Sequence record: OR896157.1
Origin: a phage
Reading direction: 5' to 3' (one strand)
DNA: 64,000 nucleotides
In this document: positions 1 to 64,000 of the stretch, piece after piece
Numbering within the stretch: position 1 is the first letter of the stretch
How the letters are laid out: each line of letters begins with the position of its first letter
Notes under the pieces: model-generated
The model's input: only the letters and a program-made list of their open reading frames with translations
Databases searched by the model: none
What the model was told of the DNA's origin: nothing
Position numbers and translations under genes: made by a program

Positions 1-155
1 CTCTGATTCAGAGGACGACCTAAATCATTCTTAATTCCGATTTCATTCAAAAATGCAATAAAATGTTCACGTTTTTCAAGAATGTGTTCAGAACCAAATT
101 TAATCAATACAGAAGCCACAGTAACAATTTCGCGAACAATTTCAATTTTAGACAT
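1..155 (-). CDS. hypothetical protein, N-terminal part only (gene runs off window start)
   Basis: ATG at 155-153 preceded by AGGAAA RBS; frame open to window edge; translation MSKIEIVREIVTVASVLIKFGSEH... Confidence 0.45.
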   Translation of the reverse strand, partial: MSKIEIVREIVTVASVLIKFGSEHILEKREHFIAFLNEIGIKNDLGRPLNQ

Positions 156-190
156 ATCAAGTATTTCCTACGACTTAATGGATTGAGGAT

Positions 191-219
191 ATAGTAACAC
201 AGTCAACGGTGAATGTAAA
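191..219 (-). promoter_or_regulatory. early sigma70-type promoter (TTTACA-17-TACTAT, TGn extended -10)
   Basis: minus strand ccgTTTACA, 17-nt spacer, TACTAT; sits between ORF 223-480 and the gene starting at 155. Confidence 0.55.
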
Positions 220-222
220 CGG

Positions 223-480
223 TCAGTTCACCACTTCCCAGCGTTGAAGTACATGGCCAGGTAAAGTTACGTATTCGTCACCAGAGTCATAGCGAATGGC
301 GTAGCGACCATCAATCAACTCAGCTGATATATACCATTCGGCTCCTACTACACGAACCCTACGTTTCATCCAGTGACAAATCTCCATGGCCTCTTGATAG
401 CTGTAATCTACCATGTCACCAAGTGCAAGCTTGTTCATCATTCCTTCGAGATAGCGTTGAATCTCTACTGTCTGGTTCAT
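223..480 (-). CDS. hypothetical protein (85 aa)
   Basis: minus-strand ORF in operon context; no motif recognised. Confidence 0.45.
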   Translation of the reverse strand: MNQTVEIQRYLEGMMNKLALGDMVDYSYQEAMEICHWMKRRVRVVGAEWYISAELIDGRYAIRYDSGDEYVTLPGHVLQRWEVVN

Positions 481-830
481 TAAATTTTCTCGTAATTGAT
501 TTTCAATTCAAATTCGTCAGCAACACCTTTGAGAAATTGATAACCTTGCATGACATCAGCAATACTACGCTTAGAACTTACAGTGAAATAACAAAATGTT
601 TCTTCACTTGCTTTTATTTCGCAATGAGTGAGTAGAGATTCTGGATGATTAACAGCATTTACAAATTTTTGAAATGTTGTATCTTCAAAATATTTCCAGG
701 AGCAATCTTGCTCTTCTCGGCTCAAAGAGAACCATACCACAAGATTATACACAGGAGTTATTGCATCTACAACACTGGTGTGTTCATCCCATGCTTTACG
801 TTCTGCTTCGATATGAGAAATTTTATTCAT
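480..830 (-). CDS. hypothetical protein (116 aa)
   Basis: minus-strand ORF, start overlaps stop of upstream small ORF; no motif recognised. Confidence 0.5.
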   Translation of the reverse strand: MNKISHIEAERKAWDEHTSVVDAITPVYNLVVWFSLSREEQDCSWKYFEDTTFQKFVNAVNHPESLLTHCEIKASEETFCYFTVSSKRSIADVMQGYQFLKGVADEFELKINYEKI

Positions 831-913
831 AATCTTTTCCCTTATGTTTTTGCTTACGACGAGATTCTTTTTCCTGGCGCTTCATATCTTTATGAGCGCC
901 GCCTTTATTGAAA

Positions 914-1219
914 TCATGCTTTGCTACTGGATTGTTCATCTTGTTCCTCGAGTTTCTTAATTTGGCGTTCAAGTTCTTTAATCATTTCAAGGTTAAGCAT
1001 AACATAATATTGTGCAAACAATGGCTTAATGGTTCCATTCCACATCCATGGATCATTATTAATTGTCAGCTTCTTCACGACAGCTTCTGATAACCAAGAC
1101 CAACCTGATTCGTTTGTTAATGAAGTCCATTGTTCATGCATCATCTCATTTGCTTTTTTAAGAGCGTTGATTTGATTACGCATAGATTCAATTTGAAGCA
1201 ACTTAATATCCATTTTCAT
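914..1219 (-). CDS. hypothetical protein (101 aa), predicted coiled coil
   Basis: minus-strand ORF, 1-nt overlap with upstream gene. Confidence 0.5.
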   Translation of the reverse strand: MKMDIKLLQIESMRNQINALKKANEMMHEQWTSLTNESGWSWLSEAVVKKLTINNDPWMWNGTIKPLFAQYYVMLNLEMIKELERQIKKLEEQDEQSSSKA

Positions 1220-1647
1220 TAGTATAAATCCTCGGAGAATAATGTATCAGCAGGCCCACTTTTAACACGACGAGTATTAATTTGACCAGCATGAGTTGCA
1301 ATGATTAATGCTTCTTTTCGAGTAAAATAATTTCCCCATTGGTCCAAGAACCCTTGGTCATCACCATAAACCTGTTCAGAAACCACTTTATCACGCGTTT
1401 GGTCTAACACCAGAGCCATATCTTTTGAATAATGACGAGTCCCTGGAATAACTAACTCTCCGCCATCTTTCAATTTAAAACGATTAGCTGCACAGACGAT
1501 AACTCGTTGAAGTAAACGACCATCCCACCAATCGGCTTTAACGAAACAGATTTCAGGAATCCGTTCATTGACATTCTGAGTTTCGATTAAATCACCGTTT
1601 TGAGCTGCTTCTACAAATTTATTCATTTGTTCTGAAAATTTGCTCAT
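1219..1647 (-). CDS. hypothetical protein (142 aa)
   Basis: minus-strand ORF, coupled to neighbours. Confidence 0.5.
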   Translation of the reverse strand: MSKFSEQMNKFVEAAQNGDLIETQNVNERIPEICFVKADWWDGRLLQRVIVCAANRFKLKDGGELVIPGTRHYSKDMALVLDQTRDKVVSEQVYGDDQGFLDQWGNYFTRKEALIIATHAGQINTRRVKSGPADTLFSEDLY

Positions 1648-2048
1648 TTGAAGAATCCTTTAATTTTCTGCCAGATTGTTTTTGGTTCGCGGAGACCCCA
1701 AGTACGAAGTTCAGGTTCTTTAGTAACTTCTTTAATCCATTCTTCTGTTGCTTTAATTTCATCATAGGCGATAACCACCGCACATGAATCTATGAATTCT
1801 GCGAGTGCTTTCATGAAGTTAGAATGTTCACCGCAGTGACGACCATGAGAACTATAAACTGCGTAAACATTTTTAGCTTTAAGTTCAATACTGCCAAGAT
1901 GTGTTCCACGGAACCAGACTTCCCATGCATCGGTTGGCAAATAGTACTTATCAGTTACTCGTTCAATACAACGCTGCAGTTCATTCAAAGCTTCTGGACG
2001 ATTCATTAGCTTTTTAACACGAAGTACATGAGAGTTTAAGTTTTTCAT
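1644..2048 (-). CDS. hypothetical protein (134 aa)
   Basis: minus-strand ORF, 4-nt overlap with downstream gene. Confidence 0.5.
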   Translation of the reverse strand: MKNLNSHVLRVKKLMNRPEALNELQRCIERVTDKYYLPTDAWEVWFRGTHLGSIELKAKNVYAVYSSHGRHCGEHSNFMKALAEFIDSCAVVIAYDEIKATEEWIKEVTKEPELRTWGLREPKTIWQKIKGFFK

Positions 2049-2062
2049 CTTTAATTTCCTTA

Positions 2063-2707
2063 TTACAGAGTGTCAACAGCGTGGATGATGTTTTCAATGT
2101 TTTCCTGAGTACGTGGAATGTCCAGGTATACATTGCCATTTTTGGAATGTTTAGCAACCATTCCGAGGTCTTCGAAGTGTTTAACTTGTTCTTCAGTCAT
2201 TTTGTAACCGGAGATACGGAAGTTACCTTTGTTTGATACCTCGAAGCTGCGAATACCGAAAGTGCGTTTTTCGAGTACCGCGATGAAGTTGCTACGATAG
2301 ACGTCCAGTTTTTTGATTGTGAACAGATTATCTTTGGTTGCCAGCAGTTCCATCATCAGATTTTTGTCTGCTTCCATCTGGTCAGTAATCGGACGAGCTT
2401 TACGAGTGTTACGTTTTTCTAGAAGTTCTGGTGCATTTTCTTCTGCGTAGATAACTGCTGCCTGGTTGATGATTTCTTGACCTTCAGCAGATACAATCAG
2501 ACCATCACCTGATTTTTCAATCAGACCTTTCTTAATCAGAACACCGATGTTGCTGTTAACTGAAGCAGCTGAAAGTTTATCTGCGAGAATGTCACGAACT
2601 TCGGAAGAAGTGATGAAGTCTTTCTTAGCGACTACAATCAGAACGTTTGCAGCATTTTCAGAGATAGAGTTTTCAGAAGCTTTAACGATATAGATTACTT
2701 TAGACAT
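2063..2707 (-). CDS. motA: MotA, activator of middle transcription
   Basis: translation from ATG at 2707 (GGAGAAA RBS) begins MSKVIYIVKASE...VLIVVAKKDFITSSEV...NSNIGVLIKKGLIEKSGDGLI, matching remembered T4 MotA; lies beside gene 52 as in T4. Confidence 0.8.
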   Translation of the reverse strand: MSKVIYIVKASENSISENAANVLIVVAKKDFITSSEVRDILADKLSAASVNSNIGVLIKKGLIEKSGDGLIVSAEGQEIINQAAVIYAEENAPELLEKRNTRKARPITDQMEADKNLMMELLATKDNLFTIKKLDVYRSNFIAVLEKRTFGIRSFEVSNKGNFRISGYKMTEEQVKHFEDLGMVAKHSKNGNVYLDIPRTQENIENIIHAVDTL

Positions 2708-2745
2708 TTTGTTTCTCCAGGTTCCGTATTTGTTTTGATGAGATA

Positions 2746-2774
2746 ATAGTATCAAACTTTTAAGCCGATGTAAA
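2746..2774 (-). promoter_or_regulatory. early promoter (TTTACA-17-TACTAT)
   Basis: minus strand aaccgTTTACA, 17 nt, TACTAT; immediately upstream of motA. Confidence 0.55.
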
Positions 2775-2816
2775 CGGTTAGTTTAGCATCTTCCGAAAAA
2801 GATGCTATCAAACAGC

Positions 2817-3110
2817 TTAGCCTCGGAAGAAGTCCGCGAAGAGCTTCTTAGCTTCGTTTAGAGTTTCTGCCACATCTTCAACTTCTGCATCAAGCACTGC
2901 AGTCATGTCATAGTTGTTGACGTATACCCATACCAGCACGTAGTTTTCGCTTTCGCTGTTATACCAAATTGTCAGATAGCTATTGCTATCAGTGTTTGAT
3001 GAGTGCAGGCGTGCTGCATGCATTGCGTCGTCAAGGTCAACACCTGAGTTAGCCAGTAAAGCATTTAAGTTATTGATTAAAGTTTCCATAATTTCCTCAT
3101 TTTGCAACAT
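2817..3110 (-). CDS. hypothetical acidic protein (97 aa)
   Basis: minus-strand ORF. Confidence 0.45.
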   Translation of the reverse strand: MLQNEEIMETLINNLNALLANSGVDLDDAMHAARLHSSNTDSNSYLTIWYNSESENYVLVWVYVNNYDMTAVLDAEVEDVAETLNEAKKLFADFFRG

Positions 3111-3360
3111 AAGCTTCTAAGACTTCTTCAAATTCGCCTTCAAGTTCAGGGCATCCTGCGAAGTCCGCCTCTAAAGTTTCTAAATCAATCAGAACTTCAG
3201 TTAAAATGTATTGACTTTCATTATGGTCATAAACCATAGCCCAATAACGTGCTTGAGTATTCTTGTCAATTGACATTCTGTTAAATTTAACATAAGCGAA
3301 ATCAGAAGTTTCCGCGATAATACCAGCATTTGTTAAGGCAGCAACGATAATTGAAATCAT
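3097..3360 (-). CDS. hypothetical acidic protein (87 aa)
   Basis: minus-strand ORF downstream of an early promoter. Confidence 0.45.
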   Translation of the reverse strand: MISIIVAALTNAGIIAETSDFAYVKFNRMSIDKNTQARYWAMVYDHNESQYILTEVLIDLETLEADFAGCPELEGEFEEVLEAYVAK

Positions 3361-3391
3361 TTTGTTTACTCCGTTTGGTTTTGATAGAGCT

Positions 3392-3420
3392 ATAATACCA
3401 TAAGCAAACGATGATGTAAA
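3392..3420 (-). promoter_or_regulatory. early promoter (TTTACA-17-TATTAT)
   Basis: minus strand aaccgTTTACA, 17 nt ending TGG, TATTAT. Confidence 0.55.
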
Positions 3421-3490
3421 CGGTTGAGTTAAAGAATTTTTAAAGTTAACCAGAACGGTTGAGGGATTGTGCGTAGAAAGGATGATTAAT
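3421..3490 (-). repeat. promoter-upstream module, copy A (shared blocks gtaaacggttga / ccagaacggttgag / aaggatgatNaat)
   Basis: same three blocks in the same order recur at 54507-54575 upstream of another early promoter. Confidence 0.5.
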
Positions 3491-3496
3491 TATATG

Positions 3497-3522
3497 GACT
3501 CGGCTCTAGAATTAACTAGAGC
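3497..3522 (-). terminator. stem-loop downstream of gene 52 (GGCTCTAG-loop-CTAGAGCC)
   Basis: perfect 8-bp inverted repeat just after the gene 52 stop; no clear U-tract. Confidence 0.3.
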
Positions 3523-3545
3523 CGTTTAGAGTGATACAGAAGCTC

Positions 3546-4925
3546 TTAGAGAGCCTCTAGGTCCTTCATATACTCAATTTCTGGAGTAGTTTCTTGCCAG
3601 TACTTCAGCTCAGCTTTCAGGTCTTTAGCTTGTTGAGCAAGTTTCTTTGCTTCGTCACTTGTGATGTGATAGATGTTCATTGACACTAACTTGTCAACAA
3701 ATGGTGCATAAGTTGGACGAGATTCAAGTTCAGAAGTCAGTTGTTTACGAGTTTTGCCTTGAATGACAATACTACCTTCAATAACTTCTTTGATGAACAT
3801 CGCTTTAGCCAAAGCTAATTTGAATGCTTCATCGCATTCTTTGACTTTGTGTTCAATTCGTTTGACAATGTAAGTCTTACGAACTTCCACAAAGTGCTTG
3901 ATAAGTTCAGAAGAACTTTGGAACTTATCGTTTAACTTTCCGTTTTCATCAATGACCACGATGAATTGAGACATCTTCTCAACCAATTTGAAGTCACGCA
4001 TGATTTTCTCATGCCGCTGCTCATCGTCTTGGCCAAGCATATAATCTTTCTTGAACTTCACTTTAAAGCCAAAGCCGGTCTTTGAACAATCATCAACGTA
4101 AGAGATGAAGTTCTTATCTACCATTGGCTCAAGTACTTTTTCCACATAAGTTTCGCGGTCAAACTTAGCTGGAATTTCGCTGATGTACATTTGAGATGCT
4201 GAAGTGAACTTATAAAGACCACGGCATTCAATTGACCCATCTTCAAGACGAACTACTTCACCGCGGAATTGTGGAATTTGAACTTCTGGTTCTTTATCCA
4301 GTTTTCCTTGAAGAGCTAATTTAGTACATTCAACTACTGATTCAAAATTATGTGGAAGAATCTTAGTAGCATAACCAGTTGCAATTCCCTGTACACCGTT
4401 CAGAAGGACGGTTGGAATAATTGGAAGATAGAATGCAGGTGGAACGTGCTCTTTATCTTTATGCTCTGGAGCAATTTCAGTGTCTTTATAGACCTTACGG
4501 AAATTGTCAGAAATACGACAGAAGATATAACGAGATGCTGCCGCTTTTTGTACCAATCGTGAACCGAAGTTTCCTTGACCATCCAAAAGAGGATAGTTGT
4601 TGTTCCAAGTGTTAGCCATAAGCGCGCCAGCATCTTGTGCCGAGCCTTCGCCATGGTGATAACCGAGGTCAGCAACACCACCTGCCACAGAAGCCAATTT
4701 ATGGAATTTTTCTTTATTACCACGAGACAAATCTAGTGCACGAGCAATAACAAATCGTTGAACTGGCTTGAAGCCATCAATTAAGTTAGGAATTGCACGG
4801 TTTTCTACTGTGTAGATTGCAAATTCTTTGGCTTCATTGTCAATGATGCTTTGAAGGTTTCTTACATTAAGTTGACCAACAGAGTCATCGAGTTGTTTAG
4901 ACATCATGTCAAAAATAGTTGTCAT
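3546..4925 (-). CDS. 52: DNA topoisomerase II medium subunit gp52 (GyrA/ParC-like)
   Basis: 459 aa; contains IPNLIDGFKPVQRFVIARALDL and LDGQGNFGS topoisomerase motifs; matches remembered T4 gp52. Confidence 0.9.
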   Translation of the reverse strand: MTTIFDMMSKQLDDSVGQLNVRNLQSIIDNEAKEFAIYTVENRAIPNLIDGFKPVQRFVIARALDLSRGNKEKFHKLASVAGGVADLGYHHGEGSAQDAGALMANTWNNNYPLLDGQGNFGSRLVQKAAASRYIFCRISDNFRKVYKDTEIAPEHKDKEHVPPAFYLPIIPTVLLNGVQGIATGYATKILPHNFESVVECTKLALQGKLDKEPEVQIPQFRGEVVRLEDGSIECRGLYKFTSASQMYISEIPAKFDRETYVEKVLEPMVDKNFISYVDDCSKTGFGFKVKFKKDYMLGQDDEQRHEKIMRDFKLVEKMSQFIVVIDENGKLNDKFQSSSELIKHFVEVRKTYIVKRIEHKVKECDEAFKLALAKAMFIKEVIEGSIVIQGKTRKQLTSELESRPTYAPFVDKLVSMNIYHITSDEAKKLAQQAKDLKAELKYWQETTPEIEYMKDLEAL

Positions 4926-5246
4926 ATTACCCTACCAGATTAAATTACCGATGTTCATCATAACACGAGCAAGAAAAAGCACTATTTCGCCCATCACATA
5001 AACAGCTCCGGCTAAAGCGCCGGAGAGTAATATTGACACACCAATAACGCCTATTGAGAGTTTCATTTTATTAAGCCTGTGTAATAGAACAAACGTTCTA
5101 CAGCTAATGCAGCTACACCAAAGCACATGCTTCCAATGACTCTTGGCGGAGGGGTTAACCCCTCCCAAATAAACAGACCAGAAGCGATGAAAAGCGGAGC
5201 CATGAGCAAGAACACCAAAGCCCAAATCTGTTTGAACGGACTCATA

Positions 5247-5693
5247 TTAATATGCCTGAAGAATAAATTTGAAGTTATCATTCAACATGCGATTCATTTC
5301 TTCCAGGTTCTGATAAGAATCGTTATGTTTACGTGTGAATGCCAGCGCCAATTGACCTTTACCAAAACCAGTAGTCAAAGGCTTCATTTTATCAGCCGGA
5401 ACGAAGTACACATCGTAGATGACGTTATTTGAACGCATAGTACGACCAAGCTGAGAACGACCCTGACGAATCTGCGACAGAACATTCATAAAGCCAGATT
5501 TTGAACGTTGACGACCAACGTAGAATCGTGCTGCTACTGCACGCCAAGCTGAAGCGCCTTTAACCATGAAGTAGAAACCAGGTTCAGCCAGAATAGATGG
5601 GTCAACATACCCTACAGTTTCACCATTTTTAACAGTACACACAACAGTTGCACCAACAGCTTCAAGGTCACCACGAGTCATGTAATCACGCAT
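5247..5693 (-). CDS. ndd: Ndd nucleoid disruption protein
   Basis: from ATG at 5693 (GAGGAAAA RBS); C-terminal half ...[45 protein letters not shown] matches remembered T4 Ndd almost residue for residue. Confidence 0.8.
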
Positions 5694-5730
5694 ATCATTT
5701 TCCTCAATCAATTAAAAGTTTATCCTCAAT

Positions 5731-5744
5731 GGGCCCGAAGGCCC
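5731..5744 (-). terminator. GGGCC-CGAA-GGCCC hairpin between small ORF and ndd
   Basis: GC stem with CGAA loop; weak U-tract, so may act as RNA stability/processing element rather than terminator. Confidence 0.3.
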
Positions 5745-5748
5745 TGAA

Positions 5749-5958
5749 TTAAAGTTCTGAACTTTGCTGAGCCCCATTCCACAGAACTTCTACTACACTC
5801 TTGAGTCCATCAGCTTGTACTGCTTGGACAATTTCAATAGTAGCCCAGATGCTAAAACCAATTCCAGCAACAATTAGAACAACTACAACAGAAAAGAAAA
5901 TCCAGAAAATCTTTTCCATTTTATCCATACGAGAACCAAATGTAGTCTTGCGACGCAT
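5749..5958 (-). CDS. small membrane protein (69 aa)
   Basis: hydrophobic segment FWIFFSVVVVLIVAGIGFSIW; ATG with GGAAAA RBS. Confidence 0.45.
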   Translation of the reverse strand: MRRKTTFGSRMDKMEKIFWIFFSVVVVLIVAGIGFSIWATIEIVQAVQADGLKSVVEVLWNGAQQSSEL

Positions 5959-5968
5959 AATATTTTCC

Positions 5969-6088
5969 TCAAAAGTTAATCCATGCCATTACTACATCAT
6001 GTGCTAAGGCAAATGCGAAAGCTCCAAAGAGCATCATCAGAAGAGTTAAAGTCCAGATAGCTTTAAGAATCTTTTTGATGATGTTCAT
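5969..6088 (-). CDS. small hydrophobic peptide (39 aa), not in ORF track
   Basis: ATG at 6088 after GGAGAA RBS; MNIIKKILKAIWTLTLLMMLFGAFAFALAHDVVMAWINF; stop abuts start of next ORF. Confidence 0.35.
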   Translation of the reverse strand: MNIIKKILKAIWTLTLLMMLFGAFAFALAHDVVMAWINF

Positions 6089-6115
6089 TTTGTTCTCCGT
6101 TAGTTGATTTCTAGT

Positions 6116-6730
6116 CTATAGTATACCATTAAACGGAGAATGTAAACGGCAGAGATTAAAAAGATTTAGATACCAGCCCTGATAGTTGCTCTTACGAACC
6201 ACGGATTTGAGGTCTTCGTGGTCTCCAGCAAACTTTAGGGTAAACTGGTAAACACCAGACGAACTTTCTACTACATCTAATATGATAATACAGTCCGCTA
6301 CTCTGTGTGTCAAGAAGGGTCCTAGGTTTATCCCTGAGCCACCAGGATAGTCTCCTGAGTAACCAGTAGTGACTGAAATCCACTTTGAATCTGACTGATG
6401 AGTCTTGACCTCAATGCGAAGTCCGCAGAATCTTGGATGAGCAAGAACATCCCAGGCGTATGTGTAAGGGTCGTCATGATTTTCCTGACCACCTGCAACA
6501 TAACCATCCATCCAATCTGCTACAGTTCGTTCAGCAAGTTGAGCAATTTCACACCGCTTGTTTACAAAATCTTTATCTTGGTCTGGGTCTTGACGAAGAG
6601 AATAAGCGGCAGTACTTTTGATTTTGACTCTATCTTCTGGTGTTAAATCACTGAATGACCGGGTAAAAGTCTTCAGGGCTTTCAGTCTCATCAACCCTGG
6701 ATTCGATTTTTTCATATTCACCTTCTTCAT
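6116..6730 (-). CDS. hypothetical protein at the T4 denB (endonuclease IV) position; start uncertain
   Basis: ORF between ndd and rIIB as denB is in T4; several in-frame Met candidates (6745, 6730, 6715, 6691); T4 DenB sequence not recalled, so call is positional only. Confidence 0.4.
   Translation of the reverse strand: MKKVNMKKSNPGLMRLKALKTFTRSFSDLTPEDRVKIKSTAAYSLRQDPDQDKDFVNKRCEIAQLAERTVADWMDGYVAGGQENHDDPYTYAWDVLAHPRFCGLRIEVKTHQSDSKWISVTTGYSGDYPGGSGINLGPFLTHRVADCIIILDVVESSSGVYQFTLKFAGDHEDLKSVVRKSNYQGWYLNLFNLCRLHSPFNGIL
6118..6146 (-). promoter_or_regulatory. early promoter (TTTACA-17-TACTAT)
   Basis: minus strand tgccgTTTACA, 17 nt, TACTAT; overlaps 3-prime end of the denB-position ORF and drives the small membrane ORFs and ndd. 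Confidence 0.5.
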
Positions 6731-6977
6731 TTTTGAAAATAGCATCTGTCACGTGTAAAGTGCCATAATAGATTCTGTCATTATGATTGAGTTTGCTTAA
6801 ATCAAGCTCTTTCAACTCATCTTCTGGCATGATTACTACATCATCACAATACAGACAACCCGATGCTTTATTATCTCCTGCGAATAGGTCTTTACAATAA
6901 ACAACACCTACATAATGATTACCATGTAAGTAACTATTTTTAATGCTTTTATCGCCAATATTCATTGGATTAATCAT
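6648..6977 (-). CDS. hypothetical protein (109 aa), denB.1-position
   Basis: ATG at 6977 after GAGGAA RBS, directly downstream of the rIIB terminator hairpin. Confidence 0.5.
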   Translation of the reverse strand: MINPMNIGDKSIKNSYLHGNHYVGVVYCKDLFAGDNKASGCLYCDDVVIMPEDELKELDLSKLNHNDRIYYGTLHVTDAIFKNEEGEYEKIESRVDETESPEDFYPVIQ

Positions 6978-6984
6978 GGCAGAT

Positions 6985-7014
6985 TCCTCAAAAATAAAGG
7001 GCCCGAAGGCCCTT
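6985..7014 (-). terminator. intrinsic terminator-like hairpin after rIIB (AAGGGCC-TTCG-GGCCCTT then U-rich)
   Basis: minus strand reads hairpin followed by UAUUUUU. Confidence 0.5.
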
Positions 7015-7017
7015 ACA

Positions 7018-7998
7018 TTAGATGTATGAATCAGTTTCTTCGTTGTATTCCGCTTCACGGATTACTTTGTACTGACAAGTACGCATTTTAGCGTTGTTGT
7101 AATCTACCGGGATAGATACTACATCTCGTGGATGTACTTTAACAACTACCAGACGAGAATCACCATAACGGAAGTGCTTGATGTAACTACGAGCGCAAAC
7201 ATGCAGACCAGCTTCACAGGTGAGATTTTCATCTTCAACCACATGAGTACGAGGCATTTTAACTACTCGGCCAACAGAGTTATCAAACTTACCGGTATAG
7301 CAGTCAGTGTAATCGTTGCGAATAACTTTCCATGCCAGGAAATGACCATCTTCAGTGATTTCGATGTCGTTGGCTTGGAGGAAGTCAAACAGACGAGTCA
7401 CTGCAGTTTTGCTTGGGTTTTCCAGCAGATTTTCCAGGAACGGCAGATAGAATTCAAAATCTTCACCATTCTGCATATCATTGATGATGCGGTCAACCAG
7501 ACCAGATTTGATTTCAATGTCCTGGTAGAACAGCTGACCATTTTCAATGCGAATGTTACCGTCAACATAAGAAGTAATTGCCTTCTCAATGTTAATCAGA
7601 TTAATTGCTTCTTCAAATTCGCCATCAACACACAGCTGAAGAGCTTGTTTGAAGTTCGGATGGTCTTTATCTGCTGCATAGGTATCACGACCATAAGTGA
7701 TAGACAGGAACTTAGAAGAACCGGCCCATACAACATCTTCTGGTCTGAATGGATTAGTTGCAGCTTGACTGATTGCATTAGTTTCTGCAATTTTTGCAGC
7801 TTCAGTATGACCAACAACAGCTTCAATACCAACTGAACTAGCAGCTTTAATTTCTTTGATTACTCGACGCACTGTGTCAACAGAACAGCTGAAGAATTTT
7901 GCGACTTCTTCCTGAGTGTAACCACCCATATATGCATCATAGATTTCACGCTTTTGCGCTGCATCAAACATTTTAACAACAGAGACTTTCTTACTCAT
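7018..7998 (-). CDS. rIIB: RIIB protein
   Basis: ATG at 7998 (GGTGA RBS); central block SGLVDRIINDMQNGEDFEFYLPFLENLLENPS...EITEDG...KVVKMPRT...KVHPRDVVSIPVDYNNAKMRTCQY matches remembered T4 rIIB. Confidence 0.85.
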   Translation of the reverse strand: MSKKVSVVKMFDAAQKREIYDAYMGGYTQEEVAKFFSCSVDTVRRVIKEIKAASSVGIEAVVGHTEAAKIAETNAISQAATNPFRPEDVVWAGSSKFLSITYGRDTYAADKDHPNFKQALQLCVDGEFEEAINLINIEKAITSYVDGNIRIENGQLFYQDIEIKSGLVDRIINDMQNGEDFEFYLPFLENLLENPSKTAVTRLFDFLQANDIEITEDGHFLAWKVIRNDYTDCYTGKFDNSVGRVVKMPRTHVVEDENLTCEAGLHVCARSYIKHFRYGDSRLVVVKVHPRDVVSIPVDYNNAKMRTCQYKVIREAEYNEETDSYI

Positions 7999-10204
7999 CT
8001 TCACTTTCACCTTTTAAGGAAGGAGCGCTTTCCAGCGCTCTCATAATACGGGAAATATCTTCGGCATAATTAGCTACACGCCATTCGTTTAGCATATGCT
8101 CGATGACAGGATATTCTTTCTCAAACTTTTTGAATGCAGCATCTACTTCAGCTGAAGCAGCATCCGTGAGTTTATTATAAATCCGAACACATAAAGCTAA
8201 ATCTTCACGAATCTGTGAAGAACCATCAGGACTTGCCGTGATATAAGTGTTCTTCAGGTTGCGTCCGATTTCATTGATACGAGATACTCGCTCACCGTTA
8301 TCTTTGCCAGTAATGAACTTCAGCAGCCACTTTAACTCAGGAGTATTGATGATGTTACTTACAACACGACGGTTAAAGAATGTAGATGGCAGATATTCAT
8401 CAGCATCCAGGTCATCAATAATCTTGATGAATTCATCAACAATGAAACGGTCCAACGATTCAAGATTATCATTTAATTTAGCAACCTTGGCCGAGTTCGG
8501 ACGAATAACGTAAAACTCAGTTACGCCTAGTTCTTTCGCCATATTTCGAATAGTTTCAATATCTACGCCAGACCACCACAGTTCGTCAGGGAAAGTACGA
8601 ATCTCATCGCGTGAACGGAAAATTGCATAACCTTCAAGTTCCGCAATATCGTCCTTATTCATGAAGAGGTCTTCAGAAGTCCACCAACCACCTTTAGCAT
8701 CTAACTTATGCAATTGGCCGTTTGGAGATTTTGGACGCGGTCCACCATCACCTTTAGATGAGTTTGAGTAATGCTCTTTCTCAAACTTACGGTATTCTTC
8801 CATCTCAGAAGACTTCAGAATAATGATTTCGTCTTGGTCAAACAGTTTAACGATTTCATCTTTAATCTTCATATGCTTAGGTTCTTCTGGATTAAGCATA
8901 ATGAAGTTAGCATAACGATGAAAGTCTTTCAGATACATTCCGCGGAACATTGCTGCGCGACGTGAAGGCTTATCATCAATCATGATATGCACTTTATCAT
9001 TCTGAACATTCAGCAGACTTGTCACCGACATACGCTTTCTTGTGGACCACGAAGATGTTAAACGCCAGCGCTCAGAATCAATGTTTACACGGTAAGTATA
9101 AATCATTGCATCTTCGATTTTCTTTTGAATATTGTCAGTATTATAAACGTTACACCATTCAGCATAAGTCTTATCACCAAACATGATGTTCTGACGATTC
9201 AGAATAGCGCGCTGGTTTGAATCAAATTGAGACAGCTGACGAACTAACTCACGCTTATTCTCAATAGACTGAAGATGCGCAATATCAGCTTCAAGAGTAG
9301 CTTTTTCTAAGCTGTTAACACGTTTCTTGATGTTCTCAATTGTGACATCGTCCAGCGAAAGTTCTTCACGAGATGGAGTGATATCCAATTCGCCAAGAGG
9401 GAAATTGACGTAAACACATCCATAACGATTCAGAAGCCAAGAACATTCAAGACCTTGGAATTGGTCAATCGGATAAACAATCTTACCGTAAACCGCATAC
9501 AGACCACGACTATCTTTTCCAAATCCATTAGGAGAATGGAACCACTCTACATCTTGTGGGAAAGATTCAATGTTAATGCTTGCGCCAGTGATGATTGGCT
9601 TAACTGGCATAGGACGCATTACATAAGCAATTTCATACGCAAATTTTTCTACATCTTCAAGACGAACAGGAACCGTAATTTCAATACCAGTCTGCTCACC
9701 TTCTTTCATTGGTTCAACAAACAGAGGACGAATATCAGGTTCACCATTGTTCATCACAGCCATGTAACCGCGAGCTTCACCCTCGTGATAAGAAACGATA
9801 GTGAATGACTTTGTGTAGCTGAATGGAGATTTTGAACCAAGACCCAGAGCACCGATGAAATCGTTACTTTCAGCTTTTGTCGAAGCAAAGTAGCTATTGT
9901 ACAGACCAGGTTCTTCGTCATTACCACGAATCTGGAAATCACTCATACCTGGGCCAAAGTCACGAATAATGAATCGCGGGTCTAACTTATTCGGACACTT
10001 GATTTCACACGGAACATCTTGCTTTCCATTCAGAATGTGAGCATCAAGCCAGTTAGTTGTAAGCTCACGAACAACAGCACGGATTTTATTCTTATAGAGC
10101 TTATCAGACAAAATCATAAAGGCCTTTGGAGAGGCCTGAATGGTGAATTTAGTTTTCTTACCAGCAGAACCTAAAACTTCTTCATTATCAGCAATTAATT
10201 TCAT
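7991..10204 (-). CDS. rIIA: RIIA protein
   Basis: 737 aa; N-terminal block KIRAVVRELTTNWLDAH...DFGPGMSDF...LYNSYFASTKAESNDFIGALGLGSKSPFSYT matches remembered T4 rIIA. Confidence 0.9.
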   Translation of the reverse strand: MKLIADNEEVLGSAGKKTKFTIQASPKAFMILSDKLYKNKIRAVVRELTTNWLDAHILNGKQDVPCEIKCPNKLDPRFIIRDFGPGMSDFQIRGNDEEPGLYNSYFASTKAESNDFIGALGLGSKSPFSYTKSFTIVSYHEGEARGYMAVMNNGEPDIRPLFVEPMKEGEQTGIEITVPVRLEDVEKFAYEIAYVMRPMPVKPIITGASINIESFPQDVEWFHSPNGFGKDSRGLYAVYGKIVYPIDQFQGLECSWLLNRYGCVYVNFPLGELDITPSREELSLDDVTIENIKKRVNSLEKATLEADIAHLQSIENKRELVRQLSQFDSNQRAILNRQNIMFGDKTYAEWCNVYNTDNIQKKIEDAMIYTYRVNIDSERWRLTSSWSTRKRMSVTSLLNVQNDKVHIMIDDKPSRRAAMFRGMYLKDFHRYANFIMLNPEEPKHMKIKDEIVKLFDQDEIIILKSSEMEEYRKFEKEHYSNSSKGDGGPRPKSPNGQLHKLDAKGGWWTSEDLFMNKDDIAELEGYAIFRSRDEIRTFPDELWWSGVDIETIRNMAKELGVTEFYVIRPNSAKVAKLNDNLESLDRFIVDEFIKIIDDLDADEYLPSTFFNRRVVSNIINTPELKWLLKFITGKDNGERVSRINEIGRNLKNTYITASPDGSSQIREDLALCVRIYNKLTDAASAEVDAAFKKFEKEYPVIEHMLNEWRVANYAEDISRIMRALESAPSLKGESEDE

Positions 10205-10209
10205 ATTTC

Positions 10210-10416
10210 TCAGTCACAGTGTCGTTTTATTAGGTTAGCTACATCCAGAAGTTCTTCCGCAGTAGCCGTATCGGTGATAAAAATTTTATTACGAATTTCT
10301 TTAAAGCGCTCTTTGAATTCTTCAGCTTCTCCGATGTCAAAGAAGCGTTGAATGATACGATACTCTTTGTAGACAGCATCGTCGAACAGTTCAGCAGAAG
10401 GTTTTAAAGTTAACAT
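10210..10416 (-). CDS. hypothetical protein (68 aa)
   Basis: minus-strand ORF immediately downstream of rIIA-side neighbours. Confidence 0.45.
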   Translation of the reverse strand: MLTLKPSAELFDDAVYKEYRIIQRFFDIGEAEEFKERFKEIRNKIFITDTATAEELLDVANLIKRHCD

Positions 10417-10694
10417 TTGATAGTTCCTATTGAGTTAAGGATTTTCGCCATTTGTTTTATTGTATACTTTTCTCGGCGATTGTAAACCACCTTCAACGCG
10501 AACGTCCGAAGGTTCATAGGAATGGTCTGGCGAGTTTCAATACAGTTAACAATATAATCTATTGCCTGTTTGAATTTAATGTGATAGGGGTCATCTGGTG
10601 AACCTCCATGCTCAGTTAGATGTCGTTCTCCGTTCTGTTTGATACATTCTGCTACGTTTTCAAGATTTACCAAAGTTCCATCATCAAGAATCAT
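10410..10694 (-). CDS. hypothetical protein (94 aa)
   Basis: ATG at 10694 after GAGGTGA RBS. Confidence 0.5.
   Translation of the reverse strand: MILDDGTLVNLENVAECIKQNGERHLTEHGGSPDDPYHIKFKQAIDYIVNCIETRQTIPMNLRTFALKVVYNRREKYTIKQMAKILNSIGTIKC
10459..10486 (-). promoter_or_regulatory. possible early promoter (TTTACA-16-TACAAT)
   Basis: 16-nt rather than 17-nt spacer; lies inside 3-prime end of ORF 10410-10694. Confidence 0.3.
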
Positions 10695-10713
10695 CTGTTC
10701 ACCTCATAAAAAT

Positions 10714-10733
10714 GGGACTCCCGAAGGAGTCCC
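10714..10733 (-). terminator. intrinsic terminator (GGGACTCC-TTCG-GGAGTCCC then AUUUUUAU)
   Basis: 8-bp GC-rich stem, CGAA loop, U-tract on minus strand. Confidence 0.55.
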
Positions 10734-10739
10734 TAATCA

Positions 10740-10895
10740 TTACCACGAAGCACGAGAAACAATGCCTGTGACTTTAGTATAAGAGCCGTTGGTATGTCTT
10801 ACACGGATAGTGACAGTATCACCTGGGAGCGGCAGAGCATCTCCCCACATGTAGCCGTAACTTCCATCTACTAATGTTACCCAAATCTGTGACAT
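10740..10895 (-). CDS. small ORF (51 aa), not in ORF track
   Basis: ATG at 10895 after AAGGAG RBS; MSQIWVTLVDGSYGYMWGDALPLPGDTVTIRVRHTNGSYTKVTGIVSRASW. Confidence 0.35.
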   Translation of the reverse strand: MSQIWVTLVDGSYGYMWGDALPLPGDTVTIRVRHTNGSYTKVTGIVSRASW

Positions 10896-10934
10896 AATAG
10901 CTCCTTATTGTATCGGGCAAGACGCCCGATATAT

Positions 10935-12779
10935 TTATTCGCTCATCCAGACCTTGCGTGGAGCAGCATCAGAACCCATAACCATCTCGAAGAGTTCTTT
11001 CCAGTTTTCCGGAAGAGAAACTACATCATAATGAGGTTCTTGGATTACTCGTTCATATTCGTCTTCTTCCAAAGAACCGAGCCCTTTGATGTAACGAAGT
11101 TTCCAACCAGCAAGTTCATCTTTTTCAGCTTCATATTCAGCGGCAGTGTAATACCACTTCTGTTTGTCTCCTTTACTCATAATGATAACAGGAGTTTTGA
11201 CGAAGCGAATTCGACCTTCTTCAAACAGACGAGGCCAATTACTAAAGAATGCCAAAAGACTTGGATAGATTGAACCTGTTCCGTCAACATCCGCGTCAGT
11301 CATGATAGCGATGTTTTTGTAGTTCAGATTTTCATAATCTTCACCAATAGTCAGTCCAGTGATTGCACAGATATCGAAGACTTCTTTGTTCTTCATTGCT
11401 TCTGCTGCAGTCATTCCCCAAGTATTCAGGAACTTACCACGAAGTGGATAACCACCATGAAGTTTACGGTCACGAGTAGTCAGAAGATAACCAATCGCAG
11501 AATCACCTTCTGTTAAGAACAGAGTGGTTTCTTCTTTATCATTACCATAAAGTTCTGGCTTAATGTGTTTAGCAACCTTAGCTTTTGAAGCAGCTTTTGC
11601 AGCTTTAGTTTCAGCAGCTTTTTCTGCCGCCAATTTACGAGCCAACATAGCTTCAATAATTGGCATATGAATTGCTTCGGACTTCATAACTTGTTGAGCA
11701 AGTTTTTTGTAGTCCAAATTCAAATGAGCTTTAACTTCACCCCACGGAGATGTCAGACGTTCTTTAGTCTGAGAATCAAATCGCATGTTGCTCATATCAC
11801 GAACGAACATCACAAAAGTAAAACACTCTTTGATACGAGCTTTGTTTACTTCCAATTTGTACTTGCGTTTGAGCATTGGGATAAGTTCATTTGACAATTC
11901 GTCGACAACCAAATCAACGTGAGAACCACCCTTAGAAGTATGAATGTTATTCACGTAAGTCAGTTGGCGGAAACCATCATCAGAACGACCAATTGCAATT
12001 GAACAATTATCTTCATCAGCTACAATAGCTTCTTCATCAAATTGCTTAGCGAATTTCTTGAATCCGCCATTGACTTTTTTGCCTTGGAATTTGAATTCAA
12101 TATCCGGGAATACTACCGCCAGAGTTTGAAGACGGTCCAGAACAATTGATTCATCTACTTCTGTAAGTCCTGAACTTTCGAAGTGACTGAAGTCAGGAAT
12201 GAACGATACTCGAGTTCCGGTCTTGGTTTGAATGAACTCTTTTTCCTTTGCTGGCTTACTATCCCAAGAGATATTCTCAGCCCCATTAGAGCATCGAACG
12301 ATGATTTCGTTTTGTCCGTCACAAGTAGCTCCTGCAAAAGTTACAGAGAAAATATTAGTCAGTGCAGAACCGACACCATTCATACCACCAGTTTTGCGTT
12401 CAGCATCATCGCCAAAGTTACCACCGGCACGTGGACGAGTCCAAGCAGCTACTGGTCCAGGAATTTCATCACCTTCTGGAGTGACTACTGGAGCTTGTGG
12501 AAGACCACGACCATTATCTGTTACGATAACTTTATTGCCTTTGAGCTCAACTGAAATTTTATTTGCAAACTTGAAGTTGGTACGAATTGCTTCATCGACT
12601 GAGTTATCAATGATTTCGTCAATCAGCTTGATTACGCCCGGAACATAAGTTACACTTTGGAATTTACCAAACAGAAAACGTTCATGAGCTTCCATAGCTG
12701 AAGAGCCGATGTACATACCAGAGCGCTTAATGATATGCTCTCGGTCTGACAGAATTTTAATTTCGTTCTTAATCATCAT
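10935..12779 (-). CDS. 39: DNA topoisomerase II large subunit gp39 (GyrB-like ATPase), single ORF covering the T4 39 plus 60 regions
   Basis: ATGATG start at 12779 (GAGGA RBS); GHKL ATPase motifs ...DEIIDNSVDEA... and ...VIVTDNGRGLP...; no split or bypass segment. Confidence 0.9.
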   Translation of the reverse strand: MMIKNEIKILSDREHIIKRSGMYIGSSAMEAHERFLFGKFQSVTYVPGVIKLIDEIIDNSVDEAIRTNFKFANKISVELKGNKVIVTDNGRGLPQAPVVTPEGDEIPGPVAAWTRPRAGGNFGDDAERKTGGMNGVGSALTNIFSVTFAGATCDGQNEIIVRCSNGAENISWDSKPAKEKEFIQTKTGTRVSFIPDFSHFESSGLTEVDESIVLDRLQTLAVVFPDIEFKFQGKKVNGGFKKFAKQFDEEAIVADEDNCSIAIGRSDDGFRQLTYVNNIHTSKGGSHVDLVVDELSNELIPMLKRKYKLEVNKARIKECFTFVMFVRDMSNMRFDSQTKERLTSPWGEVKAHLNLDYKKLAQQVMKSEAIHMPIIEAMLARKLAAEKAAETKAAKAASKAKVAKHIKPELYGNDKEETTLFLTEGDSAIGYLLTTRDRKLHGGYPLRGKFLNTWGMTAAEAMKNKEVFDICAITGLTIGEDYENLNYKNIAIMTDADVDGTGSIYPSLLAFFSNWPRLFEEGRIRFVKTPVIIMSKGDKQKWYYTAAEYEAEKDELAGWKLRYIKGLGSLEEDEYERVIQEPHYDVVSLPENWKELFEMVMGSDAAPRKVWMSE

Positions 12780-12824
12780 TTGTCCTCGTTTAGGTGAACA
12801 TTCTAACATTCAAATCTTAAAGCG

Positions 12825-13211
12825 TTACATCCGAGAGATTTTTTCTTCAAGTTCTGCTTTGTATTGTAACAAATGAGTTTTAGCTTCTTCACCATAAATT
12901 GCATCATAGGTTGGGTTATACATGCTATACAGTCCCTTTTCACGACGCTTTTTATAGAACTTATGGCGCACTTCACGAAAATTCGTATATGCGTATATAT
13001 CAACACCATAATACGCTTCGCACTCATAGCTTCCGTCTTCGTTTTGATGAACATGCTCATGACGAATCTCATAATACTTTTCAAGCCAAATATAGCTTCC
13101 ATCGACTATACGGGTAGGCCATAAAGCAAACTTCCTGCGCCCAAGCGCATTGTTCACAATTTTGAGTTGCTTGAGCAAATTTTTATGCTCTACAGTTAAA
13201 CCGAATCTCAT
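12825..13211 (-). CDS. hypothetical protein (128 aa)
   Basis: minus-strand ORF downstream of promoter at 13235-13263. Confidence 0.5.
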   Translation of the reverse strand: MRFGLTVEHKNLLKQLKIVNNALGRRKFALWPTRIVDGSYIWLEKYYEIRHEHVHQNEDGSYECEAYYGVDIYAYTNFREVRHKFYKKRREKGLYSMYNPTYDAIYGEEAKTHLLQYKAELEEKISRM

Positions 13212-13234
13212 ACTGTTCTCCTCTTTGTAGAGCT

Positions 13235-13263
13235 ATTTTATCATACTTTGTAGAGAAAGTAAA
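13235..13263 (-). promoter_or_regulatory. early promoter (TTTACT-17-TAAAAT)
   Basis: weaker -10 than family consensus; immediately downstream of the terminator hairpin. Confidence 0.4.
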
Positions 13264-13267
13264 CAAC

Positions 13268-13287
13268 AAAGGGCCCGAAGGCCCTTT
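13268..13287 (-). terminator. intrinsic terminator after the SGNH hydrolase gene (AAAGGGCC-TTCG-GGCCCTTT then UUGUUGUUU)
   Basis: hairpin starts right at the stop codon. Confidence 0.5.
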
Positions 13288-13289
13288 CA

Positions 13290-14825
13290 TTATACTTTAC
13301 CTTGCAGAACGTTAGTGAACTGCGAACCACGCCAGAAGTAGCCTTGGTCATTCGGGTGAACGTTATCGCTTGAGGTATACAGATTTGCGTTCTCTGCAGT
13401 AACCCAACCTTTAACATCTACGAACTCTAAGTCTAACTCAGTAGTAAGTTCAATCAGTGCGTCACGAACCGCTGCGATTTGGTCAGTCATTCCAAGAGGA
13501 GTTGCTGGTCCAAATACGATAATTTTAGCTTGTGGCTGATATTGCTTAATCAGAGCAATAGACTCTCTGAAGTTAGTTTTAAGCAAATCAATTCTGCCAG
13601 CCGGAGCGTCATTATAGCCTAAAGCTAAAGTAATGATATCTGGAGTAAAACTCAGAGTTGCAAGCTTAGCCGTGATACGAGCTTGAGGCTGAGTTGAGTT
13701 TGTTGAAGTCCAACCAGAACCACCGATGCCATCAGCTAATCCAACTAAACCAAGCTTATCACAATAGAAACGGAAGTCGTTAAACGACGCCTGAGTTGCC
13801 ATTGTACCGAAGGTGTAAGAGTCACCAAGCTGCCAAATCATCTTAGCCGGACGAGTAATCGCAGTGATAGTTTTTCCAGTATCAACATAAATTCCACCAA
13901 AGGCAGTATTCACGCCAACCAGAGAATATTCACGCATTTGCTCAACACCGTTCCAATCGATGCTATAGATGTAAACTGCACCAGAAGAATCAGTAGTGAC
14001 TGAAGTTGCAGAAATACGTTGTCCATCCACATAAAGATCATACTTGGAGTTATTGCCAGCGAGTTTGAAATCAATTTTGCTTGAATCGGTTTTGAAATTA
14101 ACTCGGCATTGAGTTCCGTTGCCGGTACCATTTCCTCTGTATCCAGAAACAGCATCTTTGACATCAGAACCCCAATAAGTGATTTTAGCATCAGTACGAG
14201 CAATAGTTACACCAGCATAAATCGTTGAAGCTACGCCTGCATTAGTTGTTACAGTGAATTTAGCACCTGTGCCAGTTCCGCCTGTCGCTGAAATTTCACC
14301 GGTAGGAGCAGTTGCGTACACACCAGGTTTGCGAATTTGAGCTGTTGTAATTGCGCCATCAGCACCTACAGCAGTTACTCGAATCTGTCCAGGAACATCT
14401 CCTTCTGCTCCGGGGATATCAACAATATCTCCGAACACATATCCAGTACCACCAGAAATTATAGTAGCAGTTCCAGATAATCCAACGCCTTTAATCAATT
14501 TTTGAGTAGGCGGATTTGACATTACCGCAACCGGTTGAAGCATTGGTCCTAACGGCGGTTGAGGGTCTGGAACATCTACTGTATATTCGCTTAATGTGTA
14601 TTGATAACCATTTTTAGATTCAATGAAATTAACTTCACCATAATCTACATAAGCTTGTTTGAGAGTATCAATTTGAGGGGCATATTGAGGGTCAGCGTAT
14701 TCACGCCAATCTTTACCTTCTTCCTTGGCTTTAATAAGGATGTTATGAATCCACCAAGGAAGGTAAAGAAAACTTGTATTACGCCACGGAATAGGATGTA
14801 CCGTGGTCCAAATATCTATAGCCAT
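13290..14825 (-). CDS. SGNH/GDSL-family hydrolase with Gly/Thr-rich N-terminal domain (511 aa)
   Basis: C-terminal third has block I GDSYTFG, a GYND-type block (LALGYNDA) and a DNVHPND block (Asp...His catalytic pair); N-terminal region has repeated GGTG/ATGGTGTGAKFTVTT; ATG at 14825 after AAGGAGAA RBS. Confidence 0.6.
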   Translation of the reverse strand: MAIDIWTTVHPIPWRNTSFLYLPWWIHNILIKAKEEGKDWREYADPQYAPQIDTLKQAYVDYGEVNFIESKNGYQYTLSEYTVDVPDPQPPLGPMLQPVAVMSNPPTQKLIKGVGLSGTATIISGGTGYVFGDIVDIPGAEGDVPGQIRVTAVGADGAITTAQIRKPGVYATAPTGEISATGGTGTGAKFTVTTNAGVASTIYAGVTIARTDAKITYWGSDVKDAVSGYRGNGTGNGTQCRVNFKTDSSKIDFKLAGNNSKYDLYVDGQRISATSVTTDSSGAVYIYSIDWNGVEQMREYSLVGVNTAFGGIYVDTGKTITAITRPAKMIWQLGDSYTFGTMATQASFNDFRFYCDKLGLVGLADGIGGSGWTSTNSTQPQARITAKLATLSFTPDIITLALGYNDAPAGRIDLLKTNFRESIALIKQYQPQAKIIVFGPATPLGMTDQIAAVRDALIELTTELDLEFVDVKGWVTAENANLYTSSDNVHPNDQGYFWRGSQFTNVLQGKV

Positions 14826-14849
14826 AATGTTCTCCTTATAGTCTATAGA

Positions 14850-14857
14850 TATTTATT
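14850..14857 (-). promoter_or_regulatory. late-promoter-like motif AATAAATA, 27 nt upstream of the SGNH hydrolase ATG
   Basis: 7 of 8 match to T4 late consensus TATAAATA; same variant and spacing as upstream of soc. Confidence 0.3.
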
Positions 14858-15069
14858 TAAGCTTTACTAAAGAAAGGATGCTCATGGATAAAATTATGAG
14901 GCCAAGCGGCCAAAGAACGAGCATTGCGCTTTAATTGACGTAATTGTCGGCGAGTTAATGGAGTTGAAGTATAGCTTGAAATTGTACGCTTATTAATTTT
15001 GACTGAAGTCATAAAAGTCAAATCTTTGCGGTACGGATGTTTGCCAAAACTCTTTTTAATTTCCATCAT
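14857..15069 (-). CDS. hypothetical basic protein (70 aa)
   Basis: minus-strand ORF, 4-nt overlap with lipoprotein gene. Confidence 0.4.
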   Translation of the reverse strand: MMEIKKSFGKHPYRKDLTFMTSVKINKRTISSYTSTPLTRRQLRQLKRNARSLAAWPHNFIHEHPFFSKA

Positions 15070-15326
15070 TCAAACCTAATTGTAGAGTTCTTAAAGAACA
15101 TACCAGAGCAAACAGCACCCTTGACAGGAATACCCGTAGGACCTTTAGCAGTGAAACCTGTAGAGAAAGCATCTTTATCACAACTCAACCATGCGTAACC
15201 TGTGAATTCAATTTCGCTAAATCCATTAGCTTTAAGAATACGCTCTGCGCCTGTTTCATCTGTGCAACTAGACAGAATACCAATAGATAGAATAGCTGCA
15301 ATCAAACCCATTACAAACACTTTCAT
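15066..15326 (-). CDS. predicted lipoprotein (86 aa)
   Basis: signal peptide MKVFVMGLIAAILSIGILSSC with lipobox LSSC. Confidence 0.55.
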   Translation of the reverse strand: MKVFVMGLIAAILSIGILSSCTDETGAERILKANGFSEIEFTGYAWLSCDKDAFSTGFTAKGPTGIPVKGAVCSGMFFKNSTIRFE

Positions 15327-15418
15327 TTCTTGGTTACCTTAATAATTTTGCCGCTATGAAGTTTAATAACCCGGCTTTCGCCGGATTTCATGAATTTAAT
15401 ACGTGGACGCGTACCCAT
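15323..15418 (-). CDS. very small basic ORF (31 aa), coupled on both sides
   Basis: TAATG overlap with upstream stop and ATGA overlap with lipoprotein start; MGTRPRIKFMKSGESRVIKLHSGKIIKVTKK. Confidence 0.25.
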   Translation of the reverse strand: MGTRPRIKFMKSGESRVIKLHSGKIIKVTKK

Positions 15419-15594
15419 TAATAGTCACCACTTTTAAGTCCGTCATAATGAACTGCCGGAGCAGAAACTACTCGTTTCATTTCGCCTTCGCAATTCAAGA
15501 ATTTGCATGGCTGCGGATTATCGCGCTCAGAAATTTTAACATTCTTTTCTGATTTTTCACCACAAGCTTCGCATTGATAATCATACAATGGCAT
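15418..15594 (-). CDS. FmdB-type zinc-ribbon protein (58 aa), not in ORF track
   Basis: MPLYDYQCEACGEKSE...PCKFLNCEGEMKRVVSAP: two CxxC pairs in zinc-ribbon arrangement. Confidence 0.4.
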   Translation of the reverse strand: MPLYDYQCEACGEKSEKNVKISERDNPQPCKFLNCEGEMKRVVSAPAVHYDGLKSGDY

Positions 15595-15928
15595 TGACAG
15601 CCTCCGACCACTTTTTAGTTTTAAGATGAAGTTGACGATTCAACTCTTCGGTAACTGCAAGAGCAACTTCTTCATGAGAAGCTCCGTCCATTTTATCACG
15701 CATATGCAACCAAAGAGCATCAATTACACAATTAATTACATCTGCACATTCGCCAGCAAAGATTTCCTTCTGGCGATGAGGACGATTAATCCAATCACAC
15801 ATTTCACCAGTTTCAGAAGAAAGCTGTAACATTACGGATGTGATGTTACGCCATGGTTTACGTTCGGTATAATTAGCCGAAACACGAAGTACTGGAGTGA
15901 TATCTAATACTTGCATTATTTCTTCCAT
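15581..15928 (-). CDS. hypothetical protein (115 aa), possibly MazG-like all-alpha NTP pyrophosphatase
   Basis: acidic clusters ETGEM...AGECADVINCVIDALW resemble MazG metal-binding helices; weak. Confidence 0.4.
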   Translation of the reverse strand: MEEIMQVLDITPVLRVSANYTERKPWRNITSVMLQLSSETGEMCDWINRPHRQKEIFAGECADVINCVIDALWLHMRDKMDGASHEEVALAVTEELNRQLHLKTKKWSEAVNAIV

Positions 15929-16569
15929 TTCATAGTTTTGAGAATTTCAATAGCTTTCTTGCGTTCAGATTCGCTTTCGATTTTTAACACCATCACGCCT
16001 TCAACTTCTGCGTTCCACTCTTCAGCTTCAAGAGTCATTTCTTCATCTTCGAAAAAGTGTTCGTTAATAAACCCTGGATGAACCACGTCAAAATATTTAA
16101 GTTCAGATTTAACTAAAGCGAAATTAAGCACTTGAAGAGTTCCAGTTACGTCACGGAACGAAATTCTTTTAGTGCGAGAATAACCACAAGTATAGTCAAC
16201 AACTTCTACAGTAAATGGCTTTGTTCCTACACTTAAAGCCCAACGCTTATTGATTGGACTAAGAGCAACAAAAGAATGCAAATCTTTGCAACGATATACT
16301 GTTCCTGGAACCCATTCTGATGATTTTTCGACAACATCAAAATAATTAGATTCTTTATCATAAAGATAAAAGAACTCTGGCGAACGAGTTCCATCTGCCA
16401 TTACAGCCTCAGAAACGTCCTTTCCATCCATGGCCGCAACAGTAAATGAGCCTCCATGAATTTCAATAAAGCGGCTAATATCTTCGTTATACGGCTCTAA
16501 TTTAACAAATGAATCTTCTAATTCTGGGTCAAGACGGTAAGTTAATCCAAGCTTATATTCTGCGGCCAT
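15916..16569 (-). CDS. hypothetical protein (217 aa)
   Basis: minus-strand ORF, coupled. Confidence 0.5.
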   Translation of the reverse strand: MAAEYKLGLTYRLDPELEDSFVKLEPYNEDISRFIEIHGGSFTVAAMDGKDVSEAVMADGTRSPEFFYLYDKESNYFDVVEKSSEWVPGTVYRCKDLHSFVALSPINKRWALSVGTKPFTVEVVDYTCGYSRTKRISFRDVTGTLQVLNFALVKSELKYFDVVHPGFINEHFFEDEEMTLEAEEWNAEVEGVMVLKIESESERKKAIEILKTMKWKK

Positions 16570-16787
16570 TAGTAAGTTTCCTTCCAGTATTCTGTGCCAT
16601 CATTAGAGATTTGACGGAACATACCATAGATTGGTAGAGCGTCACCAGCGTTTTCATAAACATAAGCAATTTGGGTGTGCTCAAGGTGACCCGTAACATC
16701 TTTCTGAACTACCACTAAGTCTGGGTTGTACAGAGTATCTTCAAATTCGTCACGAGTGATGCCGGTAATGATAGGTTCGTTTTTCAT
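16569..16787 (-). CDS. hypothetical protein (72 aa)
   Basis: minus-strand ORF downstream of promoter 16818-16846. Confidence 0.45.
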   Translation of the reverse strand: MKNEPIITGITRDEFEDTLYNPDLVVVQKDVTGHLEHTQIAYVYENAGDALPIYGMFRQISNDGTEYWKETY

Positions 16788-16817
16788 AATTTTTTCCTCA
16801 TTGGTTTTGATAGGGCT

Positions 16818-16846
16818 ATAGTATCATAGCCCTCAAGGAAAGTAAA
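16818..16846 (-). promoter_or_regulatory. early promoter (TTTACT-17-TACTAT)
   Basis: TGn extended -10 present. Confidence 0.5.
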
Positions 16847-16850
16847 CGGT

Positions 16851-17287
16851 TTATGCACGTCCCGGACGGGCGGTGCCGAACATTACATATCTGATGTTAT
16901 CGGTAGGAACTACAGCATACTCACCCATGAACACAACGTTGGCTACGATTTGATCAGTATCTTCATCACGATAAACCAGAGATACCCAAGCACCCATGCC
17001 GTTGATAGTCTTTCCGCTTGTGTTTTCCAATGCACCATGCAAATCTACAGAAACTGGTTTGCCTTCGAACTTAGACTTTGCTTTAACAAGCGCAGTATCA
17101 ATTGGCTCATTGACTTCAACGAAGCGATACTTAGCAGAAATCTTAAAACCGCTTGAACCAAGAGTAGGACCTGCAACATTAATGATGTACTGACCGCGGG
17201 CTACGTTGTCAGAGACAATCCAACCGACCAGACCTTTGTTCTGACCACCAATAACTTTAACACTTTTACCAATCATTTTACTAGCCA
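16851..17287 (-). CDS. hypothetical protein with KOW-like N-terminal motif (145 aa)
   Basis: ATG at 17287 after AAAGGTGA RBS; MIGKSVKVIGGQNKGLVGWIV resembles a KOW motif. Confidence 0.45.
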
Positions 17288-17342
17288 TCTTATCACCTTT
17301 CATTTAAGAGAATTCAATTCTAACACATTAAGTTAAAGCAGA

Positions 17343-18032
17343 TTAACCGCGACCTTTTGGTAAAGACAGAGGGTCAATTTCATCACCTTCTGGAGCATCT
17401 TCTAAACCAAGAGCATAGCGTTGAGCGTATTTTAACATCAAAATATCTTTAGCGCAATCGTGAATAGAGTCATGCGCAATGAAACCGTCCAAGACACCTT
17501 TACGAAGAGGAGTTGTCGTCAAGTCACGGGTTAAAAGCAGAGATTCAATCGCTGTACGAATATCTCGCTGATTCCAGAACTTGCAAGGCTCTAAGCCGAA
17601 AGTATCGATATCTTTTTCAGCAATACCTTTACGAGCTTCGCCTTCACGGAGAATATCCACAAGAATTGGGAAGTCGAAAGATTGACCACGACACCAACCG
17701 AAAGATTTCCATGGGTCAACACCATTGTCTTTCAGGAATTGAAGCAGCTTGTACAGACCTTCAACATGGTCAATATCTTCATCAGATGGAAGCAGGTTTT
17801 TACGAGCTTCTTCAGATTGAGATTTCCACCACTTCATAGTAGAAGCACCGAACAGACGAACACCTTGTTGTGCTTTAAGGTTGAACTTCAGTTTCATACC
17901 GCGCTGAACGAGTTCATCAAACGTTTCAACTACTTCTGGGTTAGGGTCAAATACAACGGCGGCCACATCAATAACAGCAGAACGAGAGACGTTACCAAAC
18001 GTCTCCCAGTCAATAATAAAATCTTTAATCAT
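17343..18032 (-). CDS. dexA: exonuclease A (DexA, DnaQ-like 3-prime to 5-prime exonuclease)
   Basis: 229 aa; FIIDWETFG...LEPCKFWNQRDIRT...DGFIAHDSIHDCAKDI...DPLSLP matches remembered T4 DexA. Confidence 0.85.
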   Translation of the reverse strand: MIKDFIIDWETFGNVSRSAVIDVAAVVFDPNPEVVETFDELVQRGMKLKFNLKAQQGVRLFGASTMKWWKSQSEEARKNLLPSDEDIDHVEGLYKLLQFLKDNGVDPWKSFGWCRGQSFDFPILVDILREGEARKGIAEKDIDTFGLEPCKFWNQRDIRTAIESLLLTRDLTTTPLRKGVLDGFIAHDSIHDCAKDILMLKYAQRYALGLEDAPEGDEIDPLSLPKGRG

Positions 18033-18280
18033 GTCATTTCCTTAAATTCGCGGATATTACCTGCTACAAATTCAGACAGAGTAATTTTTGGATAATATCC
18101 AGTATACCACGAAATAGCTTTAGCATCTCGGATAATGTCGTTTAATTCCAACACAATCTGGCTACCTTTCATATTGATTCCGCGCTCAGTTGTAGTAGAT
18201 GGATTTGACACCATGTTATCTTTGACACCGGCTACAATAGCCTCTGCGTCTTCAACAGTAATTGTGTACATAAGCCTCAC
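18029..18280 (-). CDS. hypothetical protein (83 aa), dexA.1-position
   Basis: coupled ORF between dda and dexA. Confidence 0.45.
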   Translation of the reverse strand: MRLMYTITVEDAEAIVAGVKDNMVSNPSTTTERGINMKGSQIVLELNDIIRDAKAISWYTGYYPKITLSEFVAGNIREFKEMT

Positions 18281-19608
18281 ACATAATAAACATTTTTACG
18301 AGCACGAGTTGTGCCAACATAAAGCAGCTGTTGAGCTAATTCAGCATCAGCCATATGAATACATGGAGTGTAAACATAGCAGTTATCAACTGAAACGCCC
18401 TGTGCTTTGTGGAAGGTTGAGCATGGAAGTGCTTTCACCTTATGATAACGGCGCTTAGCAGCCCAGAAATCTTTCCAAGGTGCTTTACCACCTTTGTTCC
18501 AATTTTTGTAAGTATCAGCTGCTTTAGCCAAGAAGAACTGAAACTTGTTCTGTTCCTGTTCATCGGCAATTACTCGGATAGTTTCTCTGTAGTAATCGTC
18601 TTCTTCGCCGTAAGTTTCAAGTTCTAAATCCCAGTGACGAACCATGTACTCGCCTGGAACTCCTTTCGCCCCAATGAAATCTGAGGACTCTTTACATGAA
18701 AGAATACGAACATATTGACCATTGTTGAAGATGACCTCAGAGAACTTCTTACCGTCATATTCCAACTCTTTGATGAGTGGTTCCTGCATCACTACAACTT
18801 CACCAACGATAAATGGCTCTTCCGTCTGAAAAATTCGTCGACGAATAATAGAGTTCAATTTATCAACGGATTTGTTGGTGAATGCTAACATTCGGTTCTC
18901 AAACATGTCTTCCATGGTTTTGACATTTTCAAAGTATGTCATCATGAAATCGCGTAAAGCAGTTTGAGAAGTGAAACCATGGACACCTTCGCCATCTACG
19001 AGATGCTCATAAATCCACTCACCGTTACGAATGTCTGTCGCTACTTTTATGATTGGAGCATTACTTCGCATTACCTCAGTGAGATAGAGTTGCTCAAAAT
19101 CTTTATGAGTAAAGAACGGAGATAGAGCCGGAACAGTGCTTCCAGGTTCTACTGGACGAATCTGAGACTTGTCACCAATGGCAATAATCAGACACCAGCT
19201 TGGAATTGTTGCCATGATAATTTGGAAAAGCTTACGGTCATACATTGAAGCTTCGTCACAAATTAGAACTCGGCATTTAGCCATGTCCGGAACTTCTTTT
19301 TGCTCGAAGAGCATGTTCTCTTCATAAGTGGTCGGGTTAATCTTTAGAATGCTATGGATAGTGTTAGCAGCCATACCCGCAAGCTTACTAAGTACTCGTT
19401 TAGCTCCATGAGTAGGAGCAGCCAGCATTACACCCGATACTCCAGTTGAAATCAAATAATTGATGATGAACTTTGTCATCGTGGTCTTACCTGTGCCGGC
19501 AGGACCATTAATAGTGATGTGACCACCACGACCAGCTTTAATACGTTCAACTACACGATTGAACGTAGCCTTCTGGCCTTCGTTGAGCATATCAAATGTA
19601 ATATTCAA
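18277..19608 (-). CDS. dda: Dda DNA helicase (SF1)
   Basis: 443 aa; Walker A INGPAGTGKTT, Walker B RVLICDEASM, near-identical blocks to remembered T4 Dda; start codon is TTG after GGAGA RBS. Confidence 0.9.
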   Translation of the reverse strand: MNITFDMLNEGQKATFNRVVERIKAGRGGHITINGPAGTGKTTMTKFIINYLISTGVSGVMLAAPTHGAKRVLSKLAGMAANTIHSILKINPTTYEENMLFEQKEVPDMAKCRVLICDEASMYDRKLFQIIMATIPSWCLIIAIGDKSQIRPVEPGSTVPALSPFFTHKDFEQLYLTEVMRSNAPIIKVATDIRNGEWIYEHLVDGEGVHGFTSQTALRDFMMTYFENVKTMEDMFENRMLAFTNKSVDKLNSIIRRRIFQTEEPFIVGEVVVMQEPLIKELEYDGKKFSEVIFNNGQYVRILSCKESSDFIGAKGVPGEYMVRHWDLELETYGEEDDYYRETIRVIADEQEQNKFQFFLAKAADTYKNWNKGGKAPWKDFWAAKRRYHKVKALPCSTFHKAQGVSVDNCYVYTPCIHMADAELAQQLLYVGTTRARKNVYYV

Positions 19609-19616
19609 AACTTCTC

Positions 19617-19934
19617 CTACGCGACTTTAACCTTTTTAACTTGCAATGTGTTAATCATTTGTTGAACATTTCGGCGCTCTTGTTCAGTGAGCGGGATATG
19701 TTCAATAATATCACGTTTGAAGAAAAGCCATTTGGTTTCTTGGTATTCAACTTTACGACCATACTTCATCAGATATTGAAGTTTTCCAAGTTGAGTTCCA
19801 CAATAACGCTCAGCTGCATATTTACCTGTGAAGATAATACACATTCCAAGTGGGTCTTTATCCCAAGACTCATAGAACGGAATCTCAAATCCGTCTTTAT
19901 CTTTTGTAATCAATGCATAACCGTAGTGCATCAC
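19617..19934 (-). CDS. hypothetical protein (105 aa), dda.1-position
   Basis: minus-strand ORF. Confidence 0.45.
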   Translation of the reverse strand: MMHYGYALITKDKDGFEIPFYESWDKDPLGMCIIFTGKYAAERYCGTQLGKLQYLMKYGRKVEYQETKWLFFKRDIIEHIPLTEQERRNVQQMINTLQVKKVKVA

Positions 19935-20683
19935 ATTTTACCTCGAATAAGTTGAAACATTGAAGCAGACAATGGGAGACCTTTATTCAGCTTAGCTTTA
20001 TCAATAAAAGATAAGTTCTGGAAGCGAGTTAATCCCTTAATTACTATATCATAATTGTGGACAGAATTTTCTGCTTTTGTAGCCTTTTTAGTTGTAGTTG
20101 CAGCTTTTGAAGCCAACTTATCAGTGTTCCCAGAGACTTTACGAAGACGCTTAAGTTCAGCTTTGCCGCCAGTGATACGAGCCTGTAAAGACTTTTTCAC
20201 TTCCTCTGTGACACCCTTCTGCTTCATATGTTGTTCACGCTTAGCGATGTTGTTAAGAATAGCCAAGTACTGTTTGTGATACTTTTTGGCAATGCCGGCT
20301 AATGGGTCTTCTGATTCAGGTTCTTGTTGGTCTACGATGACGTGGCCGCCAGCATCTGCAGCGCGAACAATACGAGAAGCTAACTCATCTCGTTTCTCAA
20401 TCAGCTCCTCTAAGGAGAAGTTTCCACGGGCAGAATTGTACTTCTTCTTAACTGGGATGACATTACCCGGCACATAACCTTTGTCGTTGTCAAAACGCTC
20501 AAGTGTCATCATGTCATCGTTAACACCTTCACTAAATGGCTCACCTGAGTAAGCACATACTTTCTGTTGAGCGATGTTAGCAAGATACGCCATAGTTAAT
20601 CCAAAATCTTTTTGGCGTTTCGTAGCTGAAGCATAAGTGTTAACTAAACGAGTTGCAATGACAATTTCTAATGGCTTAGCCAT
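19931..20683 (-). CDS. hypothetical protein at the T4 srd position, with degenerate HNH-like motif
   Basis: CAYSGEPF...MTLERFDNDKGYVPGNV...N resembles an HNH motif with the Cys and His positions substituted; basic Lys/Ala-rich C-terminal half. Confidence 0.4.
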   Translation of the reverse strand: MAKPLEIVIATRLVNTYASATKRQKDFGLTMAYLANIAQQKVCAYSGEPFSEGVNDDMMTLERFDNDKGYVPGNVIPVKKKYNSARGNFSLEELIEKRDELASRIVRAADAGGHVIVDQQEPESEDPLAGIAKKYHKQYLAILNNIAKREQHMKQKGVTEEVKKSLQARITGGKAELKRLRKVSGNTDKLASKAATTTKKATKAENSVHNYDIVIKGLTRFQNLSFIDKAKLNKGLPLSASMFQLIRGKM

Positions 20684-20736
20684 ATGATATCCTTATATGC
20701 TTTTGCGAAAGTAGCGGTATAATGGTTTCAAGGAGT

Positions 20737-20765
20737 ATTCTATATCATCTGGTTCTGGTTGTAAA
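20737..20765 (-). promoter_or_regulatory. early promoter (TTTACA-17-TAGAAT)
   Basis: minus strand gaccgTTTACA, 17 nt, TAGAAT. Confidence 0.5.
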
Positions 20766-20768
20766 CGG

Positions 20769-21446
20769 TCAGAATGAAATAAGTTCTACATGATAAACTG
20801 TATGCATTCCACCTGGATTGAAATCAACGTCCTCAATGCTAGTTACTCGGAACTTCGTTCCGATTGGCATCATCCATTCTTGTTCATCCTGGACCATATT
20901 GACTTTATTTTTACGGTCAATTTTTGCTTGTGGGTCATAAGGTGCTGCACTGAACTCGCAGTTAGGAGCTGCTAAAAGCAGCTTAAGCATATCTTCCTGA
21001 TAGTTGTAAGCCATCGTAGGGTTAGACCAGCTAATGATAGTCTTAGTTCCATAACATCCGAAACTAGCAAAGCTTCTTGCTGTGTTAAAGTCAGTTGAAA
21101 AGCTTACAACTTTTTCAGCAGTAAAAATTTCTCCAACTTCGATGTTACAAAGAACATTAAGCATTCGTCTGTTGACACCACGATAAAGCACTTCAGGAGT
21201 AGCAGTTGTCATACGACGACGAATGATTTTATCCAACCCAGCATTTACCCAATCTTCAACCTTATCGTTTAAACACTTCCATAGAACAGCTTGCTCTTTA
21301 TCTGTGAAGAGTTTGTTAACTTCAGATTCAAGCTGTCTGCGTTTTAGCTCTTCTGGGTCTTCCCAGTACTCGTACGTTCCACCGGATGGAACTGGAATTG
21401 ATGGTGTGATTTCTACTTCAATGACAGGACTTTGATAGAATGCCAT
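20769..21446 (-). CDS. ADP-ribosyltransferase, ModA/ModB-like
   Basis: ATG at 21446 after GGAGG RBS; R-S-E triad candidates LYRG, FSTD and QDEQEW in the right order. Confidence 0.6.
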   Translation of the reverse strand: MAFYQSPVIEVEITPSIPVPSGGTYEYWEDPEELKRRQLESEVNKLFTDKEQAVLWKCLNDKVEDWVNAGLDKIIRRRMTTATPEVLYRGVNRRMLNVLCNIEVGEIFTAEKVVSFSTDFNTARSFASFGCYGTKTIISWSNPTMAYNYQEDMLKLLLAAPNCEFSAAPYDPQAKIDRKNKVNMVQDEQEWMMPIGTKFRVTSIEDVDFNPGGMHTVYHVELISF

Positions 21447-21473
21447 GATAACCTCCGTTTGTTTACGGAAGCT

Positions 21474-21502
21474 ATCATAACACAGAAGAGAAGGGATGTA
21501 AA
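21474..21502 (-). promoter_or_regulatory. early promoter (TTTACA-17-TATGAT)
   Basis: upstream of the mod-like gene. Confidence 0.5.
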
Positions 21503-21505
21503 CAG

Positions 21506-21715
21506 CTATTTTGCCCAGGGAGTCCAAGGCGGAGGGTCTGCCCATAACGAGGACAGTTCTTCACATAAAGCTTTTGTGTAATCTACACCATGCTTTTTGA
21601 AGATTAGTTCTAACTCAGTAGCGATACTCTGGTCCACCTTCGGACCAGATTTCATATCAGCCTCAACATATCCTTCAGGAATGTCTTCTTCAAACATATC
21701 GAAAATGTTACTCAA
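21506..21715 (-). CDS. hypothetical acidic protein (69 aa)
   Basis: minus-strand ORF. Confidence 0.45.
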   Translation of the reverse strand: MSNIFDMFEEDIPEGYVEADMKSGPKVDQSIATELELIFKKHGVDYTKALCEELSSLWADPPPWTPWAK

Positions 21716-22269
21716 CGCGGAAGTGCCTCCGTTTTAGGAACACCTAAAAGATGCCAAATACCTCTACGAAAAAGAATCATATCAAATTGGTCTGTGATTA
21801 ACCAATTATTCACATGTGTAATTCCGTATCCATCAGTATCCATCATGTTTGGAATTTTCACAGTATCGACGCTTTTATCACCAAACTTGGGCTCTGGAAT
21901 AATGTTAATCAGATTAGTTTGTGGAATTTTCCAGCCACCAAGCAAGAAACTTTCTTGAACATCAAATGGAGAATTTTTAGTTTTCACATAAGTGTTGTAT
22001 TCTTTGATGATAACATCAACACCTTCAGGCCAACCATTTTTCAATTCACTTGGGTCAACATTATCACGACAACCAGTTCCATATTCTAAAAATGGATTAT
22101 AGCAGATAGCTACCATGATTTCCCTTTTATGAAGAGGATGCCTTTTATCGGTGAACGATGGAAAATCGCGAGAAACAAATTCCAACCCGAATGTAGTAAT
22201 TTTGTATTGTTTATCAGTCACAGGTGAAGCCTCCGCCAGTGTCACAGGATGTATTTGAGGGACTATCAA
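21712..22269 (-). CDS. hypothetical protein (up to 185 aa; start uncertain)
   Basis: minus-strand ORF overlapping upstream ORF; probably starts at an internal Met. Confidence 0.45.
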   Translation of the reverse strand: MIVPQIHPVTLAEASPVTDKQYKITTFGLEFVSRDFPSFTDKRHPLHKREIMVAICYNPFLEYGTGCRDNVDPSELKNGWPEGVDVIIKEYNTYVKTKNSPFDVQESFLLGGWKIPQTNLINIIPEPKFGDKSVDTVKIPNMMDTDGYGITHVNNWLITDQFDMILFRRGIWHLLGVPKTEALPR

Positions 22270-22618
22270 TATATGATGTTGTATGTATCATTGGACTATC
22301 AGAATAAGATGCTCTGGATGAACTAGAGTGATTCTGGCGATTAACTGGAGTATGAGTTACGCGTCCAGTATAAGTCTGTCCATTTCGTTGAACTTTCTCT
22401 TTCTTCGTTATCACTTCTTCCATCATTCCGTCGCCCATGTAAATCCATTCACGTTGTTCATTTGCGCCTTCCTCATATGCAACGGCCATATCATTGGCTC
22501 CATACATATGTTGATTGATGCTTTCATCAAGTCGAGCTTCTTCAGCTTTGATTTGGGTATCTGACCGAGGATTACCGAATAACCCTCTTACAAAATTCAT
22601 AATCATCAATAACTCCAA
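22214..22618 (-). CDS. hypothetical protein (start uncertain), Ser-rich C-terminus
   Basis: minus-strand ORF. Confidence 0.4.
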   Translation of the reverse strand: MELLMIMNFVRGLFGNPRSDTQIKAEEARLDESINQHMYGANDMAVAYEEGANEQREWIYMGDGMMEEVITKKEKVQRNGQTYTGRVTHTPVNRQNHSSSSRASYSDSPMIHTTSYIDSPSNTSCDTGGGFTCD

Positions 22619-22857
22619 TTCAAAAATTGAATGTTGAATACATTTCTTTTGTAAACGCCATCAACTTTAACTAAATCATAATACAGAACTTCAATAGCAC
22701 ATTCAAGAGATGTTCCAACTTCTCTGTAAGCATGTAACTTGACATCAACAAAGAAATCGGTATTAGTTTCTCTTTCTATATACTTTAAGCGAACTAAATC
22801 GCTGATTCCACCACAATCACCTACAGGTTTACGCCATGGAGTTGTTTTAACATTCAT
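22606..22857 (-). CDS. hypothetical protein (83 aa)
   Basis: ATG at 22857 after GAGGAAAA RBS (second in-frame ATG); first ATG overlaps the -10 element. Confidence 0.45.
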   Translation of the reverse strand: MNVKTTPWRKPVGDCGGISDLVRLKYIERETNTDFFVDVKLHAYREVGTSLECAIEVLYYDLVKVDGVYKRNVFNIQFLNWSY

Positions 22858-22882
22858 AGTATTTTCCTCATTTAGTGAAGTC

Positions 22883-22908
22883 ATTATACACTACTCTATA
22901 AAAGCAAA
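22883..22908 (-). promoter_or_regulatory. candidate MotA-dependent middle promoter (TTTGCTTTTA ... TATAAT)
   Basis: MotA-box-like TGCTT about 13 nt upstream of TATAAT, directly after the soc terminator. Confidence 0.35.
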
Positions 22909-22911
22909 AAA

Positions 22912-22931
22912 GGGACTCCCGAAGGAGTCCC
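22912..22931 (-). terminator. intrinsic terminator after soc (GGGACTCC-TTCG-GGAGTCCC then UUUUUU)
   Basis: strongest hairpin plus U-tract in the window. Confidence 0.6.
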
Positions 22932-22939
22932 TAAACTTA

Positions 22940-23176
22940 TTATTCAGAAGGCGTAACGTCAAACAGAGTTTCGTTAGCAGCAATCCACTCGGCACGCTGA
23001 TTTCGTTCAAACACCGTAGAATACGCTGGTTTTTCAGATGGGAAAACCTGGTAGTGAGCATTAGCGATACGATGAACGTCAGAATACAGTTCAAATGCTA
23101 CAGAAATTTCTTTACCTTTTACTTCACCAGCAGAAGTCTGATGATCGAAAGTTTTTACGTTTACATAACCGGCCAT
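22940..23176 (-). CDS. soc: Soc small outer capsid protein
   Basis: 78 aa; GYVNVKTF...GKEISVAFELYSDVHRIANAHYQVFPSEKPAYSTVFERNQRAEWIAANE matches remembered T4 Soc. Confidence 0.85.
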   Translation of the reverse strand: MAGYVNVKTFDHQTSAGEVKGKEISVAFELYSDVHRIANAHYQVFPSEKPAYSTVFERNQRAEWIAANETLFDVTPSE

Positions 23177-23204
23177 TGTAATCTCCTTTAATTAGTTACA
23201 AGTC

Positions 23205-23212
23205 TATTTATT
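23205..23212 (-). promoter_or_regulatory. late-promoter-like motif AATAAATA, 28 nt upstream of soc ATG
   Basis: soc is a late gene in T4; 7 of 8 match to TATAAATA. Confidence 0.35.
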
Positions 23213-23573
23213 CAATAATACTGGCAACCTGTAACTCAAAGTTTTTAGTTCTGATAGTTTCAATAGCCGAATTCATTTCTTCTGTGTTTCCGCTAACAAC
23301 AATATCAGAAAAACTTTCATGAAGATTAACGAGTTCTTCGCTTCTTTCCATGAACTCTTGTTGAGTTATTTCAAGTTTAAAGAACTCTTTAGGAACTTCA
23401 AAGGTGTATTGACCCTTGGCTGCGATAACCCATTTTCCAAAACTGGATTTTATAGCTACATAGTCTTCAGGAGTGTTAAACTTCCAATGAGCTCTGTCAG
23501 CGTAAGCCGTGCTATGCTCAGCCGGAGAAGCTGGTCTCCCAGCTTTCTGCCACGCGTAATAATCAAATTTCAT
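23208..23573 (-). CDS. hypothetical protein (121 aa)
   Basis: minus-strand ORF, 1-nt overlap with gene 56. Confidence 0.5.
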   Translation of the reverse strand: MKFDYYAWQKAGRPASPAEHSTAYADRAHWKFNTPEDYVAIKSSFGKWVIAAKGQYTFEVPKEFFKLEITQQEFMERSEELVNLHESFSDIVVSGNTEEMNSAIETIRTKNFELQVASIIE

Positions 23574-24091
23574 TAATAACCTCGGTCTTGTCGAGCAAAG
23601 TTCTCTGCGTTTTTCAGATAATAGAGTTTGAACACTTCTTCAGCTGTCATACCAAGAGCCATAATTTTATTCAGGAAGAAGTGTAACTGGTCAATCAACT
23701 CAAATTTAATTTCAAGCTGGTCTTCTGGTGATAAGTCTTTAATTTTCTTAGACTGCATTTCTACATGTTGAGCTTTCCAAGGTTTCCACACAGCAGATGC
23801 TGCTTTTTCACCATTGCTCATACCGCCAAGTGCAGTATACAATTCGCGAGTTTCGTCTGCGATATAATCATCTTGAGCTCGCAACCAAGCTAGTACTTCA
23901 CCTGCGGTTTCCAGAGAATCTGGATGACGATTACTGAATGGTTTATCTTCAGCAAGACGAACTTGAAGAGATTTCTGCATATCGAGCATTACTTGCAGAG
24001 GATCTTGATGATTATCAATTACTGCATTATACGCACCGTTTGCTTGGTCCGCGCCTTCAATTAGATGTGAGCATTCATTAAAATGAGCCAT
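23573..24091 (-). CDS. 56: dCTP pyrophosphatase gp56
   Basis: 172 aa; MAHFNEC.HLIEG...DPLQVMLDMQ...EIKFEL.D..HF.LN...LGM.AEE.FKLYYLKN.ENFARQDRGY matches remembered T4 gp56. Confidence 0.9.
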   Translation of the reverse strand: MAHFNECSHLIEGADQANGAYNAVIDNHQDPLQVMLDMQKSLQVRLAEDKPFSNRHPDSLETAGEVLAWLRAQDDYIADETRELYTALGGMSNGEKAASAVWKPWKAQHVEMQSKKIKDLSPEDQLEIKFELIDQLHFFLNKIMALGMTAEEVFKLYYLKNAENFARQDRGY

Positions 24092-24136
24092 TGTGTTTTC
24101 CTTTTGTCAAATCAGAAATAAATTATATCATTAACT

Positions 24137-24421
24137 TTATTTAGCAACGAATCCAAGGTTTTCAGACATTTTGCGGAATTTTTCCATCTTTTCAAATTTC
24201 TTCCAAACTTCTTCTCTGTCTTCTACGAAATCGAAATCAGTATGCACTCGCAAATTCAGAAGACAGCCCATGATGTCGTTTAATTCAGCTATTAATCTTT
24301 CACGATTAGTTTTGCCTTCATATTCTGAGTCAATTCCGAATTGAATAATCTTAGAGCAAAGCATTGCGACTTCAGTACATTCTTCGCCTAACTTAAGAAA
24401 GGCATGTTGTTCTTTATTCAT
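24137..24421 (-). CDS. hypothetical protein (94 aa)
   Basis: coupled ORF downstream of primase. Confidence 0.45.
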   Translation of the reverse strand: MNKEQHAFLKLGEECTEVAMLCSKIIQFGIDSEYEGKTNRERLIAELNDIMGCLLNLRVHTDFDFVEDREEVWKKFEKMEKFRKMSENLGFVAK

Positions 24422-25443
24422 ATTTTAGCATACCGAGTAAATCTCATCTTAGCCATTAAGCCTGATTCGATATTGTTGTTGATGTAATCCATGATTTGTT
24501 CAGGTGTAGCACCTTCTTTCATAATCATGTCGTTCACGTCTTTTGAAGACCAAGGTGACTTGTCCCAAAAGACGACTTTTTCTCCAGCATCAATAAGCTT
24601 CTTCATACGCTTTATTGTATCTGGATGACGAGGTTCATGGTCCATAATCCAAGCACGATTACCTTCATACGGAACCATGCTCAACTCAATAGAACCACCA
24701 GTAATTGCGATAGCATTGTTGATGAACAAACTATCTAATGGTCCTTCCATAACAAACACGAGCTTATTAGGGTCAACGGTATCTTGACCATAAATTTTCG
24801 TAGCAAGCTCATGAGCTTTAATTGTCATGTATTTTTGGGGAGCGTCTTTTGAGAGGGCTCGCCCTTGGAAGGATTCAATTTTGCCTTTTTCATTAAAGAT
24901 TGGAATAACCAAGCGCGGTTCATTTTTCTCATGTGAGTATGTACCTTCGTTTACTGAGTTAACGAGAGCCGGCCATTGAGTAGTAAACCACAGTCGGTTC
25001 CATTTATCTTTAGGAATTTTACGTCCTGCAACGTATTTACATATCGGATGAGCTGGTGAAAGCCTATCTAATCGCTCACAATAATCAAGCTTTTGAATGA
25101 ATTTCTTTTCAACCGGAGGAAGTTTAACTTCTTTCTTAGGAGCTGAACGAGCTTGACCTTGTTCTTTACGAACTTCAAGAATGTACTCTCGATATAAGTC
25201 AGGTTCATTTTCTCGCAGATATTTAGCTAATCCTAAGTGTGCATCACAGTTATAGCAATGGACTACAATTCCGCCAGTTGGTTGTTCATATGCCCATCCA
25301 CGAGCTTTGAATTGGTCTTTTTGTGAGTCACCACAAATTGGACAGCGGAAATTCAGTTTAAAACGATGACCGTTTGTTACTTGTTTGAATCTTGGAAGGT
25401 GTGAAAATGCGCGGTATGCAAATTCATTGTCGACCCATGACAT
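24418..25443 (-). CDS. 61: DNA primase gp61 (zinc ribbon plus TOPRIM)
   Basis: ATG at 25443; WVDNEFAYRA...FRCP.CGDS...CYNC zinc ribbon and C-terminal ...DKSPW.SKDVNDMI.KEGATPEQIM.Y..NNI..GLMAKMR...YAKI match remembered T4 gp61. Confidence 0.9.
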   Translation of the reverse strand: MSWVDNEFAYRAFSHLPRFKQVTNGHRFKLNFRCPICGDSQKDQFKARGWAYEQPTGGIVVHCYNCDAHLGLAKYLRENEPDLYREYILEVRKEQGQARSAPKKEVKLPPVEKKFIQKLDYCERLDRLSPAHPICKYVAGRKIPKDKWNRLWFTTQWPALVNSVNEGTYSHEKNEPRLVIPIFNEKGKIESFQGRALSKDAPQKYMTIKAHELATKIYGQDTVDPNKLVFVMEGPLDSLFINNAIAITGGSIELSMVPYEGNRAWIMDHEPRHPDTIKRMKKLIDAGEKVVFWDKSPWSSKDVNDMIMKEGATPEQIMDYINNNIESGLMAKMRFTRYAKI

Positions 25444-25486
25444 ATTATTCTCCAAAAGAATTGGCCTTATTTCTAAGGCCATTATA

Positions 25487-25951
25487 TCACAGTTTATTGA
25501 GATTTACTTTGATGCGCTTACGTTTCTTTGGTAGGGTCTCAGGACCTTTATTGGTGATTGCTCCGGTTGTGGTACCAGAGGCGATATTCTGGACACTTCC
25601 ACCGGAATCTCCGGCTACCATGTCCTCGAACAAGGGAAGAGCCTCAAATATCTCTTTTTGTTCGGATTCAGTGATATTGTAACGTGAAGCTACTGCAGAC
25701 CATGCACTCATCATGGATGCTACTCCATTGAGTCCTGGAACAGTTGTTAACATTCTTTTGATTGAACGAACCGATGCGTGGAAAGCTGTATAAGCCGCTT
25801 TCTCTTCTGGAGTAGTAGGTCGCTTCAGAACCGTACCCTTTTCATCGATTATCTTGGCTTCATATGCTTTCCATTCAGTGAATGGTTTTTGCATTAGCCG
25901 GATAAACTTATACGCATAGACGGCGTCAATACCGCTTTTAATAGTTGACAT
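25487..25951 (-). CDS. hypothetical protein (154 aa)
   Basis: minus-strand ORF with GGAGA RBS; ATAAATA motif 13 nt upstream. Confidence 0.5.
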   Translation of the reverse strand: MSTIKSGIDAVYAYKFIRLMQKPFTEWKAYEAKIIDEKGTVLKRPTTPEEKAAYTAFHASVRSIKRMLTTVPGLNGVASMMSAWSAVASRYNITESEQKEIFEALPLFEDMVAGDSGGSVQNIASGTTTGAITNKGPETLPKKRKRIKVNLNKL

Positions 25952-25966
25952 AGTCTCCTCTTCTAT

Positions 25967-26155
25967 TTATCGTTTAACACAAACGAATTTAGCAGAGGTT
26001 GAAAAATCACGAGCAGAAGTGCGCCACTCTTCACCAGCTTGGTTACACAGTTCTTCGGCAGTTGGGCCGGTTTGTGTTGGCTTGAATTCAATTTGGTTCA
26101 TAGCGACTCCGCCGTGTTCACTAATGAGAGTCATGATTAAAATGAATGTGTGCAT
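25967..26155 (-). CDS. hypothetical protein (62 aa)
   Basis: minus-strand ORF. Confidence 0.4.
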   Translation of the reverse strand: MHTFILIMTLISEHGGVAMNQIEFKPTQTGPTAEELCNQAGEEWRTSARDFSTSAKFVCVKR

Positions 26156-26346
26156 CGTCTTTCCTGCTCTGTTTTAATTGCAACCAATATTAAACCTTTA
26201 CGATAAGATTCACGAGGGTCCGCCGGAAATCCCCAACGAGTAAGTCCAGTTTCAATTTCACGTTCAAACCGTAAACGAAGCTGAGCCAATTCAGCGTCAT
26301 GATAATCTACAAGGTCTCTACCTTCAAAAATCATAAGCCAATCCAC
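26137..26346 (-). CDS. hypothetical protein (69 aa)
   Basis: minus-strand ORF. Confidence 0.4.
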   Translation of the reverse strand: MDWLMIFEGRDLVDYHDAELAQLRLRFEREIETGLTRWGFPADPRESYRKGLILVAIKTEQERRCTHSF

Positions 26347-26612
26347 TCTAAAACTTCTGGAACAGAAGCATTTTCACAATACAGATTTGTGCCAGCTACT
26401 ACCAGGTCACTTTCGCCCAGGTCTTCGATTAGCATCTTTTGGTTCTTATCTGCACCAGCTTCAAGGTCATGAATCAGCTTAGGCTTAACTTTGTCCCAGT
26501 CACCTTCAACAAACTTGATACATGGAATTGAAGTGTAATCTGCTTTAGCCATAGCTGGAACAGCAGAGCAGGATGATACAGCAAAGATTAATGCAAGTAC
26601 AAGTTTTTTCAT
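26331..26612 (-). CDS. predicted lipoprotein (93 aa)
   Basis: ATG at 26612 after GAGGAAAA RBS; MKKLVLALIFAVSSC with lipobox VSSC. Confidence 0.5.
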   Translation of the reverse strand: MKKLVLALIFAVSSCSAVPAMAKADYTSIPCIKFVEGDWDKVKPKLIHDLEAGADKNQKMLIEDLGESDLVVAGTNLYCENASVPEVLEWIGL

Positions 26613-26641
26613 TTTATTTTCCTCAAATAGAGCCACATGCC

Positions 26642-26917
26642 TTATGCGCATACAAAATTGCTAGCGCGAACCAGACGAAAATCACCTGCTGCGTAGATAC
26701 CCATCGTTACATGGTCGCTAGTATCTAAGTAAGGGGGTACAATAACTTTAACCAATCCACCGTTGTCTAGAATTTCACGAATTACACCATCACAACGCAA
26801 ATTTGCGTCTTCAGCCTTGCGAACTATAGAACCAACTTTAAACGGTGTTGTCAGGATATTTGCTTTGTGAGTGCGAGCGGTTTCATCGATAAGTTTTTCA
26901 ATTGTCCAGATTGCCAT
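26642..26917 (-). CDS. hypothetical protein (91 aa)
   Basis: ATG at 26917 after AGAGGAAAA RBS. Confidence 0.45.
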   Translation of the reverse strand: MAIWTIEKLIDETARTHKANILTTPFKVGSIVRKAEDANLRCDGVIREILDNGGLVKVIVPPYLDTSDHVTMGIYAAGDFRLVRASNFVCA

Positions 26918-26946
26918 GATGTTTTCCTCTTGTTTGGTATGAGGTA

Positions 26947-26975
26947 ATAGTAACACACTTCCATGTGCGTGTAAA
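26947..26975 (-). promoter_or_regulatory. early promoter (TTTACA-17-TACTAT)
   Basis: just below gene 41 stop; its -10 side shares a 22-bp tract with the promoter at 58306-58334. Confidence 0.5.
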
Positions 26976-26978
26976 CGG

Positions 26979-28421
26979 TTAGAATTTGAGGTCTTCAGCC
27001 AATGCATCGAGTTTAGCTCTTGCACTAGCGTTTTGTTCAACACGAGTCATTCGGTTACCTTCTGCAACTCGTTGCTGAGCGCCAGAAGTCTCTTTGACTG
27101 AAGTTGGTTGTTCACCATGTTCTTGAGCTATTTCTACCCAACGCTGATTGCCTTTACTTACACCAATCAAGAACTTATTGTTGATGTTCTTATCACCATA
27201 ACGAGACTTAATCTGCTTGATGAGCTGTTGACCTTGTTGAGCAAGTTCTTCAGTTTCAATTACCGCTAGCATAAAGTCTGCTGTTGCTGGTAGACCCGCG
27301 GATTCTGCAACATCACTCATTGAAACGTCAGAAGCATCCCAACCTGAACGAGTCGTCTGAGCTGCTGTCCACAAAACAGTTTCAGATTCAACAGCCAATG
27401 CACGAAGTTCTTCTGCAATAGCTTTAACTAATGTGTAGCTGTTTTCGGTATAAACTTTAATACGACAAGAAGCACAGATACCCAGATAGTCAATAATGAT
27501 GACATCAGGAACGAAATTCTTCTTCAGTTTAAGTTCATTCAATAACGCACGGAACGTATTTGCATGAGCTCCACCTGTTGGATATTGCTTGATAATCAGA
27601 CGACCAAGAGTATTCTTTGAGCGCCATTTTTCCATCTTACCTTTGTATTCAGCATATGAAATATGACCATCATCAATATCGTCCAACGATACATCAAGTA
27701 AGTTAGCATCAATACGTTTTGCGCAAACTTCTTCTGCCATTTCCATGGAGATATACAGAACGTTCTTACCCATCTGAAGATAGTCAGCAGCAAGAGAACA
27801 CAGACCTAATGACTTACCAACGTTTACACCGGCGAGTAATACGTTCAAAGTACCAGTCTCTGCACCGCCTTTTGTGATTCGGTTCAGAATATTGAGTTTG
27901 AATGCAACCTTACGAGCTTTATTCTGATAAGCTAACCAACGAGCTTCATGGTCTTCCATCCAATCATGACCAATGTAACTATCAAATGAAATTGACAGAG
28001 CAGCTCGCATGATGTCTGGAATTGCACCTACATCAGGAAGTTTTTTGTTTCGTTTTTCTGGTGGAAGTTGGGCGTTAGTCTGAATTTCAATAATCTTTGA
28101 TGTTGCATTGTACATCGCAGATTCTTGAACAAAACGTTCAGTTTCGGCTACGAGCCAGTTTAAATCTTCTGGAGTATCTTGAAGCTTATTAATTAACTCA
28201 CTTGCGCCCTGTACTTCAGTTTCAACTAACTGACTATTATCCAAAGCTACCGCTAATGCAGTTTTACTTGGAACAGCTTGATATTTAAGAACGTGCTGAT
28301 GAATCAGTTTGAAAACATTTTTGGCTGGGCCATGTTCAAAATACTCATCTCCCATATAAGGCCAAACCTTCGCGAAGAAGGCCTGATTATACAGCAAATG
28401 AGATAAGATTGTTTCTACCAC
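26979..28421 (-). CDS. 41: replicative DNA helicase gp41 (DnaB-like)
   Basis: 480 aa; long near-identical blocks to remembered T4 gp41 (e.g. ILSHL...KVWPYM, GVNVGKSLGLCSLAADYLQ); start codon GTG after GAGGT RBS. Confidence 0.9.
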   Translation of the reverse strand: MVETILSHLLYNQAFFAKVWPYMGDEYFEHGPAKNVFKLIHQHVLKYQAVPSKTALAVALDNSQLVETEVQGASELINKLQDTPEDLNWLVAETERFVQESAMYNATSKIIEIQTNAQLPPEKRNKKLPDVGAIPDIMRAALSISFDSYIGHDWMEDHEARWLAYQNKARKVAFKLNILNRITKGGAETGTLNVLLAGVNVGKSLGLCSLAADYLQMGKNVLYISMEMAEEVCAKRIDANLLDVSLDDIDDGHISYAEYKGKMEKWRSKNTLGRLIIKQYPTGGAHANTFRALLNELKLKKNFVPDVIIIDYLGICASCRIKVYTENSYTLVKAIAEELRALAVESETVLWTAAQTTRSGWDASDVSMSDVAESAGLPATADFMLAVIETEELAQQGQQLIKQIKSRYGDKNINNKFLIGVSKGNQRWVEIAQEHGEQPTSVKETSGAQQRVAEGNRMTRVEQNASARAKLDALAEDLKF

Positions 28422-28431
28422 GATAACCTCA

Positions 28432-28818
28432 TTAAAATAGTTTGAAACGTTTTTTCTTTCTCATAATTTCGGCGTGAGCCTGTTGAATTTGTATTTTAAT
28501 ACATTTTTCAACATGTGGTGCAAGGTCGGCTTTTCGTGATTCGTCCAACGTAGAGAACTCTAGTGACACCTGGCCGCTTTCGTCCAAGTGTAATGAGGTA
28601 ACATATACGATATGTTCCTCGCCATCCTCTAGGGTTATCAGGATTTCCTGAACGACATTCTCCATAGCCTTTTGGACTATTTCTAGACTCTTTTTAAACA
28701 TCCGCTCAGTTCTTTCAAATTCCCCCTCCTGAGAGGGGGTTTCGTCCTGAACTTCAACTTCAGTCAAATCGAGGTCTAAGTCCTCGAAATTATTCTTCAT
28801 CGTAATTTTCCAGTTCAT
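28432..28818 (-). CDS. hypothetical acidic protein at the T4 gene 40 position
   Basis: sits between 41 and uvsX; sequence identity to T4 gp40 not recognised. Confidence 0.4.
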   Translation of the reverse strand: MNWKITMKNNFEDLDLDLTEVEVQDETPSQEGEFERTERMFKKSLEIVQKAMENVVQEILITLEDGEEHIVYVTSLHLDESGQVSLEFSTLDESRKADLAPHVEKCIKIQIQQAHAEIMRKKKRFKLF

Positions 28819-29953
28819 CTTCGATTGAAGCTGGAGTTGCTCTTACTTCGCCTTCCGGAGCATGGAACTCTTCGGTCTTCGAATTAATCAGAGCATCAAC
28901 TTCTTCATCTACTACTGCATTGGTTTCAATAGCACCCAGCTGATAGCGATTTTTAATAGCATCGCGGAATGGCTGATGTTTAAACAGAGGGCCCCAGAAT
29001 GCGGTGCTTGAAGTATCTTTTGCACGCCATGATTTCTCTTCGCGAACCATTTCACCGGTATCTACGTCCAGATATTCACGAGCATACCAACCGTTTTTAG
29101 GTTTAACTACAAAACCAAGTTCCAGCGCCATATCCAACAGACCAGAGTATGGGTCAATACCGCCATCGAATTTAACATCAATGAAGAACTTACTCTTCTC
29201 TTTAACGGTACGAGATTTCTCAGCATTCAGAACAAACTGATAACCTTGAAGGTCTGTACCATCTTTAATCTGACGCTTACCGATGATGAACACAGTATCT
29301 GCTGAGTACATTGGACCTGTACCACCAGTCATCACAGTCTTACTGAACATCTCAATTGTTTCGATCGTGTGGTTAACCGCAACGCATGGAATGTTTTTAA
29401 TAGAGAAGTAAGGTGTAACAATACGGAACAGAGACTTCAGTGATTTCGCACGAGTCATATCTGCAACTGATTTTTCGTTCAGAGCATCTTCTGTTTCTTT
29501 CTTAGAAGCAAGGTTACCGATGGAGTCGATGAATACGATAACTTTCTCACCGCGTTCAATTTCTTCCAGCTGGTTGACCATGTCAATCTTAAGCTGCTCA
29601 ACAGATTGCACAGGAGTGTGTACTACACGGTCCGGGTCAACACCCATTGCACGAAGATATGCTGGAGTGATACCGAATTCTGAGTCGTAGAACAGACAAA
29701 TAGCATCCGGATATTTTGTCATATAAGCGGAAACCATAGTCAGACTCATATTTGACTTGAAGTGCTTTGACGGGCCCGCAAAGATTGTTAAACCTGATTG
29801 CATGCCACCATCTAATGCACCTGAAATCGCGATATTAAGCATCGGAATCTTAGTACGAACTACATCCTTTTCATTGAAGAATTTGGATTTATCCAGAGAT
29901 GCGGTCATTTTAGAAGTGGATGCTTTAATCAGACGAGATTTTAAATCAGACAT
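28790..29953 (-). CDS. uvsX: UvsX recombinase (RecA-like)
   Basis: 387 aa; RecA-fold with Walker A-like GPSKHFKS, matches remembered T4 UvsX. Confidence 0.9.
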   Translation of the reverse strand: MSDLKSRLIKASTSKMTASLDKSKFFNEKDVVRTKIPMLNIAISGALDGGMQSGLTIFAGPSKHFKSNMSLTMVSAYMTKYPDAICLFYDSEFGITPAYLRAMGVDPDRVVHTPVQSVEQLKIDMVNQLEEIERGEKVIVFIDSIGNLASKKETEDALNEKSVADMTRAKSLKSLFRIVTPYFSIKNIPCVAVNHTIETIEMFSKTVMTGGTGPMYSADTVFIIGKRQIKDGTDLQGYQFVLNAEKSRTVKEKSKFFIDVKFDGGIDPYSGLLDMALELGFVVKPKNGWYAREYLDVDTGEMVREEKSWRAKDTSSTAFWGPLFKHQPFRDAIKNRYQLGAIETNAVVDEEVDALINSKTEEFHAPEGEVRATPASIEDELENYDEE

Positions 29954-30008
29954 TAATTATTTTCCATAAGTCTCCATAATATTTTTCTCACAGGTTTAAG
30001 ATAGAGTA

Positions 30009-30035
30009 ATTATATCAACTACGGTTTAAAGCGGA
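30009..30035 (-). promoter_or_regulatory. candidate MotA-dependent middle promoter upstream of uvsX (GCTTTA - 12 nt - TATAAT)
   Basis: MotA-box-like GCTTTA at about -30 and extended -10 TGaTATAAT on minus strand. Confidence 0.4.
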
Positions 30036-30090
30036 TTGCAATGCGGTGAATCATTTTGACAAGGTGTGTAACAACAAGCATTACAATGAC

Positions 30091-30107
30091 CACCGACAGA
30101 GTCGGTG
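30091..30107 (-). terminator. stem-loop after beta-glucosyltransferase (CACCGAC-AGA-GTCGGTG)
   Basis: 7-bp stem; weak U-tract. Confidence 0.3.
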
Positions 30108-30116
30108 GTGTATTCT

Positions 30117-31193
30117 TTAGATTTCAATTGCTTTCTTGAATTCAGCTTGCCAAATTGGTTTTTCATCAAGATATTTTTGAAGAATTTTATGCTGATATTC
30201 GAGAGTTTCAATTCTAAAGTCCTCGTCGTTTTTGATTTTATTAATTTTTTCAACAAGCTCTTGACGATTGCTCACATAGAAGAACTCATTACCTTCCATG
30301 ATATTCATGTCAGGGTCAAATGTGCTATCGAAGAATGCCACTGCAGTAGATGCCAGAGCTTCCCATACACGAGGAGTGATTTGGTTATTATCGTAAGTCT
30401 TATCACCGAGTACGATAGTAGCATACGCGGTTGAGTTACGTTGAACCATTTCACGAGAATCTACCTTCCCAGGAAATACTGGAGGAGTAGTCCAAGGGAA
30501 TTCTGGATTCTTGAATTGGTCTGCCTTTACTGAACCAAAGAACTCAACATCCAGGCCAGTGTCAAACAGATATTCAACCATCTTAGCTTCACGATTACCT
30601 GAACGGAATGTTCCACCATAAATCAGGTCACGCATTTTGATGCCATCAGCAGCAATCTTGAAGACGCTGTGATACATCTTATGACGGTCCAGTGCGAAGT
30701 GTACAAATTCCATTCGGTCTTTAGAGACACCGACTAAACGGTCAGAGTGAATTCGTTTAGCTTGTTCAAGGTCACGGCCCTGAGAAATTACGCGAATTGG
30801 AGAGCGAACAATGAACTGCTCTTCAGTGTATTTGCTGGACCATTTTTTCTTCGACATTCGGCGCCACGCTTGTTCCCACGGAAGACGAATATCAGTGAAC
30901 AGATAATAAATCTTTGACTTATATTTGTTCAAGAACATATAAGCCGCTTTATTCATCTTGTTCTCTTCACCACCGTAGAAGTTCAGAGAAGCATTAACTA
31001 CCAGAACTCGGTCATATACATTCGGGTCTGGGACATCATCAAATGCGATGCCATATTGAGTATTTTTCATTGAAATGAGGTCAACATCAAGCCCCATATC
31101 TTTTAAGCATTCGGACAGATAAATTGTCTCAGAAGCAGGGGTTGTTTTAAACCCCTGGATGTTGTTACCTAAGTTCAGGATAGCAATTTTCAT
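30117..31193 (-). CDS. bgt: DNA beta-glucosyltransferase
   Basis: 358 aa; MKIAI.N.GNN...KSKIYYLFTDIRLP...IYGG.FRSG.RE.KMVE.LFDTGL..EFFG...QFKNP..PWT..PVF.GK matches remembered T4 beta-gt; same locus. Confidence 0.8.
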   Translation of the reverse strand: MKIAILNLGNNIQGFKTTPASETIYLSECLKDMGLDVDLISMKNTQYGIAFDDVPDPNVYDRVLVVNASLNFYGGEENKMNKAAYMFLNKYKSKIYYLFTDIRLPWEQAWRRMSKKKWSSKYTEEQFIVRSPIRVISQGRDLEQAKRIHSDRLVGVSKDRMEFVHFALDRHKMYHSVFKIAADGIKMRDLIYGGTFRSGNREAKMVEYLFDTGLDVEFFGSVKADQFKNPEFPWTTPPVFPGKVDSREMVQRNSTAYATIVLGDKTYDNNQITPRVWEALASTAVAFFDSTFDPDMNIMEGNEFFYVSNRQELVEKINKIKNDEDFRIETLEYQHKILQKYLDEKPIWQAEFKKAIEI

Positions 31194-32026
31194 AAAGTAG
31201 GCTCAATCTCACTGAATTTTTTGAAAGCATCTGACTTTTGTTTCTTGGCTACGCACATACGAAGTACTTTCAGAGGCTCGTCAGTGCCAAACATAGTTTT
31301 GGTTGGGTCACCTTCTGATTTCCAACGAGCTTGAGTTGGGAAGTCAGCATGAATTTTTTCTAATGCGCGGTTTTGTTTAGCCGCATTACGCATAGATGAT
31401 ACGCCGCCTGGAGCTTGTCCTTTGCCAGATTTGACGAGATATTTGAAAATCGCCAGATGAGGATAACCCATATTAATGAGTTTAAGGAATGCGTATGTAT
31501 CTTCGGACAGGTCTACTATACCATATCCAATGTCATCAGCAGAAAGTTTGCTTAAATCGTAGAAAGTGTTAGTGAATCCATAAGAGTTCTCACGGAAATG
31601 ACCCCACTTAGAATCAATCTTGAAAATAGGCAAACGAGCATGGCCGTGATAGAATCCACAGTCCATAGCTGCTTCAACATACTGTGTGAGTTTATTGAAT
31701 TCGTCCCATGTCATTCCAACATCATGAAGAATACGACGGTCGTCTTTAGCACGAATCTCAGTGGTATGAATTGTAGTGTCATCGTCTAGCATCCAGATTC
31801 GTTGGCCTTGATACATTTCAGTAATCAAACGACGAGTACCAGCAATGCCATTTACATCATCTGGAATAGTTACGATTTTAGCTAACGCGCTGTAATGCAT
31901 CTCATATTCTTCTTTCTGAGACTCACGAACTACTAAATGAGGTACATAACCAGTAGGGAACATATCCAGGGCAGTAACTGCCCCGACACGATTGTAACTC
32001 GGAATTACAAATTGAATCATTTCCAT
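31190..32026 (-). CDS. second glycosyltransferase, GT-A-like (278 aa)
   Basis: N-terminal IPSYNR and a DDD (DxD) motif; translationally coupled to bgt. Confidence 0.5.
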   Translation of the reverse strand: MEMIQFVIPSYNRVGAVTALDMFPTGYVPHLVVRESQKEEYEMHYSALAKIVTIPDDVNGIAGTRRLITEMYQGQRIWMLDDDTTIHTTEIRAKDDRRILHDVGMTWDEFNKLTQYVEAAMDCGFYHGHARLPIFKIDSKWGHFRENSYGFTNTFYDLSKLSADDIGYGIVDLSEDTYAFLKLINMGYPHLAIFKYLVKSGKGQAPGGVSSMRNAAKQNRALEKIHADFPTQARWKSEGDPTKTMFGTDEPLKVLRMCVAKKQKSDAFKKFSEIEPTL

Positions 32027-32754
32027 TTGCCTTTGTAGTCAGATTTCTTAACATCAATCCGGCCGGTTTGACGATAATGGTCAACCAGATAGAAATGACG
32101 TTCATACACATGCAGAGACCCAGCGTTCCAAATAATGTCGCCTGGAACATATTTTTCACCAGAGCCTGCATTAACTGTTTCTACTAATGATTCTAACACA
32201 TATTTCTGCCAAGCATAATCATTGCGGAAACCAAATACAACATCATTGCTTCGCATATTAACGACAGCGTTTACACGACCATCACGAATAAGATATTGAA
32301 CTGTGTTAGTGCACATGAAATCACTCATACCATCACGTTCAAAATCAACTTGCATACTTGGACGAGTGTAAATCATAATTGCGCGGCGAGAGTCTGGTTT
32401 TTCAATCAGCTCAGTTGCACAGAATGAGAATTGATTATAGTTTTCAGCAGACCAGATTGCCCAGCCATAGTTTGAGTTAATTTCACCCTTTGAAGATGAA
32501 ACTTGTTCCCAAATTGCCGGAGTACCACCCGGAATATCTTTCACGAACAGAGACTTGGATTTGTACCACGCAAGTTCACGTTCAACATATTCTTGGTTAA
32601 CTGTTCCGAAAATTGAATCTTCGGTTACTACAAAAGATGGACCAATTAACTCAATGGTCTTTGCGCCAGTTTTGTCAATTACAAACATCTCGTTGAACAG
32701 AGCATGGCACAGTTCATCACGAATATCTTCGTTAGTCAGTGGAGTTACAATCAT
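32017..32754 (-). CDS. 42: dCMP hydroxymethylase gp42
   Basis: ATG at 32754 after GAAGAGG RBS; ELAWYKSKSLFVKDIPG...WEQV.SSKGEINSNYGWAIWS...MCTNTVQYLIRD...NAVVNMRSNDVVFGFRNDYAWQKYVL matches remembered T4 gp42. Confidence 0.9.
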   Translation of the reverse strand: MIVTPLTNEDIRDELCHALFNEMFVIDKTGAKTIELIGPSFVVTEDSIFGTVNQEYVERELAWYKSKSLFVKDIPGGTPAIWEQVSSSKGEINSNYGWAIWSAENYNQFSFCATELIEKPDSRRAIMIYTRPSMQVDFERDGMSDFMCTNTVQYLIRDGRVNAVVNMRSNDVVFGFRNDYAWQKYVLESLVETVNAGSGEKYVPGDIIWNAGSLHVYERHFYLVDHYRQTGRIDVKKSDYKGKWK

Positions 32755-33191
32755 TTTGCCTCTTCGTAGTTTTTCTTCATACAACGTTTAAATGCTTCAT
32801 ATTGGCCAGAAGACCTGAAGTTTTCAAATGCGTTGATATTTTTGCGGGTAGGATTATTATACATTGTTTGATATAAAGCAGCACCATGGAATTCAACGAT
32901 AGCTTGGCACTTACGAGCAGCTACTCGCTTTTCATAAGTAGCGTCAAGTTCTCGCTGCTTTTTCATAACGCGTGCTTGGTCACGAGCGATAGGGTCATTA
33001 GCCTGCTGCTGAGCAAGATATTCTTCGCCTTCACGAATAGAAGACTGCTTGACCTGCGGAGTTGAACGAGCATACACCAGACCAGTGCCGCCTACATACT
33101 TAACTTGCCCTACAGTACTAGCATGAACAGTGTCTCCTTGATAAGCACAACCTGCCAGTAACATAGCAGCAGCTACTGCTAAAAATTTCAT
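32751..33191 (-). CDS. predicted lipoprotein (146 aa) at the T4 imm locus
   Basis: MKFLAVAAAMLLAGC signal peptide with classic lipobox LAGC; ATGA-coupled to gene 42. Confidence 0.55.
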   Translation of the reverse strand: MKFLAVAAAMLLAGCAYQGDTVHASTVGQVKYVGGTGLVYARSTPQVKQSSIREGEEYLAQQQANDPIARDQARVMKKQRELDATYEKRVAARKCQAIVEFHGAALYQTMYNNPTRKNINAFENFRSSGQYEAFKRCMKKNYEEAK

Positions 33192-33201
33192 TTCAATATC
33201 C

Positions 33202-33426
33202 TCATCTGTGAGTTACAAGTTTATAAGTCCAATCACTTTCATCTTCACGATAGATGTTAACGATAGAAGTCTCTTTGAGTTTAGCTCGTAGATTCTTTTC
33301 AGTGATTTCAATACCATCATCAAAGAAAATCTTATCAGCACCGCCAGCACTCAGGAAGTAAAAAGTGCTTTTGAGATTGAACTTCAGTACTGGAATGTAG
33401 CTATCGTCGGTGATTGAGTAAATCAT
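33202..33426 (-). CDS. hypothetical protein (74 aa)
   Basis: minus-strand ORF. Confidence 0.45.
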   Translation of the reverse strand: MIYSITDDSYIPVLKFNLKSTFYFLSAGGADKIFFDDGIEITEKNLRAKLKETSIVNIYREDESDWTYKLVTHR

Positions 33427-33486
33427 TTTATTCTCCTTTTGTGTATAGAAGAATTATACCACATCCGTGTGGTAATGTACAATGCT

Positions 33487-36195
33487 TTAGAAATCAAACA
33501 TATTGTCTAAAGACGCTTTTTCTTCATAGTCTAATCCAGAAGCTTCTGACATACCAGCAAGTGGCTTAACGAAAGACTTTTGGAACAGAGTCGTATAGTC
33601 CAACCAAGCCAGAACATCTTGACGAATTTCCTGCGGAAGTTCAGTACCTGATGGCCAGGCGATACACTTGTCACCGAATGGGTTACCCTGACGAAGTGGA
33701 AGAACCATCACCTTGTTACCCTCGAGAATCGGAGTGACAGAGAATCCTGCCGTTGCACGATTATAAGTCAGTGCACCACGAACGTGATATGGACATTTCA
33801 GACCAGGGAAACCATTATCGTCATATTTACCAATGTCATTACAAGTTTTAACTTCTGCAATAACTTTGTAGTCCAGCTGACGATATTCCTTCTCAAACTG
33901 TTTGTAGTATTCTTGCAGTGATTCTTCGCCTTCTTGAACCATACGACGAATACTTTCTTCCAGTGCTTTCTGAACTGCTTTTGGCGTAGAAGACTGCTGA
34001 GTTTCCATGCCCATAATCTTCAAGTGTGGTTCAGCATAACGCTTATCTTCCATGTCGTAAACGTTCAGTGCATAACGTTTCTTAGCTTTCCAGAATCCAC
34101 CACAACCTTTTGAACCAAGCGGCGGACATGAAATAGCTTCTCGGTCCATGTGCATAAGATGTTCACGGTTATTGAAATATTCGCACAGTTCACGATAAGC
34201 AGTATCAATCATCGGTTCCATTTTCTTCTTACCGAATTGGTTCATAAATTCAACCACTTCGTCAGTCGTTTTGAAACGTTCAAGACCTACTTTTTCAATA
34301 ACTTTGTCAACAGAAACGTAGATTGAGTCAGTATCACCTGCTGCGATGAAATCAAATCCTTCAGTTCCACACACTTTATTCAGATACTCGTTAACTTTAC
34401 GAGCAATCCAACGAATACCTACTTGACCAAACAGTGTAATAGCAGATGCGTTACGAAGGTCATAATAACGGAAGTAGATGTTACCCAAAGCACCATAAAG
34501 ACTGTTGATAAGAATCTTACGGTTCAACTGGTTTGTGTTTGCTAGAATAGCAGCAGCTTCACATCGAGCCAGCATAGTTTCCAACACCAACTTCGTGTAC
34601 TTATTCAGTGATGCTTTCTGTTCGTCAGTGTACTGAGTGTAACGAGTTTCATCTGGAGTATCAATGTCACCGAATACGCCAGCTGCCAGAACTTTCTTAA
34701 TTTCTTCTGCGTTACGTTCTTCTGCGAACATCTTTTTCTTCCAATCTTTACGCTGGAAGAATACCTTAGCGATTTCTACTGGGATGACACCTTCAATATC
34801 TTTACGATACATCCAACCGTTCGGTGAGCAAGAATACTCGTCACTTGGACGTGGTGCAGTCTTATTGATATAAGCTTCAATATCATAAAGTTTGAATTGA
34901 CCAACAATAGTTTCCGGAGAAATATTCACCTGACGAATGATACTCGGATACAGAGATGTTAAGTCAAAACTCATGATGTACTTACGAGCGCATGCTAATG
35001 GTTCAAATACATATGCACCTGGATAACTTTGCTTGATATGACGCTTACCTTGAGGAACAACTTTGTTCTGTTCTTTCAGGGAGTTAAAGATAATTGCGTC
35101 CCAAGTTTTAATCGGAGACATTACACCACCAAACGGCATCTTGGCATAATAAGACATACTAAGTGCCAGGTCAATGAATCCACGAACTCGGTCAATACCA
35201 CCTACGGACTCAACGTCCATAATGTTATAGCTAATGTATCGTTGGTGATTTGTTTCACGAAGTTTGTTAATTGGACCATCGTATGGCAACTTACCACGTT
35301 TAGTCTCGTATAGAGCGATGTAGTCCAAGTTATAAGTTGGTTGGTTCGTGAATGAATACTTCTTGTACAAATCCATGTAATCCAGAATTGTTACACCATC
35401 AATACTGAATACTTCTTTTTCACCGTACATGTTCTGAATGAGTTTTGAATTCACTCGATTGATTGGAGAGAATCGTTTCATTGAACGTTCACCCAATACA
35501 TGCTTAACACGGTTCATGATGTATGGAATATCGAAGCCTTCAATGTTCCAACCCGTGAAGATTGCTGGACGCTTTTGTTCCCAGAGATTGATATATTCCA
35601 GAAGAAGTTCTTTCTCTGAATGGAAAGGCATGTACACTACACGGTCGAGAATATGTTGTGGAACTTCGTCTCCACCTTCTTTATCACTTCGTGCAGCTAA
35701 CTTCGCGTCCCATTCTGAAACTGAGCCATACAGAGAATCTAACAAATCGAAAACGTAGAACTTATCATCGATTGAATCATAATGAGTGATTGCATCGATT
35801 TCGTACATAGCTTTCATTGGGTCTGGGAATTTATCACCTGTAACTTCGATGTCACAGTTCGCAACACGAATGAATTTCTTGTCATAAACAATTTCAGAAC
35901 CATAAGTGTCGGAGATATAAGCGAGTTTGAAGTCATCCATACCCATGGCTTCAAGACCGATATCTTCCATACGACGAATCCAATCACGAGCATCTTTCAT
36001 GGTTGGGAATGTGTTTTTGATACATGGTTTCCCATAGATATCAAAGAACTTTGTCTTCACACCTTGTTGAGCATGAGAAAACATAGTTGGAGAATATTCA
36101 ACTCGTCGTTGACGTTCTACACCATTGGAGTCAATATAACGTTCAATGATGTCATTACCTGCGGTTTCAATAGAGATATAAAATTCTTGTGCCAT
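33487..36195 (-). CDS. 43: DNA polymerase gp43 (family B)
   Basis: 902 aa; exonuclease and polymerase motifs of family B (e.g. ...DIEV...DTDS...); matches remembered T4 gp43. Confidence 0.95.
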   Translation of the reverse strand: MAQEFYISIETAGNDIIERYIDSNGVERQRRVEYSPTMFSHAQQGVKTKFFDIYGKPCIKNTFPTMKDARDWIRRMEDIGLEAMGMDDFKLAYISDTYGSEIVYDKKFIRVANCDIEVTGDKFPDPMKAMYEIDAITHYDSIDDKFYVFDLLDSLYGSVSEWDAKLAARSDKEGGDEVPQHILDRVVYMPFHSEKELLLEYINLWEQKRPAIFTGWNIEGFDIPYIMNRVKHVLGERSMKRFSPINRVNSKLIQNMYGEKEVFSIDGVTILDYMDLYKKYSFTNQPTYNLDYIALYETKRGKLPYDGPINKLRETNHQRYISYNIMDVESVGGIDRVRGFIDLALSMSYYAKMPFGGVMSPIKTWDAIIFNSLKEQNKVVPQGKRHIKQSYPGAYVFEPLACARKYIMSFDLTSLYPSIIRQVNISPETIVGQFKLYDIEAYINKTAPRPSDEYSCSPNGWMYRKDIEGVIPVEIAKVFFQRKDWKKKMFAEERNAEEIKKVLAAGVFGDIDTPDETRYTQYTDEQKASLNKYTKLVLETMLARCEAAAILANTNQLNRKILINSLYGALGNIYFRYYDLRNASAITLFGQVGIRWIARKVNEYLNKVCGTEGFDFIAAGDTDSIYVSVDKVIEKVGLERFKTTDEVVEFMNQFGKKKMEPMIDTAYRELCEYFNNREHLMHMDREAISCPPLGSKGCGGFWKAKKRYALNVYDMEDKRYAEPHLKIMGMETQQSSTPKAVQKALEESIRRMVQEGEESLQEYYKQFEKEYRQLDYKVIAEVKTCNDIGKYDDNGFPGLKCPYHVRGALTYNRATAGFSVTPILEGNKVMVLPLRQGNPFGDKCIAWPSGTELPQEIRQDVLAWLDYTTLFQKSFVKPLAGMSEASGLDYEEKASLDNMFDF

Positions 36196-36235
36196 GAGTT
36201 TCCTTAGTTTTTCCTATAGACCGAGTGATTGGTCT
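36196..36235 (-). promoter_or_regulatory. gene 43 translational operator (5-bp stem, 8-nt loop AAUCACUC, then SD AAGGAAA)
   Basis: minus strand AGACC-aatcactc-GGTCT then ...ctaaggaaactcATG; loop is one substitution from the remembered T4 operator loop AAUAACUC. Confidence 0.55.
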
Positions 36236-36272
36236 TTGGTATGTCTATTATACTCCGCTCTGCTGATAGCAG

Positions 36273-36292
36273 AAAGGGCCCGAAGGCCCTTT
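36273..36292 (-). terminator. hairpin AAAGGGCC-TTCG-GGCCCTTT between regA side and gene 43
   Basis: GC stem, CGAA loop, followed by UUUCUGCU. Confidence 0.45.
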
Positions 36293-36294
36293 AA

Positions 36295-36492
36295 TTAAAG
36301 CGTAATTTCTTCATACTGAATTACATCATTTTCGTCTTTGTATGGCAGAGTAATCACTGTTCCTTCTGGATAAAGAGGAGTGCCATCTGACGAGAACTGA
36401 CTTTTAAGTGAAGCAATTTGACGAGCTAGTTGTTCTTGTGGAGTACCTTCAAACATTATGCACCTATCGTGTATTTTGATTTGAGAGTCCAT
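36295..36492 (-). CDS. hypothetical protein (65 aa)
   Basis: minus-strand ORF overlapping regA 3-prime end. Confidence 0.35.
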   Translation of the reverse strand: MDSQIKIHDRCIMFEGTPQEQLARQIASLKSQFSSDGTPLYPEGTVITLPYKDENDVIQYEEITL

Positions 36493-36821
36493 TCAGATTT
36501 CTGCTGGAATGTGATAACACGGAAGTTATTCTGCATTTCAGCAAGATGAACATCCGGAGTCACGATATCAAGTAAGCCCCATCCTTGTAACAGTTGGGCA
36601 ATTGAATCTCGACGGATGTAGTCTTCAGAATCAATAGTAACAGGACGACCATCAAGCTTCAACATTTCTTTGAAGTGAACGATGTAGTACTTGCCCTGTT
36701 TCTGAAGAATGTGGCAACTTTGATATAGTACCTTATCTTTGTTATTAGCAATACCCATACGAGTTAGGGTTTCTTTCACTTTCAGAAAATCTTCAGGTTG
36801 TTTCAGAGTAATTTCAATCAT
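36456..36821 (-). CDS. regA: RegA translational repressor
   Basis: 121 aa; MIEITLKQPEDFLKVKETLTRMGIANNKDKVLYQSCHILQK.G.YYIVHFKEML nearly identical to remembered T4 RegA. Confidence 0.9.
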   Translation of the reverse strand: MIEITLKQPEDFLKVKETLTRMGIANNKDKVLYQSCHILQKQGKYYIVHFKEMLKLDGRPVTIDSEDYIRRDSIAQLLQGWGLLDIVTPDVHLAEMQNNFRVITFQQKSEWTLKSKYTIGA

Positions 36822-36822
36822 T

Positions 36823-37386
36823 TTACCATTCCAATGCTAATTTTTTAAGTTGCTTTTGTTCTTTCACGTTTTTAGTAATGCTTTTGACCAGCTCATCAGT
36901 CACTGTACCTTTAAGACGTTTTAATGTCTCAGACAGTTTATTTTTGTTGGCTAGAGTCACTCTATAACGCTCAGCGTCATTGATATTGATTGTATAATGA
37001 TTCATCAATACTTTCAGAATGAGTGTCTCCTGGGCGCTCTCGTTTAACTTAGCCCACTTACCAAAACGGCGTCCTCGAGGAACAGCCGCTTTCAGATAAT
37101 TGAAATGAGCTTCATCTGACAATCCAGAACCAACTAAATTCATCACATAAACTGATGGCATGCATTCTGGAAATTGAGATAGAGCATTTTCTACCATGAA
37201 CTTCGAATAATCACGAGTTCCGATTGATATATCTTTCTTCTCGTTAATTGCACCGATTATTGCGAAGAATTCATTTTCTGCTGTTTCTTTGAAAGTATCA
37301 GAGAGACGTTTAATCTCCGCCTCATCTTTACTATACCAAGCAATCTGGTGTTCGTTCAGCTGAACGTCATCTTCGAATAAACTCAT
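36823..37386 (-). CDS. 62: clamp loader small subunit gp62
   Basis: 187 aa, same length and position as T4 gp62; coupled to gene 44. Confidence 0.85.
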
Positions 37387-38342
37387 TTGAATTGCATCTC
37401 TACAACAAGTTGCATGAACATATAAGTTATGTGCAGTTCTGTCGAAGCTGCTACACCATGATATTGATTGTTCTCACCGACAATCTCATACATCCTGATG
37501 ATACTTGCTTTATCAACTTTCGTGTAAAGCTCGTTAGCAAGTTTCTCGATAAACCAAGAATAATTAGTCGCATACTTAGGAGCTAATGCACGAAGTTGTT
37601 TAACATCTTTTGATTTCAGTGCATCAATAACATCACTGATATCACCAGAAGTTTTCGTCACCAAATCCAAAATTCCAGAGTCAATAACGCCTTTGGAAGA
37701 ATAATGGTCCAAATCACCAATCGTCTTACGAAAATCTGGGAAGTTCTTGTTAACCAAAGCCGCGATGACTTTAAGGTCTTCAATTTTGATATTCTCGTTT
37801 TTACAGATTTCTACGCAACGGCGAATCATTTCTTTCATCATGCTGCGTTTATCGTCATCAGTCGCTTGACCGAATTTGATAACACGACAACGAGATTGAA
37901 GTGGTTCAATGATACCGTCAATGTTGTTAGCAGTGATGATGATTGTACAGTTGCTTGAATAAGCTTCCATGAAAGAACGTAAGTGACGTTGAGATTCAGC
38001 AAGACCTGAACGGTCAAATTCGTCAATCACAATAACTTTCTGCTTACCGGATAATGAGGCAGCTGTTGCAAAGTTTGTCAGTGGCCCACGTACGAAATCA
38101 ATCTTACAATCTGAACCGTTAACGAACATCATTTCAACACCGACGTCGTTACAAAGTGCTTTTGCTAAAGTAGTTTTGCCTGTACCCGGAGATGCAGATA
38201 CCAGAATCATATGAGGGATGGTGCCTTTCTTGATGATAGCATCGAATACTTGGCGGTCAAATTCCGGAAGAATACATTCCGAAATTGATTGTGGACGATA
38301 TTTCTGTTCGAAGATGTGTTCTTTTTCGTTAATGCTTAACAT
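37383..38342 (-). CDS. 44: clamp loader large subunit gp44 (AAA+)
   Basis: 319 aa; Walker [11 protein letters not shown], Walker B VIVIDEFD, sensor SRC motif. Confidence 0.9.
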
Positions 38343-38374
38343 AATTTCCTCATATTGAATTAATCAAATCAGTG

Positions 38375-38394
38375 GATGGTCCGAAGACCATCCT
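38375..38394 (-). terminator. hairpin GGATGGTC-CGAA-GACCATCC between genes 45 and 44
   Basis: 8-bp stem with CGAA loop; no clear U-tract. Confidence 0.3.
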
Positions 38395-38401
38395 ATCACA
38401 A

Positions 38402-39088
38402 TTAGAAATCGTGAGTACTATCTGCTTCCATTGCTACTACATAACTTGCATGTTCACCTTCGAACTTAGCAGCAGTTTTCTTACCTTGTGCCCAGAGCAG
38501 CAGTTTATAATCGGCAGGCTGCATCTTCATGTTACCCATGTTGATAACGAAGTTGAAGTTATTCGTGCCATCATAATCACCGAGAGTCAGAGAATATTTG
38601 GTACGAACAAGTGCAGAATCTTCTACCTTATTGAAGCCGTTCAGAACAATCTTACCATCTTTATTAGTGATGGTGATTGTGTCAATCTGCAGACCGCGAG
38701 ATACTCGCATCAGCTGTTGCAAGTCTTCAGATTTGAAGTCAACGATAACAGAAGCAACCGGGAATGGAATTGGCTTGCTTGGGAATACGATAGTGCTTGG
38801 GTCAGCTGCTGGCCAGAAAATGGTTGAACGAGCATCAGCAATTTTGATGTTACCGTCATCAGCCAGAGAAATTTCTGCATCTTCATTGACCAGAGACAGA
38901 ATACCAAGGAAGCCGTTCAGTTCATAAATCGCAACTTCAAAATCAATTTCATCTGCAATTTTAGCTTCAGCATAAGTTGTACCATTAACTGCTCGAGTCA
39001 TGATGAACTTACCAGGTTTCAGCATAATACCAGAGTTGATGGTAGAGAAGTTTTTCAGAATATTCAGAGTTTCTTTAGACAGTTTCAT
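38402..39088 (-). CDS. 45: sliding clamp gp45
   Basis: 228 aa; MKLSK...NF.TINSGIMLK.G.FIMTRAVNGTTYAEA...C-terminal EADSTHDF matches remembered T4 gp45. Confidence 0.9.
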   Translation of the reverse strand: MKLSKETLNILKNFSTINSGIMLKPGKFIMTRAVNGTTYAEAKIADEIDFEVAIYELNGFLGILSLVNEDAEISLADDGNIKIADARSTIFWPAADPSTIVFPSKPIPFPVASVIVDFKSEDLQQLMRVSRGLQIDTITITNKDGKIVLNGFNKVEDSALVRTKYSLTLGDYDGTNNFNFVINMGNMKMQPADYKLLLWAQGKKTAAKFEGEHASYVVAMEADSTHDF

Positions 39089-39096
39089 GTTTTTCC

Positions 39097-39522
39097 TTAG
39101 TTCAATTCAATTTCAGTTTCAGATGATTCAGATTTTACAACAAATGGAGCGAAGCTATCATAAACTTCTTGAGCAACGATTTCAGCAGCTACCAACAGCT
39201 GTTCATCAGCGTTAGTACAGAATTCGTCTTCCAGACGTTCACCACCGACCTTATCGAGAATAACTTTAGCGCCGGCTTTAATTGAACGGTCATAGTGCTT
39301 ACGCATTACTTCAATCCACTTTTCAGAGACTGAATTATCAACAGAAGAGTAATAAGCGAAACGAACTTCTGCATCAGGCAGTTTACGTTTGATAGCTTCT
39401 TTAATTTCTTCAGGCAGCATCAGAACCCATGCTCGACGGATTTTATTCTGATTGTTAGGGTTGGAGTCAGTACGTACGTTTTTAGGTTGGATTTCTTTAA
39501 CATCAGTAACGATATTCAGCAT
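39097..39522 (-). CDS. hypothetical protein at the T4 rpbA position (RNA polymerase binding protein A candidate)
   Basis: positional call only. Confidence 0.4.
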   Translation of the reverse strand: MLNIVTDVKEIQPKNVRTDSNPNNQNKIRRAWVLMLPEEIKEAIKRKLPDAEVRFAYYSSVDNSVSEKWIEVMRKHYDRSIKAGAKVILDKVGGERLEDEFCTNADEQLLVAAEIVAQEVYDSFAPFVVKSESSETEIELN

Positions 39523-39531
39523 ATTATTTTC

Positions 39532-39723
39532 TCATTCAAAAAATTCAGAAACTGTCCAAGCAGGATGCCTGTTGGAAGATATTTTATCATAGTCTTTACC
39601 GAAAGCATCTTTTAAATGCTGGTCGGTAACTACGTGTTCTTCACCAGAAAAATTATTGATGAGAACGTACTTCTTTATTTCAGGGAACGTTAGTAACTCG
39701 TTCCCGGTTGCGTATTGTTTCAT
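39532..39723 (-). CDS. hypothetical protein (63 aa)
   Basis: coupled ORF. Confidence 0.4.
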   Translation of the reverse strand: MKQYATGNELLTFPEIKKYVLINNFSGEEHVVTDQHLKDAFGKDYDKISSNRHPAWTVSEFFE

Positions 39724-41408
39724 TCCAGTACCGTAAAGCGTCCAACTTTCTTCATTTGAAGATGTTGTCCGTATGCTTGAGGGTCATGGTCTCGGTGAGA
39801 AATTATAAAAATATTTGAATTTGGCATTTTACTAAGAATGTTATTAATTGCTTTAACACCCTCAGCATCGGTGGCGGAGTCAAAAATTTCATCTAAGAAC
39901 AGACAACTTATTTTAACACCAGATACCAATTCAGCAATATCACGCCAAGTAAATAACAGCGCAATATCAATACGAGCTTTCTCGCCTTGACTGAAAGAGT
40001 TATAACTAAACTCTTCGCGTCCTCGGGATTTAATCGTTTCGTTGAACTCTTCATTCAACGTAAAGACGTAATCCGCATCCATTATCTTCAAGTATGTATT
40101 AATCTGCTTATTGAACAGAGGAATGTACTTCTTAATGATTGCGCCTTTAATACCAGAATCCTTGAACATTTCTGTAAGAATACCACGTTGATATTTTTCC
40201 ATAACAATGTTGGATTTGGTATCAACTATTTTATTCAATTCTTCTGTAAGCGTTTTGATTTCATCTGAATAATCAATGAACTCTTCAGCTGCTTTATCAA
40301 TAGCTGCTTTAATCTTACGAATACGCTCTATAGCTGCTTTTAACTCTTCGGTTTTGGCTGCGACTTGTCCTCGGATGTCTCTGGCTCGGCGTTTAACCGC
40401 TTCATATTCAATTTGGGAAGCCTGAAGATTCTCTAGATGCGTTTTTAACTCAGCATGTTTGATATTACATTCATCAACTTTCGAGTTAATCTGGCCGATT
40501 AGAGCATCACTAGAGTGCAAATCCTGCAAACATGTTGGACAATGACCGCCTTTATCATACAACGACAGAACTTTTGTGTATGACTCGATGCGGTTCAGAA
40601 TAGTCATCCCAGCCATCTGAGTTTTCTGAATTCCTTCAGACACATCATCTTCTTCGCCAATTACGATGTTAGCCAAGTTCTTGTTCAGCTCGTCGATAGT
40701 TGAACGAATGTTACGAGCATCAGCCATAGACTCTTCGTACATACTCTGCCAACGAGCAACGTTTTCGCCAGAAAGTTTCTTTTGCTTCTCTATGTTTTCT
40801 TCATAGATTTTGATTTGTTGCTGAATTCCGTCTTTCTTTGCATCAAGAACTTGAACTTGAGAATTCAGTTCTCGAACCAAAGACTTATTCAGTTTATCCA
40901 TTTCAGCAATGATTGAAACTTCAAGCAGGTCTTCTACTAACTTTCTCCGAGCGGGTGTACTAAGACCCATAAACGGAGTGTAGCCTGCTGTTCCGAGTAC
41001 CACGACCTGCTTGAAACTCGTGTATGACATTCCAATGAGTTCTTCGAAATAACTTTGGAAGTCTTTAACTGAAGCTGCTTCATCAAGTTTAGCACCGTCG
41101 CGTTCAATTTCAAAGACATTTGGTTTCTGTCCACGTTTGATGTAATACGAATGACCGTCATATTCCATCCACAATTCGCAGAGCAATCCTTTCTTATTGG
41201 TGGAATTAATTAATTGGCCTTTCTTGAAATCACGGAATGGCTTACCAAACAATGCGAACGTAATCGCTTCAAGCATTGTACTTTTACCGGCACCATTCTT
41301 ACCAGTGATTAATGTTTTGTGAACCTTATCAAGTTGAATATCAATGGGCTGTCCGCCCACTGACATAATATTTTGATACTTGACTCGGTTCAATTTGAAA
41401 ATCTTCAT
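39720..41408 (-). CDS. 46: recombination endonuclease subunit gp46 (SbcC/Rad50-like ATPase)
   Basis: 562 aa; Walker A GKNGAGKST near N-terminus, long coiled-coil middle, C-terminal Walker B/D-loop region. Confidence 0.9.
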   Translation of the reverse strand: MKIFKLNRVKYQNIMSVGGQPIDIQLDKVHKTLITGKNGAGKSTMLEAITFALFGKPFRDFKKGQLINSTNKKGLLCELWMEYDGHSYYIKRGQKPNVFEIERDGAKLDEAASVKDFQSYFEELIGMSYTSFKQVVVLGTAGYTPFMGLSTPARRKLVEDLLEVSIIAEMDKLNKSLVRELNSQVQVLDAKKDGIQQQIKIYEENIEKQKKLSGENVARWQSMYEESMADARNIRSTIDELNKNLANIVIGEEDDVSEGIQKTQMAGMTILNRIESYTKVLSLYDKGGHCPTCLQDLHSSDALIGQINSKVDECNIKHAELKTHLENLQASQIEYEAVKRRARDIRGQVAAKTEELKAAIERIRKIKAAIDKAAEEFIDYSDEIKTLTEELNKIVDTKSNIVMEKYQRGILTEMFKDSGIKGAIIKKYIPLFNKQINTYLKIMDADYVFTLNEEFNETIKSRGREEFSYNSFSQGEKARIDIALLFTWRDIAELVSGVKISCLFLDEIFDSATDAEGVKAINNILSKMPNSNIFIISHRDHDPQAYGQHLQMKKVGRFTVLE

Positions 41409-42427
41409 TGATTCTGAGCCTCAACATAAAGAGCTTGTGCAAATTTTTTCAATGCAGCATTATCAGTTGGAGATAAGTCTTCCAATGCATCAATATATTC
41501 TGACATCAAATCTAATAAGCTTTTAACTTCGATATCTTCTTCGTCATCAGATTCAACTGAGTTGTCAATCTTAGAAACCATACGAAGCTCGTGAACTACT
41601 TTTTCGAGTTCAGTTTCAAACTTCGTGATGTCTTTATCAACATCAGTGACAATTACTCGGACTGAAAGATTTTTGTAGTCGTTGTAATCAATCTTACCTG
41701 TAAATGGATATTGAAGTCTTACATGCCAAGTGGTTTCGTTTGGCACAAAATCCATACTTTCCGTTGCGGTATCGAAAATCCAGAATCCGCGAGGGTCGTT
41801 CTCGTCACCTGCTGTAAGGGTCCAGGGAGTGCCGATATACTTAACATTGGCAGCAGAGGATATAGTATGGAAATGCCCTGACCACACTTGCTTATATGAC
41901 TTAAGGAAATCTGGCTCGAGACCATGAGATTTTAAACCCTTGTAGTAATAGAAGCCATTAAGCTCCCAGTGTCCAATACAATACTCTGCAGATGATTCTT
42001 TAACATGCTTCATAATAGAAGCTACGTTTTCATCACAAAGCCATGGAATTAGGTCGATTAAGCATCCATCAAAATCAACAGTAGTAGGCACATCATAAAT
42101 TTTGATGTGGTCATGTTTGCCCAATACTTCTGTGATAGCGTTAGGATGAATTTTATTCTTATAATGCATATCGTGGTTTCCGATGATTGTATGCATCGTA
42201 ATCCCAGCTTCTGCTAGCATATCAACTATTTCACGAGCGAATTCCATCGTCTTGTGAGTAATAGCTTTACGTACGTCAAAAATATCTCCATACTGAATCC
42301 ACACGGTAATTCCATGCTTCTTCGAGTACTCAATTTTTTGACGAATACCATCACGTTGAATTTCTTGAAGCCAAGGGTCATCACCCTTTACGCCCAGATG
42401 CCAGTCACCTGTGTGAAGAATTTTCAT
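41405..42427 (-). CDS. 47: recombination endonuclease subunit gp47 (SbcD/Mre11-like phosphoesterase)
   Basis: 340 aa; MKILHTGDWHLG and GNHD calcineurin-like phosphoesterase motifs. Confidence 0.9.
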   Translation of the reverse strand: MKILHTGDWHLGVKGDDPWLQEIQRDGIRQKIEYSKKHGITVWIQYGDIFDVRKAITHKTMEFAREIVDMLAEAGITMHTIIGNHDMHYKNKIHPNAITEVLGKHDHIKIYDVPTTVDFDGCLIDLIPWLCDENVASIMKHVKESSAEYCIGHWELNGFYYYKGLKSHGLEPDFLKSYKQVWSGHFHTISSAANVKYIGTPWTLTAGDENDPRGFWIFDTATESMDFVPNETTWHVRLQYPFTGKIDYNDYKNLSVRVIVTDVDKDITKFETELEKVVHELRMVSKIDNSVESDDEEDIEVKSLLDLMSEYIDALEDLSPTDNAALKKFAQALYVEAQNQ

Positions 42428-42567
42428 TTCTTTTTCCTCAATTTAAGACGGCGATGTGGAAGTTTTATTTTAATCGCAGATGTATGTTCTCTTTTACCTG
42501 ATATTTGAATCCAGTTAATTTTCATATTTCACCTCAAAGAGATTATATTCTATACTCCAGAAAGCAG

Positions 42568-42587
42568 AAAGGGCCCGAAGGCCCTTT
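42568..42587 (-). terminator. hairpin AAAGGGCC-TTCG-GGCCCTTT upstream of gene 47
   Basis: GC stem, CGAA loop, followed by UUUCUGCUUUCU. Confidence 0.45.
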
Positions 42588-42774
42588 AAATTTTACTGTA
42601 TGTGATAGTTACTTCGGCTTTTGCTTTATCATATGACATCTTGAACCGCCTCATCATTTCAGTCTTGCCGTTATGAATCTTTGCATAATCAATAGCTCTT
42701 TCTAAAGCTTCAGCCGAATAAACAGTTCCGTTGCGGGATACTACAGCAGCTTTTAATATTACAGCTTCCACCAT
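42586..42774 (-). CDS. hypothetical protein (62 aa)
   Basis: minus-strand ORF. Confidence 0.4.
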   Translation of the reverse strand: MVEAVILKAAVVSRNGTVYSAEALERAIDYAKIHNGKTEMMRRFKMSYDKAKAEVTITYSKI

Positions 42775-42968
42775 GGCTTCACCATAATTGTATCAGCCCA
42801 GACTAATTCCTTTTTAGTAGCTTTAACTACTGGATTGATAGGACCGGTTTCACCCAAGACTTTGTAATGGGTTTCAGATACTTTAATAGCCATTACACCA
42901 TCAGCAACAGACAAAGTGAAACCTGCGTTTACTTTCAGACGTTTGAATTTAACCTGCTTTATAGCCAT
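42759..42968 (-). CDS. hypothetical protein (69 aa)
   Basis: minus-strand ORF. Confidence 0.4.
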   Translation of the reverse strand: MAIKQVKFKRLKVNAGFTLSVADGVMAIKVSETHYKVLGETGPINPVVKATKKELVWADTIMVKPWWKL

Positions 42969-43317
42969 TTAAAATTTCCCAGATCTGACGACGAGTGGTT
43001 TCCCATTGGACTTTGATAAGCTCGTCATTGAATGGTTGACGTAAGATTTTACGAGATTTTTCAATCGCATACTTATACGCCGCGAAGTTGTTATCGAGAA
43101 CTGATTGCTGAGCATGTTTGTTCAAACGTTCAAGTTCGCGACTATTTTTCTTGATAATTTTATCAGCTTTAGATTTAGCATTTGCTGCAATTCGAGCTTG
43201 TGCTTCTTCAATAGCTGCAAGACGATCTTCTTCCATTAATTTCTGATGGTCTGGATCTTCAATCAACTGGTCTTGATATTCAAGTTCTGCTTTGAATGCT
43301 TCGCCTGGTTGTAGCAT
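42949..43317 (-). CDS. hypothetical protein (122 aa)
   Basis: minus-strand ORF. Confidence 0.45.
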   Translation of the reverse strand: MLQPGEAFKAELEYQDQLIEDPDHQKLMEEDRLAAIEEAQARIAANAKSKADKIIKKNSRELERLNKHAQQSVLDNNFAAYKYAIEKSRKILRQPFNDELIKVQWETTRRQIWEILNGYKAG

Positions 43318-43323
43318 AATTCC

Positions 43324-43551
43324 TCATTCTGGAAAGTATTCTAATGTGATATAAAAATCATCATCAGATATATGGTAATTGTAGTTCAAGTCTTTGCCAT
43401 CGCACTTGAACTCTGTATCATGTGGGTTCTTGGGGTCGATGTGAATGTCCAAATCCAATACCTCCCTCATATACATTTTAAGCAAATAAGGGATAGCATC
43501 GTAATCGGGCACTTCTTCTAAAAATCCTGCGAGGTTAATCGTCAGCCTCAT
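43324..43551 (-). CDS. hypothetical protein (start uncertain)
   Basis: minus-strand ORF overlapping 3-prime end of gene 55. Confidence 0.4.
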
Positions 43552-44068
43552 ATAAAAAATCCAAACTTGGACCTTCATCTACAACATCGCTCTTTTTGTC
43601 AGACCCTGGCTGTTTGTAGGTGGAGGTTTCGTAATGCGTCATTTTATCATAGATGTCTTGAATAAAAGTTTCATCTACTAACGCAACCATATCATCGTCA
43701 CGAGCATCATAGACGTTGTGAACGAAATAGCTATACTTCTTAGCAACTTCCTTACGCTCTTTCTTGATACGTTGGACGAATGCGTTAAAGCAAGCACGGG
43801 TTATATACGCATGCGGGTTGTCATACTTTGTTTCATCGAAGTTGTGTAGACCTTTAATCGAAGCTTCTACACCGTCTGAAATCATTTCATCTTTCCAAGA
43901 GCGGGTGTACCCTGAAAAGTTAAAACGCTTACTCAGACCCTCAGATATCAACATAATTGCTCTGCCGATAGTATCATTCTGACGAACGGGTTTACCAGCT
44001 TCGCGGCATTGCTGTTTCCACTCAGTGATGGCTTTCAGCAACTCCTTATTATTTACATAGTTAGCCAT
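43535..44068 (-). CDS. 55: late sigma factor gp55
   Basis: 177 aa; [111 protein letters not shown] nearly identical to remembered T4 gp55. Confidence 0.9.
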
Positions 44069-44134
44069 ATTACCTCTTCCGCTTCATTTAATAAGAATAT
44101 TATAACACGTTTGGAGGAAGAGTATTTTAAGCAT

Positions 44135-44431
44135 CTATTTAAGGAGTTCGTAAAGCGAAAAGCACTTAATCATGAGTTTGCGGAAAGTAACAAAATCGAG
44201 TTCAGGCTCAAAAGCATTTTCATTACAGAATCTGAGCCATGATTTCCATAATTCGATGTAGCCATTTTCATTCAGCTTAGATACATGGCCTCGCCAGACA
44301 TATTCAAGACTAGGACCAGGTTCATTTGAGTCTGAGAATGTAATTCCCATCCACTTATCAACGAAAAATTCACCCAGCCCAGTAACACGGAATGAGGCGA
44401 TTTCAATATTATCTAAAGTAATTCGGCTCAT
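44135..44431 (-). CDS. hypothetical protein (98 aa)
   Basis: minus-strand ORF. Confidence 0.45.
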   Translation of the reverse strand: MSRITLDNIEIASFRVTGLGEFFVDKWMGITFSDSNEPGPSLEYVWRGHVSKLNENGYIELWKSWLRFCNENAFEPELDFVTFRKLMIKCFSLYELLK

Positions 44432-44679
44432 AAGTCAAATACCTTAAAAGTATCTTCGATTAAAGTCTTAAACGTATTGTAGTGCATAGGTTCAAGGTCT
44501 TCGCAAGTTTCTTCACAGAATTCGCGATAAAGAATATCTGGAGTGTAATCGCGGAAAATAGCAATATCAGATTCCCAGTAAGCACCAGTCTCTTCATCAG
44601 AGAAATAAACGGTACCATCACGACGAATAACCCAATCGCCATAATTCAATACGGTGATAGTGAATTGATTGTATTTCAT
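44428..44679 (-). CDS. hypothetical protein (83 aa)
   Basis: coupled ORF. Confidence 0.45.
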   Translation of the reverse strand: MKYNQFTITVLNYGDWVIRRDGTVYFSDEETGAYWESDIAIFRDYTPDILYREFCEETCEDLEPMHYNTFKTLIEDTFKVFDL

Positions 44680-44903
44680 AGAATAAGCTCCTTAGCGCAT
44701 TCAATAGCTTCATCCATACTTCCGAATGCATCTACTGAGTGATAATCTTTCCCAGTGTATTCATAAACCCACCAGGCGTCAAAATCTTCTTCAATAACAA
44801 AATCAACATCGTTCTTTGAAGTACCTTCAATCATCAAGCGACCGTCTTCAGTTCGCTTTGTTTGAAATCCGGCTAGATGCAGATCATTTTCAATTTCATT
44901 CAT
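44676..44903 (-). CDS. hypothetical protein (75 aa)
   Basis: coupled ORF. Confidence 0.45.
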   Translation of the reverse strand: MNEIENDLHLAGFQTKRTEDGRLMIEGTSKNDVDFVIEEDFDAWWVYEYTGKDYHSVDAFGSMDEAIECAKELIL

Positions 44904-45238
44904 TTGGCAGCCTTAACAATTTTGAGGTCGACGAAGCCTTTCTTGCGCTGGTTCTTCATCTTACGGATAGTGCTGTCAGAGATTTCTTTGCGCTTGGTAG
45001 TTGGAATACCGAAAGCATCAAGGCTAAATTCGGACAGAATGTAAGCAACGACCAGTTCACGGATACGAGCTTTACCAATTTTCTGGTCGTTCTCTTTCAT
45101 CGTACCATGCAACTCAACTTCCCACTTATCCAGCAACTTAGGAGTCACGATAACGTCTTTGAACTCACCATCAACTTTCATTGCTTCTACCTTCGGGAAT
45201 ACGAAAGCGTTCAGTACGTTTTTGATAGCCTGTGACAT
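44900..45238 (-). CDS. hypothetical protein (112 aa)
   Basis: coupled ORF. Confidence 0.45.
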   Translation of the reverse strand: MSQAIKNVLNAFVFPKVEAMKVDGEFKDVIVTPKLLDKWEVELHGTMKENDQKIGKARIRELVVAYILSEFSLDAFGIPTTKRKEISDSTIRKMKNQRKKGFVDLKIVKAAK

Positions 45239-45303
45239 ATTGATTTCCTCATTTTAACTAAGTTTGACATAAGAGATTCTATTCTGAATCCCTTATAGCA
45301 AAA

Positions 45304-45570
45304 TTAGCAGTTTTTAATATGCTCGTAGATAGCACGAGTCAGTTCAGATGCTTCTTCTTTGTTGATGTCTGAAATCAAAGCGTAGATAGCATTAGTGATT
45401 GAACTTGGGCGATGGCGCGCAGTGCTGATTGCAACTTCTGTCATACAAGAACGTCCGCGGAAGATGATTTCAACATTGTTGATTTCAATATTCATGCGTT
45501 CTTGGTCACGGGATTCAGAACGTACCAGAACTTCCAGTTCAACAGAAACTTTCTTTTTCAGTAAAATCAT
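45304..45570 (-). CDS. hypothetical protein (88 aa)
   Basis: ATG at 45570 after AAGGAGAG RBS; longer track ORF would swallow the promoter. Confidence 0.45.
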   Translation of the reverse strand: MILLKKKVSVELEVLVRSESRDQERMNIEINNVEIIFRGRSCMTEVAISTARHRPSSITNAIYALISDINKEEASELTRAIYEHIKNC

Positions 45571-45597
45571 GTTACTCTCCTTGGTTGATATAAGAGT

Positions 45598-45626
45598 ATA
45601 GTAACACCTTCTGCAACAGATGTAAA
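45598..45626 (-). promoter_or_regulatory. early promoter (TTTACA-17-TACTAT)
   Basis: minus strand gaccgTTTACA, 17 nt, TACTAT. Confidence 0.5.
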
Positions 45627-45646
45627 CGGTCATAGAAATAAAAATG

Positions 45647-45665
45647 GGGACCACCAGGGTCCCCG
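45647..45665 (-). terminator. intrinsic terminator (GGGGACC-loop-GGTCCCC then AUUUUUAUUU)
   Basis: downstream of the nrdH region. Confidence 0.5.
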
Positions 45666-45715
45666 AAGATGTGAGCCATATGTTTATATGGACTTCAAAA
45701 GAAAGTGTCTTAGAG

Positions 45716-46025
45716 TTAATCCAGTGAATCGAGGTCGTAACCTAGTTCACCAAGTCTCTCTTTTATTGTTCTTAGATTTGGGTAATATACACCACCGAGG
45801 ATGACGACCGGGTAATTGACTCGCTTGCTTGGGAAAACTCCTGAGGCTTTAGCGGCTTCTTCAATCGCTTTGTAGTTGTATTGGACCGGCCATGTAGATA
45901 ACGTCGATGAACTCATACGGAATTTTGAATTCGTCAAAAATTTCTTTGACCGTTGCGCAACCAGCGCAGCGGTAGACGTCTTCCGGAATTCCATAAATTT
46001 TAGCTCTTAGTTGTGAGTTTTCCAT
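45716..46025 (-). pseudogene. nrdH: NrdH-like glutaredoxin interrupted by a +1 frame change
   Basis: N-terminal half (KIYG...CAGC...FKIPYEFIDV) is in one frame (ORF 45861-46049) and C-terminal half (YPVVILGG...LRTIKERLGELG) in the +1 frame (ORF 45716-45994); junction near 45880-45925. Confidence 0.5.
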
Positions 46026-46275
46026 TGACTGTAACCTCAAGCTTATCATCTAAACCAATATCCTTAAGCGCATCAGTCATTCGACGAATACGAGCAGTAA
46101 CTTCTTCGGGAGAAAGTTTAGGTTTATCATCGGTCTTAGGAGCGATAATCACTGCCAGTCCGAATACCAAAAGTGCAGGTACAGCAACAATGATTCCGTA
46201 AGCAATAACAAGATAAGCCAGAAGCTTAGATAAAGCAGTACGAGTCCCGTTGAAGAAAGATTTGATGTATTTCAT
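46000..46275 (-). CDS. small membrane protein (91 aa)
   Basis: hydrophobic segment LLAYLVIAYGIIVAVPALLVFGLAVIIA. Confidence 0.45.
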   Translation of the reverse strand: MKYIKSFFNGTRTALSKLLAYLVIAYGIIVAVPALLVFGLAVIIAPKTDDKPKLSPEEVTARIRRMTDALKDIGLDDKLEVTVNGKLTTKS

Positions 46276-46374
46276 GTTTTTCCTTAGGAGAAAGTTACGA
46301 TACCAGCGAAAACGTACAGAGCAGGGAATTCTTCGCCCCAGCTTTGAATGATGAAGTTTGCGTTTAGTGCGAGT

Positions 46375-46860
46375 TTATTCAGGATGTTCATTGTGTTCCT
46401 CATTCCAAGTTCCGCTGTTAATCCACAGCCTTTGATTGTCACTGCCTCTCCAAAGCTTTTTAGTTGGTAGAGACTGTTCATATTTACCATCGATAATAAC
46501 ATCAACATAATTTAGCAGTTCCAAGTCCTTGATATCTTCGAACTTGTAGCCCGTCCACATCCAAACATCTTTATGAGGATGACTAGTGTGTAAGCACTTA
46601 AGTAGTGCTTCTATAGTTTCTCTGTTGTCTGGATAAAGAGGGTCTCCACCTGTAAGAGTGATTCCTTGAATGTAATCTTTGCTTAAAAGCTCTCTGATTT
46701 CTCCAATGGTTTCACCGGTGAATTCTGTTCCATTACGCGGATTCCATGTAGATTTATTGTAACATCCTTCACATTTATGCAAACACCCGGTGACAAAAAG
46801 AACGACCCTGCAACCAGGGCCATTCACAAAATCACAAGGATAGATTCTGTCATACTTCAC
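46375..46860 (-). CDS. nrdG: anaerobic ribonucleotide reductase activating protein NrdG (radical SAM)
   Basis: 161 aa; YDRIYPCDFVNGPGCRVVLFVTGCLHKCEGCYN...SLPTKKLWRGSDNQRLW matches remembered T4 NrdG; GTG start. Confidence 0.9.
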   Translation of the reverse strand: MKYDRIYPCDFVNGPGCRVVLFVTGCLHKCEGCYNKSTWNPRNGTEFTGETIGEIRELLSKDYIQGITLTGGDPLYPDNRETIEALLKCLHTSHPHKDVWMWTGYKFEDIKDLELLNYVDVIIDGKYEQSLPTKKLWRGSDNQRLWINSGTWNEEHNEHPE

Positions 46861-48679
46861 AGTGCTTTGTCCTATGCATTATTTCTTTGTTTTTACCAAG
46901 ATTAAATCCACGTTCAGATGGATTGCCAAGATATCCACAAGTGCGTCGTATTGTGTTCATCTTTTTAGGGTCTGATTCACCACATTCATGACAGACAAAT
47001 CCATCTTCCGTTGGAGTCATTTCATGAGTTGAACCGCATGTAAAGCACTTATCAACTGGCATGTTTACACCGAAGTAATCAAGATGCTCAACAGCATAAT
47101 CCCACACTGCTTCAAGACCTTTAAGGTTGTTCTTCATATCAGGAAGTTCTACATAACTGATATGACCACCCTTAGCGATGAAGTGGAAAATAGCTTCACG
47201 GTCAATTTTACCAAATGGAGAAATCTTTTCTTCTACTGAAACATGGAAACTGTTGGTGTACCACCCTTTATCGGTGACGCCTTTGATATCACCATGGACT
47301 TCAGCGTCAATCTTACAGAAGCGATAGCACAAATTCTCTGCTGGAGTTGAATAAAGACTAAAAGCAAAGCCAGTCTCTTTAGTCCATTCAGCAAGATAAT
47401 CATTCAGGCATTTCAGAAGAAGCTTACCGATATCAGCACCCAATAGAGTTTGAACTTCATGGATTCCGATGTACCCTAACGAAATTGAAGAACGACCATT
47501 TCGGAAGATGTCGAGAATCTCATCGTTTGGCTTAAGACGAACACCAAAAGCACCTTCTTGATAAAGAATAGGAGCTACAGAAGCTGTTACACCACGAAGT
47601 GATTCAATACGAGCTAAAAGAGCTTCTTTACAAATCTTCAAACGGTCATCAAGAATGTGGAAGAACTTGGTCAAGTCTGGACGGCCATCAACCATACAAT
47701 CGAGTGCTACTCGTGGTAGGTTAATTGTCACTACACCAAGATTATTACGACCATCGAGAATTTCTTCGCCGTCTTTGTTCTTCCATACGCCCAGGAATGA
47801 GCGACATCCCATTGGAGAAACTGGAACAGAAGAGCCAGTGATTAGACGGTTATTCTTTGAACTAATGATGTCAGGATACATTCGCTTACTTGCACATTCC
47901 AATGCAAGTTGTTTGATGTCATAGTTCACATCAGTAGGATGAAGGTTAATTCCTTCTTCAACAAACATAACGAGCTTAGGAAAAATCGGAGTGATTCCGT
48001 CTCGTCCAAGACCTTTGATTCTATTTTTGAGAATAGCTTTTTGAATCATTCGTTCATAATCGCTTGTACCAGTACCAAAGGTAATTGTCACGAATGGAGT
48101 TTGTCCATTTGAACTGAACAAAGTATTGACTTCATATTCATAAGCTTGGAATGCGTCGTATACGTCTTTTTCTGTTTTCTCAATCGCGTATACATAGTCA
48201 TTGACATGCTCAATGCCGTATCTTTCTGCATCGTGTAAATGCTTAAAGAAAGTCTTCTCTACAAAAGGAGCAAGTACAACATCAACATTAGCAAATGTCG
48301 TTCCACCATATTGATGTGAAGCTACTTGAGCAGTGATTTGAGCCATAATAGCAGTTGCTACACCAATTGACTTTGGAGTCTCAATTTGAGCATTACCAAG
48401 TTTAAATCCATTGCTGAGCATACCCTTCAAATCGACTAAGCAACAGTTAGTGAATGGAAGAGCTGGAGAATAGTCTAAGTCATGAAAATGAATAAGACCT
48501 TTATCATGAGCATTTAGAACAGTAGGAGAGATAACCTGACGAGCAATGTGTTTTGAAACAATTCCTGCCATCAGGTCTCGTTGAGTTGGAAAAACACGAG
48601 AATCTTTATTAGCATTCTCGTTTAGTAAGTCTTTGTTGGTGCGGTTGATTAAACCCTGGATTTCTGATTCAATTGTCAT
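46850..48679 (-). CDS. nrdD: anaerobic ribonucleoside-triphosphate reductase NrdD, uninterrupted
   Basis: 609 aa continuous ORF; glycyl-radical C-terminus ...RRTCGYLGNP... and C-x2-C...C-x2-C zinc site; no intron. Confidence 0.9.
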   Translation of the reverse strand: MTIESEIQGLINRTNKDLLNENANKDSRVFPTQRDLMAGIVSKHIARQVISPTVLNAHDKGLIHFHDLDYSPALPFTNCCLVDLKGMLSNGFKLGNAQIETPKSIGVATAIMAQITAQVASHQYGGTTFANVDVVLAPFVEKTFFKHLHDAERYGIEHVNDYVYAIEKTEKDVYDAFQAYEYEVNTLFSSNGQTPFVTITFGTGTSDYERMIQKAILKNRIKGLGRDGITPIFPKLVMFVEEGINLHPTDVNYDIKQLALECASKRMYPDIISSKNNRLITGSSVPVSPMGCRSFLGVWKNKDGEEILDGRNNLGVVTINLPRVALDCMVDGRPDLTKFFHILDDRLKICKEALLARIESLRGVTASVAPILYQEGAFGVRLKPNDEILDIFRNGRSSISLGYIGIHEVQTLLGADIGKLLLKCLNDYLAEWTKETGFAFSLYSTPAENLCYRFCKIDAEVHGDIKGVTDKGWYTNSFHVSVEEKISPFGKIDREAIFHFIAKGGHISYVELPDMKNNLKGLEAVWDYAVEHLDYFGVNMPVDKCFTCGSTHEMTPTEDGFVCHECGESDPKKMNTIRRTCGYLGNPSERGFNLGKNKEIMHRTKHCEV

Positions 48680-49149
48680 TTTAAACTCTTACGAAGTTGC
48701 TTTTTGAATGAAGCAACAAGCTTTGGTTTGGAATCATCTTCAGAATAGGTAAACCCGTAAGCATTCATTTCAGCTATCATCTCGGGTTTACCAAGTCGAC
48801 TGAATTCTTTTGACTTATCGCCAATGAAATTAGGATGAATGTTGTTTTTAGTATAGTCATTCTTCAGATAGGTCAGCAAACTCTCAAGCCACTCGAGGTA
48901 GTCGACTTCACGACCTTTCAAACCAGAGCGGTTGAACTTATGCTTCATTTGACCTTCTGCTGCGTTACACAAATTACACAGTAAACCACGAACTTTACCG
49001 GCTTTTGGTCCGTTCAATTCATGGTCGTGGTCAAGGTGGTTACTTTGAACATCGCTGTCTAATTCACGTTTACAAATCGGACAGATACCATGCTGTGCAT
49101 CAAATAGTCTTTGTTTTTCTTCTTTGTAGAGTTTGCTGGTCAATAACAT
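48676..49149 (-). CDS. 49: endonuclease VII gp49 (Holliday junction resolvase)
   Basis: 157 aa; nearly identical to remembered T4 gp49 (MLLT.KLYKEEKQ...HLDHDHELNGPKAGKVRGLLCNLCNAAEGQMKHKFNRSGLKG). Confidence 0.9.
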   Translation of the reverse strand: MLLTSKLYKEEKQRLFDAQHGICPICKRELDSDVQSNHLDHDHELNGPKAGKVRGLLCNLCNAAEGQMKHKFNRSGLKGREVDYLEWLESLLTYLKNDYTKNNIHPNFIGDKSKEFSRLGKPEMIAEMNAYGFTYSEDDSKPKLVASFKKQLRKSLK

Positions 49150-49173
49150 AGTTCACCTCAATATTAGATGAAC

Positions 49174-49181
49174 TATTTATA
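49174..49181 (-). promoter_or_regulatory. late promoter TATAAATA upstream of gene 49
   Basis: perfect 8-mer on minus strand 24 nt upstream of the gene 49 ATG; T4 gene 49 is known to have a late promoter. Confidence 0.55.
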
Positions 49182-49183
49182 GT

Positions 49184-49648
49184 TTAGAACTTCCTGGAGT
49201 TAAACTCCAATTGAGATTCAAGCCAACGAATATAATCTGCAGCAGCTTGCATCAAATCGTATTCTTCGGAATCACAATTTTCTTGACCAGCCATTTTATA
49301 GAGCTGCGCAGTAATATCTTTTCCGTTAAAAAGATTACGAGGGATATCTTCAGAAGAGCCGTATTGGTCAGAAGAAAGTTCTTCAAGTTCTTCTAAATGA
49401 TCAATCTCATCAGAGTAGAAGCACCAGAACCATGAATCTTGACCACTAATTTCTGGATGAGTAGCAGTTTTAACATGAACATAAGGGCCGTTCTTAAATT
49501 GAACAGAAGTCATGCCAGTTGATTCGCCTACTTTACTGATGCTCAGAACTTTAAATTCTGCACCCTTTACAAATTCAGGGAATTGAGAAAGCAGCTCTTC
49601 ATCTTCTTCAATAACACGAAAAACTTTATTCAGGAAACTCATATCCAA
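49184..49648 (-). CDS. hypothetical acidic protein (154 aa) at the T4 pin position
   Basis: positional only. Confidence 0.4.
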   Translation of the reverse strand: MDMSFLNKVFRVIEEDEELLSQFPEFVKGAEFKVLSISKVGESTGMTSVQFKNGPYVHVKTATHPEISGQDSWFWCFYSDEIDHLEELEELSSDQYGSSEDIPRNLFNGKDITAQLYKMAGQENCDSEEYDLMQAAADYIRWLESQLEFNSRKF

Positions 49649-49756
49649 ACTCCATATCGATTAATTCATTGTTGGTAGGTTCATTATAATCATCTTCAGG
49701 AAAGCGTTCTTCTTCCTCTGGCTCGAGAGTTTCCCATCGAGCCGCATACCAAGGTT

Positions 49757-50068
49757 TTAGAGCGTAACCCATTCTGTGATAGTCTTAGTTACTTTACGCT
49801 CGCGTTTCTCAACTAACGAGACATCAGGCTCCATATAGTACCAATCAGTATGATACGAACCAGAACGAGTTTCATTTACAGCGACGTGAACGTCATGTTT
49901 CTTGCTGTAGTAAACTACTTGACGATATTGATACTTGTGGTTCTGAGTCCATTCATCATGGTCTACTTCTTCAAGATAATCAGAGTCTTCAAAGTCGTAA
50001 TACTCTGAATGTCCATCATGGTCTTCCATGATTTCTTTCAGAATTTTTTCTTTCATTTCAGAAATCAT
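49757..50068 (-). CDS. hypothetical protein (103 aa)
   Basis: minus-strand ORF. Confidence 0.45.
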   Translation of the reverse strand: MISEMKEKILKEIMEDHDGHSEYYDFEDSDYLEEVDHDEWTQNHKYQYRQVVYYSKKHDVHVAVNETRSGSYHTDWYYMEPDVSLVEKRERKVTKTITEWVTL

Positions 50069-50237
50069 TATTCACCTCGTAAAGTTTCAAGAACTTCATC
50101 ATCAACCCAAGATTCTAAACCACTTGGAAGAGAACGTTCGACTTCCCAAAGTAAAGCTTCGCATTCGCGAAGACGAGCAAGCTCAGCAGAGCAAATTACT
50201 TCTTCTGTCTTTGGGTCAATCAATACAGAGTTCAGAC

Positions 50238-50519
50238 TCATTTCAAATATTCCTTCAATTCAGTAAATCCACCGATAGGCGAACCTTTTTCATCAAAAAT
50301 CTGGGGCATTGTCAAACCAACACGAGATGGTCTATTCAGACGCGTCAGAAGCTCAGAGATAACTTCTTCATTAAAGATTGGTGTACCATCTTCATTATTA
50401 CCTGAAGTCACAGAGATGAACTCGTAATCTTTACGTTTAGCATCTAACAGACGCTTAGAGTTAATGCATGGAACACATTTAAAATGCTTGCTGTCGTAAC
50501 CGAAAACCTTGAATGTCAC
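50238..50519 (-). CDS. nrdC: thioredoxin/glutaredoxin NrdC
   Basis: FKVFGYDS..HFKCVPC...GLTMPQIFDEKGSPIGGF.EL.EYLK matches remembered T4 NrdC; likely GTG start at 50519 after GAGGA RBS (track ORF begins at a TTG). Confidence 0.8.
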   Translation of the reverse strand: MTFKVFGYDSKHFKCVPCINSKRLLDAKRKDYEFISVTSGNNEDGTPIFNEEVISELLTRLNRPSRVGLTMPQIFDEKGSPIGGFTELKEYLK

Positions 50520-50772
50520 TAGAGATGTCCTCAATAACTGATGAGACTACTTTATCGTAGTCGGGATGATTTTGCGTGCGATGGTCCCATTTAACACCAA
50601 GACGTTTTGCAACTTCACGGTTAATTGAGCCAAACGCAAATGAATGAGCACGGGTTAAAGCACTCTTCAAAACTGAATAAGAATCCGGCATTTTACCGTG
50701 GTCTTTATGATAAGCTACCATCATTCGGAGGAGGCTGTCTTCAGCCTCAATCATATATTCTTTACGGCTCAT
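50479..50772 (-). CDS. hypothetical protein (97 aa)
   Basis: minus-strand ORF. Confidence 0.4.
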   Translation of the reverse strand: MSRKEYMIEAEDSLLRMMVAYHKDHGKMPDSYSVLKSALTRAHSFAFGSINREVAKRLGVKWDHRTQNHPDYDKVVSSVIEDISSDIQGFRLRQQAF

Positions 50773-51062
50773 AATTCTGTAACTCGTTTATAAGCTTCAT
50801 GAGCTGCGATTGCAATCTTCTCATTAATATCAAGAGAAGTTTCAGGTTGATTATTTAACTGATGGCAAGCGTATGTTTTAAACATTATAACATCGAAATC
50901 AACCATTGCACTAATGCTTCGGTGAACGTGGTCCATATTCAGTTCTACACCTTTTTCTTCAGCGTACTGAAGACAGATTCTAGCGTTAATTTCACGAAGC
51001 TCCTTGAATAAGGATTTCAATTCAGGAGAATCAGCAATTGCTTCACCTTTAAATGGATTCAT
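50769..51062 (-). CDS. hypothetical protein (97 aa)
   Basis: coupled ORF. Confidence 0.45.
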   Translation of the reverse strand: MNPFKGEAIADSPELKSLFKELREINARICLQYAEEKGVELNMDHVHRSISAMVDFDVIMFKTYACHQLNNQPETSLDINEKIAIAAHEAYKRVTEL

Positions 51063-51394
51063 TTGACCGCCTTAACGCCAGAAATGTTACGGATAGCTTC
51101 GTGTACTTCATCGAAGTCTTCTTTATTGACTGTAACTACCAGAGTTCGAGTAGTTTGTTTCTTTTTCCAGCGTTTGAAGAAAGTTTCTAAACGAAGGTCA
51201 TGAGCAGCAAAACTATCTTCGTCATTTTTGTAAACATAACCAGATTCGATTTCAACTACTGTGTATGGAGATGGGTTTTCATATTCTTCTACTTCTACAC
51301 CATCAAATAAGATTAGTGTATCATCGTGGTAATAACCTTCCCAGAAGGCTTCATCGTTATAGAATTCTTTCCAAAGTGCACCAGTAGTTTTCAT
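51059..51394 (-). CDS. hypothetical protein (111 aa)
   Basis: coupled ORF. Confidence 0.45.
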   Translation of the reverse strand: MKTTGALWKEFYNDEAFWEGYYHDDTLILFDGVEVEEYENPSPYTVVEIESGYVYKNDEDSFAAHDLRLETFFKRWKKKQTTRTLVVTVNKEDFDEVHEAIRNISGVKAVK

Positions 51395-51906
51395 TTCTTC
51401 ACCTCAGGAAATGCAGCTTCAATACGTTTAGCAATTGCTTTATCAAGACATTCACCGAAATTAGCATTTAAACGAGCAACTACTAGTTCTTCCCAGCGGT
51501 GTTCAGTCATTCGCATAGTGTCTTCAATGCGGTTTTCTAACTTTTTGACTGCTTCATCAATAATTTTAACAATTCGGTCTTGAATTGCATTAGCAGCTAC
51601 TCGTTCAGCTTCTTTATGCATGCGAGAATCAAGTTCCATCGTTGATTCAACATCGTTCCAACCTTTCTTTGTAAAGAAATCCTGGAGTTGATTCTTAATA
51701 GCCGCGTTTACATTAGGAATTCGAGCTCCAAGTAATTCAATTTCCTGCGAAACTGCTTTACGAATTTTGTTATCAGAGTCTTTAAGCACCATCTCTTTGA
51801 CGATGTTCTGAATAACTGACTGTTGCAAGGCGGCACGAATTTCAGTGCCTTCTGGGAACAGTTGACGAATTGTGTTGGTATCTAATTTTAAATCAATGAG
51901 TGACAT
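51391..51906 (-). CDS. hypothetical protein (171 aa)
   Basis: coupled ORF. Confidence 0.5.
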   Translation of the reverse strand: MSLIDLKLDTNTIRQLFPEGTEIRAALQQSVIQNIVKEMVLKDSDNKIRKAVSQEIELLGARIPNVNAAIKNQLQDFFTKKGWNDVESTMELDSRMHKEAERVAANAIQDRIVKIIDEAVKKLENRIEDTMRMTEHRWEELVVARLNANFGECLDKAIAKRIEAAFPEVKK

Positions 51907-51918
51907 AACAATTTCCTC

Positions 51919-52344
51919 TTAAATATCTGAATTCATCCAATCAATTGCTGATTGAGGTAAACATACTATCACAGAAAAGAATAAAGCAAGTACATAAGTG
52001 ATAACATAAAGGAATGCTGAACCAAATGACCAAGCAGCATTCCAGCCTTGACGATACTCTGAATAGATTAACTCAGGTCGTATTTCCAAATCGTACATTG
52101 AACCAACTTGTGCCATGCTATAAAATGCAGGTGAAATTTCTCTGTCAAATCTTCGACCATTTTGGTCTTCATAAACAGCAATGAATTCCAGATGAGAATA
52201 TTTTCCAGTTGAAGTTCCGGAATAAAGTTGAACTAATTCTGCTTTAACGAGCTGTTCCTTTGAAAAGTCAGGACGCACATCAGTAAAAATAGAGAAACAC
52301 CAAAAGCAAATTGCCGCTACAAGAAATTTCATGCGAGTTGTCAT
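51919..52344 (-). CDS. membrane protein (141 aa), N- and C-terminal hydrophobic segments
   Basis: MKFLVAAICFWCFSIF... and ...FLYVITYVLALFFSVIVCL. Confidence 0.5.
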   Translation of the reverse strand: MTTRMKFLVAAICFWCFSIFTDVRPDFSKEQLVKAELVQLYSGTSTGKYSHLEFIAVYEDQNGRRFDREISPAFYSMAQVGSMYDLEIRPELIYSEYRQGWNAAWSFGSAFLYVITYVLALFFSVIVCLPQSAIDWMNSDI

Positions 52345-52598
52345 TTTAATTCCTTCACAAATTTATGGAAACAGATTCGGCATTTCATCTGAAGTTGAGG
52401 AGTTTGCCAGTTAACTAATTGTACTTGAATACTATCACATTTTGGGCAAGGCGTAACTTGTTTAGCTGCTGCTTCACGTCGTTCAACCATTTCAATCATA
52501 GCATTCCAACGGGTAGCGGCCATAAGCCGCTCCATTCCTTCAGGGTCGTCTAAAATTTCTTGACTTAAGTCAATATCTTCTGCTAATTGCTTTTTCAT
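52341..52598 (-). CDS. zinc-ribbon protein (85 aa)
   Basis: CPKC...CRIC cysteine pairs. Confidence 0.45.
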   Translation of the reverse strand: MKKQLAEDIDLSQEILDDPEGMERLMAATRWNAMIEMVERREAAAKQVTPCPKCDSIQVQLVNWQTPQLQMKCRICFHKFVKELK

Positions 52599-53593
52599 AC
52601 ACCAGCCTTAGGTTCAGAGATAACTTCTAACGAAATTCGCAATGTTTCCATCTGCCGTTTTAACTGAATGGTACGTGAACTGATTCGCGAAACTTCGTCG
52701 TTAAGATTACGCTTTTTCATTTCAAGTTCATTGAACTCTTCTTCAAGCTCGTTGATTTTTGCTTTAATAACTTTGCTTGCGTCTGCAGGAGTTTCAACAA
52801 TTTCTTTAACCGTGTTAGGAGTCATAATCGGCTCTTCTGGAGCAACGAAATCTTCCTTTTTCTTAATATTCAAGTTAACCATAATTTGATGCTGACGTGG
52901 CGTTTCAACAACAAGATTATAGAAACGGACAATATTCATTCGTTTAAGAGCTGAAATAATCTGCTTAGAGATTCGTTCCATATCACCATTTTCACGGCCA
53001 GCACGAATGGTGATAGTCATTACATCATCACTTTCTTCAATAAATGAAATTGTCGGAATGGTCCATTTACTAGTTGAAAGCATGAAGTTAGTTTTAGCTT
53101 TGTCGTTTTCAGTCAGAAAAGCTGCACCCAAACGTAACAGACGAGGAAACTCAAAAGAAAACTGATTAATGATGAAATTAACAGCGCTTTGATTATGCAT
53201 TTTATTTGTGTGCACATTAGTTTTATCACCATCAGCGTTATAATAAAGAGCATTGTATTCGTCAGGAGCTTGCATTAAGTAATGACGAAGACGGTTATTT
53301 GCTTTAACACGACGGAGAATTCCACTGGTGCGCAGTACATCAATCCAGGCGTCGGGTTTGTTCGCATCTCCAGCAGCTATTCGCGTAGAGTTGATGCGAG
53401 CGTCAATTCCCATTTTACCAAATTCAGTGTTTAAAATGGTTGAAATCCACTGACGAATACATCCAAGTTTTTCAATTCGGTCAGCTCGTAATCCTTCGCC
53501 TGGGACGAAGTTGAAAGATGCTTCAGCATTAGCAATAAGTTCTTTGATGTAAGTATTGAAATTGTTGTTGGTCAACACATTTACTAATTTCAT
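52595..53593 (-). CDS. hypothetical protein (332 aa) with C-terminal coiled coil
   Basis: long minus-strand ORF. Confidence 0.55.
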   Translation of the reverse strand: MKLVNVLTNNNFNTYIKELIANAEASFNFVPGEGLRADRIEKLGCIRQWISTILNTEFGKMGIDARINSTRIAAGDANKPDAWIDVLRTSGILRRVKANNRLRHYLMQAPDEYNALYYNADGDKTNVHTNKMHNQSAVNFIINQFSFEFPRLLRLGAAFLTENDKAKTNFMLSTSKWTIPTISFIEESDDVMTITIRAGRENGDMERISKQIISALKRMNIVRFYNLVVETPRQHQIMVNLNIKKKEDFVAPEEPIMTPNTVKEIVETPADASKVIKAKINELEEEFNELEMKKRNLNDEVSRISSRTIQLKRQMETLRISLEVISEPKAGV

Positions 53594-53672
53594 TTCTATT
53601 CCTTCATTGTCAGGCGTAAATTTGATTGAGAATCCGTGAAACCATTATACATCACGGATTCCTAAAGCATTT

Positions 53673-54446
53673 TTAAATTTTTACTTTTGTTGGACGCTTA
53701 AAGAACGAATGAGTGCTATCGTCTTTAGCATGCTCAAAAGTTGCAGAGAATTCAATAATTCCACGATAATCCATCGGAACTGCTTTTGGTAATGAGCCAT
53801 AAACAGTAGCACCGTTTTCAAGACGGACAGTCATTTTGACTTGCATTCCATAATAGTCTTCCCAGCACTTAACTGAAACGACTTTACCTTTCACTGTTTG
53901 CTTACCAGTGGGTGCTTCACCTTTATTCTTTTTGAATGATTCATATAGTTCATCAAAGAATTTCTTAGAAGCTTCTTGAATAGCCATAAGAATGTTCTTA
54001 TGAGCTCTGACTTCAACCATCATAACAGTGGTGAAATCTTCAAGTTCCCAGCGTTTGTAAGGCTCACGGACCTCGATAGGGCAACCGTAAAGCTTAAGTT
54101 CAACATACATTGCTGCAGTTAAACGAAGTTTCCACCATCCATGGTCTCTTGTGTACTCTGGTTTGTCAAAGTAATCAAGTTCCGTAACGTATGGAAGATA
54201 ACTACCAGCGTGATATGCTTCCACTTCGCCATGTTCATTTTCCCAGAGATAACCATCGAACGGAGCATGTGGACGATCATCAATTCCCCAGGTTGGAGCA
54301 ACCACCTTATCAAATCCTTCACGACCGTAGTGGGTCTTCGCCCATCCAGCATTCAATTCCAAAGCGCGTTCTTCAACTTTCGCCCGGCGTGCAGCATGTG
54401 CTTTACGATTTTCATCTAAGATTGAGTCGATGATTTCAGTTAGCAT
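53673..54446 (-). CDS. hypothetical protein (257 aa)
   Basis: ATG at 54446 after GGAGAAA RBS. Confidence 0.5.
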   Translation of the reverse strand: MLTEIIDSILDENRKAHAARRAKVEERALELNAGWAKTHYGREGFDKVVAPTWGIDDRPHAPFDGYLWENEHGEVEAYHAGSYLPYVTELDYFDKPEYTRDHGWWKLRLTAAMYVELKLYGCPIEVREPYKRWELEDFTTVMMVEVRAHKNILMAIQEASKKFFDELYESFKKNKGEAPTGKQTVKGKVVSVKCWEDYYGMQVKMTVRLENGATVYGSLPKAVPMDYRGIIEFSATFEHAKDDSTHSFFKRPTKVKI

Positions 54447-54476
54447 TTTGTTTCTCCGTTGGTTGATTACGAGACT

Positions 54477-54505
54477 ATCATATACTAACTTTTTGTTGTT
54501 GTAAA
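54477..54505 (-). promoter_or_regulatory. early promoter (TTTACA-17-TATGAT)
   Basis: minus strand aaccgTTTACA, 17 nt, TATGAT. Confidence 0.5.
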
Positions 54506-54506
54506 C

Positions 54507-54575
54507 GGTTGAATGCGGATTCACCAGAACGGTTGAGAGGAACTTTCTTAGGAAGGATGATAAATCATATTACGA
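54507..54575 (-). repeat. promoter-upstream module, copy B
   Basis: shares gtaaacggttga / ccagaacggttgag / aaggatgatNaat blocks with 3421-3490. Confidence 0.5.
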
Positions 54576-54587
54576 GGATACAAAAAT

Positions 54588-54606
54588 GCCCCAGCGAAGC
54601 CGGGGC
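54588..54606 (-). terminator. intrinsic terminator (GCCCCGGC-loop-GCTGGGGC then AUUUUUGU)
   Basis: downstream of ORF 54612-55040. Confidence 0.5.
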
Positions 54607-54611
54607 GAACT

Positions 54612-55040
54612 TTAGTGATAAGCTGGAGTATTAGGGTCGCCAGAGAACCACACAGACTTTTCTATAACAGCTGTTTGCATTTGATTGTTATAAAGAGTCT
54701 CATTGATAATTTTTTCCATCTCAAATAAATGCGCAGCTTGCAGTTGCTCACGGTCCATTGCGATTAAAGCTTTACATTTTTCTTTCATATAAGTTCGTTT
54801 GCCAATCTGTCTTCCTACCAATGGCACTTCACTTCCCAATTTAAGCCAGTTATTAAAAGCAGCATCCGTAGAGTTTTTGTATTCTGCTATAGAATCAGTC
54901 ATACGATTATAAAAGTCTAATTTTGCTTCTTTGTTGTTCTTTCGAAGCATTTCTAAGGCTGTAGATTTCAAACTCACCGCTTCCACTCCTCTGTTCGACC
55001 TATTCGGTCCGGGTGACAATTCCAGAAATAGTCCTTGCAC
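54612..55040 (-). CDS. hypothetical protein (142 aa)
   Basis: minus-strand ORF. Confidence 0.45.
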   Translation of the reverse strand: MQGLFLELSPGPNRSNRGVEAVSLKSTALEMLRKNNKEAKLDFYNRMTDSIAEYKNSTDAAFNNWLKLGSEVPLVGRQIGKRTYMKEKCKALIAMDREQLQAAHLFEMEKIINETLYNNQMQTAVIEKSVWFSGDPNTPAYH

Positions 55041-55408
55041 TTATTTCCATTAGTGCGACAAAACTTTTGCTGGTATGATTTCTTTTTAAATGGCTCACCG
55101 CAACTTGGACATACTAATGTAGTGCCAACTTTCATTAATGCATTATTTCGGTAGATGGGTTCCATGATATCATACCTGGTTGTTGTGGCCTTCTTTTGAG
55201 GACTTTGACTATTATGCTCTTTGACTTCTGTAAGCTTTCTTTCTCGAGTTGTGCTAGTCCTTTGACTACTGTTGAGAAGTCTGAGGACTTCAATTCGGTC
55301 ACCATGCAAGTTGATGGGCCGAGGCTCGTGACCATATTCTTCATTTTCATAGTCTTCGTCTTCATAATCATCATACCAATCGTTTAGTTCATCTAATCCG
55401 TAGCCCAT
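54974..55408 (-). CDS. hypothetical protein with Cys-rich C-terminus (start uncertain)
   Basis: CPSCGEPF...CRTNGNKCKDYFWNCH. Confidence 0.4.
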   Translation of the reverse strand: MGYGLDELNDWYDDYEDEDYENEEYGHEPRPINLHGDRIEVLRLLNSSQRTSTTRERKLTEVKEHNSQSPQKKATTTRYDIMEPIYRNNALMKVGTTLVCPSCGEPFKKKSYQQKFCRTNGNKCKDYFWNCHPDRIGRTEEWKR

Positions 55409-55624
55409 TCATTTACCTACAATTAAAACACCAACCATGAAAATAATCCAGAATGGATAGAATAAAATCATAGACCATTCTGCTAACCATTTAACTACTT
55501 TTTGTTTAGTAGTGTGACAGCTTGATGCCGGCATTCCAAGACACCAAGCGAAAGTTTTAAGAAAAGCAACTCCACCTAGTAAATAAACCACTATTGCTAA
55601 AGCAATAAGAACTGGAATTACCAC
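55409..55624 (-). CDS. small membrane protein (71 aa)
   Basis: two hydrophobic segments. Confidence 0.4.
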   Translation of the reverse strand: MVIPVLIALAIVVYLLGGVAFLKTFAWCLGMPASSCHTTKQKVVKWLAEWSMILFYPFWIIFMVGVLIVGK

Positions 55625-55800
55625 GGGCTTGAATCCTTAGGAATATCAGAAGCCCACACCGCTGCCGTGGCTATTTCTTCACCTTCTAATGTTAACGTTA
55701 CGCGCATAGTTGAGTCTTTGTAAGATGGAGCATAGACATCAAATTGCGCATTCTCTTTTAAATAAGTTTTGATGAACTCTTTGAGTTGTTCACTTGTCAT
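55618..55800 (-). CDS. hypothetical protein (60 aa)
   Basis: coupled ORF. Confidence 0.35.
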   Translation of the reverse strand: MTSEQLKEFIKTYLKENAQFDVYAPSYKDSTMRVTLTLEGEEIATAAVWASDIPKDSSPW

Positions 55801-56257
55801 GAGTTTTCACCATTTCGTCATACACTTCAATGCATTTAATCCACAATTGAGGAGTTACTGTATCATACATTGCTGAATTGATTTCTTTTGCTTTAAGCTT
55901 CCATTCGTTGTAATAAGCATTTACTGCTTGATGTCCTTTATAAACTTCATCCATTTTACGGACAGCTTCTTTGGCCCAGTACAAGAACTCGCCAATTACC
56001 TTAGCCCAATAAGAATCTAGAACAAAGATATTTTCTGAATCACTTTCGGCCATTTTCATTGTAACTTCGAGTTCTCGCCAGGATGCTCTAAGTTCACCTA
56101 AGACATTTGGCTGGTTACCATGATTAAACCTATATAACTCTTCACAAAGTTTAATAGCGAGCTTCTCTTGTTTACCTTGAACCATTCCTTGGTAAATATG
56201 CGCCGGAGGGTAAACAGAAGTTTGTGCAACCCAGTCTTTTACTTTTTGAATGCTCAC
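55790..56257 (-). CDS. hypothetical protein (155 aa)
   Basis: minus-strand ORF. Confidence 0.5.
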   Translation of the reverse strand: MSIQKVKDWVAQTSVYPPAHIYQGMVQGKQEKLAIKLCEELYRFNHGNQPNVLGELRASWRELEVTMKMAESDSENIFVLDSYWAKVIGEFLYWAKEAVRKMDEVYKGHQAVNAYYNEWKLKAKEINSAMYDTVTPQLWIKCIEVYDEMVKTHDK

Positions 56258-56757
56258 AGTTTCACCTCAACTCGTTCTTTACTTTTAACGCCCTTCCCAT
56301 TATCAGAATATTTGCGTTCCATAACAAAATCATATGGGTCATCAATATCCATACACATCCAGAAAACACCGAGCTGAATATTTTTAGGGTTACAATTTTC
56401 TGAACCTGTGCAACGCCCTTGGTCACGACGAGTATAACGATGACAACCATTTTCGTCCATAATAGTTTCGTAACCTGTACGACGGTCTGGGCCAAGGTCT
56501 TTGAATTTCGTCATCAAGACTTTATCACCAGATAGAGTTTCGTAAGTCCAACCTTCTTCGAAATAAGATGGATTTCCGTCTTTTGATTGAACCATAACAA
56601 TAACGTCTTCAATGTTCTGGTCATCATTATAAGTGCCAAGATGCCATACAGCTTGATATTGATTCTCGGCTTTTACAGTTGCTACACGGAACTTTTCGTC
56701 CCAAATACCGTTGACAAAACGCTTAAATTTAATTTCATAAGTGATTAATTTACTCAT
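56254..56757 (-). CDS. hypothetical protein (167 aa)
   Basis: coupled ORF. Confidence 0.5.
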   Translation of the reverse strand: MSKLITYEIKFKRFVNGIWDEKFRVATVKAENQYQAVWHLGTYNDDQNIEDVIVMVQSKDGNPSYFEEGWTYETLSGDKVLMTKFKDLGPDRRTGYETIMDENGCHRYTRRDQGRCTGSENCNPKNIQLGVFWMCMDIDDPYDFVMERKYSDNGKGVKSKERVEVKL

Positions 56758-56767
56758 TATAATTTCC

Positions 56768-57109
56768 TCAGATTAAGCCTAATGCACGTTTTTCTTCAGG
56801 GTTCAATTTAGATAAAGCATATTGTTTTACTTTTTCTAAACGAGCAACTCGTTCTGCTTCTGTTTCAGTGCGAATTTCAAAACCATCTTTCTTTAAGAAA
56901 GAAAGTTTGCTTCCGTCTTCAAAGGTAAGTGTCAAAGCTTTGACAGGATGCCGGTCAACTGTACCGTTTGAACCATACCAGGATTTACCAGCGACACTCT
57001 CTTCAGCTTTAAAATAAGAGTCATAGTAACCATAAACTTCTGAGCGGCGGTCGTCTGGTGAAACTCTGGCGACATAGACGTCTGATTCTTTTACACTGAT
57101 TACTTTCAT
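56768..57109 (-). CDS. hypothetical protein (113 aa)
   Basis: likely ATG at 57109 in ATGA overlap with an upstream 48-aa ORF (57106-57252). Confidence 0.45.
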   Translation of the reverse strand: MKVISVKESDVYVARVSPDDRRSEVYGYYDSYFKAEESVAGKSWYGSNGTVDRHPVKALTLTFEDGSKLSFLKKDGFEIRTETEAERVARLEKVKQYALSKLNPEEKRALGLI

Positions 57110-57267
57110 TGTACCCATTCTCCATTTTCGTCGATATAATTAATCCAGTTTGAAATAGTCCAAGAAGAAGTATTTCCTTTAGGAACATCAACAATATACA
57201 TTCCGCTTTTAAATAAAATTCGCTTTACATCATTGGAAATTAAAGAAGCCATAATATTTTCCTCAAT

Positions 57268-57282
57268 TGGGGCTTTCGCCCC
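57268..57282 (-). terminator. hairpin GGGGC-GAAA-GCCCC after the ATPase gene
   Basis: 5-bp GC stem; followed by RBS rather than U-tract. Confidence 0.3.
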
Positions 57283-57290
57283 GTGGTTGA

Positions 57291-58268
57291 TTATTTCAGC
57301 ATAGTTACTTCAGCAATTTCAGTCCAGTTTTTCTCGTCAGTAGCGACGAAATCTGCCAGGTAAAGAGCTGTGCGGAGAGATACATTACGAAGACGATTAA
57401 CGTTGTTTTGCATAAATGCCAGAACGTCAAGTACTTGGTAGTGTTTTAATCCGCGATTTTGCAACATGTCGGTTGTCATAATAACATCTTCAACGCGAGA
57501 CATGATTTCTTCGTTTGTGTGAACTCCGAGGTCCAAATAAACAGAACGAGATACTAAAGCAGAAAGATGTGGAGCTAATTTGCTGCCGCGTTCTAATTCT
57601 TTATCAATATCAACGTTAGTGATGAATACGACAGTACCTTCAAATTCAAATTCGTTTGGAATATCTTTTTCTTCCAGGAAAGCAGAAGCAGTTGACCAGC
57701 AAACTTTACGTTTTTCGCCAGAATCAAGAGCAGCTTTCAGAAGGTTCAGAATGTCCATATCAGAAAATACATCCACATCGTCAATAAGCAGAACAGAATT
57801 TGAATGACGAGATTCCCAGAGACGGCAGTAAAGACCGATACCAGAAATTTTACCGTTAACCATTTTGTATTCAATATCACCGCGAGCATCTGCTTTAGTT
57901 AATGCTTTATCTAAGGAGAAAGTTTTACCGATACCAGCAGCACCTGAGATAATCAGTGAACGAATGTTCCCGTTAACCAGACCAGCAGTCATTAACCCCA
58001 TAACGTTGAAGCGTTTAGCGATACGTGCTTTCATTTCTTCAACAGATTCGGTCAAAACTTCTTTGACTTCTTGACCTTCAATTTTGTAATCACCGTGGAA
58101 AACCCATACTCCGCGTTTCTTACCATCGATGTTTACGAATACTTTACCATCACCCTGAGCAGCATCAGATTCTGATAAATCTTTTGGGAACCACTCGCCC
58201 AGAAGTTCGAAGGTACCAGAGATTTCTTTACCGAAGTTAGTACCTTTAGCGATAGTGATGGTTTTCAT
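57291..58268 (-). CDS. P-loop NTPase (Walker A/B), AAA+ or DnaC/IstB-like (325 aa)
   Basis: Walker A GAAGIGKT, Walker B LLIDDVDVF; about 100-aa N-terminal domain of unknown type. Confidence 0.55.
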   Translation of the reverse strand: MKTITIAKGTNFGKEISGTFELLGEWFPKDLSESDAAQGDGKVFVNIDGKKRGVWVFHGDYKIEGQEVKEVLTESVEEMKARIAKRFNVMGLMTAGLVNGNIRSLIISGAAGIGKTFSLDKALTKADARGDIEYKMVNGKISGIGLYCRLWESRHSNSVLLIDDVDVFSDMDILNLLKAALDSGEKRKVCWSTASAFLEEKDIPNEFEFEGTVVFITNVDIDKELERGSKLAPHLSALVSRSVYLDLGVHTNEEIMSRVEDVIMTTDMLQNRGLKHYQVLDVLAFMQNNVNRLRNVSLRTALYLADFVATDEKNWTEIAEVTMLK

Positions 58269-58305
58269 TTTATTCTCCGAGTTTCTATTTGTTTGGTATG
58301 AGGTA

Positions 58306-58334
58306 ATAGTATCATCATCTCATACCGTTGTAAA
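58306..58334 (-). promoter_or_regulatory. early promoter (TTTACA-17-TACTAT)
   Basis: directly upstream of the ATPase gene; shares 22-bp tract with promoter at 26947-26975. Confidence 0.5.
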
Positions 58335-58342
58335 CAATATTT

Positions 58343-58561
58343 TTAAACTAATTCTAAAATTTCGTTGATGTAGTAAGGACGAACTTTAGAGTCCAAGAAG
58401 AACTCATCAACGAAGTCAATCAGTTCGTCAGTAGTACCAAAGATGTTTGCTAATTTAGAAAAAACTTCCCCGACCATCAAAGCTTCAAATTTAACATTGT
58501 ACTGACGAGCTACTTCTTCGGCTTTTGCAACGTTGTTTACTACGATTTGTAAAGTTTTCAT
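58343..58561 (-). CDS. hypothetical protein (72 aa)
   Basis: ATG at 58561 after AAAGGAGAA RBS; longer track ORF would include the promoter. Confidence 0.45.
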   Translation of the reverse strand: MKTLQIVVNNVAKAEEVARQYNVKFEALMVGEVFSKLANIFGTTDELIDFVDEFFLDSKVRPYYINEILELV

Positions 58562-58589
58562 TTTGTTCTCCTTTGGTTTTGATAGTGCT

Positions 58590-58618
58590 ATAATACCATA
58601 TGCTATAGCACTTGTAAA
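58590..58618 (-). promoter_or_regulatory. early promoter (TTTACA-17-TATTAT)
   Basis: TGG extended -10. Confidence 0.5.
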
Positions 58619-58626
58619 CAATATTT

Positions 58627-58911
58627 TTAAGCAATGTATGGAGTTGCTGAACCGTCTGAATAACGCGCCCATACTTCGTTGCCGACGTTGAAAAGTTTTG
58701 CTTTACGACCGTTAGGCATCTGAACCATTTTGCTTTTAACCGGAGTTACAGCTTCAATCAAAGTTCCAGCAGCTTTTGCATTTTCTTTAGTTTTAAGAAT
58801 TTTTTCCATGTATTCAACGTATTCGATGATAGCAGGTGCCATATGCTGTTTGTGGCCCATACCGCCAAAATCGAATTCAGTTACTGCGTAGAAAGTTTTT
58901 GAAGTAGCCAT
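58627..58911 (-). CDS. hypothetical protein (94 aa)
   Basis: minus-strand ORF. Confidence 0.45.
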   Translation of the reverse strand: MATSKTFYAVTEFDFGGMGHKQHMAPAIIEYVEYMEKILKTKENAKAAGTLIEAVTPVKSKMVQMPNGRKAKLFNVGNEVWARYSDGSATPYIA

Positions 58912-58953
58912 TTTATTATCCTTGATTTTTGTTACCGTTTAGTTGATAGAGAT

Positions 58954-58982
58954 ATAGTATCAAAACTTAAAGCATCTGTAAA
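58954..58982 (-). promoter_or_regulatory. early promoter (TTTACA-17-TACTAT)
   Basis: minus strand TTTACA, 17 nt, TACTAT. Confidence 0.5.
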
Positions 58983-59014
58983 CACTTTTTGAAAACTTTC
59001 TTCAAAAACAACAA

Positions 59015-59032
59015 AACCTCCCGAAGGAGGTT
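59015..59032 (-). terminator. intrinsic terminator (AACCTCC-TTCG-GGAGGTT then UUUGUUGUUUUU)
   Basis: hairpin begins at the stop codon of ORF 59031-59291. Confidence 0.55.
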
Positions 59033-59291
59033 ATTTTGAGTGTTTTTCTAGCTGACGTTCAGCAAACAGCTTTGGCTGCATTAACAACCAACTTAAGATA
59101 CGCCAGATGACTTGTATGACACCGACAGGTAGCCATAATATAATACTAAACAAGTAATTAAAAGGTGTCTCTATGAACCCTCGTTTAACGAGAGCGTTTG
59201 TGATGAGCCACCCGACGGCTAGATAAACCAATACAATAAAGACGGGCATAATCCACCATAGTTGAGCCAAAAGTAAAGTAACCATAATCAC
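59031..59291 (-). CDS. membrane protein (86 aa)
   Basis: hydrophobic throughout, coupled to the NTase gene. Confidence 0.45.
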   Translation of the reverse strand: MIMVTLLLAQLWWIMPVFIVLVYLAVGWLITNALVKRGFIETPFNYLFSIILWLPVGVIQVIWRILSWLLMQPKLFAERQLEKHSK

Positions 59292-60298
59292 CTGTAGTAA
59301 GAGTTGTGGTTCGCCAGATAAACTTCTTCAAGGAACTTGTCCCAGAATGTCATGTCAACTTTATCAGGCATACCGTTTTTAGAAGCGATGATGCTTTGAC
59401 GTTCAACTTCATCTACACAGTTTTCTAACCACTCTTGAACTTCTTTGAATGGAATAGTGCCGGCTTTAACTTTCTTGATGAACTCAGCATCTTTAAGCGG
59501 ATAAACCAAATCACCGGTTGTGTAGATTTCCTGGAGCTGAAGACCACCACGAAGAGCATGAGACAGAGCTTTCCAGTCTACACCTTCGTTAGCTTCTGCT
59601 TTACGAGCACGTTCACCGTATTCGTTCCAGAGCTTAGTAAGACTGTATTTCATTTCGGCAACAGTGATTGTTGTCTGGAATTTACGACCAAGCACGTTGT
59701 AGAACTTCTGAACGCCAGATTTGTGGTCAACAAAATCAGTCCACTCAAGGAACTCTGAAGTTGGAAGCAGATGAGCAATATCAGCAACTTTCCAACGAAC
59801 ATTGTGAGCTTTATCTTTTGGACGGTCTTCGTATTTCCATTCTGGATAAGGCTCTAATACTTCAAGAACTTTACGAAGTTCAGCTAAACGAGAACCTTTG
59901 ACACCATACTTAGCTGCTTGCTTACGAACATAACCAAGATAAGCTTTCATATCGGTGGTGTAGAAACGCCAGCGGTTGTCTTGGATAAATTTCCAGACAT
60001 CAGGCAGGTCAGATTTAACAATCAGATTAGCAGGAGTATGAAGCATATCAAGAGCAACAGTTTCTCCTGACTGAGCGAGTTCCAACCAATACTTGAGAGA
60101 ATAGAGTTCATGGTCAACGTCATCGTGAGAATTCTTTGTTGAAGTGTTGTTAGTATTCATATTAGTATGGTTCATTGCACGACCCATAAGAATATCTTTT
60201 GGGTGTGGAACGAAGATTTCTTTGAAGTCCGTGTCACTTTCTGGTGTTGACGTACCGTAAAGATGGCTACCGAAGTAGCCTTTCATAACTGTTTTCAT
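59288..60298 (-). CDS. Pol-beta-superfamily nucleotidyltransferase (336 aa)
   Basis: N-terminal GS-x10-DxD signature (GYFGSHLYGTSTPESDTDF) with a candidate third acidic residue in VALDMLH; long alpha-helical C-terminal region. Confidence 0.5.
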   Translation of the reverse strand: MKTVMKGYFGSHLYGTSTPESDTDFKEIFVPHPKDILMGRAMNHTNMNTNNTSTKNSHDDVDHELYSLKYWLELAQSGETVALDMLHTPANLIVKSDLPDVWKFIQDNRWRFYTTDMKAYLGYVRKQAAKYGVKGSRLAELRKVLEVLEPYPEWKYEDRPKDKAHNVRWKVADIAHLLPTSEFLEWTDFVDHKSGVQKFYNVLGRKFQTTITVAEMKYSLTKLWNEYGERARKAEANEGVDWKALSHALRGGLQLQEIYTTGDLVYPLKDAEFIKKVKAGTIPFKEVQEWLENCVDEVERQSIIASKNGMPDKVDMTFWDKFLEEVYLANHNSYYR

Positions 60299-60849
60299 TT
60301 AGTCGGTTGACCCCATGTGAATTGACCACCGAAAGCCGCAATCAATGAAGTGTCATTCAGATTAACTGGCAGACCGTCGCCGCTTTCGGATTCGAGGAAC
60401 ATTGTACCACCATTTTTAGTGATAGCAATTACAGTGAATTCTTTAGAACCCTTTTGGAAGACATCACCAACAACTACCGGAATATTTTTAAAACCAGAAG
60501 CTTCCGCTTCATATGTTTCTGTATATCGGCCGTCTTTTGGTCTGAAATTAGTGAAATCAACCAGGTACTTATTACGAATTGAAGTTACATACACATTAGT
60601 AACACCATATGATGTAATTTTATCTTCATCATAAATGAAGAGTTCAATCATTACACGAGTTGAATATACTTTTAAAACAGCTCGTTGATTTTTATTGATT
60701 TTAAGGAAAATATGAGTTGCTCCTTGGCAACGGCTAATAAAATCAATTTCACCATCAAATTCTGTTGTTCCGGATTGAACAGTAATTGAGCGTCCAACTT
60801 CAAGTTCTTTCTTTACAATGCCTTTAGCTTTCACTTGACGAATAAACAT
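60295..60849 (-). CDS. hypothetical protein (184 aa), coupled upstream partner of the NTase
   Basis: ATGA overlap with NTase start. Confidence 0.5.
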   Translation of the reverse strand: MFIRQVKAKGIVKKELEVGRSITVQSGTTEFDGEIDFISRCQGATHIFLKINKNQRAVLKVYSTRVMIELFIYDEDKITSYGVTNVYVTSIRNKYLVDFTNFRPKDGRYTETYEAEASGFKNIPVVVGDVFQKGSKEFTVIAITKNGGTMFLESESGDGLPVNLNDTSLIAAFGGQFTWGQPTK

Positions 60850-60858
60850 AATATTTTC

Positions 60859-61080
60859 CTATAAGAAGCGCCATGAGCCATTACGATATGCAACTGAACG
60901 GTCCATCATTTCGGAAGAGGTAGAACTTCCGCTGAGTTTGTCATGAACTACTGTAATTTTGCGTCCGTCAGCAAAAATAAATTCGGCTACTGGACGCAGG
61001 CCAGTAAAGCCTTTGTCCACAGTTGCATTAAATTTAGCAGATTCACCGTTGATAATATAGTTCTGGTCTTGTTTAAGCAT
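60859..61080 (-). CDS. hypothetical protein (73 aa)
   Basis: minus-strand ORF. Confidence 0.4.
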   Translation of the reverse strand: MLKQDQNYIINGESAKFNATVDKGFTGLRPVAEFIFADGRKITVVHDKLSGSSTSSEMMDRSVAYRNGSWRFL

Positions 61081-61532
61081 TATTTAAATTCCAAAGTTGG
61101 GCAGAACTTCTCTTTGCGAGCTTTAATGAAAGCAATAATGATATTAGGTTGTGGTTCAACGTAAGTACCATTTCTGATAGCTTCCCATTTTTTATCTTCT
61201 TTCTTTTCTTTTCGTCTTTGAACGACTCGATAAATTCCGTAACCAATACAGAAAATTGTACCAAAAATAGCCGCCAACAAAATCCAACCAATAATCATTC
61301 CAGGGACAAATGCTACAGCAGACGAAAGAATCACACCACATTGAGCGAATAACCAAGTAGCTAAATCTACACCACTAGCCCATCCAACAAAAACTACAGC
61401 ACAAACAGCGAATAGCAGGAGGAAAGCATGCCAAACACCTTTCCAAAAATATGGACACAGAGAACGTGGAGCGCTTTCAGCGCCATTCATAGTAACGAGT
61501 TTGTAGTGCCAAGAGTTAGTATTGATTTGCAT
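61080..61532 (-). CDS. multi-pass membrane protein (150 aa)
   Basis: at least three hydrophobic segments. Confidence 0.5.
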   Translation of the reverse strand: MQINTNSWHYKLVTMNGAESAPRSLCPYFWKGVWHAFLLLFAVCAVVFVGWASGVDLATWLFAQCGVILSSAVAFVPGMIIGWILLAAIFGTIFCIGYGIYRVVQRRKEKKEDKKWEAIRNGTYVEPQPNIIIAFIKARKEKFCPTLEFK

Positions 61533-61553
61533 TATAATTTCCTTTCAATTCAG

Positions 61554-61799
61554 TTATTTAAAGTTTTTAGAAGTGGTCATATGAGGTATTGTAACCTGCA
61601 ACCATGAAAGCAATTTCTCAGCTTCTTCTTTAAGAAGCTCAACTTCTTCGCCTTGGGAAATAATTGTGAGAATATCTTTATCGGCATTAACGAAGAGCAT
61701 TGTTTTAATATCAGCATGACCACCATAAACTGATTCAGCTTTATAGTTGATAGTAGCATCTAACCCTGGGACGTTCCAATCTAAAGTGCACTTAGTCAT
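61554..61799 (-). CDS. hypothetical protein (81 aa)
   Basis: minus-strand ORF. Confidence 0.45.
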   Translation of the reverse strand: MTKCTLDWNVPGLDATINYKAESVYGGHADIKTMLFVNADKDILTIISQGEEVELLKEEAEKLLSWLQVTIPHMTTSKNFK

Positions 61800-62085
61800 T
61801 TACTTGTTCCTTACGAGCTCGTTCTTTAAGTTGCTCTTGAATTTTGAGCATTGTTTCTGTATATTCTTCTGAATTAGCTCTTACTATACTAGAAGAATAT
61901 GGAAGCGATTCATGATATTTCAAAAATCTCTCAAGATGCGGTTTGTATTGAGTAGAGAAATTGTACATCAAAAATCCCGTAGCACTTACGTGAGTACAAA
62001 TTTCATACTGAAATGTTCCGTCATATTGACGAGTAACAATAATATCTTTTAACTCAAGACTTAGGCTCATTGACTTCTCCTGCAT
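61792..62085 (-). CDS. hypothetical protein (97 aa)
   Basis: minus-strand ORF. Confidence 0.45.
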   Translation of the reverse strand: MQEKSMSLSLELKDIIVTRQYDGTFQYEICTHVSATGFLMYNFSTQYKPHLERFLKYHESLPYSSSIVRANSEEYTETMLKIQEQLKERARKEQVND

Positions 62086-62260
62086 AAAGTTTAAGAATGA
62101 AAAACGCTACCTTTAAAGCCTCTTCTTTACTTAAATGAAGAGGAGAGCCGGCATAACATGCTCCTTCAGGGACAGCATGCTCCAAAACAATTTCATCTTC
62201 TTTAGTGCGAATGTCTAAACTTCCTAGATGAAATTGTTCATATCCCCAAGGGTCTTTCAT
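62054..62260 (-). CDS. hypothetical protein (68 aa)
   Basis: minus-strand ORF. Confidence 0.4.
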   Translation of the reverse strand: MKDPWGYEQFHLGSLDIRTKEDEIVLEHAVPEGACYAGSPLHLSKEEALKVAFFILKLYAGEVNEPKS

Positions 62261-62550
62261 TGCATCTCCTGAATAGCTTTTAAGAAGTTATCAAGATTCT
62301 CTTTACTGCAAAAAGATACGCATCCGTAGCTTCCATCTTTTGCTTCAAAAGTAAATGAATCATCACCATAATCAGTGTAATCAATATTAGGGCATTGATT
62401 GCATTCAATCAGATGTGCTTTGTCCAGACGAAAATGGATTTTGAACAAATCTTCATCGCCTTCATGACCAAGTTTGCAAAAGTTTCCACGTACTTCAAGA
62501 ACCAGAGGACCATGTACTGAACCGCTTTCAAATGTATATTTCATAATCAC
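62257..62550 (-). CDS. hypothetical protein (97 aa)
   Basis: coupled ORF. Confidence 0.45.
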   Translation of the reverse strand: MIMKYTFESGSVHGPLVLEVRGNFCKLGHEGDEDLFKIHFRLDKAHLIECNQCPNIDYTDYGDDSFTFEAKDGSYGCVSFCSKENLDNFLKAIQEMQ

Positions 62551-62816
62551 CTCAATTGCGAATCTTTTGAACCGCGTCTGTTATAAGACGCTTTAATGAT
62601 AGTATCATGTGAGCTTTGGCAAGCTACACAACGAGTGCATCCTTTTTGAGCTTTGCGTCTAGCTTCCGGAATTTCTCCGTCACAATCTTCACAGTATTTT
62701 TCACTCTCACGATTTTGAGATTTGATGAGCTCTAAACGAGCCCATTCAATTCCATCACTTACTGTAGCCTCAATAGCTGCAAATCCGTCGTCACTTGGAC
62801 CCCATCCACTTGCCAT
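62547..62816 (-). CDS. DksA/TraR-type C4 zinc-finger protein (89 aa)
   Basis: CEDCDGEIPEARRKA...CTRCVACQ: C-x2-C ... C-x2-C with typical spacing. Confidence 0.5.
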   Translation of the reverse strand: MASGWGPSDDGFAAIEATVSDGIEWARLELIKSQNRESEKYCEDCDGEIPEARRKAQKGCTRCVACQSSHDTIIKASYNRRGSKDSQLR

Positions 62817-62840
62817 TACAAACTCCTTTGAACGAGGTCT

Positions 62841-62869
62841 ATTATACCATTAACTAAGTTGTATGTAAA
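62841..62869 (-). promoter_or_regulatory. early promoter (TTTACA-17-TATAAT)
   Basis: consensus -10; upstream of the zinc-finger gene. Confidence 0.55.
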
Positions 62870-62922
62870 CAACGGATTGTGGTATTGAACAAACAGATAA
62901 AGCAGTACAAATACTGTTCTCA

Positions 62923-63381
62923 TTACCAGCCTGCCGTGTCAAATTCACCATCATCGTAGATGTCCCAAGCCATTCTTTCTTCAAGAACTCGGACTGGTGT
63001 CCAATAGTCCGCATATTCCTGGTCTTCTGGAGAAGAGAATTTATTTGCTTTAAGTTCAGCCATAAATTCCAAAGCGGATTCAACATCACCGAACAGACGG
63101 TTCAAGTTGTGAGGTTTACGTTCAGGGTCTTCAAATACTGCGTTATCACCAGGGCAAATTTGAGTACGATAAGAACGCTTTGTTTCGCCGTTGATGTCAG
63201 TATACTCGCAGATGATATCAACCATCAAGATATCTGATGTTGGGCTACGATATGGTTTACTGAGGATAATGTACTTGCTAACTTCATCCAGCGACACAGT
63301 AGTTTCAGTACGAGATACACCGTACACATGATACATGATGCGGCCTGGAACGAAATCAGATAATTTAGTAATGCGATTCAT
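62923..63381 (-). CDS. hypothetical protein (152 aa)
   Basis: ATG at 63381 after GAGGAGAA RBS. Confidence 0.5.
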   Translation of the reverse strand: MNRITKLSDFVPGRIMYHVYGVSRTETTVSLDEVSKYIILSKPYRSPTSDILMVDIICEYTDINGETKRSYRTQICPGDNAVFEDPERKPHNLNRLFGDVESALEFMAELKANKFSSPEDQEYADYWTPVRVLEERMAWDIYDDGEFDTAGW

Positions 63382-63409
63382 GATGTTCTCCTCTTGTTTG
63401 TGTAAGGTC

Positions 63410-63438
63410 ATAGTATCACCTTTTGAAGAGGATGTAAA
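63410..63438 (-). promoter_or_regulatory. early promoter (TTTACA-17-TACTAT)
   Basis: minus strand aaccgTTTACA, 17 nt, TACTAT. Confidence 0.5.
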
Positions 63439-63460
63439 CGGTTCCTTTAAAAACAACAAA

Positions 63461-63484
63461 AGCCCTGACCAAAAAAGTCAGGGC
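63461..63484 (-). terminator. intrinsic terminator (AGCCCTGAC-loop-GTCAGGGCT then UUUUGUUGUUUUU)
   Basis: 9-bp stem and U-tract downstream of ORF 63490-63882. Confidence 0.55.
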
Positions 63485-63489
63485 TCAAA

Positions 63490-63882
63490 TTATTCCAAAG
63501 ACAGCAAGTATTTGGTTTGAAACACTATACCATTGATTTCGTCAATTGTGTTTCTGATTGCTCCAGGCATCTTGTCGTAGATGCTTTCAGCTTTTGCTGT
63601 GATGCTATCGAGCATCTCAATCGTGTCAGTAGGCAAATCCTGTTGCGATGGTATAGATGGGGTGTACTTTTTACCGGACCATCCAAGCCATTGCTCTCCG
63701 AACTTGTCGGTTAACTCAGGGATTGCATCAAAGAAGAAATTGTATGCTTTGTGACGAGCATAGCTTTTAGTTTCAAAATGAGCTGAGTGGAAGTATGATG
63801 CAGAAGCCATCAAAAGACCAATGAACTCATCCTCTGGAAGTTTCTTTCCGGTTGTTATGAAATCTTCAAATTTCGTTTTCAA
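63490..63882 (-). CDS. hypothetical protein (130 aa)
   Basis: TTG start after GAAGGT RBS. Confidence 0.45.
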   Translation of the reverse strand: MKTKFEDFITTGKKLPEDEFIGLLMASASYFHSAHFETKSYARHKAYNFFFDAIPELTDKFGEQWLGWSGKKYTPSIPSQQDLPTDTIEMLDSITAKAESIYDKMPGAIRNTIDEINGIVFQTKYLLSLE

Positions 63883-64000
63883 GTTTAACCTTCGTTAGAG
63901 AAACATATTGCTTACCAGCATGAACTCCTTCTTCAGTGCACTGGGTAGTACAACTTGAAGCTGCCCATTTCTGCTTAATGAAAGAAAAGAAACGTTCAGA
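63865..64000 (-). CDS. hypothetical protein, C-terminal fragment (gene enters from beyond window end)
   Basis: open frame from window edge to a stop at 63865, overlapping the next start. Confidence 0.3.

Follow-up and report, generated by a model that had tools for sequence, protein, structure and literature searches.

The window, by which we mean the whole 64-kb stretch of phage DNA that was analysed, carries two predicted early promoters, each preceded by a copy of a conserved upstream module. The promoter of the first copy (site 1) lies ahead of an 87-aa ORF (3097-3360) and upstream of the motA operon, and that of the second (site 2) lies ahead of a 257-aa ORF (53673-54446). A 3-kb piece around the module has 99% identity to Enterobacter phage vB_EclM_AS6, and 90-98% identity to PG7, CC31 and other members of Karamvirus (Straboviridae, Tevenvirinae). 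In the AS6 counterpart the genes for AsiA, MotA, two small ORFs, the gp52 topoisomerase subunit and Ndd all lie on the minus strand; the motA gene is supported by a Pfam match, and the GC skew is negative throughout the window. Together, these observations identify the window as the early region of a T4-type Karamvirus (CC31/PG7/AS6-like), with its genes on the minus strand and leftward transcription. The products encoded downstream of the cassettes (87, 97, 257 and 332 aa) belong solely to families with no assigned function, and give no pointer to a regulator.

To delimit the promoters, the motif CCGTTTACA-N14-TGNTAYTAT was searched with up to two mismatches, which gave 12 matches on the minus strand, against 0.02 expected. 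A relaxed scan together with a PWM gave 16 minus-strand sites of the form TTTAC-N17-TAnnnT, each of which precedes an SD and an ATG. The PWM was built from the 16 sites of the relaxed scan and scored over 128,000 positions; the sites obtain 21-41 bits, and the next best position obtains 12, which sets them clear of the background. CCG precedes the -35 hexamer in 10 of the 16 promoters and TGn precedes the -10 hexamer in 13, while some leader types are common to several members of the family. The initial annotation had counted seventeen promoters, sixteen of them with an exact 17-nt spacing, and its coordinates agree with ours; the seventeenth is a possible member only, for which TGTACA-N17-TATAAT at 33481 is a candidate. 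On the strength of these motifs we regard the 16 (perhaps 17) sites as sigma-70-dependent early promoters of Karamvirus, with a T4-like build that comprises an extended -35, TGn, a -10 and a conserved leader. The motif match, together with the homology to the T4 motA promoter, suggests that they would be used by unmodified host polymerase right after infection. The features of the window are collected in Table 1.

Table 1. Promoters, module blocks, stem-loops and related elements, with their positions in the 64-kb window
Feature	Position	Strand	Basis and remarks
Early promoter	191-219	-	Scans, PWM
Early promoter, immediately 5' of motA	2746-2774	-	Scans, PWM; AT-rich hairpin 9 nt upstream
Site-1 early promoter, TTTACA-N17-TATTAT with TGG	3392-3420	-	Scans; PWM 35.3
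Site-1 AT-rich UP-like spacer and TCAACCG flank of -35	3421-3444	-	PWM, alignment
Site-1 block B, sense CCCTCAACCGTTCTGGTTAAC; imperfect dyad TCAACC-N5-GGTTAA	3445-3465	-	Repeat counts, alignment
Site-1 linker, 10 nt, length fixed, sequence free	3466-3475	-	Alignment, 31% identity between genera
Site-1 block A, sense GTCCATATAATTAATCATCCTTTC; near-dyad ATAAT-TA-ATCAT and pyrimidine tract	3476-3499	-	Alignment
Site-1 counterpart of the sigma-70-like match, TTGAGG-N16-GATGAT	3459-3486	+	8/12 by manual count; absent from the match list of the scan
Site-1 stem-loop, CGGCTCTAG-TTAATT-CTAGAGCCG, 21 nt past the gp52 stop	3501-3524	-	Folding scan, alignment
Early promoter	6118-6146	-	Scans, PWM
Early promoter, 4 nt past GGGCC...GGCCC terminator	13235-13263	-	Relaxed scan, PWM, hairpin table
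Early promoter	16818-16846	-	Scans, PWM
Early promoter, -10 TAGAAT, among the weaker scores	20737-20765	-	Relaxed scan, PWM
Early promoter	21474-21502	-	Scans, PWM
22-nt tract, -10 TACTAT and leader TACCTCATACCAAACA, of promoter 26947-26975	26931-26952	-	Exact repeat
Early promoter	26947-26975	-	Scans, PWM
Early promoter	45598-45626	-	Scans, PWM; terminator end 19 nt upstream
Site-2 early promoter, TTTACA-N17-TATGAT without TGn	54477-54505	-	Relaxed scan; PWM 27.0
Site-2 block B, sense CTCTCAACCGTTCTGGTGAATCC	54517-54539	-	Repeat counts, alignment
Site-2 linker GAAAGTTC, invariant among class II copies	54540-54547	-	Alignment
Site-2 block A, sense TAATATGATTTATCATCCTTCCTAA; perfect dyad ATGAT-TT-ATCAT	54548-54572	-	Alignment, dyad scan
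Weak sigma-70-like match, TTGAGA-N17-GATGAT, from blocks B and A	54533-54561	+	9/12
Site-2 intrinsic terminator, GCCCCGGC-TTC-GCTGGGGC then ATTTTTG, after DUF7203 ORF	54588-54606	-	Hairpin scan
22-nt tract, second copy, at promoter 58306-58334	58290-58311	-	Exact repeat
Early promoter	58306-58334	-	Scans, PWM
Early promoter	58590-58618	-	Scans, PWM
Early promoter	58954-58982	-	Scans, PWM; hairpin end 32 nt upstream
Early promoter, TTTACA-N17-TATAAT	62841-62869	-	Relaxed scan, PWM
Early promoter	63410-63438	-	Scans, PWM; hairpin end 21 nt upstream

Many of the promoters had been described as sitting directly downstream of a terminator hairpin, which is only partly right. As read from the hairpin table, a clear terminator-like hairpin ends within 35 nt of the -35 at 5 of the 16 promoters (63438, 58982, 45626, 13263 and 2774), a minority, and at module sites 1 and 2 the hairpin ends 80-82 nt upstream of the -35. 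The hairpin of site 2 has the GC-rich stem and T-run by which intrinsic terminators were recognized, whereas that of site 1, a perfect 9-bp stem, has no T-run and is not a canonical terminator. The site-1 stem is unchanged in 14 phages of 3 genera, where variation is found at one loop base only, and the conserved element continues beyond the stem-loop to 3532 (ACTCTA). The tract of 22 bp said to be shared by the promoters at 26947-26975 and 58306-58334 is present and exact in both places (0 expected), but lies mostly downstream of the promoter intervals to which it had been assigned, and consists of the -10 hexamer and the transcribed leader. This leader type is also found in Merlin, Moon and STML-198.

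Sites 1 and 2 can be aligned over the whole interval that leads from the stem-loop to the start codon. Both contain an insert of about 65 nt, the module (3421-3499 and 54507-54572), which follows the upstream stem-loop and precedes the promoter. Its order on the sense strand is block A, a linker of 8-10 nt, block B and an AT-rich stretch that leads to the promoter. Block A is composed of ATRAT-NN-ATCAT and a 7-nt pyrimidine tract, and block B, CYCTCARCCGTTCTGGTKAA, which generalizes across sites to CYCTCAACCGTTCTGGTKAA(YC), stands in a fixed 23/24-nt register from it. The AT-rich region before the -35 and the SD and start codon at the 3' end are present, except that site 2 is without the AT-rich part; this deletion of 10-11 nt accounts for the 11-nt indel between block B and the -35 that sets the two sites apart.

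The sequence TCAACCGTT occurs four times in the 64 kb, solely at the module sites and twice at each (0.54 expected), the block-B 20-mer occurs twice (0.01 expected), and the block-A dyad ATRAT-NN-ATYAT (ATRATNNATYAT) is found only at the two modules. This dyad is perfect at site 2 and also in STML-198, where ATAAT…ATTAT replaces ATGAT…ATCAT. In the 7 nt that follow ATCAT, 116 of 119 positions over 17 variants are pyrimidines, with C/T interchange at 6 of the 7 positions. The duplicated three-block module proposed in the initial annotation is thus a real duplication, and both sites align as described there, but one of the blocks, gtaaacggttga, is merely the -35 hexamer with the TCAACCG-type flank common to the whole family, and the true module reaches further upstream (ATATNATTNATCATCCTTYCTA). 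At the RNA level, the whole window gave no Rfam match at the gathering threshold, and folding of both strands of both modules returned only the terminator hairpins, with z-scores of -0.5 to -1.8 for the sense module, which are not significant. A conserved small ORF was not found across the aligned module copies, and inspection of the alignment revealed no codon pattern in the conservation.

With 82 nt of site 1 as the query, BLAST retrieved 59 phage records with 117 places, one to four per genome. They belong to Karamvirus, Moonvirus (Moon, Merlin, CF1) and Gelderlandvirus (S16, STML-198, CGG4-1 and others), so that the shared blocks are present in at least three genera of relatives. A pattern scan over viral contigs gave 23 module copies (an earlier viral scan, with a 14-mer pattern, was poorly specific and was set aside), and a scan of metagenomes added one further Karamvirus, in which the three spacings recur, and a second match that is apparently unrelated. 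A third Karamvirus module lies outside this window, behind an ORF with N-terminal similarity to a T4 internal protein, and Moon and Merlin have one further module site. The copies fall into class I, which is site 1 (after gp52 or motA.1), and class II, which comprises sites 2 and 3. The class of a site is preserved in its orthologues in other genera, with one exception: site 1 of Moon has a class II module, which points to an apparent conversion between sites. In some records, such as CW742, a small ORF is annotated over the module.

More distantly, a homologue of block A (…ATCATCCTTCCT…) persists in Klebsiella phage Marfa and Erwinia phage Cronus; Marfa has a diverged block B, and in Cronus a hairpin takes the place of that block. 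The module is absent from T4, as judged from its motA cassette, relative to which it forms the insert of about 65 nt between the terminator T-run and the AT-rich region. An origin of the module as a host-derived copy was rejected: a scan of 185,579 bacterial genomes with a 21-mer gave 1 match, in an unrelated Bacillota MAG, which we take as chance.

The alignment of site 1 in 14 phages reveals how unevenly the cassette is conserved. Between genera, the hairpin with block A (57 nt) and block B (21 nt) each show 93% identity. The AT stretch retains 58%, the promoter spacer 51% and the leader 50%, whereas the sequence upstream has 33% and the 10-nt linker 31%; the -35 and -10 hexamers reach 90% and 77%, respectively. 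For site 2 and class II, block B is 97%, the linker 100% and the promoter spacer 45% identical. Since blocks A and B stay at 93% next to a linker of 31% and a promoter spacer of 51%, they are clearly under purifying selection, and constrained like the core promoter. Recent transfer does not explain this pattern, because the conservation is a mosaic on the 10-nt scale.

The geometry of the module is restricted as well. All copies have 23 or 24 nt from A to B, and the distance from B to the -35 takes the values of 30 (2 copies), 32 (6), 41 (4), 42 (6), 43 (4), 53 (3) and 54 nt (1), of which 32, 43 and 54 nt recur in the metagenome copies. In Cronus and Marfa, despite the altered block B, a manual count places A at 66-67 nt from the -35, in agreement with the 65-66 nt implied for the copies with B at 41-43 nt. 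The distances from B to the -35 fit a period of about 11 nt with a resultant length of 0.90 (P = 0.007 for six values, P = 0.04 for a conservative four). A helical phasing of the module with the promoter is suggestive only, because the distances derive from three independent indels, mostly of plus or minus one AT-rich unit of about 11-13 nt.

The cassettes correspond to the PeSL elements of T4-type phages (Arbiol et al. 2010, PMC2839356; Comeau et al. 2014, PMC4122927), which are made of a stem-loop, an AT-rich stretch, a sigma-70-like early promoter (TTTACW-N17-TAYWAT), an SD and an ATG, and act as recombination points at which ORFs are swapped. As in the published elements, many repeats are found in early and hyperplastic regions, and the junctions of ORF replacements fall within the cassette. 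In a metagenomic Karamvirus the 87-aa ORF is replaced, with junctions at 3104/3105 and 3364/3365. In the aligned Karamvirus genomes the site-1 promoter is followed by one of two unrelated ORFs, each with its own -10 (TATTAT or TATAGT), and about half of the genomes examined have an unrelated ORF in this position. Moon-like phages, which have an extra motA.1-like ORF upstream, share just 3413-3532 with the window, at 82-87% identity, while the genes on either side reach 76-77%. The site-1 cassette stands immediately before motA in Salmonella phage S16 and Citrobacter phage Ursula. A further ORF-swap junction is found near 54460, and in four more distant phages (Serratia CHI14-like and Erwinia records) the homologue of the 257-aa gene is placed behind a different promoter, without the module. 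Gene-content breakpoints among relatives thus fall inside the cassettes or at their edges (3364/3365, 3413-3532, about 54460), which bears out the proposal of the initial annotation that such cassettes flank and shuffle accessory ORFs. These cassettes are PeSL-type early promoters, and hence known biology, in genera for which we found no published description; homologous recombination between cassettes would exchange the downstream ORFs. Formation of mini-circles by recombination between neighbouring cassettes is a feature of the known system.

There are, however, differences from the described PeSLs, which pass directly from the stem-loop to the AT-rich stretch and the -35, whereas here 2-4 cassettes per genome have the extra two-block insert of about 65 nt, and about a third of the promoters of the window adjoin a hairpin. 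The published analyses took in no Karamvirus, Moonvirus or Gelderlandvirus (PMC2839356, PMC4122927). Our search of the literature on the module motifs, promoters or TSSs of these genera found nothing relevant, and the upstream module is a real, selected addition to PeSL cassettes that had apparently not been described before.

The promoters themselves resemble the 'uber' early promoters of T4 (UP/-35/TGn/-10; Hinton 2010, PMC2988021), with which they share the GTTTACA -35, the 17-nt spacer, TGn, TAnnnT and a consensus that extends beyond the hexamers. The T4 motA promoter is a direct homologue, and its AT-rich stretch upstream of the -35, which the site-1 spacer resembles, is nearly the same. 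The Karamvirus consensus differs in having CCG at -38 to -36, and T4 is without blocks A and B. Activator sites are known upstream of strong promoters, for example those for Fis at rrnB P1 and the one for IHF at about -86 in lambda PL. The likeness of the module to these is one of layout only: a position between -50 and -115, a possible dependence on helical phase, and very strong promoters that need polymerase quickly.

We tentatively favour the reading that the module is a binding site at the DNA level, which, placed upstream, would modulate these particular early promoters. What argues for it is that block B is conserved base for base, that both blocks contain dyads, that their register is fixed and that the distance to the promoter is quantised. 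The module would then be a bipartite upstream site, composed of the A dyad ATRAT-NN-ATYAT with its pyrimidine tract and the B dyad TYMACC-N5-GGTKAA. One or two proteins, of the host or of the phage, could bind A and B on one helix face relative to RNA polymerase, and so determine how strongly or when these early promoters fire, among them the one heading the motA operon. That the conserved blocks could be a regulator site had been suggested in the initial annotation, and the purifying selection (93%, against 31% in the linker), fixed register and quantised distances keep it as a candidate, but none of the tests matched a known operator motif in the module. Among the patterns known to us for sigma-54, sigma-E and sigma-28, and the motifs of CRP, Fis, IHF, Fur, NtrC, FadR, Cra, TyrR, H-NS and DnaA, none gives a convincing fit across the module classes. 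The module is also dispensable in principle, since CHI14-like phages have the homologue of the 257-aa protein, and T4 has motA, both without it. It is possible, although we rather doubt it, that a dedicated sequence-specific factor, host-encoded or delivered by the phage, uses blocks A and B as its operators and controls a small immediate-early regulon in several genera. Such a regulon would be formed by the promoter of the motA operon, that of the internal-protein locus and one in the hyperplastic region, and would give one more, promoter-specific layer of control to an early class that is usually taken to depend on promoter strength and Alt modification alone.

The composition of the module raises a different explanation, in which its RNA, and not its DNA, is recognized. 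Rho could load in a rut-like manner on the untranslated, unstructured, C-rich and G-poor read-through RNA and terminate transcription before the next cassette, backing up the stem-loop. Among all 60-nt segments of the sense strand, the site-1 module has the highest excess of C over G (C 19, G 4; rank 1 of 63,941); site 2 is at rank 1145, in the top 2%. Ten tabulated homologues, including the diverged ones of Marfa, Cronus and L127, have sense C/G ratios of 1.5-5.2, against a mean of 0.87, and 13-20 YC dimers. The free C/T variation in the 7-nt tract of block A, which is held to pyrimidines and not to particular bases, fits a constraint on composition or on the RNA better than it fits recognition of specific bases, and therefore counts against a binding site. 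The predicted lack of structure in the module RNA and the lack of a T-run at the site-1 hairpin also suit termination by Rho. Rho-dependent stops upstream of the delayed-early genes are established in T4, where they are likewise located in untranslated, C-rich and G-poor RNA between early transcription units, those of the immediate-early and delayed-early genes (PMC2988021). Conversely, rut sites are not normally conserved base for base or held in a fixed register, and here block B, which contains Gs, and ATCAT are near-invariant across genera. Rho would need neither the fixed A-B register nor a quantised distance to the promoter, strong intrinsic terminators are already present at sites 2 and 3, and the C content is only 21-28% in most copies. 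For these reasons we consider a Rho-loading insulator unlikely.

A divergent sigma-70 promoter and a non-functional relic are less well supported than the binding site. On the plus strand, block B could supply a -35 (TTGAGA/TTGAGG) and block A a -10 (GATGAT/AATGAT/GATAAT) 16-17 nt apart, forming a weak promoter for an antisense RNA that would traverse the stem-loop and reach the 3' end of the upstream gene. A pair of conserved blocks with a spacer of constant length but free sequence between them is indeed the classic signature of a promoter; the match at site 2 is 9/12, the plus-strand hexamer keeps RATRAT in the copies compared, and the long invariant stretch past the -10 in class I may reflect a conserved transcript that carries a hairpin at its 5' end. 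Against this, site 1 is matched more poorly (Table 1), neither site belongs to the promoter family of the phage (PWM rank 169 for site 2 and 3356 for site 1), and chance alone would give about one such match per 350 nt. A recurrent A-to-G change turns the -35 into CTGAGA in several copies, RZH has TTTAGG, and Marfa and Cronus keep block A with no -35-like hexamer found 16-18 nt away. Such an RNA would also be without a terminator, and the conservation of the blocks far exceeds two hexamers, which makes an antisense promoter improbable.

Regarding the relic, the module would be a recombination scar between cassettes, a degraded 'half PeSL' spread by the same recombination, and degraded half PeSLs with misplaced copies of the -35 and -10 are known near indels (PMC4122927). 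In agreement with this, the first 10 nt of block B equal the -43 to -34 flank of the promoter, block A contains a -10-like hexamer, which in class II is TATGAT, the unusual -10 of the site-2 promoter, and site 1 carries GTATCACTCTAA, which resembles the end of the site-2 ORF, TATCACTAA. The class II module at site 1 of Moon also points to conversion between sites. Yet A and B are 93-97% identical between genera in which the linker, spacer and leader have fallen to 31-51%, and it is orthologous, not paralogous, sites that share a class across genera, so that homogenization within a genome does not explain the conservation. That the module is nothing but a relic is therefore improbable; the idea probably describes its origin, as a degraded half-cassette that is now maintained by purifying selection.

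Other functions considered for the module were rejected. A MotA-dependent middle promoter was discarded, as a regex search for a TGCTTNA box 11-13 nt before TAnnnT found none in the modules (it is found elsewhere, e.g. at 53671). The same applies to a late (gp55) promoter, since the sole TATAAATA of the window lies at 49181, and to sequestration of the downstream ribosome site by an anti-SD in the read-through RNA, for which the complementarity is inconsistent between cassettes with different downstream genes.

To our knowledge, T4-type early promoters are usually seen as constitutive and maximally strong, and their sole known modulators are ADP-ribosylation by Alt and the general shut-off. 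A non-coding element that is conserved like a -35 hexamer, at only a few early promoters, would point to promoter-specific regulation, or insulation, of immediate-early units. The module is small, sharply bounded and easily testable. Shuffling of the PeSL type is here documented in genera for which no description was found, and one of the module promoters is the entry to the operon of motA, the switch to the middle mode; the module spans at least three genera.

The spacer of the early promoter at site 1, the cassette that heads the motA operon, holds a perfect T4-type MotA box (TTTGCTTA), which is kept in every aligned Karamvirus site-1 promoter and is absent from the aligned site-1 promoters of other genera. 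Only 3 nt separate this box from the −10 hexamer downstream of it, which is far too close for a role in a middle promoter. The box could instead allow MotA to repress the promoter heading its own operon. Elsewhere in the window, a good match to a middle-type promoter (AATGCTTTA-N12-TATAAT) coincides with the stop of the 257-aa ORF, and there are three further MotA-box matches, so the MotA box used by this phage is of the T4 type.

Conservation also reaches into the 5′ UTR, since the promoters at 3420, 16846 and 58618 have transcribed leaders of a common type (AGCNCTATCAAAACCAA…), those at 26975 and 58334 share another (TACCTCATACCAAACAA…), and both types are found again in other genera. This may be relevant to mRNA stability or translation.

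Immediately upstream of the site-1 hairpin lies GTATCACTCTAA, which is similar to the 3′ end of the DUF7203 ORF (final codons and stop TAT CAC TAA), an ORF that terminates ahead of the terminator of site 2, the second cassette. Copying of the cassette may have carried along the tail of an ORF. A third Karamvirus site of the module (block A, linker and block B) is preceded by an ORF beginning MLNFKEFITE…, similar to the N-terminus by which T4 internal proteins are targeted to the capsid; the small ORF behind the cassette appears to be truncated by a frameshift in PG7 relative to Pet-CM3-4. In three viral contigs (L127-L129; gp52 73% identical), the module position holds CCATATAAATCTAT and, after it, ATCCCTCC twice, with starts 12 nt apart; block B is missing there. 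This is a distinct, pyrimidine-rich form of the same interval (C/G 5.2).

The window also contains five near-identical copies of a terminator (AAAGGGCCCGAAGGCCCTTT), reminiscent of the GGGC/GCCC stem-loop motif discussed for promoter-early stem-loop (PeSL) cassettes; two of the five have 48 nt in common (36247 and 42542). A 20-nt direct repeat (AATTTCATCACCTTCTGGAG) is present in two exact copies separated by 4.9 kb, both of which apparently lie within coding sequence.

Coordinates of the features (window positions unless a contig is named)
Feature	Position	Strand
Site-1 MotA box	3401-3408	minus
Middle-type promoter	about 53636-53671	minus
Further MotA-box matches	61081, 14544, 13130	
GTATCACTCTAA	3533-3545	minus
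DUF7203 ORF 3′ end	54607-54620	minus
Third module site	L157 (PG7) about 3340-3600; also L159, L092, L120	
Variant interval	L127-L129, about 2150-2230	
Terminator copies	5722-5752, 6990-7020, 13262-13292, 36267-36297, 42562-42592	
Direct repeat	12462-12481, 17376-17395

Follow-up and report, generated by a model that had tools for sequence, protein, structure and literature searches.

Gene 39 and nrdD are single, uninterrupted genes in a T4-like phage genome of the Karamvirus type

The DNA analysed here, a 64,000-nucleotide stretch of phage record OR896157.1 that we refer to as the window, encodes the predicted large subunits of a type II DNA topoisomerase (gene 39) and of an anaerobic ribonucleotide reductase (nrdD) as single open reading frames, and neither contains the elements that interrupt its T4 counterpart. 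Both genes are almost certainly present in their ordinary, ancestral, uninterrupted form in a Karamvirus genome, and lack interruptions because the selfish elements of T4 have not settled in this lineage. The elements concerned would be the free-standing gene mobC, the group I intron that carries the I-TevII gene, and the MobA homing-endonuclease cassette together with its bypass sequence of 50 nt. In both genes the frame is continuous and colinear with its homologues, the domain content is consistent with a whole protein, and intron and cassette are absent; reading frames of over 600 codons that share 70-80% identity with known proteins cannot reasonably be ascribed to chance. The initial annotation had described gene 39 as a single 614-aa ORF without the T4 39/60 split and nrdD as a single intronless 609-aa ORF, and had named alignment to T4 gp39 plus gp60 and to T4 NrdD as the check, with missing internal segments as the sign against it. 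Both descriptions are borne out: the gene 39 ORF is colinear with T2 gp39, the nrdD ORF aligns with spliced T4 NrdD and has no Rfam intron, and no internal segment is missing from either. The two genes are located as follows.

10935..12779, minus strand: gene 39 ('60plus39'), predicted type II DNA topoisomerase large subunit, one ORF of 614 aa
46850..48679, minus strand: nrdD, predicted class III (anaerobic, glycyl-radical) ribonucleotide reductase large subunit, one ORF of 609 aa

By sequence similarity the window can be assigned to a Karamvirus genome, that of a T4-like Enterobacter phage of the CC31/PG7 type. Both gene regions match approximately 30 GenBank records of Enterobacter and Klebsiella phages in the genus Karamvirus, including CC31, PG7, myPSH1140, vB_VIPECLOM01 and SonariX, with 93-99.4% DNA identity and 100% query cover; CC31, which is the type phage of the lineage, is 95% identical to the window at the DNA level, and other isolates are up to 99.4% identical. 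None of these approximately 30 records has an insertion in gene 39 or nrdD, every match being a single piece of the length of the query. From 7991 to 57760 the window is colinear with vB_VIPECLOM01, its closest well-annotated relative, apart from a replaced block of ~0.9 kb and an indel of ~250 nt, neither of which is big enough for a typical homing endonuclease gene plus intron, and no homing endonuclease is annotated in 50 kb of vB_VIPECLOM01. Two of the public records are unusual. The Enterobacter phage SonariX record (PQ898399) is 248,734 bp long while the remaining relatives are ~172 kb, and the record of Aeromonas phage PS49 (PP212877), its host label notwithstanding, shares 97% identity with these Enterobacter phages; these may reflect an assembly problem and a labelling problem, respectively.

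Delimited mechanically, the gene 39 ORF extends over 10935..12809 on the minus strand and, read from the ATG that comes first after the upstream stop, encodes 624 aa; the 614-aa reading uses the same frame from the next ATG, giving a protein that begins MMIKNEIKIL. A further ATG at 12776, 3 nt downstream of the one at 12779, gives a 613-aa product. A GAGGA Shine-Dalgarno sequence precedes this pair of neighbouring ATGs (12779 and 12776), the upstream region reading ...AAACGAGGACAAATGATGATT... in the window and ...AAACGAGGATAAGTGATGATT... in T4, where the start is the equivalent of the second of these ATGs (12776). The annotated start differs correspondingly between CC31 (614 aa, 1845 nt) and vB_VIPECLOM01 (613 aa). 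The 614-aa and 613-aa starts are equally defensible, and the continuity of the gene is independent of the choice. The 624-aa start at 12809 was rejected, as it has no ribosome-binding site and both the GAGGA sequence and the T4 arrangement favour 12779/12776.

The single gp39 chain is predicted to span the parts expected of a GyrB-like subunit. Pfam HATPase_c matches residues 51-195 (29.9 bits, cutoff 26.4), and the GHKL ATPase motifs IDNSVDE, DNGRG and GGMNGVGS align with those of T2 and T4; the transducer domain, DNA_gyraseB, matches residues 267-392 (53.4 bits, cutoff 27). TOPRIM_C scores 25.2 bits, under its cutoff of 29, and there is no separate Toprim match, but the Toprim motifs TEGDSA (at ~423-428) and TDADVDG (at ~494-500) can be read by eye on the same chain in the alignment with T2 and T4. 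Membership of gp39 in the type IIA ATPase/Toprim subunit family is thus predicted, for its Toprim part from the 72% identity to T2 gp39. Gene 39 would encode the whole GyrB-like subunit (GHKL ATPase, transducer and Toprim) in one polypeptide made by conventional translation without a ribosome hop. By homology, the enzyme presumably consists of two subunits, gp39 and gp52, as it does in T2, and not of the three (gp39, gp60 and gp52) that make up the T4 enzyme. A candidate for the partner gene was identified by position and by a GyrA-like motif read by eye (IDGFKPVQRF).

3546..4925, minus strand: probable gene 52, topoisomerase II medium (GyrA-like, DNA-cleaving) subunit, ORF of 459 aa

If this assignment is correct, the two topoisomerase subunit genes lie within 9 kb of each other, flanking the rII genes.

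The alignments of gp39 with its T2 and T4 counterparts are continuous through the region where the T4 gene is split. For T4, we translated gp39 (516 aa) and gp60 (160 aa) from the T4 loci, taking out the 50-nt gap annotated in gene 60, and aligned both to the window protein. The window protein aligns to T4 gp39 residues 1-471 (~70% identity) and to gp60 residues ~32-160 (~66%), and these alignments contain no counterpart in window gp39 of the last ~44 residues of T4 gp39 or of the first ~30 of gp60. Aligned end to end with the unsplit T2 gp39 (605 aa), it has 436 identical residues of 605 (72.1%) and nine gap columns. Seven of these come from an insertion in the ATPase/transducer region (residues 181-187 of the window protein), and the other two from an extra Met at the N terminus and a single extra residue near 415. 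From residue 420 to residue 614 the alignment with T2 is gap-free, also at the split site, where the window reads ICAITGLTIGEDYENLNYKNIAIMTDADVDGTGSIY and T2 reads ICAITGLVLGEKAENLNYHNIAIMTDADHDGLGSIY. Two positions of the T4 interruption can be placed on the window, the first from the alignments and the second by DNA comparison with T4 gene 60.

11334..11342, minus strand: codons 480-482 (E-D-Y), where homology to T4 gp39 ends, equivalent to the 5' edge of the T4 mobA insertion
11280..11282, minus strand: codon G500 (GGA) at MTDADVDG/TGSIY, equivalent to the T4 gene 60 take-off codon Gly46

The frame of the window is uninterrupted at the first of these. At the second, the 50-nt untranslated gap of T4 gene 60 separates GAT GGA from TTA GGT, and the window has GAC GGA ACA GGT with no break; the GGA codon for the take-off glycine is common to both. 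Of the T4 features, the window thus lacks mobA, gene 60.1, the 50-nt gap and a separate gene 60, and its gp39 has neither of the cassette-derived extensions, at the C terminus of T4 gp39 and at the N terminus of gp60. It resembles T2 (and also T6, RB32 and RB51) in that gene 39 is a single colinear ORF with TEGDSA and TDADxDG on one chain, although T2 belongs to another genus and its gp39 lacks the 7-aa insertion and two single extra residues. The closest comparison is with CC31 '60plus39' (CC31p005, YP_004009863), which has the same 1845 nt length and encodes a protein identical at 613 of 614 positions. CC31 and the other Karamvirus relatives differ from the window in this gene only by point substitutions, with a start sometimes placed one codon later, and they share its neighbours: rIIA, rIIA.1, two small ORFs, gene 39, a further small ORF and a Hoc-like/GDSL protein.

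For nrdD, the window protein was compared with spliced T4 NrdD (605 aa), and the splice junction was found by deleting 1033 nt at each possible position of the T4 gene and scoring how well every resulting product matched the window protein. The best junction places a T at the end of exon 1 and a G at the end of the intron, the pattern of a group I intron, and the joined protein reads AYE/YEVN. The two proteins are identical at 475 of 605 residues (78.5%) with four gap columns, two of which form an indel at ~161-162 and two of which lie at the C terminus. A single unbroken match covers the whole Pfam NRDD profile, positions 1-562 of 562 (E = 3.5e-165), and Gly_radical is matched with E = 9e-25, its RRTCGYLG motif being conserved with T4. 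The equivalent of the intron site is unoccupied.

48135..48136, minus strand: equivalent of the T4 nrdD intron site, GCTTATGAAT/ATGAAGTC, within codon 182 of E181-Y182-E183; unoccupied

No ~1-kb insertion is present at the equivalent of T4 Y180, and the window reads on through AYEYEVN at 48136/48135. The surroundings of the site are conserved with T4 (GCTTATGAAT/ATGAAG in the window, GCTTATGAGT/ATGAAG in T4). An Rfam scan of the whole window at gathering thresholds returned no RNA family and no Intron_gpI, and the two T4 loci included in the same run as a positive control gave a single match, Intron_gpI at 105.3 bits within T4 nrdD. Unlike the T4 nrdD (sunY) locus, the window lacks the 1033-nt group I intron, I-TevII and mobC. 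By homology, NrdD would be made from one exon through an unspliced message, be activated by NrdG, and reduce NTPs anaerobically. The genes on either side of nrdD are as follows.

46375..46860, minus strand: nrdG, predicted radical-SAM activase of NrdD, ORF with Pfam Fer4_12 (E = 5e-47) and Radical_SAM
48676..49149: gene 49, predicted endonuclease VII, flanking nrdD

On the T4 map the free-standing homing endonuclease gene mobC lies between nrdD and nrdG; in the window nrdG instead directly overlaps the end of nrdD, by 11 nt. The gene order nrdG-nrdD-49-pin is common to the window and its CC31/Karamvirus relatives.

The uninterrupted state is the norm among T4 relatives, and it is the T4 interruptions that are rare. 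A 131-aa gp39 segment across the split site is matched by 2099 phage records and a 91-aa NrdD segment across the intron site by 2445; if a match to at least 80% of the segment in one place is taken as continuous, 2006 and 2021 of these records, respectively, are continuous. The remainder for NrdD includes the T4-type records, which match in two places, and partial alignments in distant phages. The full mobA/bypass cassette (part of gene 60, 60.1 and mobA), taken as a match to at least 80% of the query, is limited to 41 phage records of T4 type. In approximately 440 further Tequatrovirus records (T2, RB32, RB51 and others) the match is confined to the 94 nt that lead up to the bypass site, and several of these cassette-less records are annotated '60plus39'. 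No Karamvirus is among the listed matches to the T4 cassette. The full T4 nrdD intron is found in 25 records, all T4-type Tequatroviruses, with copies that are at least 99% identical. The initial annotation had spoken of T4-specific oddities being absent from this genome; their absence stands, but they are not strictly specific to T4, being present in near-identical Tequatrovirus relatives (41 records for the cassette, 25 for the intron).

The state of both genes in this lineage is already known: the CC31 gene is labelled '60plus39: DNA topoisomerase II large subunit' in GenBank, and Petrov et al. 2010 (PMC2993671) list the homing endonuclease genes of CC31 as 'None' in their Table 5 and report that the three introns containing homing endonuclease genes are restricted to the T-even cluster. 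The preprint of Manning & Atkins (10.1101/2022.08.31.505936) describes MobA/bypass cassettes in six clades, five of which are other myovirus clades, and identifies the C-terminal extension (CTE) of gp39 and the N-terminal extension (NTE) of gp60 as derived from the cassette; its text mentions neither 'Enterobacter' nor 'Karamvirus'.

The alternative that survives best is that the nrdD intron, the cassette or both were present in an ancestor of the phage and were later lost cleanly, for example by recombination with an uninterrupted allele or with a reverse-transcribed spliced RNA. Homing elements cycle through gain and loss, and a precise loss would leave no trace. However, all of the approximately 30 matched Karamvirus records are uninterrupted, and the copies of the nrdD intron are at least 99% identical and restricted to T4-type Tequatroviruses, suggesting recent spread within that group and not an old ancestral presence. 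We therefore consider precise secondary loss very improbable, and infer that the lineage was never invaded.

Even less probable, to a degree that leaves it hardly credible, is a 'hit-and-run' variant in which the MobA cassette once split gene 39 and was later excised, leaving the CTE/NTE scar in a re-fused ORF. Fused genes with such a scar are reported from an Aeromonas phage clade (10.1101/2022.08.31.505936), and window gp39 is 9 aa longer than T2 gp39. However, none of the nine extra residues is at the insertion site (~470-500), where the alignment with T2 is gap-free, and nothing in the window resembles the ~44-aa CTE of T4 gp39 or the ~30-aa NTE of gp60. A scar in gene 39 is thus ruled out by the gap-free T2 alignment across the site. 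Some other hidden interruption (such as an intein, another kind of intron, a programmed frameshift, or a short bypass at a different place in the ORF) is likewise extremely unlikely and can be dismissed for either gene, because both ORFs are open from start to stop, Rfam finds no RNA family in the window at gathering threshold, and the full-length global alignments to T2 gp39 (nine gap columns), T4 gp39/gp60 and spliced T4 NrdD (four gap columns) leave no room for an intein or a skipped segment.

The practical consequence for annotation is that gene 39 and nrdD should be called as single CDSs, with no gene 60, ribosomal hop or intron to be expected. The initial annotation regarded the observation as relevant for anyone expecting T4-like interruptions; absence is the default state and should not come as a surprise. 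The window also provides one more data point for the view that the T4 interruptions are recent insertions of selfish elements in a few phages. We offer only as a speculation, with rather long odds against it, that the empty sites are either functional homing targets of MobA and I-TevII, convertible upon co-infection with a T4-type phage, or have drifted so as to make the phage naturally immune; immunity by drift, if true, would help to explain why the elements stay within the T-even cluster. The region of the MobA nick, within 11265..11372, is identical to T2 at 74 of 108 nt, and the ~37 nt around the nrdD insertion site (48135/48136, the I-TevII site) contain five mismatches.

The surroundings of gene 39 include several further ORFs.

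10410..10694, minus strand: small ORF, 94 aa, Pfam DUF7367
10740..10895, minus strand: small ORF, 51 aa, no Pfam family
12825..13211, minus strand: ORF of 128 aa just upstream of gene 39, no Pfam match
13290..14825, minus strand: GDSL/SGNH hydrolase-domain protein, 511 aa, Pfam Lipase_GDSL_2 at residues 333-496

The first two lie between rIIA.1 and gene 39, where T4 holds gene 60/60.1/mobA, and both are kept in CC31 and vB_VIPECLOM01 as hypothetical proteins. The ORF at 12825..13211 is annotated as 155 aa in CC31 (4835..5302) and as 128 aa in vB_VIPECLOM01, so its start or 5' region varies between isolates. The CC31 counterpart of the 511-aa protein is annotated as a head decoration protein, Hoc-like at its N-terminus and similar to G-D-S-L lipolytic enzymes at its C-terminus. 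The window protein is thus a putative capsid-decoration/esterase fusion, known in relatives, at a location where T4 has only small ORFs.

The two differences from vB_VIPECLOM01 can also be located. The block at 42441..43407 (~0.9 kb), with gene 47 (SbcD-like, 41405..42427) on one side and the gene 55 region on the other, has no aligned counterpart in this otherwise 97%-identical genome. It contains small ORFs of 62, 69 and 122 aa and represents a local mosaic replacement where T4 has its a-gt region. At ~44895..44903, vB_VIPECLOM01 is longer by ~248 nt, corresponding to its 264-nt ORF VIPECLOM01_00062, a small presence/absence polymorphism.

Follow-up and report, generated by a model that had tools for sequence, protein, structure and literature searches.

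UUCG-capped hairpins at gene boundaries of a T4-like phage belong to the T4 CUUCGG class

The window, i.e. the whole 64,000-nucleotide stretch of phage DNA analysed here, carries a real and clearly non-random family of short hairpins, which by loop, intergenic location and positions shared with T4 belongs to the CUUCGG class of that phage. The family is marked by its sequence, its strand bias, its location, the conservation of positions with changed stems, and its promoter context. Its members are very probably T4-like transcript-level stem-loops, which act as terminators or attenuators where a U-tract follows and as partial terminators or mRNA-end barriers at sites without one. Judged from sequence, both termination and stabilisation would take place at the window sites.

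Megablast comparison of window positions 1-25000 and 20000-26000 with phage genomes revealed 98% identity to the Enterobacter phages SonariX and vB_Ecl_id4496 over the full length of the queries, and PG7 and other Karamvirus members showed 94-97% identity to the queried parts. By these matches the window can be assigned to a T4-like Enterobacter phage of the genus Karamvirus (Straboviridae, Tevenvirinae), and it represents the early/middle gene region of such a phage. Gene names were transferred from annotated PG7 and UFV01; they comprise motA, gene 52, rIIB, rIIA, a fused gene 60+39, hoc, dexA, dda, srd and modB, then soc, 56, 61, 41, uvsX, b-gt, 42, 43, regA, 62, 44 and 45, and finally 46, 47, 55, nrdG/D, 49 and nrdC onwards. 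Practically every gene lies on the minus strand. The G+C content is about 40%, and a simple minus-strand gene model assigns 93.7% of the window to coding sequence, leaving about 6% non-coding.

The hairpin initially flagged is located behind soc. Positions 22912-22931 read GGGACTCC-CGAA-GGAGTCCC, and an extra A-T pair extends the hairpin to 22911-22932. Since the genes are all on the minus strand, the loop of the RNA is UUCG, closed by C-G, and the CGAA loop named in the preliminary description is merely its complement. The minus-strand hairpin, AGGGACUCC-UUCG-GGAGUCCCU with 9 bp, is followed by UUUUUUGCUUUU and begins 7 nt past the soc stop codon; its fold amounts to -19.7 kcal/mol (z -4.0). 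It has the make-up of a canonical intrinsic terminator. After soc, T4 has AAGGACUCC-UUCG-GGAGUCCUU followed by U5; relative to it, the window hairpin carries a single compensatory change, A-U to G-C, and the two are clearly orthologous. Directly 3' of the soc hairpin lies a middle-promoter-like element (22883-22909, minus strand), which consists of a MotA-box-like UUUUGCUUUU matching the consensus at 9 of 10 positions, an 11 bp spacer and TATAAT (MotA-box consensus and spacing of 12+/-1 bp according to Hinton 2010, PMC2988021). The U-tract of the terminator also serves as the A/T-rich part of the MotA box. This is the layout of PmSL elements, the Mot-box cassettes of T4-like phages, the other type being the promoter-early stem-loop or PeSL (PMC2839356, PMC4122927).

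The sequence GGCCCGAAGGCC occurs exactly five times in the window (5732, 7000, 13272, 36277 and 42572) and CTCCCGAAGGAG three times (10718, 22916 and 59018), where shuffles lead one to expect 0.00 and 0.01 copies, respectively. A census of perfect UUCG hairpins on both strands (stems of at least 5 bp with at least 3 GC pairs) yielded 11, all of them on the minus strand; in 200 dinucleotide shuffles the mean was 0.095 and the maximum 2. When all minus-strand tetraloop hairpins with stems of at least 6 bp are considered, UUCG forms the loop of 10 out of 49, every other loop occurring at most twice. Stems of the hairpins measure 5-10 bp. The C-G closing pair is present in 10 of the 11 UUCG hairpins, that at 2784 being closed by U-G, and 10 of the 11 are intergenic. 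One at 60265-60280 (minus strand) lies within a coding sequence (GYFGSH) and is probably a chance occurrence. Twelve of the 13 family members fall into the ~6% non-coding part of the window, and 11 begin at -2 to +9 nt relative to the preceding stop codon.

All hairpin coordinates of the preliminary description hold, and the UUCG hairpins at 2784-2807 and 60265-60280 have to be added. Four sites had been listed there as relatives. All are real hairpins, and the one at 38374 does carry UUCG, on an unrelated stem, whereas those at 45646, 54588 and 63460 lack the tetraloop and are ordinary terminator hairpins with clear U-tracts. A U-rich tract had been called usual, which is true for eight of the 13 sites when the 8 nt behind the stem are required to contain at least 5 U (6997, 10714, 13268, 22911, 45646, 54588, 59015 and 63460). 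The hairpins at 2784, 5731 and 38374 have no proximal U-tract, and at 36273 and 42568 it is weak, with UUU inside the stem end followed by CUGCU. The fold calculation that had been suggested gave -13 to -25 kcal/mol with flanks (z -1.4 to -7), and the bare hairpins range from -10 to -17 kcal/mol by nearest-neighbour energies. UUCG is the classic exceptionally stable tetraloop; as the computed energies of the two strands are little apart (-19.7 versus -17.0 kcal/mol), this special stability rests on published thermodynamics and not on the computed folds. An Rfam scan of the whole window at the gathering threshold gave no matches, i.e. there is no curated family for these hairpins, which reflects curation, not novelty. 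The copies are scattered singly, as described before, 1-14 kb apart and each in a separate intergenic region, and do not form a regular repeat-spacer pattern; a CRISPR array was rejected on these grounds.

With regard to what follows them, the hairpins (all on the minus strand) fall into several groups. Downstream of those at 5731, 6997, 10714 and 38374 comes the next ribosome-binding site. At 5731-5744, GGGCC-UUCG-GGCCC (5 bp) is placed 4 nt past a stop codon and has GAGG ribosome-binding sequences downstream. The hairpin at 6997-7014, AAGGGCC-UUCG-GGCCCUU followed by UAUUUUUG, begins 3 nt past the rIIB stop, with the ribosome-binding site directly after it, and the one at 10714-10733, GGGACUCC-UUCG-GGAGUCCC followed by AUUUUUAUGAGG, begins 6 nt past a small ORF, itself downstream of the gene for the topoisomerase large subunit (gp60+39). 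Both would be canonical terminators. This large subunit is encoded by a single fused gene 60+39 ORF of 624 aa (10935-12809). The translational-bypass element of T4 gene 60 has a UUCG hairpin of its own; because genes 60 and 39 are fused, element and hairpin are absent, and the T4 bypass hairpin has no counterpart in the window. At 38374-38393, GGAUGGUC-UUCG-GACCAUCC is situated 8 nt past the gene 45 stop and 31 nt ahead of the gene 44 start. A hairpin occupies this position in all 21 relatives examined as well as in T4, and here it is likely an attenuator or a barrier at an RNA 3' end or processing site.

A T4-type early promoter, GTTTACA-N17-TACTAT, is found downstream of the hairpins at 2784, 45646, 59015 and 63460. 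The search pattern GTTTAC[AT]-N15-18-TA[CT][TA]AT has 13 matches on the minus strand (window 191-63439) and none on the plus strand, and four of the 13 lie at most 35 nt downstream of a family hairpin. The AU-rich UAGCAUCUUU-UUCG-GAAGAUGCUA (2784-2807, 10 bp) is intergenic, 9 nt past a stop codon and upstream of the motA homologue, with the promoter (2775-2746) in between. GGGGACC-CUGGU-GGUCCCC followed by AUUUUUAUUU (45646-45664), a putative terminator, precedes the promoter at 45627-45598. The hairpin at 59015-59032 overlaps a stop codon and lies upstream of the promoter at 58983-58954; its sequence is AACCUCC-UUCG-GGAGGUU followed by UUGUUGUUUUUG, and the stem is not the GGGACUCC formerly ascribed to it. 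The hairpin GAGCCCUGACU-UUUUU-GGUCAGGGCUU followed by UUGUUGUUUUU (63460-63486) has a U-rich loop; it begins 3 nt past a stop codon, reaches -25 kcal/mol with flanks (z -7), which points to a strong terminator, and is followed by the promoter at 63439-63410. Behind the hoc-like gene, 2 nt past its stop, AAAGGGCC-UUCG-GGCCCUUU followed by GUUGUUUAC (13268-13287) precedes a sigma-70-type promoter, TTTACT-N17-TAAAAT (13263-13235). Finally, GCCCCGGC-UUC-GCUGGGGC followed by AUUUUUGU (54588-54606), 5 nt past a stop codon, is a putative terminator with a CUUCG-like loop.

An early promoter is combined with a different kind of hairpin at the modB-like ADP-ribosyltransferase gene. There, a 19-bp hairpin (21440-21503, minus strand; -27 kcal/mol, z -7.2) pairs the Shine-Dalgarno sequence GGAGG and the AUG of the gene, and the -10 of a GTTTACA-N17-TATGAT promoter lies in its 5' arm. 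Transcripts that start at this promoter would consequently be devoid of the arm and open to translation, and those that read through from upstream would be closed. T4 modB and PG7 share this layout.

As at soc, the hairpins at 36273 and 42568 have a MotA-box-like TGCTT element behind them, with TATAAT 11-12 bp further on. The first of these, AAAGGGCC-UUCG-GGCCCUUU followed by CUGCUAUC (36273-36292), begins 2 nt past a small ORF downstream of regA; then come a deviant MotA box, a 12 bp spacer, TATAAT (36252-36247), an operator hairpin and gene 43. Its T4 orthologue between regA and 43 is AAGGGGC-UUCG-GCCCCUU. The operator-like hairpin, GACC-AAUCACUC-GGUC (36219-36236, minus strand), lies just 5' of the gene 43 ribosome-binding site, and a similar small hairpin with a AAUAACUC/AAUCACUC-type loop precedes gene 43 in most relatives examined; we take it to resemble the translational operator of T4 gp43 (DNA polymerase). 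The second, again AAAGGGCC-UUCG-GGCCCUUU but with CUGCUUUC behind it (42568-42587), overlaps the stop of an a-gt.2-like ORF and is followed upstream of gene 47 by the MotA box UUCUGCUUUC, a 12 bp spacer and TATAAT (42547-42542). Upstream of gene 47, relatives have a hairpin, a T-run, GCTTTA and a -10. The late-promoter consensus TATAAATA has one perfect copy in the window (49174-49181, minus strand), immediately ahead of the homologue of gene 49 (endonuclease VII). It is absent upstream of soc and hoc, where AATAAATA is found instead (23205-23212 and 14850-14860), so that a role of the soc and hoc terminators in ending late transcripts can only be inferred.

Comparison with T4 revealed minus-strand C(UUCG)G hairpins at the same junctions, namely after soc, regA/43, 45/44, a-gt/47.1, after a-gt.2, and 39.1/39. 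Except for soc, the T4 stems are wholly different from those of the window, while the loop and its closing pair are kept. We sampled ten diverse Straboviridae loci by tblastn with gp45, without any pre-selection for hairpins (RB9, Roth79, pEB20, CHI14, P896, fHe-Yen9-01, Acinetobacter phage AB-Navy71, Aeromonas phage AS-gz, phiEap-3 and the RB49-like PHB13). A hairpin is present just past the gp45 stop in all ten; the loop is UUCG in five, including the Acinetobacter phage, UACG in phiEap-3 and another sequence in four. Eleven relatives from IMG/VR likewise have a hairpin after gp45. It is important to note that all 20 UUCG hairpins in the ten Straboviridae loci are co-oriented with the genes. 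UFV01 has two such hairpins on the plus strand, both among tail-fibre genes of that strand, and eight on the minus strand, all of them among minus-strand genes. This orientation following transcription is the strongest control.

Between phages whose gp45 proteins are 89-92% identical, the stem at 45/44 has been replaced wholesale. Wholly different stems despite similar gp45 mean that turnover of the hairpin is much faster than that of the genes on either side. Stems at this junction in phages with gp45 89-92% identical to that of the window include AUGGGGU-UACG-GCCCCAU and UGGGCC-UUCG-GGCCCA. In a loop-anchored alignment of 25 hairpins, 91.5% of positions are paired, double-sided changes occur at 8 of 8 pairs, and covariation is 0.83 versus 0.18 after shuffling; because the aligned sequences were chosen as hairpins, this value overstates the support, and it illustrates stem turnover without being an independent test. 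A further conserved hairpin, CCCCCUC-loop-GAGGGGG, is located inside gene 40, about 50 nt past the uvsX stop (28722-28739, minus strand, in the window); its loop is UUCG in T4 (22329-22348) and UFV01 (40684-40701) and UCAG in the window.

The earlier suggestion of a terminator or RNA-stability family is thus borne out by intergenic, co-oriented hairpins a few nt past stop codons, by U-tracts at eight of 13 sites, and by the conservation of hairpins at matching positions in T4 as well as other Straboviridae. According to the mechanism we propose, the stem-loops would form in minus-strand mRNAs, each with a G+C-rich stem of 5-10 bp and a C(UUCG)G cap a few nt past the stop codon of the upstream gene, and would be selected for RNA stability and fast folding. 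At the eight sites with a U-tract they would function as Rho-independent terminators or attenuators for the host RNA polymerase, closing one transcription unit just before the next early or middle promoter or ribosome-binding site. In this way they may insulate neighbouring early, middle and late units from one another, e.g. after soc and the hoc-like gene, capsid-decoration genes that lie among early genes. At the five sites with a weak or no U-tract, intrinsic termination is doubtful because the canonical U-tract is missing. Here the hairpins would most likely be partial terminators or pause sites, and may also form barriers to 3'-exonucleases or processing, by which mRNA ends would be defined and stabilised. 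In the searchable literature, no relevant paper on 3'-end mapping or Term-seq of T4 was found.

The five sites without a proper proximal U-tract could also be taken to mean that the hairpins serve chiefly in RNA stability or processing, as 3'-exonuclease barriers or 5' stabilisers of processed mRNAs, with little useful termination. The hairpin at 38374, inside the 45-44-62 cluster and directly ahead of the gene 44 ribosome-binding site, would suit such a role. Moreover, the mRNA of T4 gene 32 is reportedly stabilised by a 5' CUUCGG hairpin (PMC8948821), and nuclease protection of delayed-early RNA is discussed in Hinton 2010 (PMC2988021). However, textbook U-tracts are present at eight sites, and a new promoter right after several hairpins makes sense only if upstream transcription stops. 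The stem-loops of PeSL elements, which were cloned into lacZ fusions as a test, have also been called effective terminators (Arbiol 2010, PMC2839356). The termination and stability roles are compatible. We regard a mainly stabilising function with little termination as unlikely.

A second proposal goes beyond transcription and holds that PeSL/PmSL cassettes are additionally homology patches for gene shuffling between T4-like phages, which would make the hairpins a semi-mobile family. PeSL/PmSL elements have been proposed to promote modular recombination, and recombination between cassettes is reported to yield indels and mini-circles (PMC2839356, PMC4122927). In the window, five cassettes combine a stem-loop with TTTACW-N17-TAYWAT (2784, 13268, 45646, 59015 and 63460) and three a stem-loop with a MotA box and a -10 (22911, 42568 and, with a deviant box, 36273), in agreement with the published definitions. 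The same 20-nt stems are found again at sites that are not homologous to each other (AAAGGGCC..GGCCCUUU at three, GGGACUCC..GGAGUCCC at two), and the wholesale stem swap at 45/44 between close relatives points in the same direction. Homology to UFV01 breaks at the soc gene, 14 nt upstream of its hairpin (22946-23524), and homology to PG7 beside the hairpin at 42568, in the a-gt.2-to-a-gt.4 region (42441-43407); both breaks are consistent with cassette-mediated gene replacement. Yet only 2 of 13 homology breaks relative to PG7 and UFV01 are within 120 nt of a hairpin, where about 0.7 would be expected, which in this crude test is not significant and suggestive at most, and several hairpins reside in conserved core clusters (regA/43 and 45/44). 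On balance, this additional role seems rather improbable.

More speculative is a translation-coupled variant. Because hairpins lie 2-9 nt past stop codons, a terminating ribosome would cover them, and the closeness of ribosome and RNA polymerase might then set the extent of termination; identical stems with fused promoter elements, in which the U-tract runs into the MotA box, would in addition be recombination linkers that carry gene cassettes between Karamvirus and other T4-like phages. We consider this combination doubtful.

Action at the DNA level, as cruciforms or single-strand hairpins for replication, packaging or protein binding, is very hard to reconcile with the data. The stems are perfect palindromes and could therefore form on either DNA strand, and Arbiol et al. 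speculated that a DNA-binding protein might target GGGG...CCCC stems (PMC2839356). But a DNA palindrome needs neither an asymmetric loop, which is co-oriented with transcription in 41 of 41 cases, nor a U-tract on the RNA-like strand, nor a position just past stop codons; DNA-level cruciforms were rejected on account of the strict co-orientation. Least probable of all, to the point of being negligible, are miniature mobile elements of the MITE/REP type spread by transposition: the same 12-20 nt palindromes do occur at many sites, but the flank comparison suggested as a mobility check, carried out all against all over 100 nt, returned only 9-13 nt promoter-motif matches (CCGTTTACAT, GATACTAT) and neither terminal repeats nor target duplications, so that the family is not of this type, and the positions are orthologous with T4 despite different stems, with a strict relation to strand and stop codon that points to selection at the RNA level. 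Although negative in the transposon sense, this outcome leaves hairpin-plus-promoter cassettes that do match PeSL/PmSL elements.

The transcript-level stem-loops that we favour are of practical value only and make no open question newly testable. Annotations of T4-like genomes usually omit them; if they are marked along with the neighbouring early and middle promoters, the transcription units of the window phage are delimited and some gene starts corrected. They also show in textbook fashion how selection favours a single tetraloop in the transcriptome of a virus.

The hairpins are already known, as a T4 feature since 1988, extended to T4-like phages as PeSL/PmSL in 2010-2014. CUUCGG hairpins were described by Tuerk et al. 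(1988, PNAS 85:1364, pmid 2449689). As summarised in PMC8948821, they are intergenic and 'especially abundant in T4 phages', with complementary arms about 2-8 nt long; they halt reverse transcriptase and serve diverse functions, among them the stabilisation of mRNA. The window hairpins resemble those of T4 in loop, closing pair, stem lengths, intergenic place and co-orientation with transcription, and share orthologous positions (soc, regA/43, 45/44, upstream of 47) in phages of the same subfamily. They differ in that the window phage favours GGGCC/GGCCC and GGGACUCC/GGAGUCCC stems. Published PeSL features are the T4/PST promoter TTTACW-N17-TAYWAT and, in nt-1, an A3-4G3-loop-C3T3-4 stem (PMC2839356, PMC4122927). 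With these elements the window shares intergenic stem-loops that are immediately followed by an early (TTTACW-N17-TAYWAT) or Mot-box middle promoter, and its stem form A3G3..C3T3 equals the nt-1 consensus. In contrast, several window hairpins stand alone without a promoter, and the UUCG loop is never mentioned in the PeSL papers (0 occurrences). Bacterial Rho-independent terminators likewise combine a GC-rich hairpin with a U-tract downstream of a stop codon, and an upstream A-tract often lengthens the stem; the window family, however, is strongly biased to one tetraloop, and about a third of it has no U-tract. The window copies are orthologous or analogous members of these known elements in an already sequenced genus.

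Follow-up and report, generated by a model that had tools for sequence, protein, structure and literature searches.

The five small open reading frames (ORFs) between the helicase gene 41 and the primase gene 61 of this phage are real genes, and very probably constitute the Karamvirus version of an ancestral small-gene block found between 41 and 61 in T4 and other Tevenvirinae, a reading that rules out a lineage-specific insertion. The main value of this result is corrective: the block is a normal T-even-type 41-61 small-gene block that includes the well-studied Spackle. Its last gene ties a very widespread "hypothetical" family to the capsid maturation junction and to the T4 capsid-targeting signal. 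All positions refer to the window, the whole stretch of 64,000 nucleotides (record OR896157.1) that was analyzed.

Gene content and conservation of the block

The window phage was assigned to Karamvirus as a PG7/CC31-like relative of T4, the region being 98% identical to its counterparts in PG7 and KaAlpha. Gene 41 for the replicative helicase (26979..28421, minus strand; DnaB_C, phrog_19) and gene 61 for the primase (24418..25443, minus strand; phrog_47, 4e-102) flanked five minus-strand ORFs at 25487-26917, designated in order of transcription ORF-A, sp, ORF-C, ORF-D and ORF-E. The GTG start of gene 41 agreed with the T4 gp41 N-terminus in an N-terminal alignment, and the start of gene 61 is most likely ATG 25443, as in CC31 and T4, rather than 25482. 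The five ORFs agreed with the GenBank annotations of PG7 and CC31, and each of them was under purifying selection against other Karamvirus genomes (dN/dS 0.02-0.11), so that they are real genes, as a sequence-only reading of this DNA had proposed. The lengths given in that reading (154, 62, 69, 93 and 91 aa) were retained, apart from that of the 69-aa ORF, which is most likely 65 aa long. The genes were packed tightly, some overlapping, downstream of an early-type promoter. The Rfam search of the region gave no credible match, and Pfam and NCBIfam at permissive thresholds returned nothing for the four unknowns (ORF-A, -C, -D and -E).

The same reading had taken genes 41 and 61 to be adjacent in T4 and the five ORFs to be an insert into a conserved replication operon. 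The T4 gene order is 41-dmd-61.4-sp-61.2-61.1-61, where dmd is 61.5, 61.4 is tifA, sp is 61.3 and 61.2 is adfA, so the former statement was false, and the latter gave way to an ancestral block that was syntenic with T4, Moonvirus, Jiaodavirus, Kanagawavirus and Slopekvirus. A backbone of the phrog_27384 gene, sp, the phrog_6794 gene, 61.1 and 61 was common to Moon, JD18, PEi20 and KM16. The comparison with related genomes, which had been proposed to define the insertion, revealed no insertion; sp has a known role, and the 154-aa gene ranks among the most widely conserved small genes in T4-like phages. A lineage-specific accessory cassette, inserted into an operon where 41 and 61 normally adjoin, is thus highly improbable. 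Although the block has its own promoter-like site and its content varies within Karamvirus (alternative ORF-A alleles, an additional 111-aa gene in CC31 and a homing endonuclease in some genomes), five genes separate 41 from 61 in T4 itself, sp and 61.1 are common to T4 in identical order, and KM16 has the minimal form 41-sp-D-61.1-61. A composition break was also absent across the block, with a GC content of 0.40-0.44 vs about 0.36-0.43 in the flanks.

Transcription signals

A promoter-like site of early type was located at 26947..26975 (minus strand; GTTTACA-17-TACTAT, with TG before the -10 element), starting 3 nt past the gene 41 stop codon. The sequence-only reading had assigned the block its own early promoter at this position. 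The site was indeed sigma-70-like with a TG extension, but the promoter scan alone was not above chance (6 sites vs 9.2 +/- 2.9 in shuffles). T4 carries GTTTACA...TATAGT at the equivalent spot, directly after the gene 41 stop, and this T4 site is the documented early promoter of dmd-tifA (PMC9391042). The promoter call is therefore supported by the position in common with the documented T4 promoter, not by the scan statistics.

With its start at ATG 25443, gene 61 is separated from the ORF-E stop by a 43-nt spacer. The spacer contained a stable terminator-like hairpin (25462..25481, minus strand; 8-bp stem, GAAA loop, then UUCUUUU), which sits between the ORF-E stop and the ribosome-binding site and ATG of gene 61. 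The RNA fold of this hairpin was calculated at -14.7 kcal/mol (z -3.4), none of 200 shuffles was equally stable, and the annotation of phage Moon places a terminator at the equivalent site. The block would be transcribed early as a single unit.

The Spackle homologue Sp

The 93-aa product of sp (26331..26612, minus strand) was identified as a Spackle homologue by Pfam PF25676 (T4_Spackle; 5.6e-30; score 104.2 bits, cutoff 27; positions 1-94 of the 96 in the profile) and by phrog_1586 (6.8e-33). A Sec signal peptide occupied residues 1-22 (MKKLVLALIFAVSSCSAVPAMA, followed by K), with the cleavage site PAMA/K. In the alignment of six Sp proteins from five genera (A7), C15, A22, Y26, C31, D38 and C79 were invariant. 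C31 and C79 of the mature domain aligned with C29 and C81 of T4 Spackle, which form a disulfide (PMC7650644). The signal peptide was the best-conserved part of the protein: 20 of 22 residues were identical between the window protein and JD18 in the signal and 13 of 68 in the mature part. The mature domain was about 16% identical to that of T4 (11/69), and the phmmer match of Sp to PDB 6x6o was confined to the signal peptide.

T4 Spackle inhibits the gp5 lysozyme (PMC7650644), and family membership suggests that the window Sp would inhibit gp5 as well. By analogy with T4 Spackle, Sp would be exported by its Sec signal and then bind the lysozyme domain of gp5 (tail-spike), and this binding would shield the infected cell from superinfecting or free gp5.

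One of the five ORFs had been read from the sequence as a lipoprotein, and Sp has the corresponding feature: its V-S-S-C15 fits the lipobox [LVI][ASTVI][GAS]C. If this feature were used, signal peptidase II would cleave Sp ahead of Cys15, and the protein would be anchored by lipid instead of being soluble in the periplasm. A lipobox-like [LVA]-[SA]-[SAT]-C was invariant in the six Sp proteins from five genera despite mature domains at 16-19% identity, and the signal peptide was more conserved than the remainder of the protein. However, the protein is a Spackle homologue, and its T4 counterpart, which has L-A-S-C, is cleaved at 22/23: N-terminal (Edman) sequencing placed the cleavage after residue 22 (AMA/G), and T4 Sp released from the periplasm starts at residue 23 (PMC7650644). 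The A-x-A cleavage site of Sp is conserved too. The lipoprotein reading was weakened by these data and is now doubtful, although the Edman experiment was blind to a lipidated, N-blocked and membrane-bound fraction of Sp.

ORF-A, ORF-C and ORF-D and the anti-defence question

ORF-A (26642..26917, minus strand; 91 aa, phrog_27384) is the first gene behind the promoter, just upstream of sp. Its architecture consisted of an N-terminal helix followed by an SH3-like small beta-barrel. Eight relatives were found by alignment query, and a single-sequence word-indexed protein search returned ORF-A alone. The start of ORF-C (26137..26334, minus strand; 65 aa, phrog_25939) overlaps the sp stop codon as ATGA. 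ATG 26334 (65 aa) is the most likely start rather than the upstream GTG (69 aa); PG7 annotates the gene from the equivalent ATG, and CC31 likewise but with an earlier stop (63 aa). ORF-C was restricted to Karamvirus (33 records, each at least 90% identical) and had a dN/dS of 0.08-0.10, with 12-14 synonymous vs 5 non-synonymous differences. ORF-D (25967..26155, minus strand; 62 aa, phrog_6794, 5.5e-27) showed a hydrophobic N-terminal stretch, a GG turn and two cysteines, C37 and C59, invariant in the alignment (A6), and its dN/dS was 0.03. It was present in 42 phage records; orthologues came from Karam-, Moon-, Jiaoda- and Kanagawavirus, and its gene was always directly upstream of the 61.1 gene.

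The T4 interval encodes Dmd (anti-RnlA), TifA (anti-ToxN), AdfA (anti-DarT) and Spackle, and has been named the "anti-TA island" (Srikant, Guegler and Laub 2022, PMC9391042). The earlier proposal of host-takeover or anti-defence functions for the window genes is reasonable by this analogy, but was not backed by homology. The best E value of ORF-A, -C and -D against Dmd, TifA and AdfA was 0.65 in blastp, and their PHROG families differ from those of Dmd (phrog_2102), TifA (phrog_2375) and AdfA (phrog_3781). The hhalign comparison of the ORF-D family with T4 Dmd gave a probability of 0.15%, and tblastn of T4 Dmd, TifA and AdfA against the entire 64-kb window found nothing. A Dmd-like beta-beta-alpha-beta topology was suspected from the sequence pattern of ORF-D, which is a guess. 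The extra gene of CC31, p032, was considered as an AdfA relative and rejected, since the resemblance was limited to 11 C-terminal residues (DDDIFNAWMKR vs DDQIFNAFMNR) and was not significant.

With homology to Dmd, TifA and AdfA undetectable, the anti-defence reading of ORF-A, -C and -D comes from their position, and such a role is reasonable by analogy with T4. The three proteins would most likely act on host factors as binders or inhibitors, as suggested by position and small size and, for ORF-A, also by the generic SH3-like binding fold. The T4 block holds three experimentally proven anti-toxin genes, and the window slots hold three unrelated, conserved, uncharacterised genes. Because the equivalent T4 slots are occupied by proven anti-toxin genes, ORF-A, -C and -D are sensible first candidates for counter-defence screens with Enterobacter phages. 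Knock-down of 61.1, 61.2, sp and 61.4 in T4 had no fitness effect in the lab host (PMC11879866 supplement), so any role of these genes would be conditional.

ORF-E is the full-length form of gp61.1

ORF-E (25487..25951, minus strand; 154 aa, phrog_2086, PHROG 1.8e-72) is the full-length form of the 54-aa T4 gp61.1, to which it was 70% identical over 37 aa. It carried the features of the gp61.1 family (phrog_1823, phrog_2086), namely MVAGDSGG...NIASGTTTGA..NKGP, a basic tail and a location directly upstream of the primase gene. The family had members in 1,473 phage records (600 with the full-length form) and in 1,834 cluster representatives at E<=1e-3. It was conserved across Straboviridae, the N-domain extended to Kyanoviridae and Emdodecavirus, and a family gene adjoined or lay near the primase gene in Acinetobacter, Vibrio, Slopekvirus, phiM12 and Melnitz. 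Many database records mislabel the family as "major capsid protein". In ORF-E a helical, folded N-domain of about residues 1-95 precedes a C-terminal module that is disordered; in the AF2 model, pLDDT was 83-88 for residues 10-70 and below 50 for residues 109-146. Foldseek of this fold against the PDB gave no match, and against BFVD it gave uncharacterised relatives only, some of them 387-913 aa long.

Residues 99-147 of ORF-E formed a gp23-like module (25511..25657, minus strand; KEIFEALPLFE followed by DMVAGDSGGSVQNIASGTTTGAITNKGPETLPKKRKRI). The ORF-E tail was 41% identical to residues 52-102 of PG7 gp23 in blastp (E 2e-7), the family C-terminal HMM matched PG7 and T4 gp23 with 45 bits (E 5e-13, database of 1,122 ORFs), and reciprocal tblastn with gp23 recovered 61.1-like genes. 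By these alignments, the disordered C-terminus of ORF-E and residues 52-105 of gp23, the major capsid protein, are homologous over a stretch that takes in the site cleaved by the prohead protease. The module contains the L-x-E motif L107-F108-E109 (25625-25633, minus strand), which is of a kind that the prohead protease of T4 cleaves; the cleavage motif of gp21 is L/I-X-E (PMC9026906). The Glu was present, with a hydrophobic residue (L, I, V or M) two positions before it, in 16 of 16 diverse members, and E109 was conserved in at least 90% of 58 sequences, although so short a motif would often arise by chance. The HMM comparison of the N-domain with the gp23 propeptide, scaffold and internal proteins found no paralogue.

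The short forms of the family begin with MKTFKEFIKE (T4), MKTYKEFVTE (JD18) and MKTFKEFVNE (PEi20), the internal proteins IPII and IPIII with MKTYQEFIAE, and IPI with MKTFKEF. The critical positions of the capsid-targeting sequence are 4 and 7 for targeting and 8 and 10 for processing (PMC9026906). The short forms fitted the corresponding pattern (aromatic at 4, Phe at 7, Ile/Leu at 8 and Glu at 10), except that JD18 has Val at 8. The equivalent segment of ORF-E, F102-E-A-L-P-L-F-E109, was internal, not N-terminal, with a Pro insertion. The canonical late promoter TATAAATA was absent within 90 nt upstream of the 61.1 homologues in 9 genomes, where the variants GATAAATA (Karamvirus), AATAAATA (JD18) and CATAAATA (Acinetobacter) were seen. 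The literature search yielded no usable virion proteomics for gp61.1 and no report of gp61.1 in T4 heads.

Possible roles of ORF-E

The tail of ORF-E appears to be a copy of the major capsid protein's maturation junction and N-terminal arm, and would for this reason probably engage the partner of that segment, either the prohead core or the prohead protease. It is tentatively suggested that the gp61.1 family is an unrecognised capsid-junction mimic, whose tail copies the prohead-interior segment of gp23 that bears the protease site and later becomes the N-arm/N-fist, and that in T4-type phages a canonical capsid-targeting leader took the place of the N-domain. If true, even T4 encodes beside its primase gene a so far undescribed peptide that resides inside the head and may be ejected, or else a factor that regulates head maturation. 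A head-internal protein, which we regard as possible with reservations, would be sent to the prohead core via the segment that it has in common with the capsid-targeting sequence and the propeptide junction of gp23, and be cut by gp21 after L/I-x-E (E109), so that a basic peptide of about 45 aa stays in the head and is possibly ejected with the DNA. This is consistent with the homology of the module to gp23 52-105 with the cleavage site included, with the Glu and hydrophobic -2 residue kept in all 16 members, with the predicted disorder of the tail, and with short-form N-termini that resemble the starts of IPI, IPII and IPIII and match the reported critical positions (PMC9026906); the N-terminal region of gp23 also lies inside the prohead and touches the scaffold (PMC9546572). 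It is at odds with the location of the gene in an early or middle transcription unit, the absence of a conserved late promoter upstream of 61.1, the internal and degenerate motif of the long form (FEALPLFE, with its Pro insertion), the failure of the literature search to turn up gp61.1 in T4 heads, and the T4 61.1 knock-down without phenotype (PMC11879866).

Gene 61 follows the family gene immediately or nearly so in phages of Enterobacteria, Acinetobacter and Vibrio and in Sinorhizobium phiM12, even where 41 is not nearby, and in a Kyanoviridae phage the family gene is 3.3 kb from the primase gene. Together with the basic C-terminal tail, this location could indicate an accessory factor in replication, acting together with the primase or primosome, the capsid resemblance being incidental. 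Such a role is unlikely: synteny is generally kept in T4-like replication modules, which makes the primase linkage weak evidence, T4-type phages dropped the entire N-domain and retained the capsid-like peptide alone, the gp23 match is statistically strong, and no primase fusion occurred among 10 long relatives scanned. The early-type promoter, the location in what is an anti-defence island in T4 and the disorder of the mimic segment would also suit an early-expressed decoy, whose tail imitates the capsid N-terminal arm and pre-empts whatever defence or protease the host uses to sense or attack that segment. We consider this quite improbable, since near-universal conservation over very different hosts is atypical of anti-defence genes, which are usually patchy. 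We know of no sensor of the mimicked gp23 segment, and the T4 Gol region sensed by Lit presumably begins just where the similarity of ORF-E and gp23 stops; both points count against a decoy.

Comparison with known systems

The window block resembles the T4 anti-TA island in its place between 41 and 61, its orientation, the GTTTACA promoter and the five small genes with sp mid-block and 61.1 last. It differs in that unrelated genes of phrog_27384, phrog_25939 and phrog_6794 occupy the slots equivalent to those of dmd, tifA and adfA, in that its 61.1 is the 154-aa long form, and in that a hairpin parts the block from gene 61. For ORF-A, the closest known systems are the SH3-like small beta-barrels (BAH, Tudor, KOW and SH3 domains). 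Sp shares with T4 Spackle (gp61.3; PDB 6X6O, 6XC0, 6XC1) the Pfam family, the PAMA signal peptide, the Cys pair and the genomic slot, whereas its mature domain falls into a divergent clade of the Karam/Moon type. ORF-E and T4 gp61.1 are both encoded directly upstream of gene 61, and their C-terminal 45 residues are 68-70% identical (MVAGDSGG..NI..GTT.GA..NKGPE..PKK). ORF-E has a conserved N-domain of about 100 aa, in place of which T4 gp61.1 has a 10-residue capsid-targeting-like leader. The module in common with T4 gp23 (residues about 52-105) and the targeting sequences of IPI, IPII and IPIII comprises aromatic-x-x-(F/L)-(I/L)-x-E, then x-(V/I)-(A/G)-G-D-x-G...NIA-G-xT-GA-T--GP, and an L/I-x-E motif of the gp21 type is likewise in common; unlike T4 gp23, ORF-E is without the HK97-fold body, and as a small protein of the early region it has the module at its C-terminus.

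Gene order between the helicase and primase genes

The region 24400-28450 shared 98% identity with Klebsiella phage KaAlpha and with Enterobacter phage PG7, and 95.5% identity with CC31, all members of the genus Karamvirus (Straboviridae, Tevenvirinae). Every gene of the region was carried on the minus strand, including uvsX (28790-29953), gene 40 (28432-28818), the helicase gene 41 (26979-28421) and the primase gene 61 (24418-25443). The most likely start of gene 61, in agreement with T4 and CC31, was the ATG at 25443 and not 25482. Gene 41 began with GTG at 28421, and as this N-terminus (28356-28421, VVETILSHL...) matched that of T4 gp41 (VVEIILSHL..., also a GTG start), gp41 is probably truncated in the PG7 and CC31 records, where the start was placed 22 codons further in. 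A beta-glucosyltransferase homologue was located at 30117-31193, and its neighbour in PG7 was annotated as beta-glucosyl-HMC-alpha-glucosyltransferase; together the two indicate that the genome probably contains glucosylated hydroxymethylcytosine of the T2/T6 gentiobiosyl type.

Five ORFs were present between genes 61 and 41 and also appeared as annotated genes in the records of PG7 and CC31: ORF-A (91 aa, 26642-26917, phrog_27384), sp (26331-26612), ORF-C (65 aa, 26137-26334), ORF-D (62 aa, 25967-26155) and ORF-E (154 aa, 25487-25951), all on the minus strand. The sequence-only reading had regarded them as an accessory insert, on the assumption that genes 41 and 61 are adjacent in T4. In the T4 reference genome five small genes separate helicase from primase (41, dmd (61.5), 61.4, sp (61.3), 61.2, 61.1, 61), and therefore the window was syntenic with T4 and showed no interruption by comparison. 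This backbone also occurred in other genera, with the orthology groups confirmed by all-against-all BLAST and PHROG assignments. From 41 to 61, with x for another gene, the order was ORF-A-like, sp, ORF-D-like and long 61.1 in Moon (Moonvirus), sp, ORF-D-like and long 61.1 as the minimal form in KM16 (Moonvirus), x, ORF-A-like, sp, ORF-D-like and short 61.1 in JD18 (Jiaodavirus), and x, sp, x, 61.4, ORF-D-like, short 61.1 and mobE in PEi20 (Kanagawavirus), while BL02 (Slopekvirus) had eight genes, long 61.1 among them. No composition break was found across the five-gene block. The region is a further example of a known, already annotated gene block, and the insert interpretation was wrong.

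The block was polymorphic within Karamvirus. ORF-A occurred as PG7-type and CC31-type alleles of about 39% identity, and CC31-type genomes carried an additional 111-aa Cys-rich gene (phrog_28853; CC31 fetched segment 4747-5082) between the ORF-D and ORF-C homologues, which was absent from the window. The last 11 residues of its product resembled the C-terminus of T4 AdfA, a match that was not significant. A mobE-like homing endonuclease lay between 61.1 and 61 in some Karamvirus genomes (KMB19 fetched segment 1245-1883) and in PEi20 (fetched segment 2895-3503), and the 61.1/61 junction seems to be a homing site used repeatedly. This was the exact place of a hairpin-only spacer in the window.

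Coding potential and signals of the block

In comparisons with CC31, KMB19 and Moon, synonymous change far exceeded non-synonymous change in each of the five ORFs, and dN/dS within the genus was 0.02-0.11. All five are therefore genuine protein-coding genes, including ORF-C, which was restricted to Karamvirus. They lay close together and had Shine-Dalgarno sequences; the stop codon of sp overlapped the start of ORF-C as ATGA, and ORF-C and ORF-D overlapped by 19 nt. The block had been proposed to have its own early promoter, and a promoter-like site (GTTTACA-17-TACTAT with a TG extension) was located at 26975-26947 on the minus strand. The scan returned 6 sites against 9.2 in shuffled sequence, fewer than chance, so the match by itself proves nothing. 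However, GTTTACA is shared by T4 at the identical spot after the gene 41 stop codon, where it is a documented early promoter of dmd-tifA (PMC9391042); the proposal was thus favored by position and not by score. At the gene 61 end of the block, the spacer that separates the ORF-E stop from the ribosome-binding site of gene 61 contained a stable hairpin (25481-25462; -14.7 kcal/mol, z = -3.4) with UUCUUUU after it, and a terminator was annotated at the equivalent position in phage Moon.

ORF-E and the gp61.1 family

The C-terminal third of ORF-E showed 68-70% identity to the 54-aa T4 gp61.1, which is thus a truncated form. The full-length form was found in 600 of 1,473 matching phage records, and the profile search gave 1,834 cluster representatives, many of which matched the N-terminal domain only (about 100 aa, phrog_18642) and reached Kyanoviridae. 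In Acinetobacter, Vibrio, Slopekvirus and Sinorhizobium phages a homologue preceded the primase gene, either directly or at a distance of one or two genes. Since the family is widespread and its primase linkage recurs, ORF-E is a quasi-core gene and the reverse of an accessory insert. In the AlphaFold model the helical N-domain was predicted with confidence and the tail was disordered, and no match was found in a PDB fold search with this model. Some N-domain relatives were far longer, having sizeable additional regions and matching no Pfam family (BFVD: A0A411BBR2, 672 aa; A0A1B1IT15, 913 aa; A0A7S5R3P1, 387 aa; further P0247, 470 aa, and P0263, 490 aa), and several retained a related E-x-PTNV-GDAG motif and highly basic C-termini.

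The tail of ORF-E resembled the major capsid protein gp23. Over ORF-E residues 99-147 the identity to residues 52-102 of gp23 was 41%, and a family HMM (C-terminal 64 columns) hit gp23 of PG7 and T4 with 45 bits (E 5e-13), the only protein above noise among 1,122 ORFs. In the reverse search with gp23 as query, the 61.1-like genes of five phages were recovered, including a Vibrio phage. The common segment comprised the propeptide end, the maturation cleavage site of prohead protease gp21 and the mature gp23 N-terminal arm; the cleavage in gp23, between LTE and AE, corresponds to LFE and DM in ORF-E. In many public records, homologues of about 155 aa were labeled "major capsid protein" (BL02_28, KM16 gp058, KaAlpha; UniRef names for EcS1, fHyAci03 and GAP161). 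This label is an annotation error that arises from local homology of about 50 residues to the gp23 N-terminal junction; the family protein lacks the HK97-fold body.

The Glu and the hydrophobic residue at -2 were kept across the whole gp61.1 family, in agreement with the gp21 motif L/I-X-E (PMC9026906). Additionally, the N-termini of short gp61.1 (T4 MKTFKEFIKE, JD18 MKTYKEFVTE, PEi20 MKTFKEFVNE) resembled those of the T4 internal head proteins IPII and IPIII (MKTYQEFIAE) and IPI (MKTFKEF). The short forms agreed with the four positions that are reportedly critical, 4 and 7 for head targeting and 8 and 10 for processing (PMC9026906), except for Val at 8 in JD18.

Spackle homologue

The sp product matched Pfam T4_Spackle with 104 bits (cutoff 27), and sp is the single well-understood gene of the block. 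Its V-S-S-C15 fits a lipobox, which was the source of the earlier lipoprotein call, and the Cys was invariant in six aligned Sp proteins from five genera. However, T4 Sp (L-A-S-C) was shown by N-terminal sequencing to be cut after residue 22 and released as a soluble protein of the periplasm, which forms a 1:1 complex with the gp5 lysozyme domain (PMC7650644). The PAMA cleavage site and the Cys pair were retained in the window. Because the mature domain (11/69 identical to T4, in a divergent Karam/Moon clade) has diverged, we only infer gp5 inhibition. The signal peptide (26547-26612) was the best-conserved Spackle segment across genera, sharing 20/22 residues with JD18 (mature domain 13/68) and 14/22 with T4. 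Since signal peptides usually change rapidly, mosaic recombination is suggested, or else some additional constraint on this segment, for example lipidation, retention in the membrane or a signal at the RNA level.

Discussion

ORF-E is a widely conserved gene with apparent capsid-junction mimicry, worth attention. By cryo-EM, the gp23 N-terminal arm lies inside the unexpanded prohead, probably in contact with the scaffold, and later becomes the N-fist and Soc-binding site (PMC9546572). Read most simply, the gp61.1-family tail would engage the prohead core or protease in the way that gp23 and the T4 internal proteins do, and a minimal targeting leader may have taken the place of the N-domain in T4-type phages. 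Nevertheless, a simple head-protein model is rather unlikely, as the gene sits in the early region with no conserved late promoter upstream, the motif is internal and degenerate in the long proteins, and no report of gp61.1 in heads was found. Two rivals are a replication role linked to primase, next to whose gene the family recurs, and a capsid-mimic decoy.

Downstream of gene 61 were a MazG-like small NTP pyrophosphohydrolase (24137-24421) and gp56 dCTPase (23573-24091), both on the minus strand, then a 121-aa "head protein" and soc in that order (the last two within 22940-23573), with neither dam nor segF, different from T4. The capsid decoration gene soc was about 2.3 kb away from the capsid-mimic gene 61.1; in T4, the gp23 segment resembling the gp61.1 tail is part of the Soc-binding site (PMC9546572).

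For ORF-A, ORF-C and ORF-D (the last being hydrophobic at its N-terminus and having a GG turn and two cysteines that are invariant), no relationship to Dmd, TifA or AdfA was found, and no homologues of these three were detected within the 64-kb window. The suggested host-takeover or anti-defence function is here based on position, although it accords with the published view of T4, whose 41-61 interval was described as a probable anti-TA island, citing Dmd, TifA and AdfA as acting on RnlA, ToxN and DarT, respectively, with the remaining genes as attractive anti-toxin candidates (PMC9391042). ORF-A, ORF-C and ORF-D, three uncharacterised small genes, are reasonable counter-defence candidates. 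In T4 CRISPRi in a laboratory host, fitness was reduced by knock-down of dmd but not by that of 61.1, 61.2, sp or 61.4 (PMC11879866 supplement), which fits conditional, host-dependent roles.
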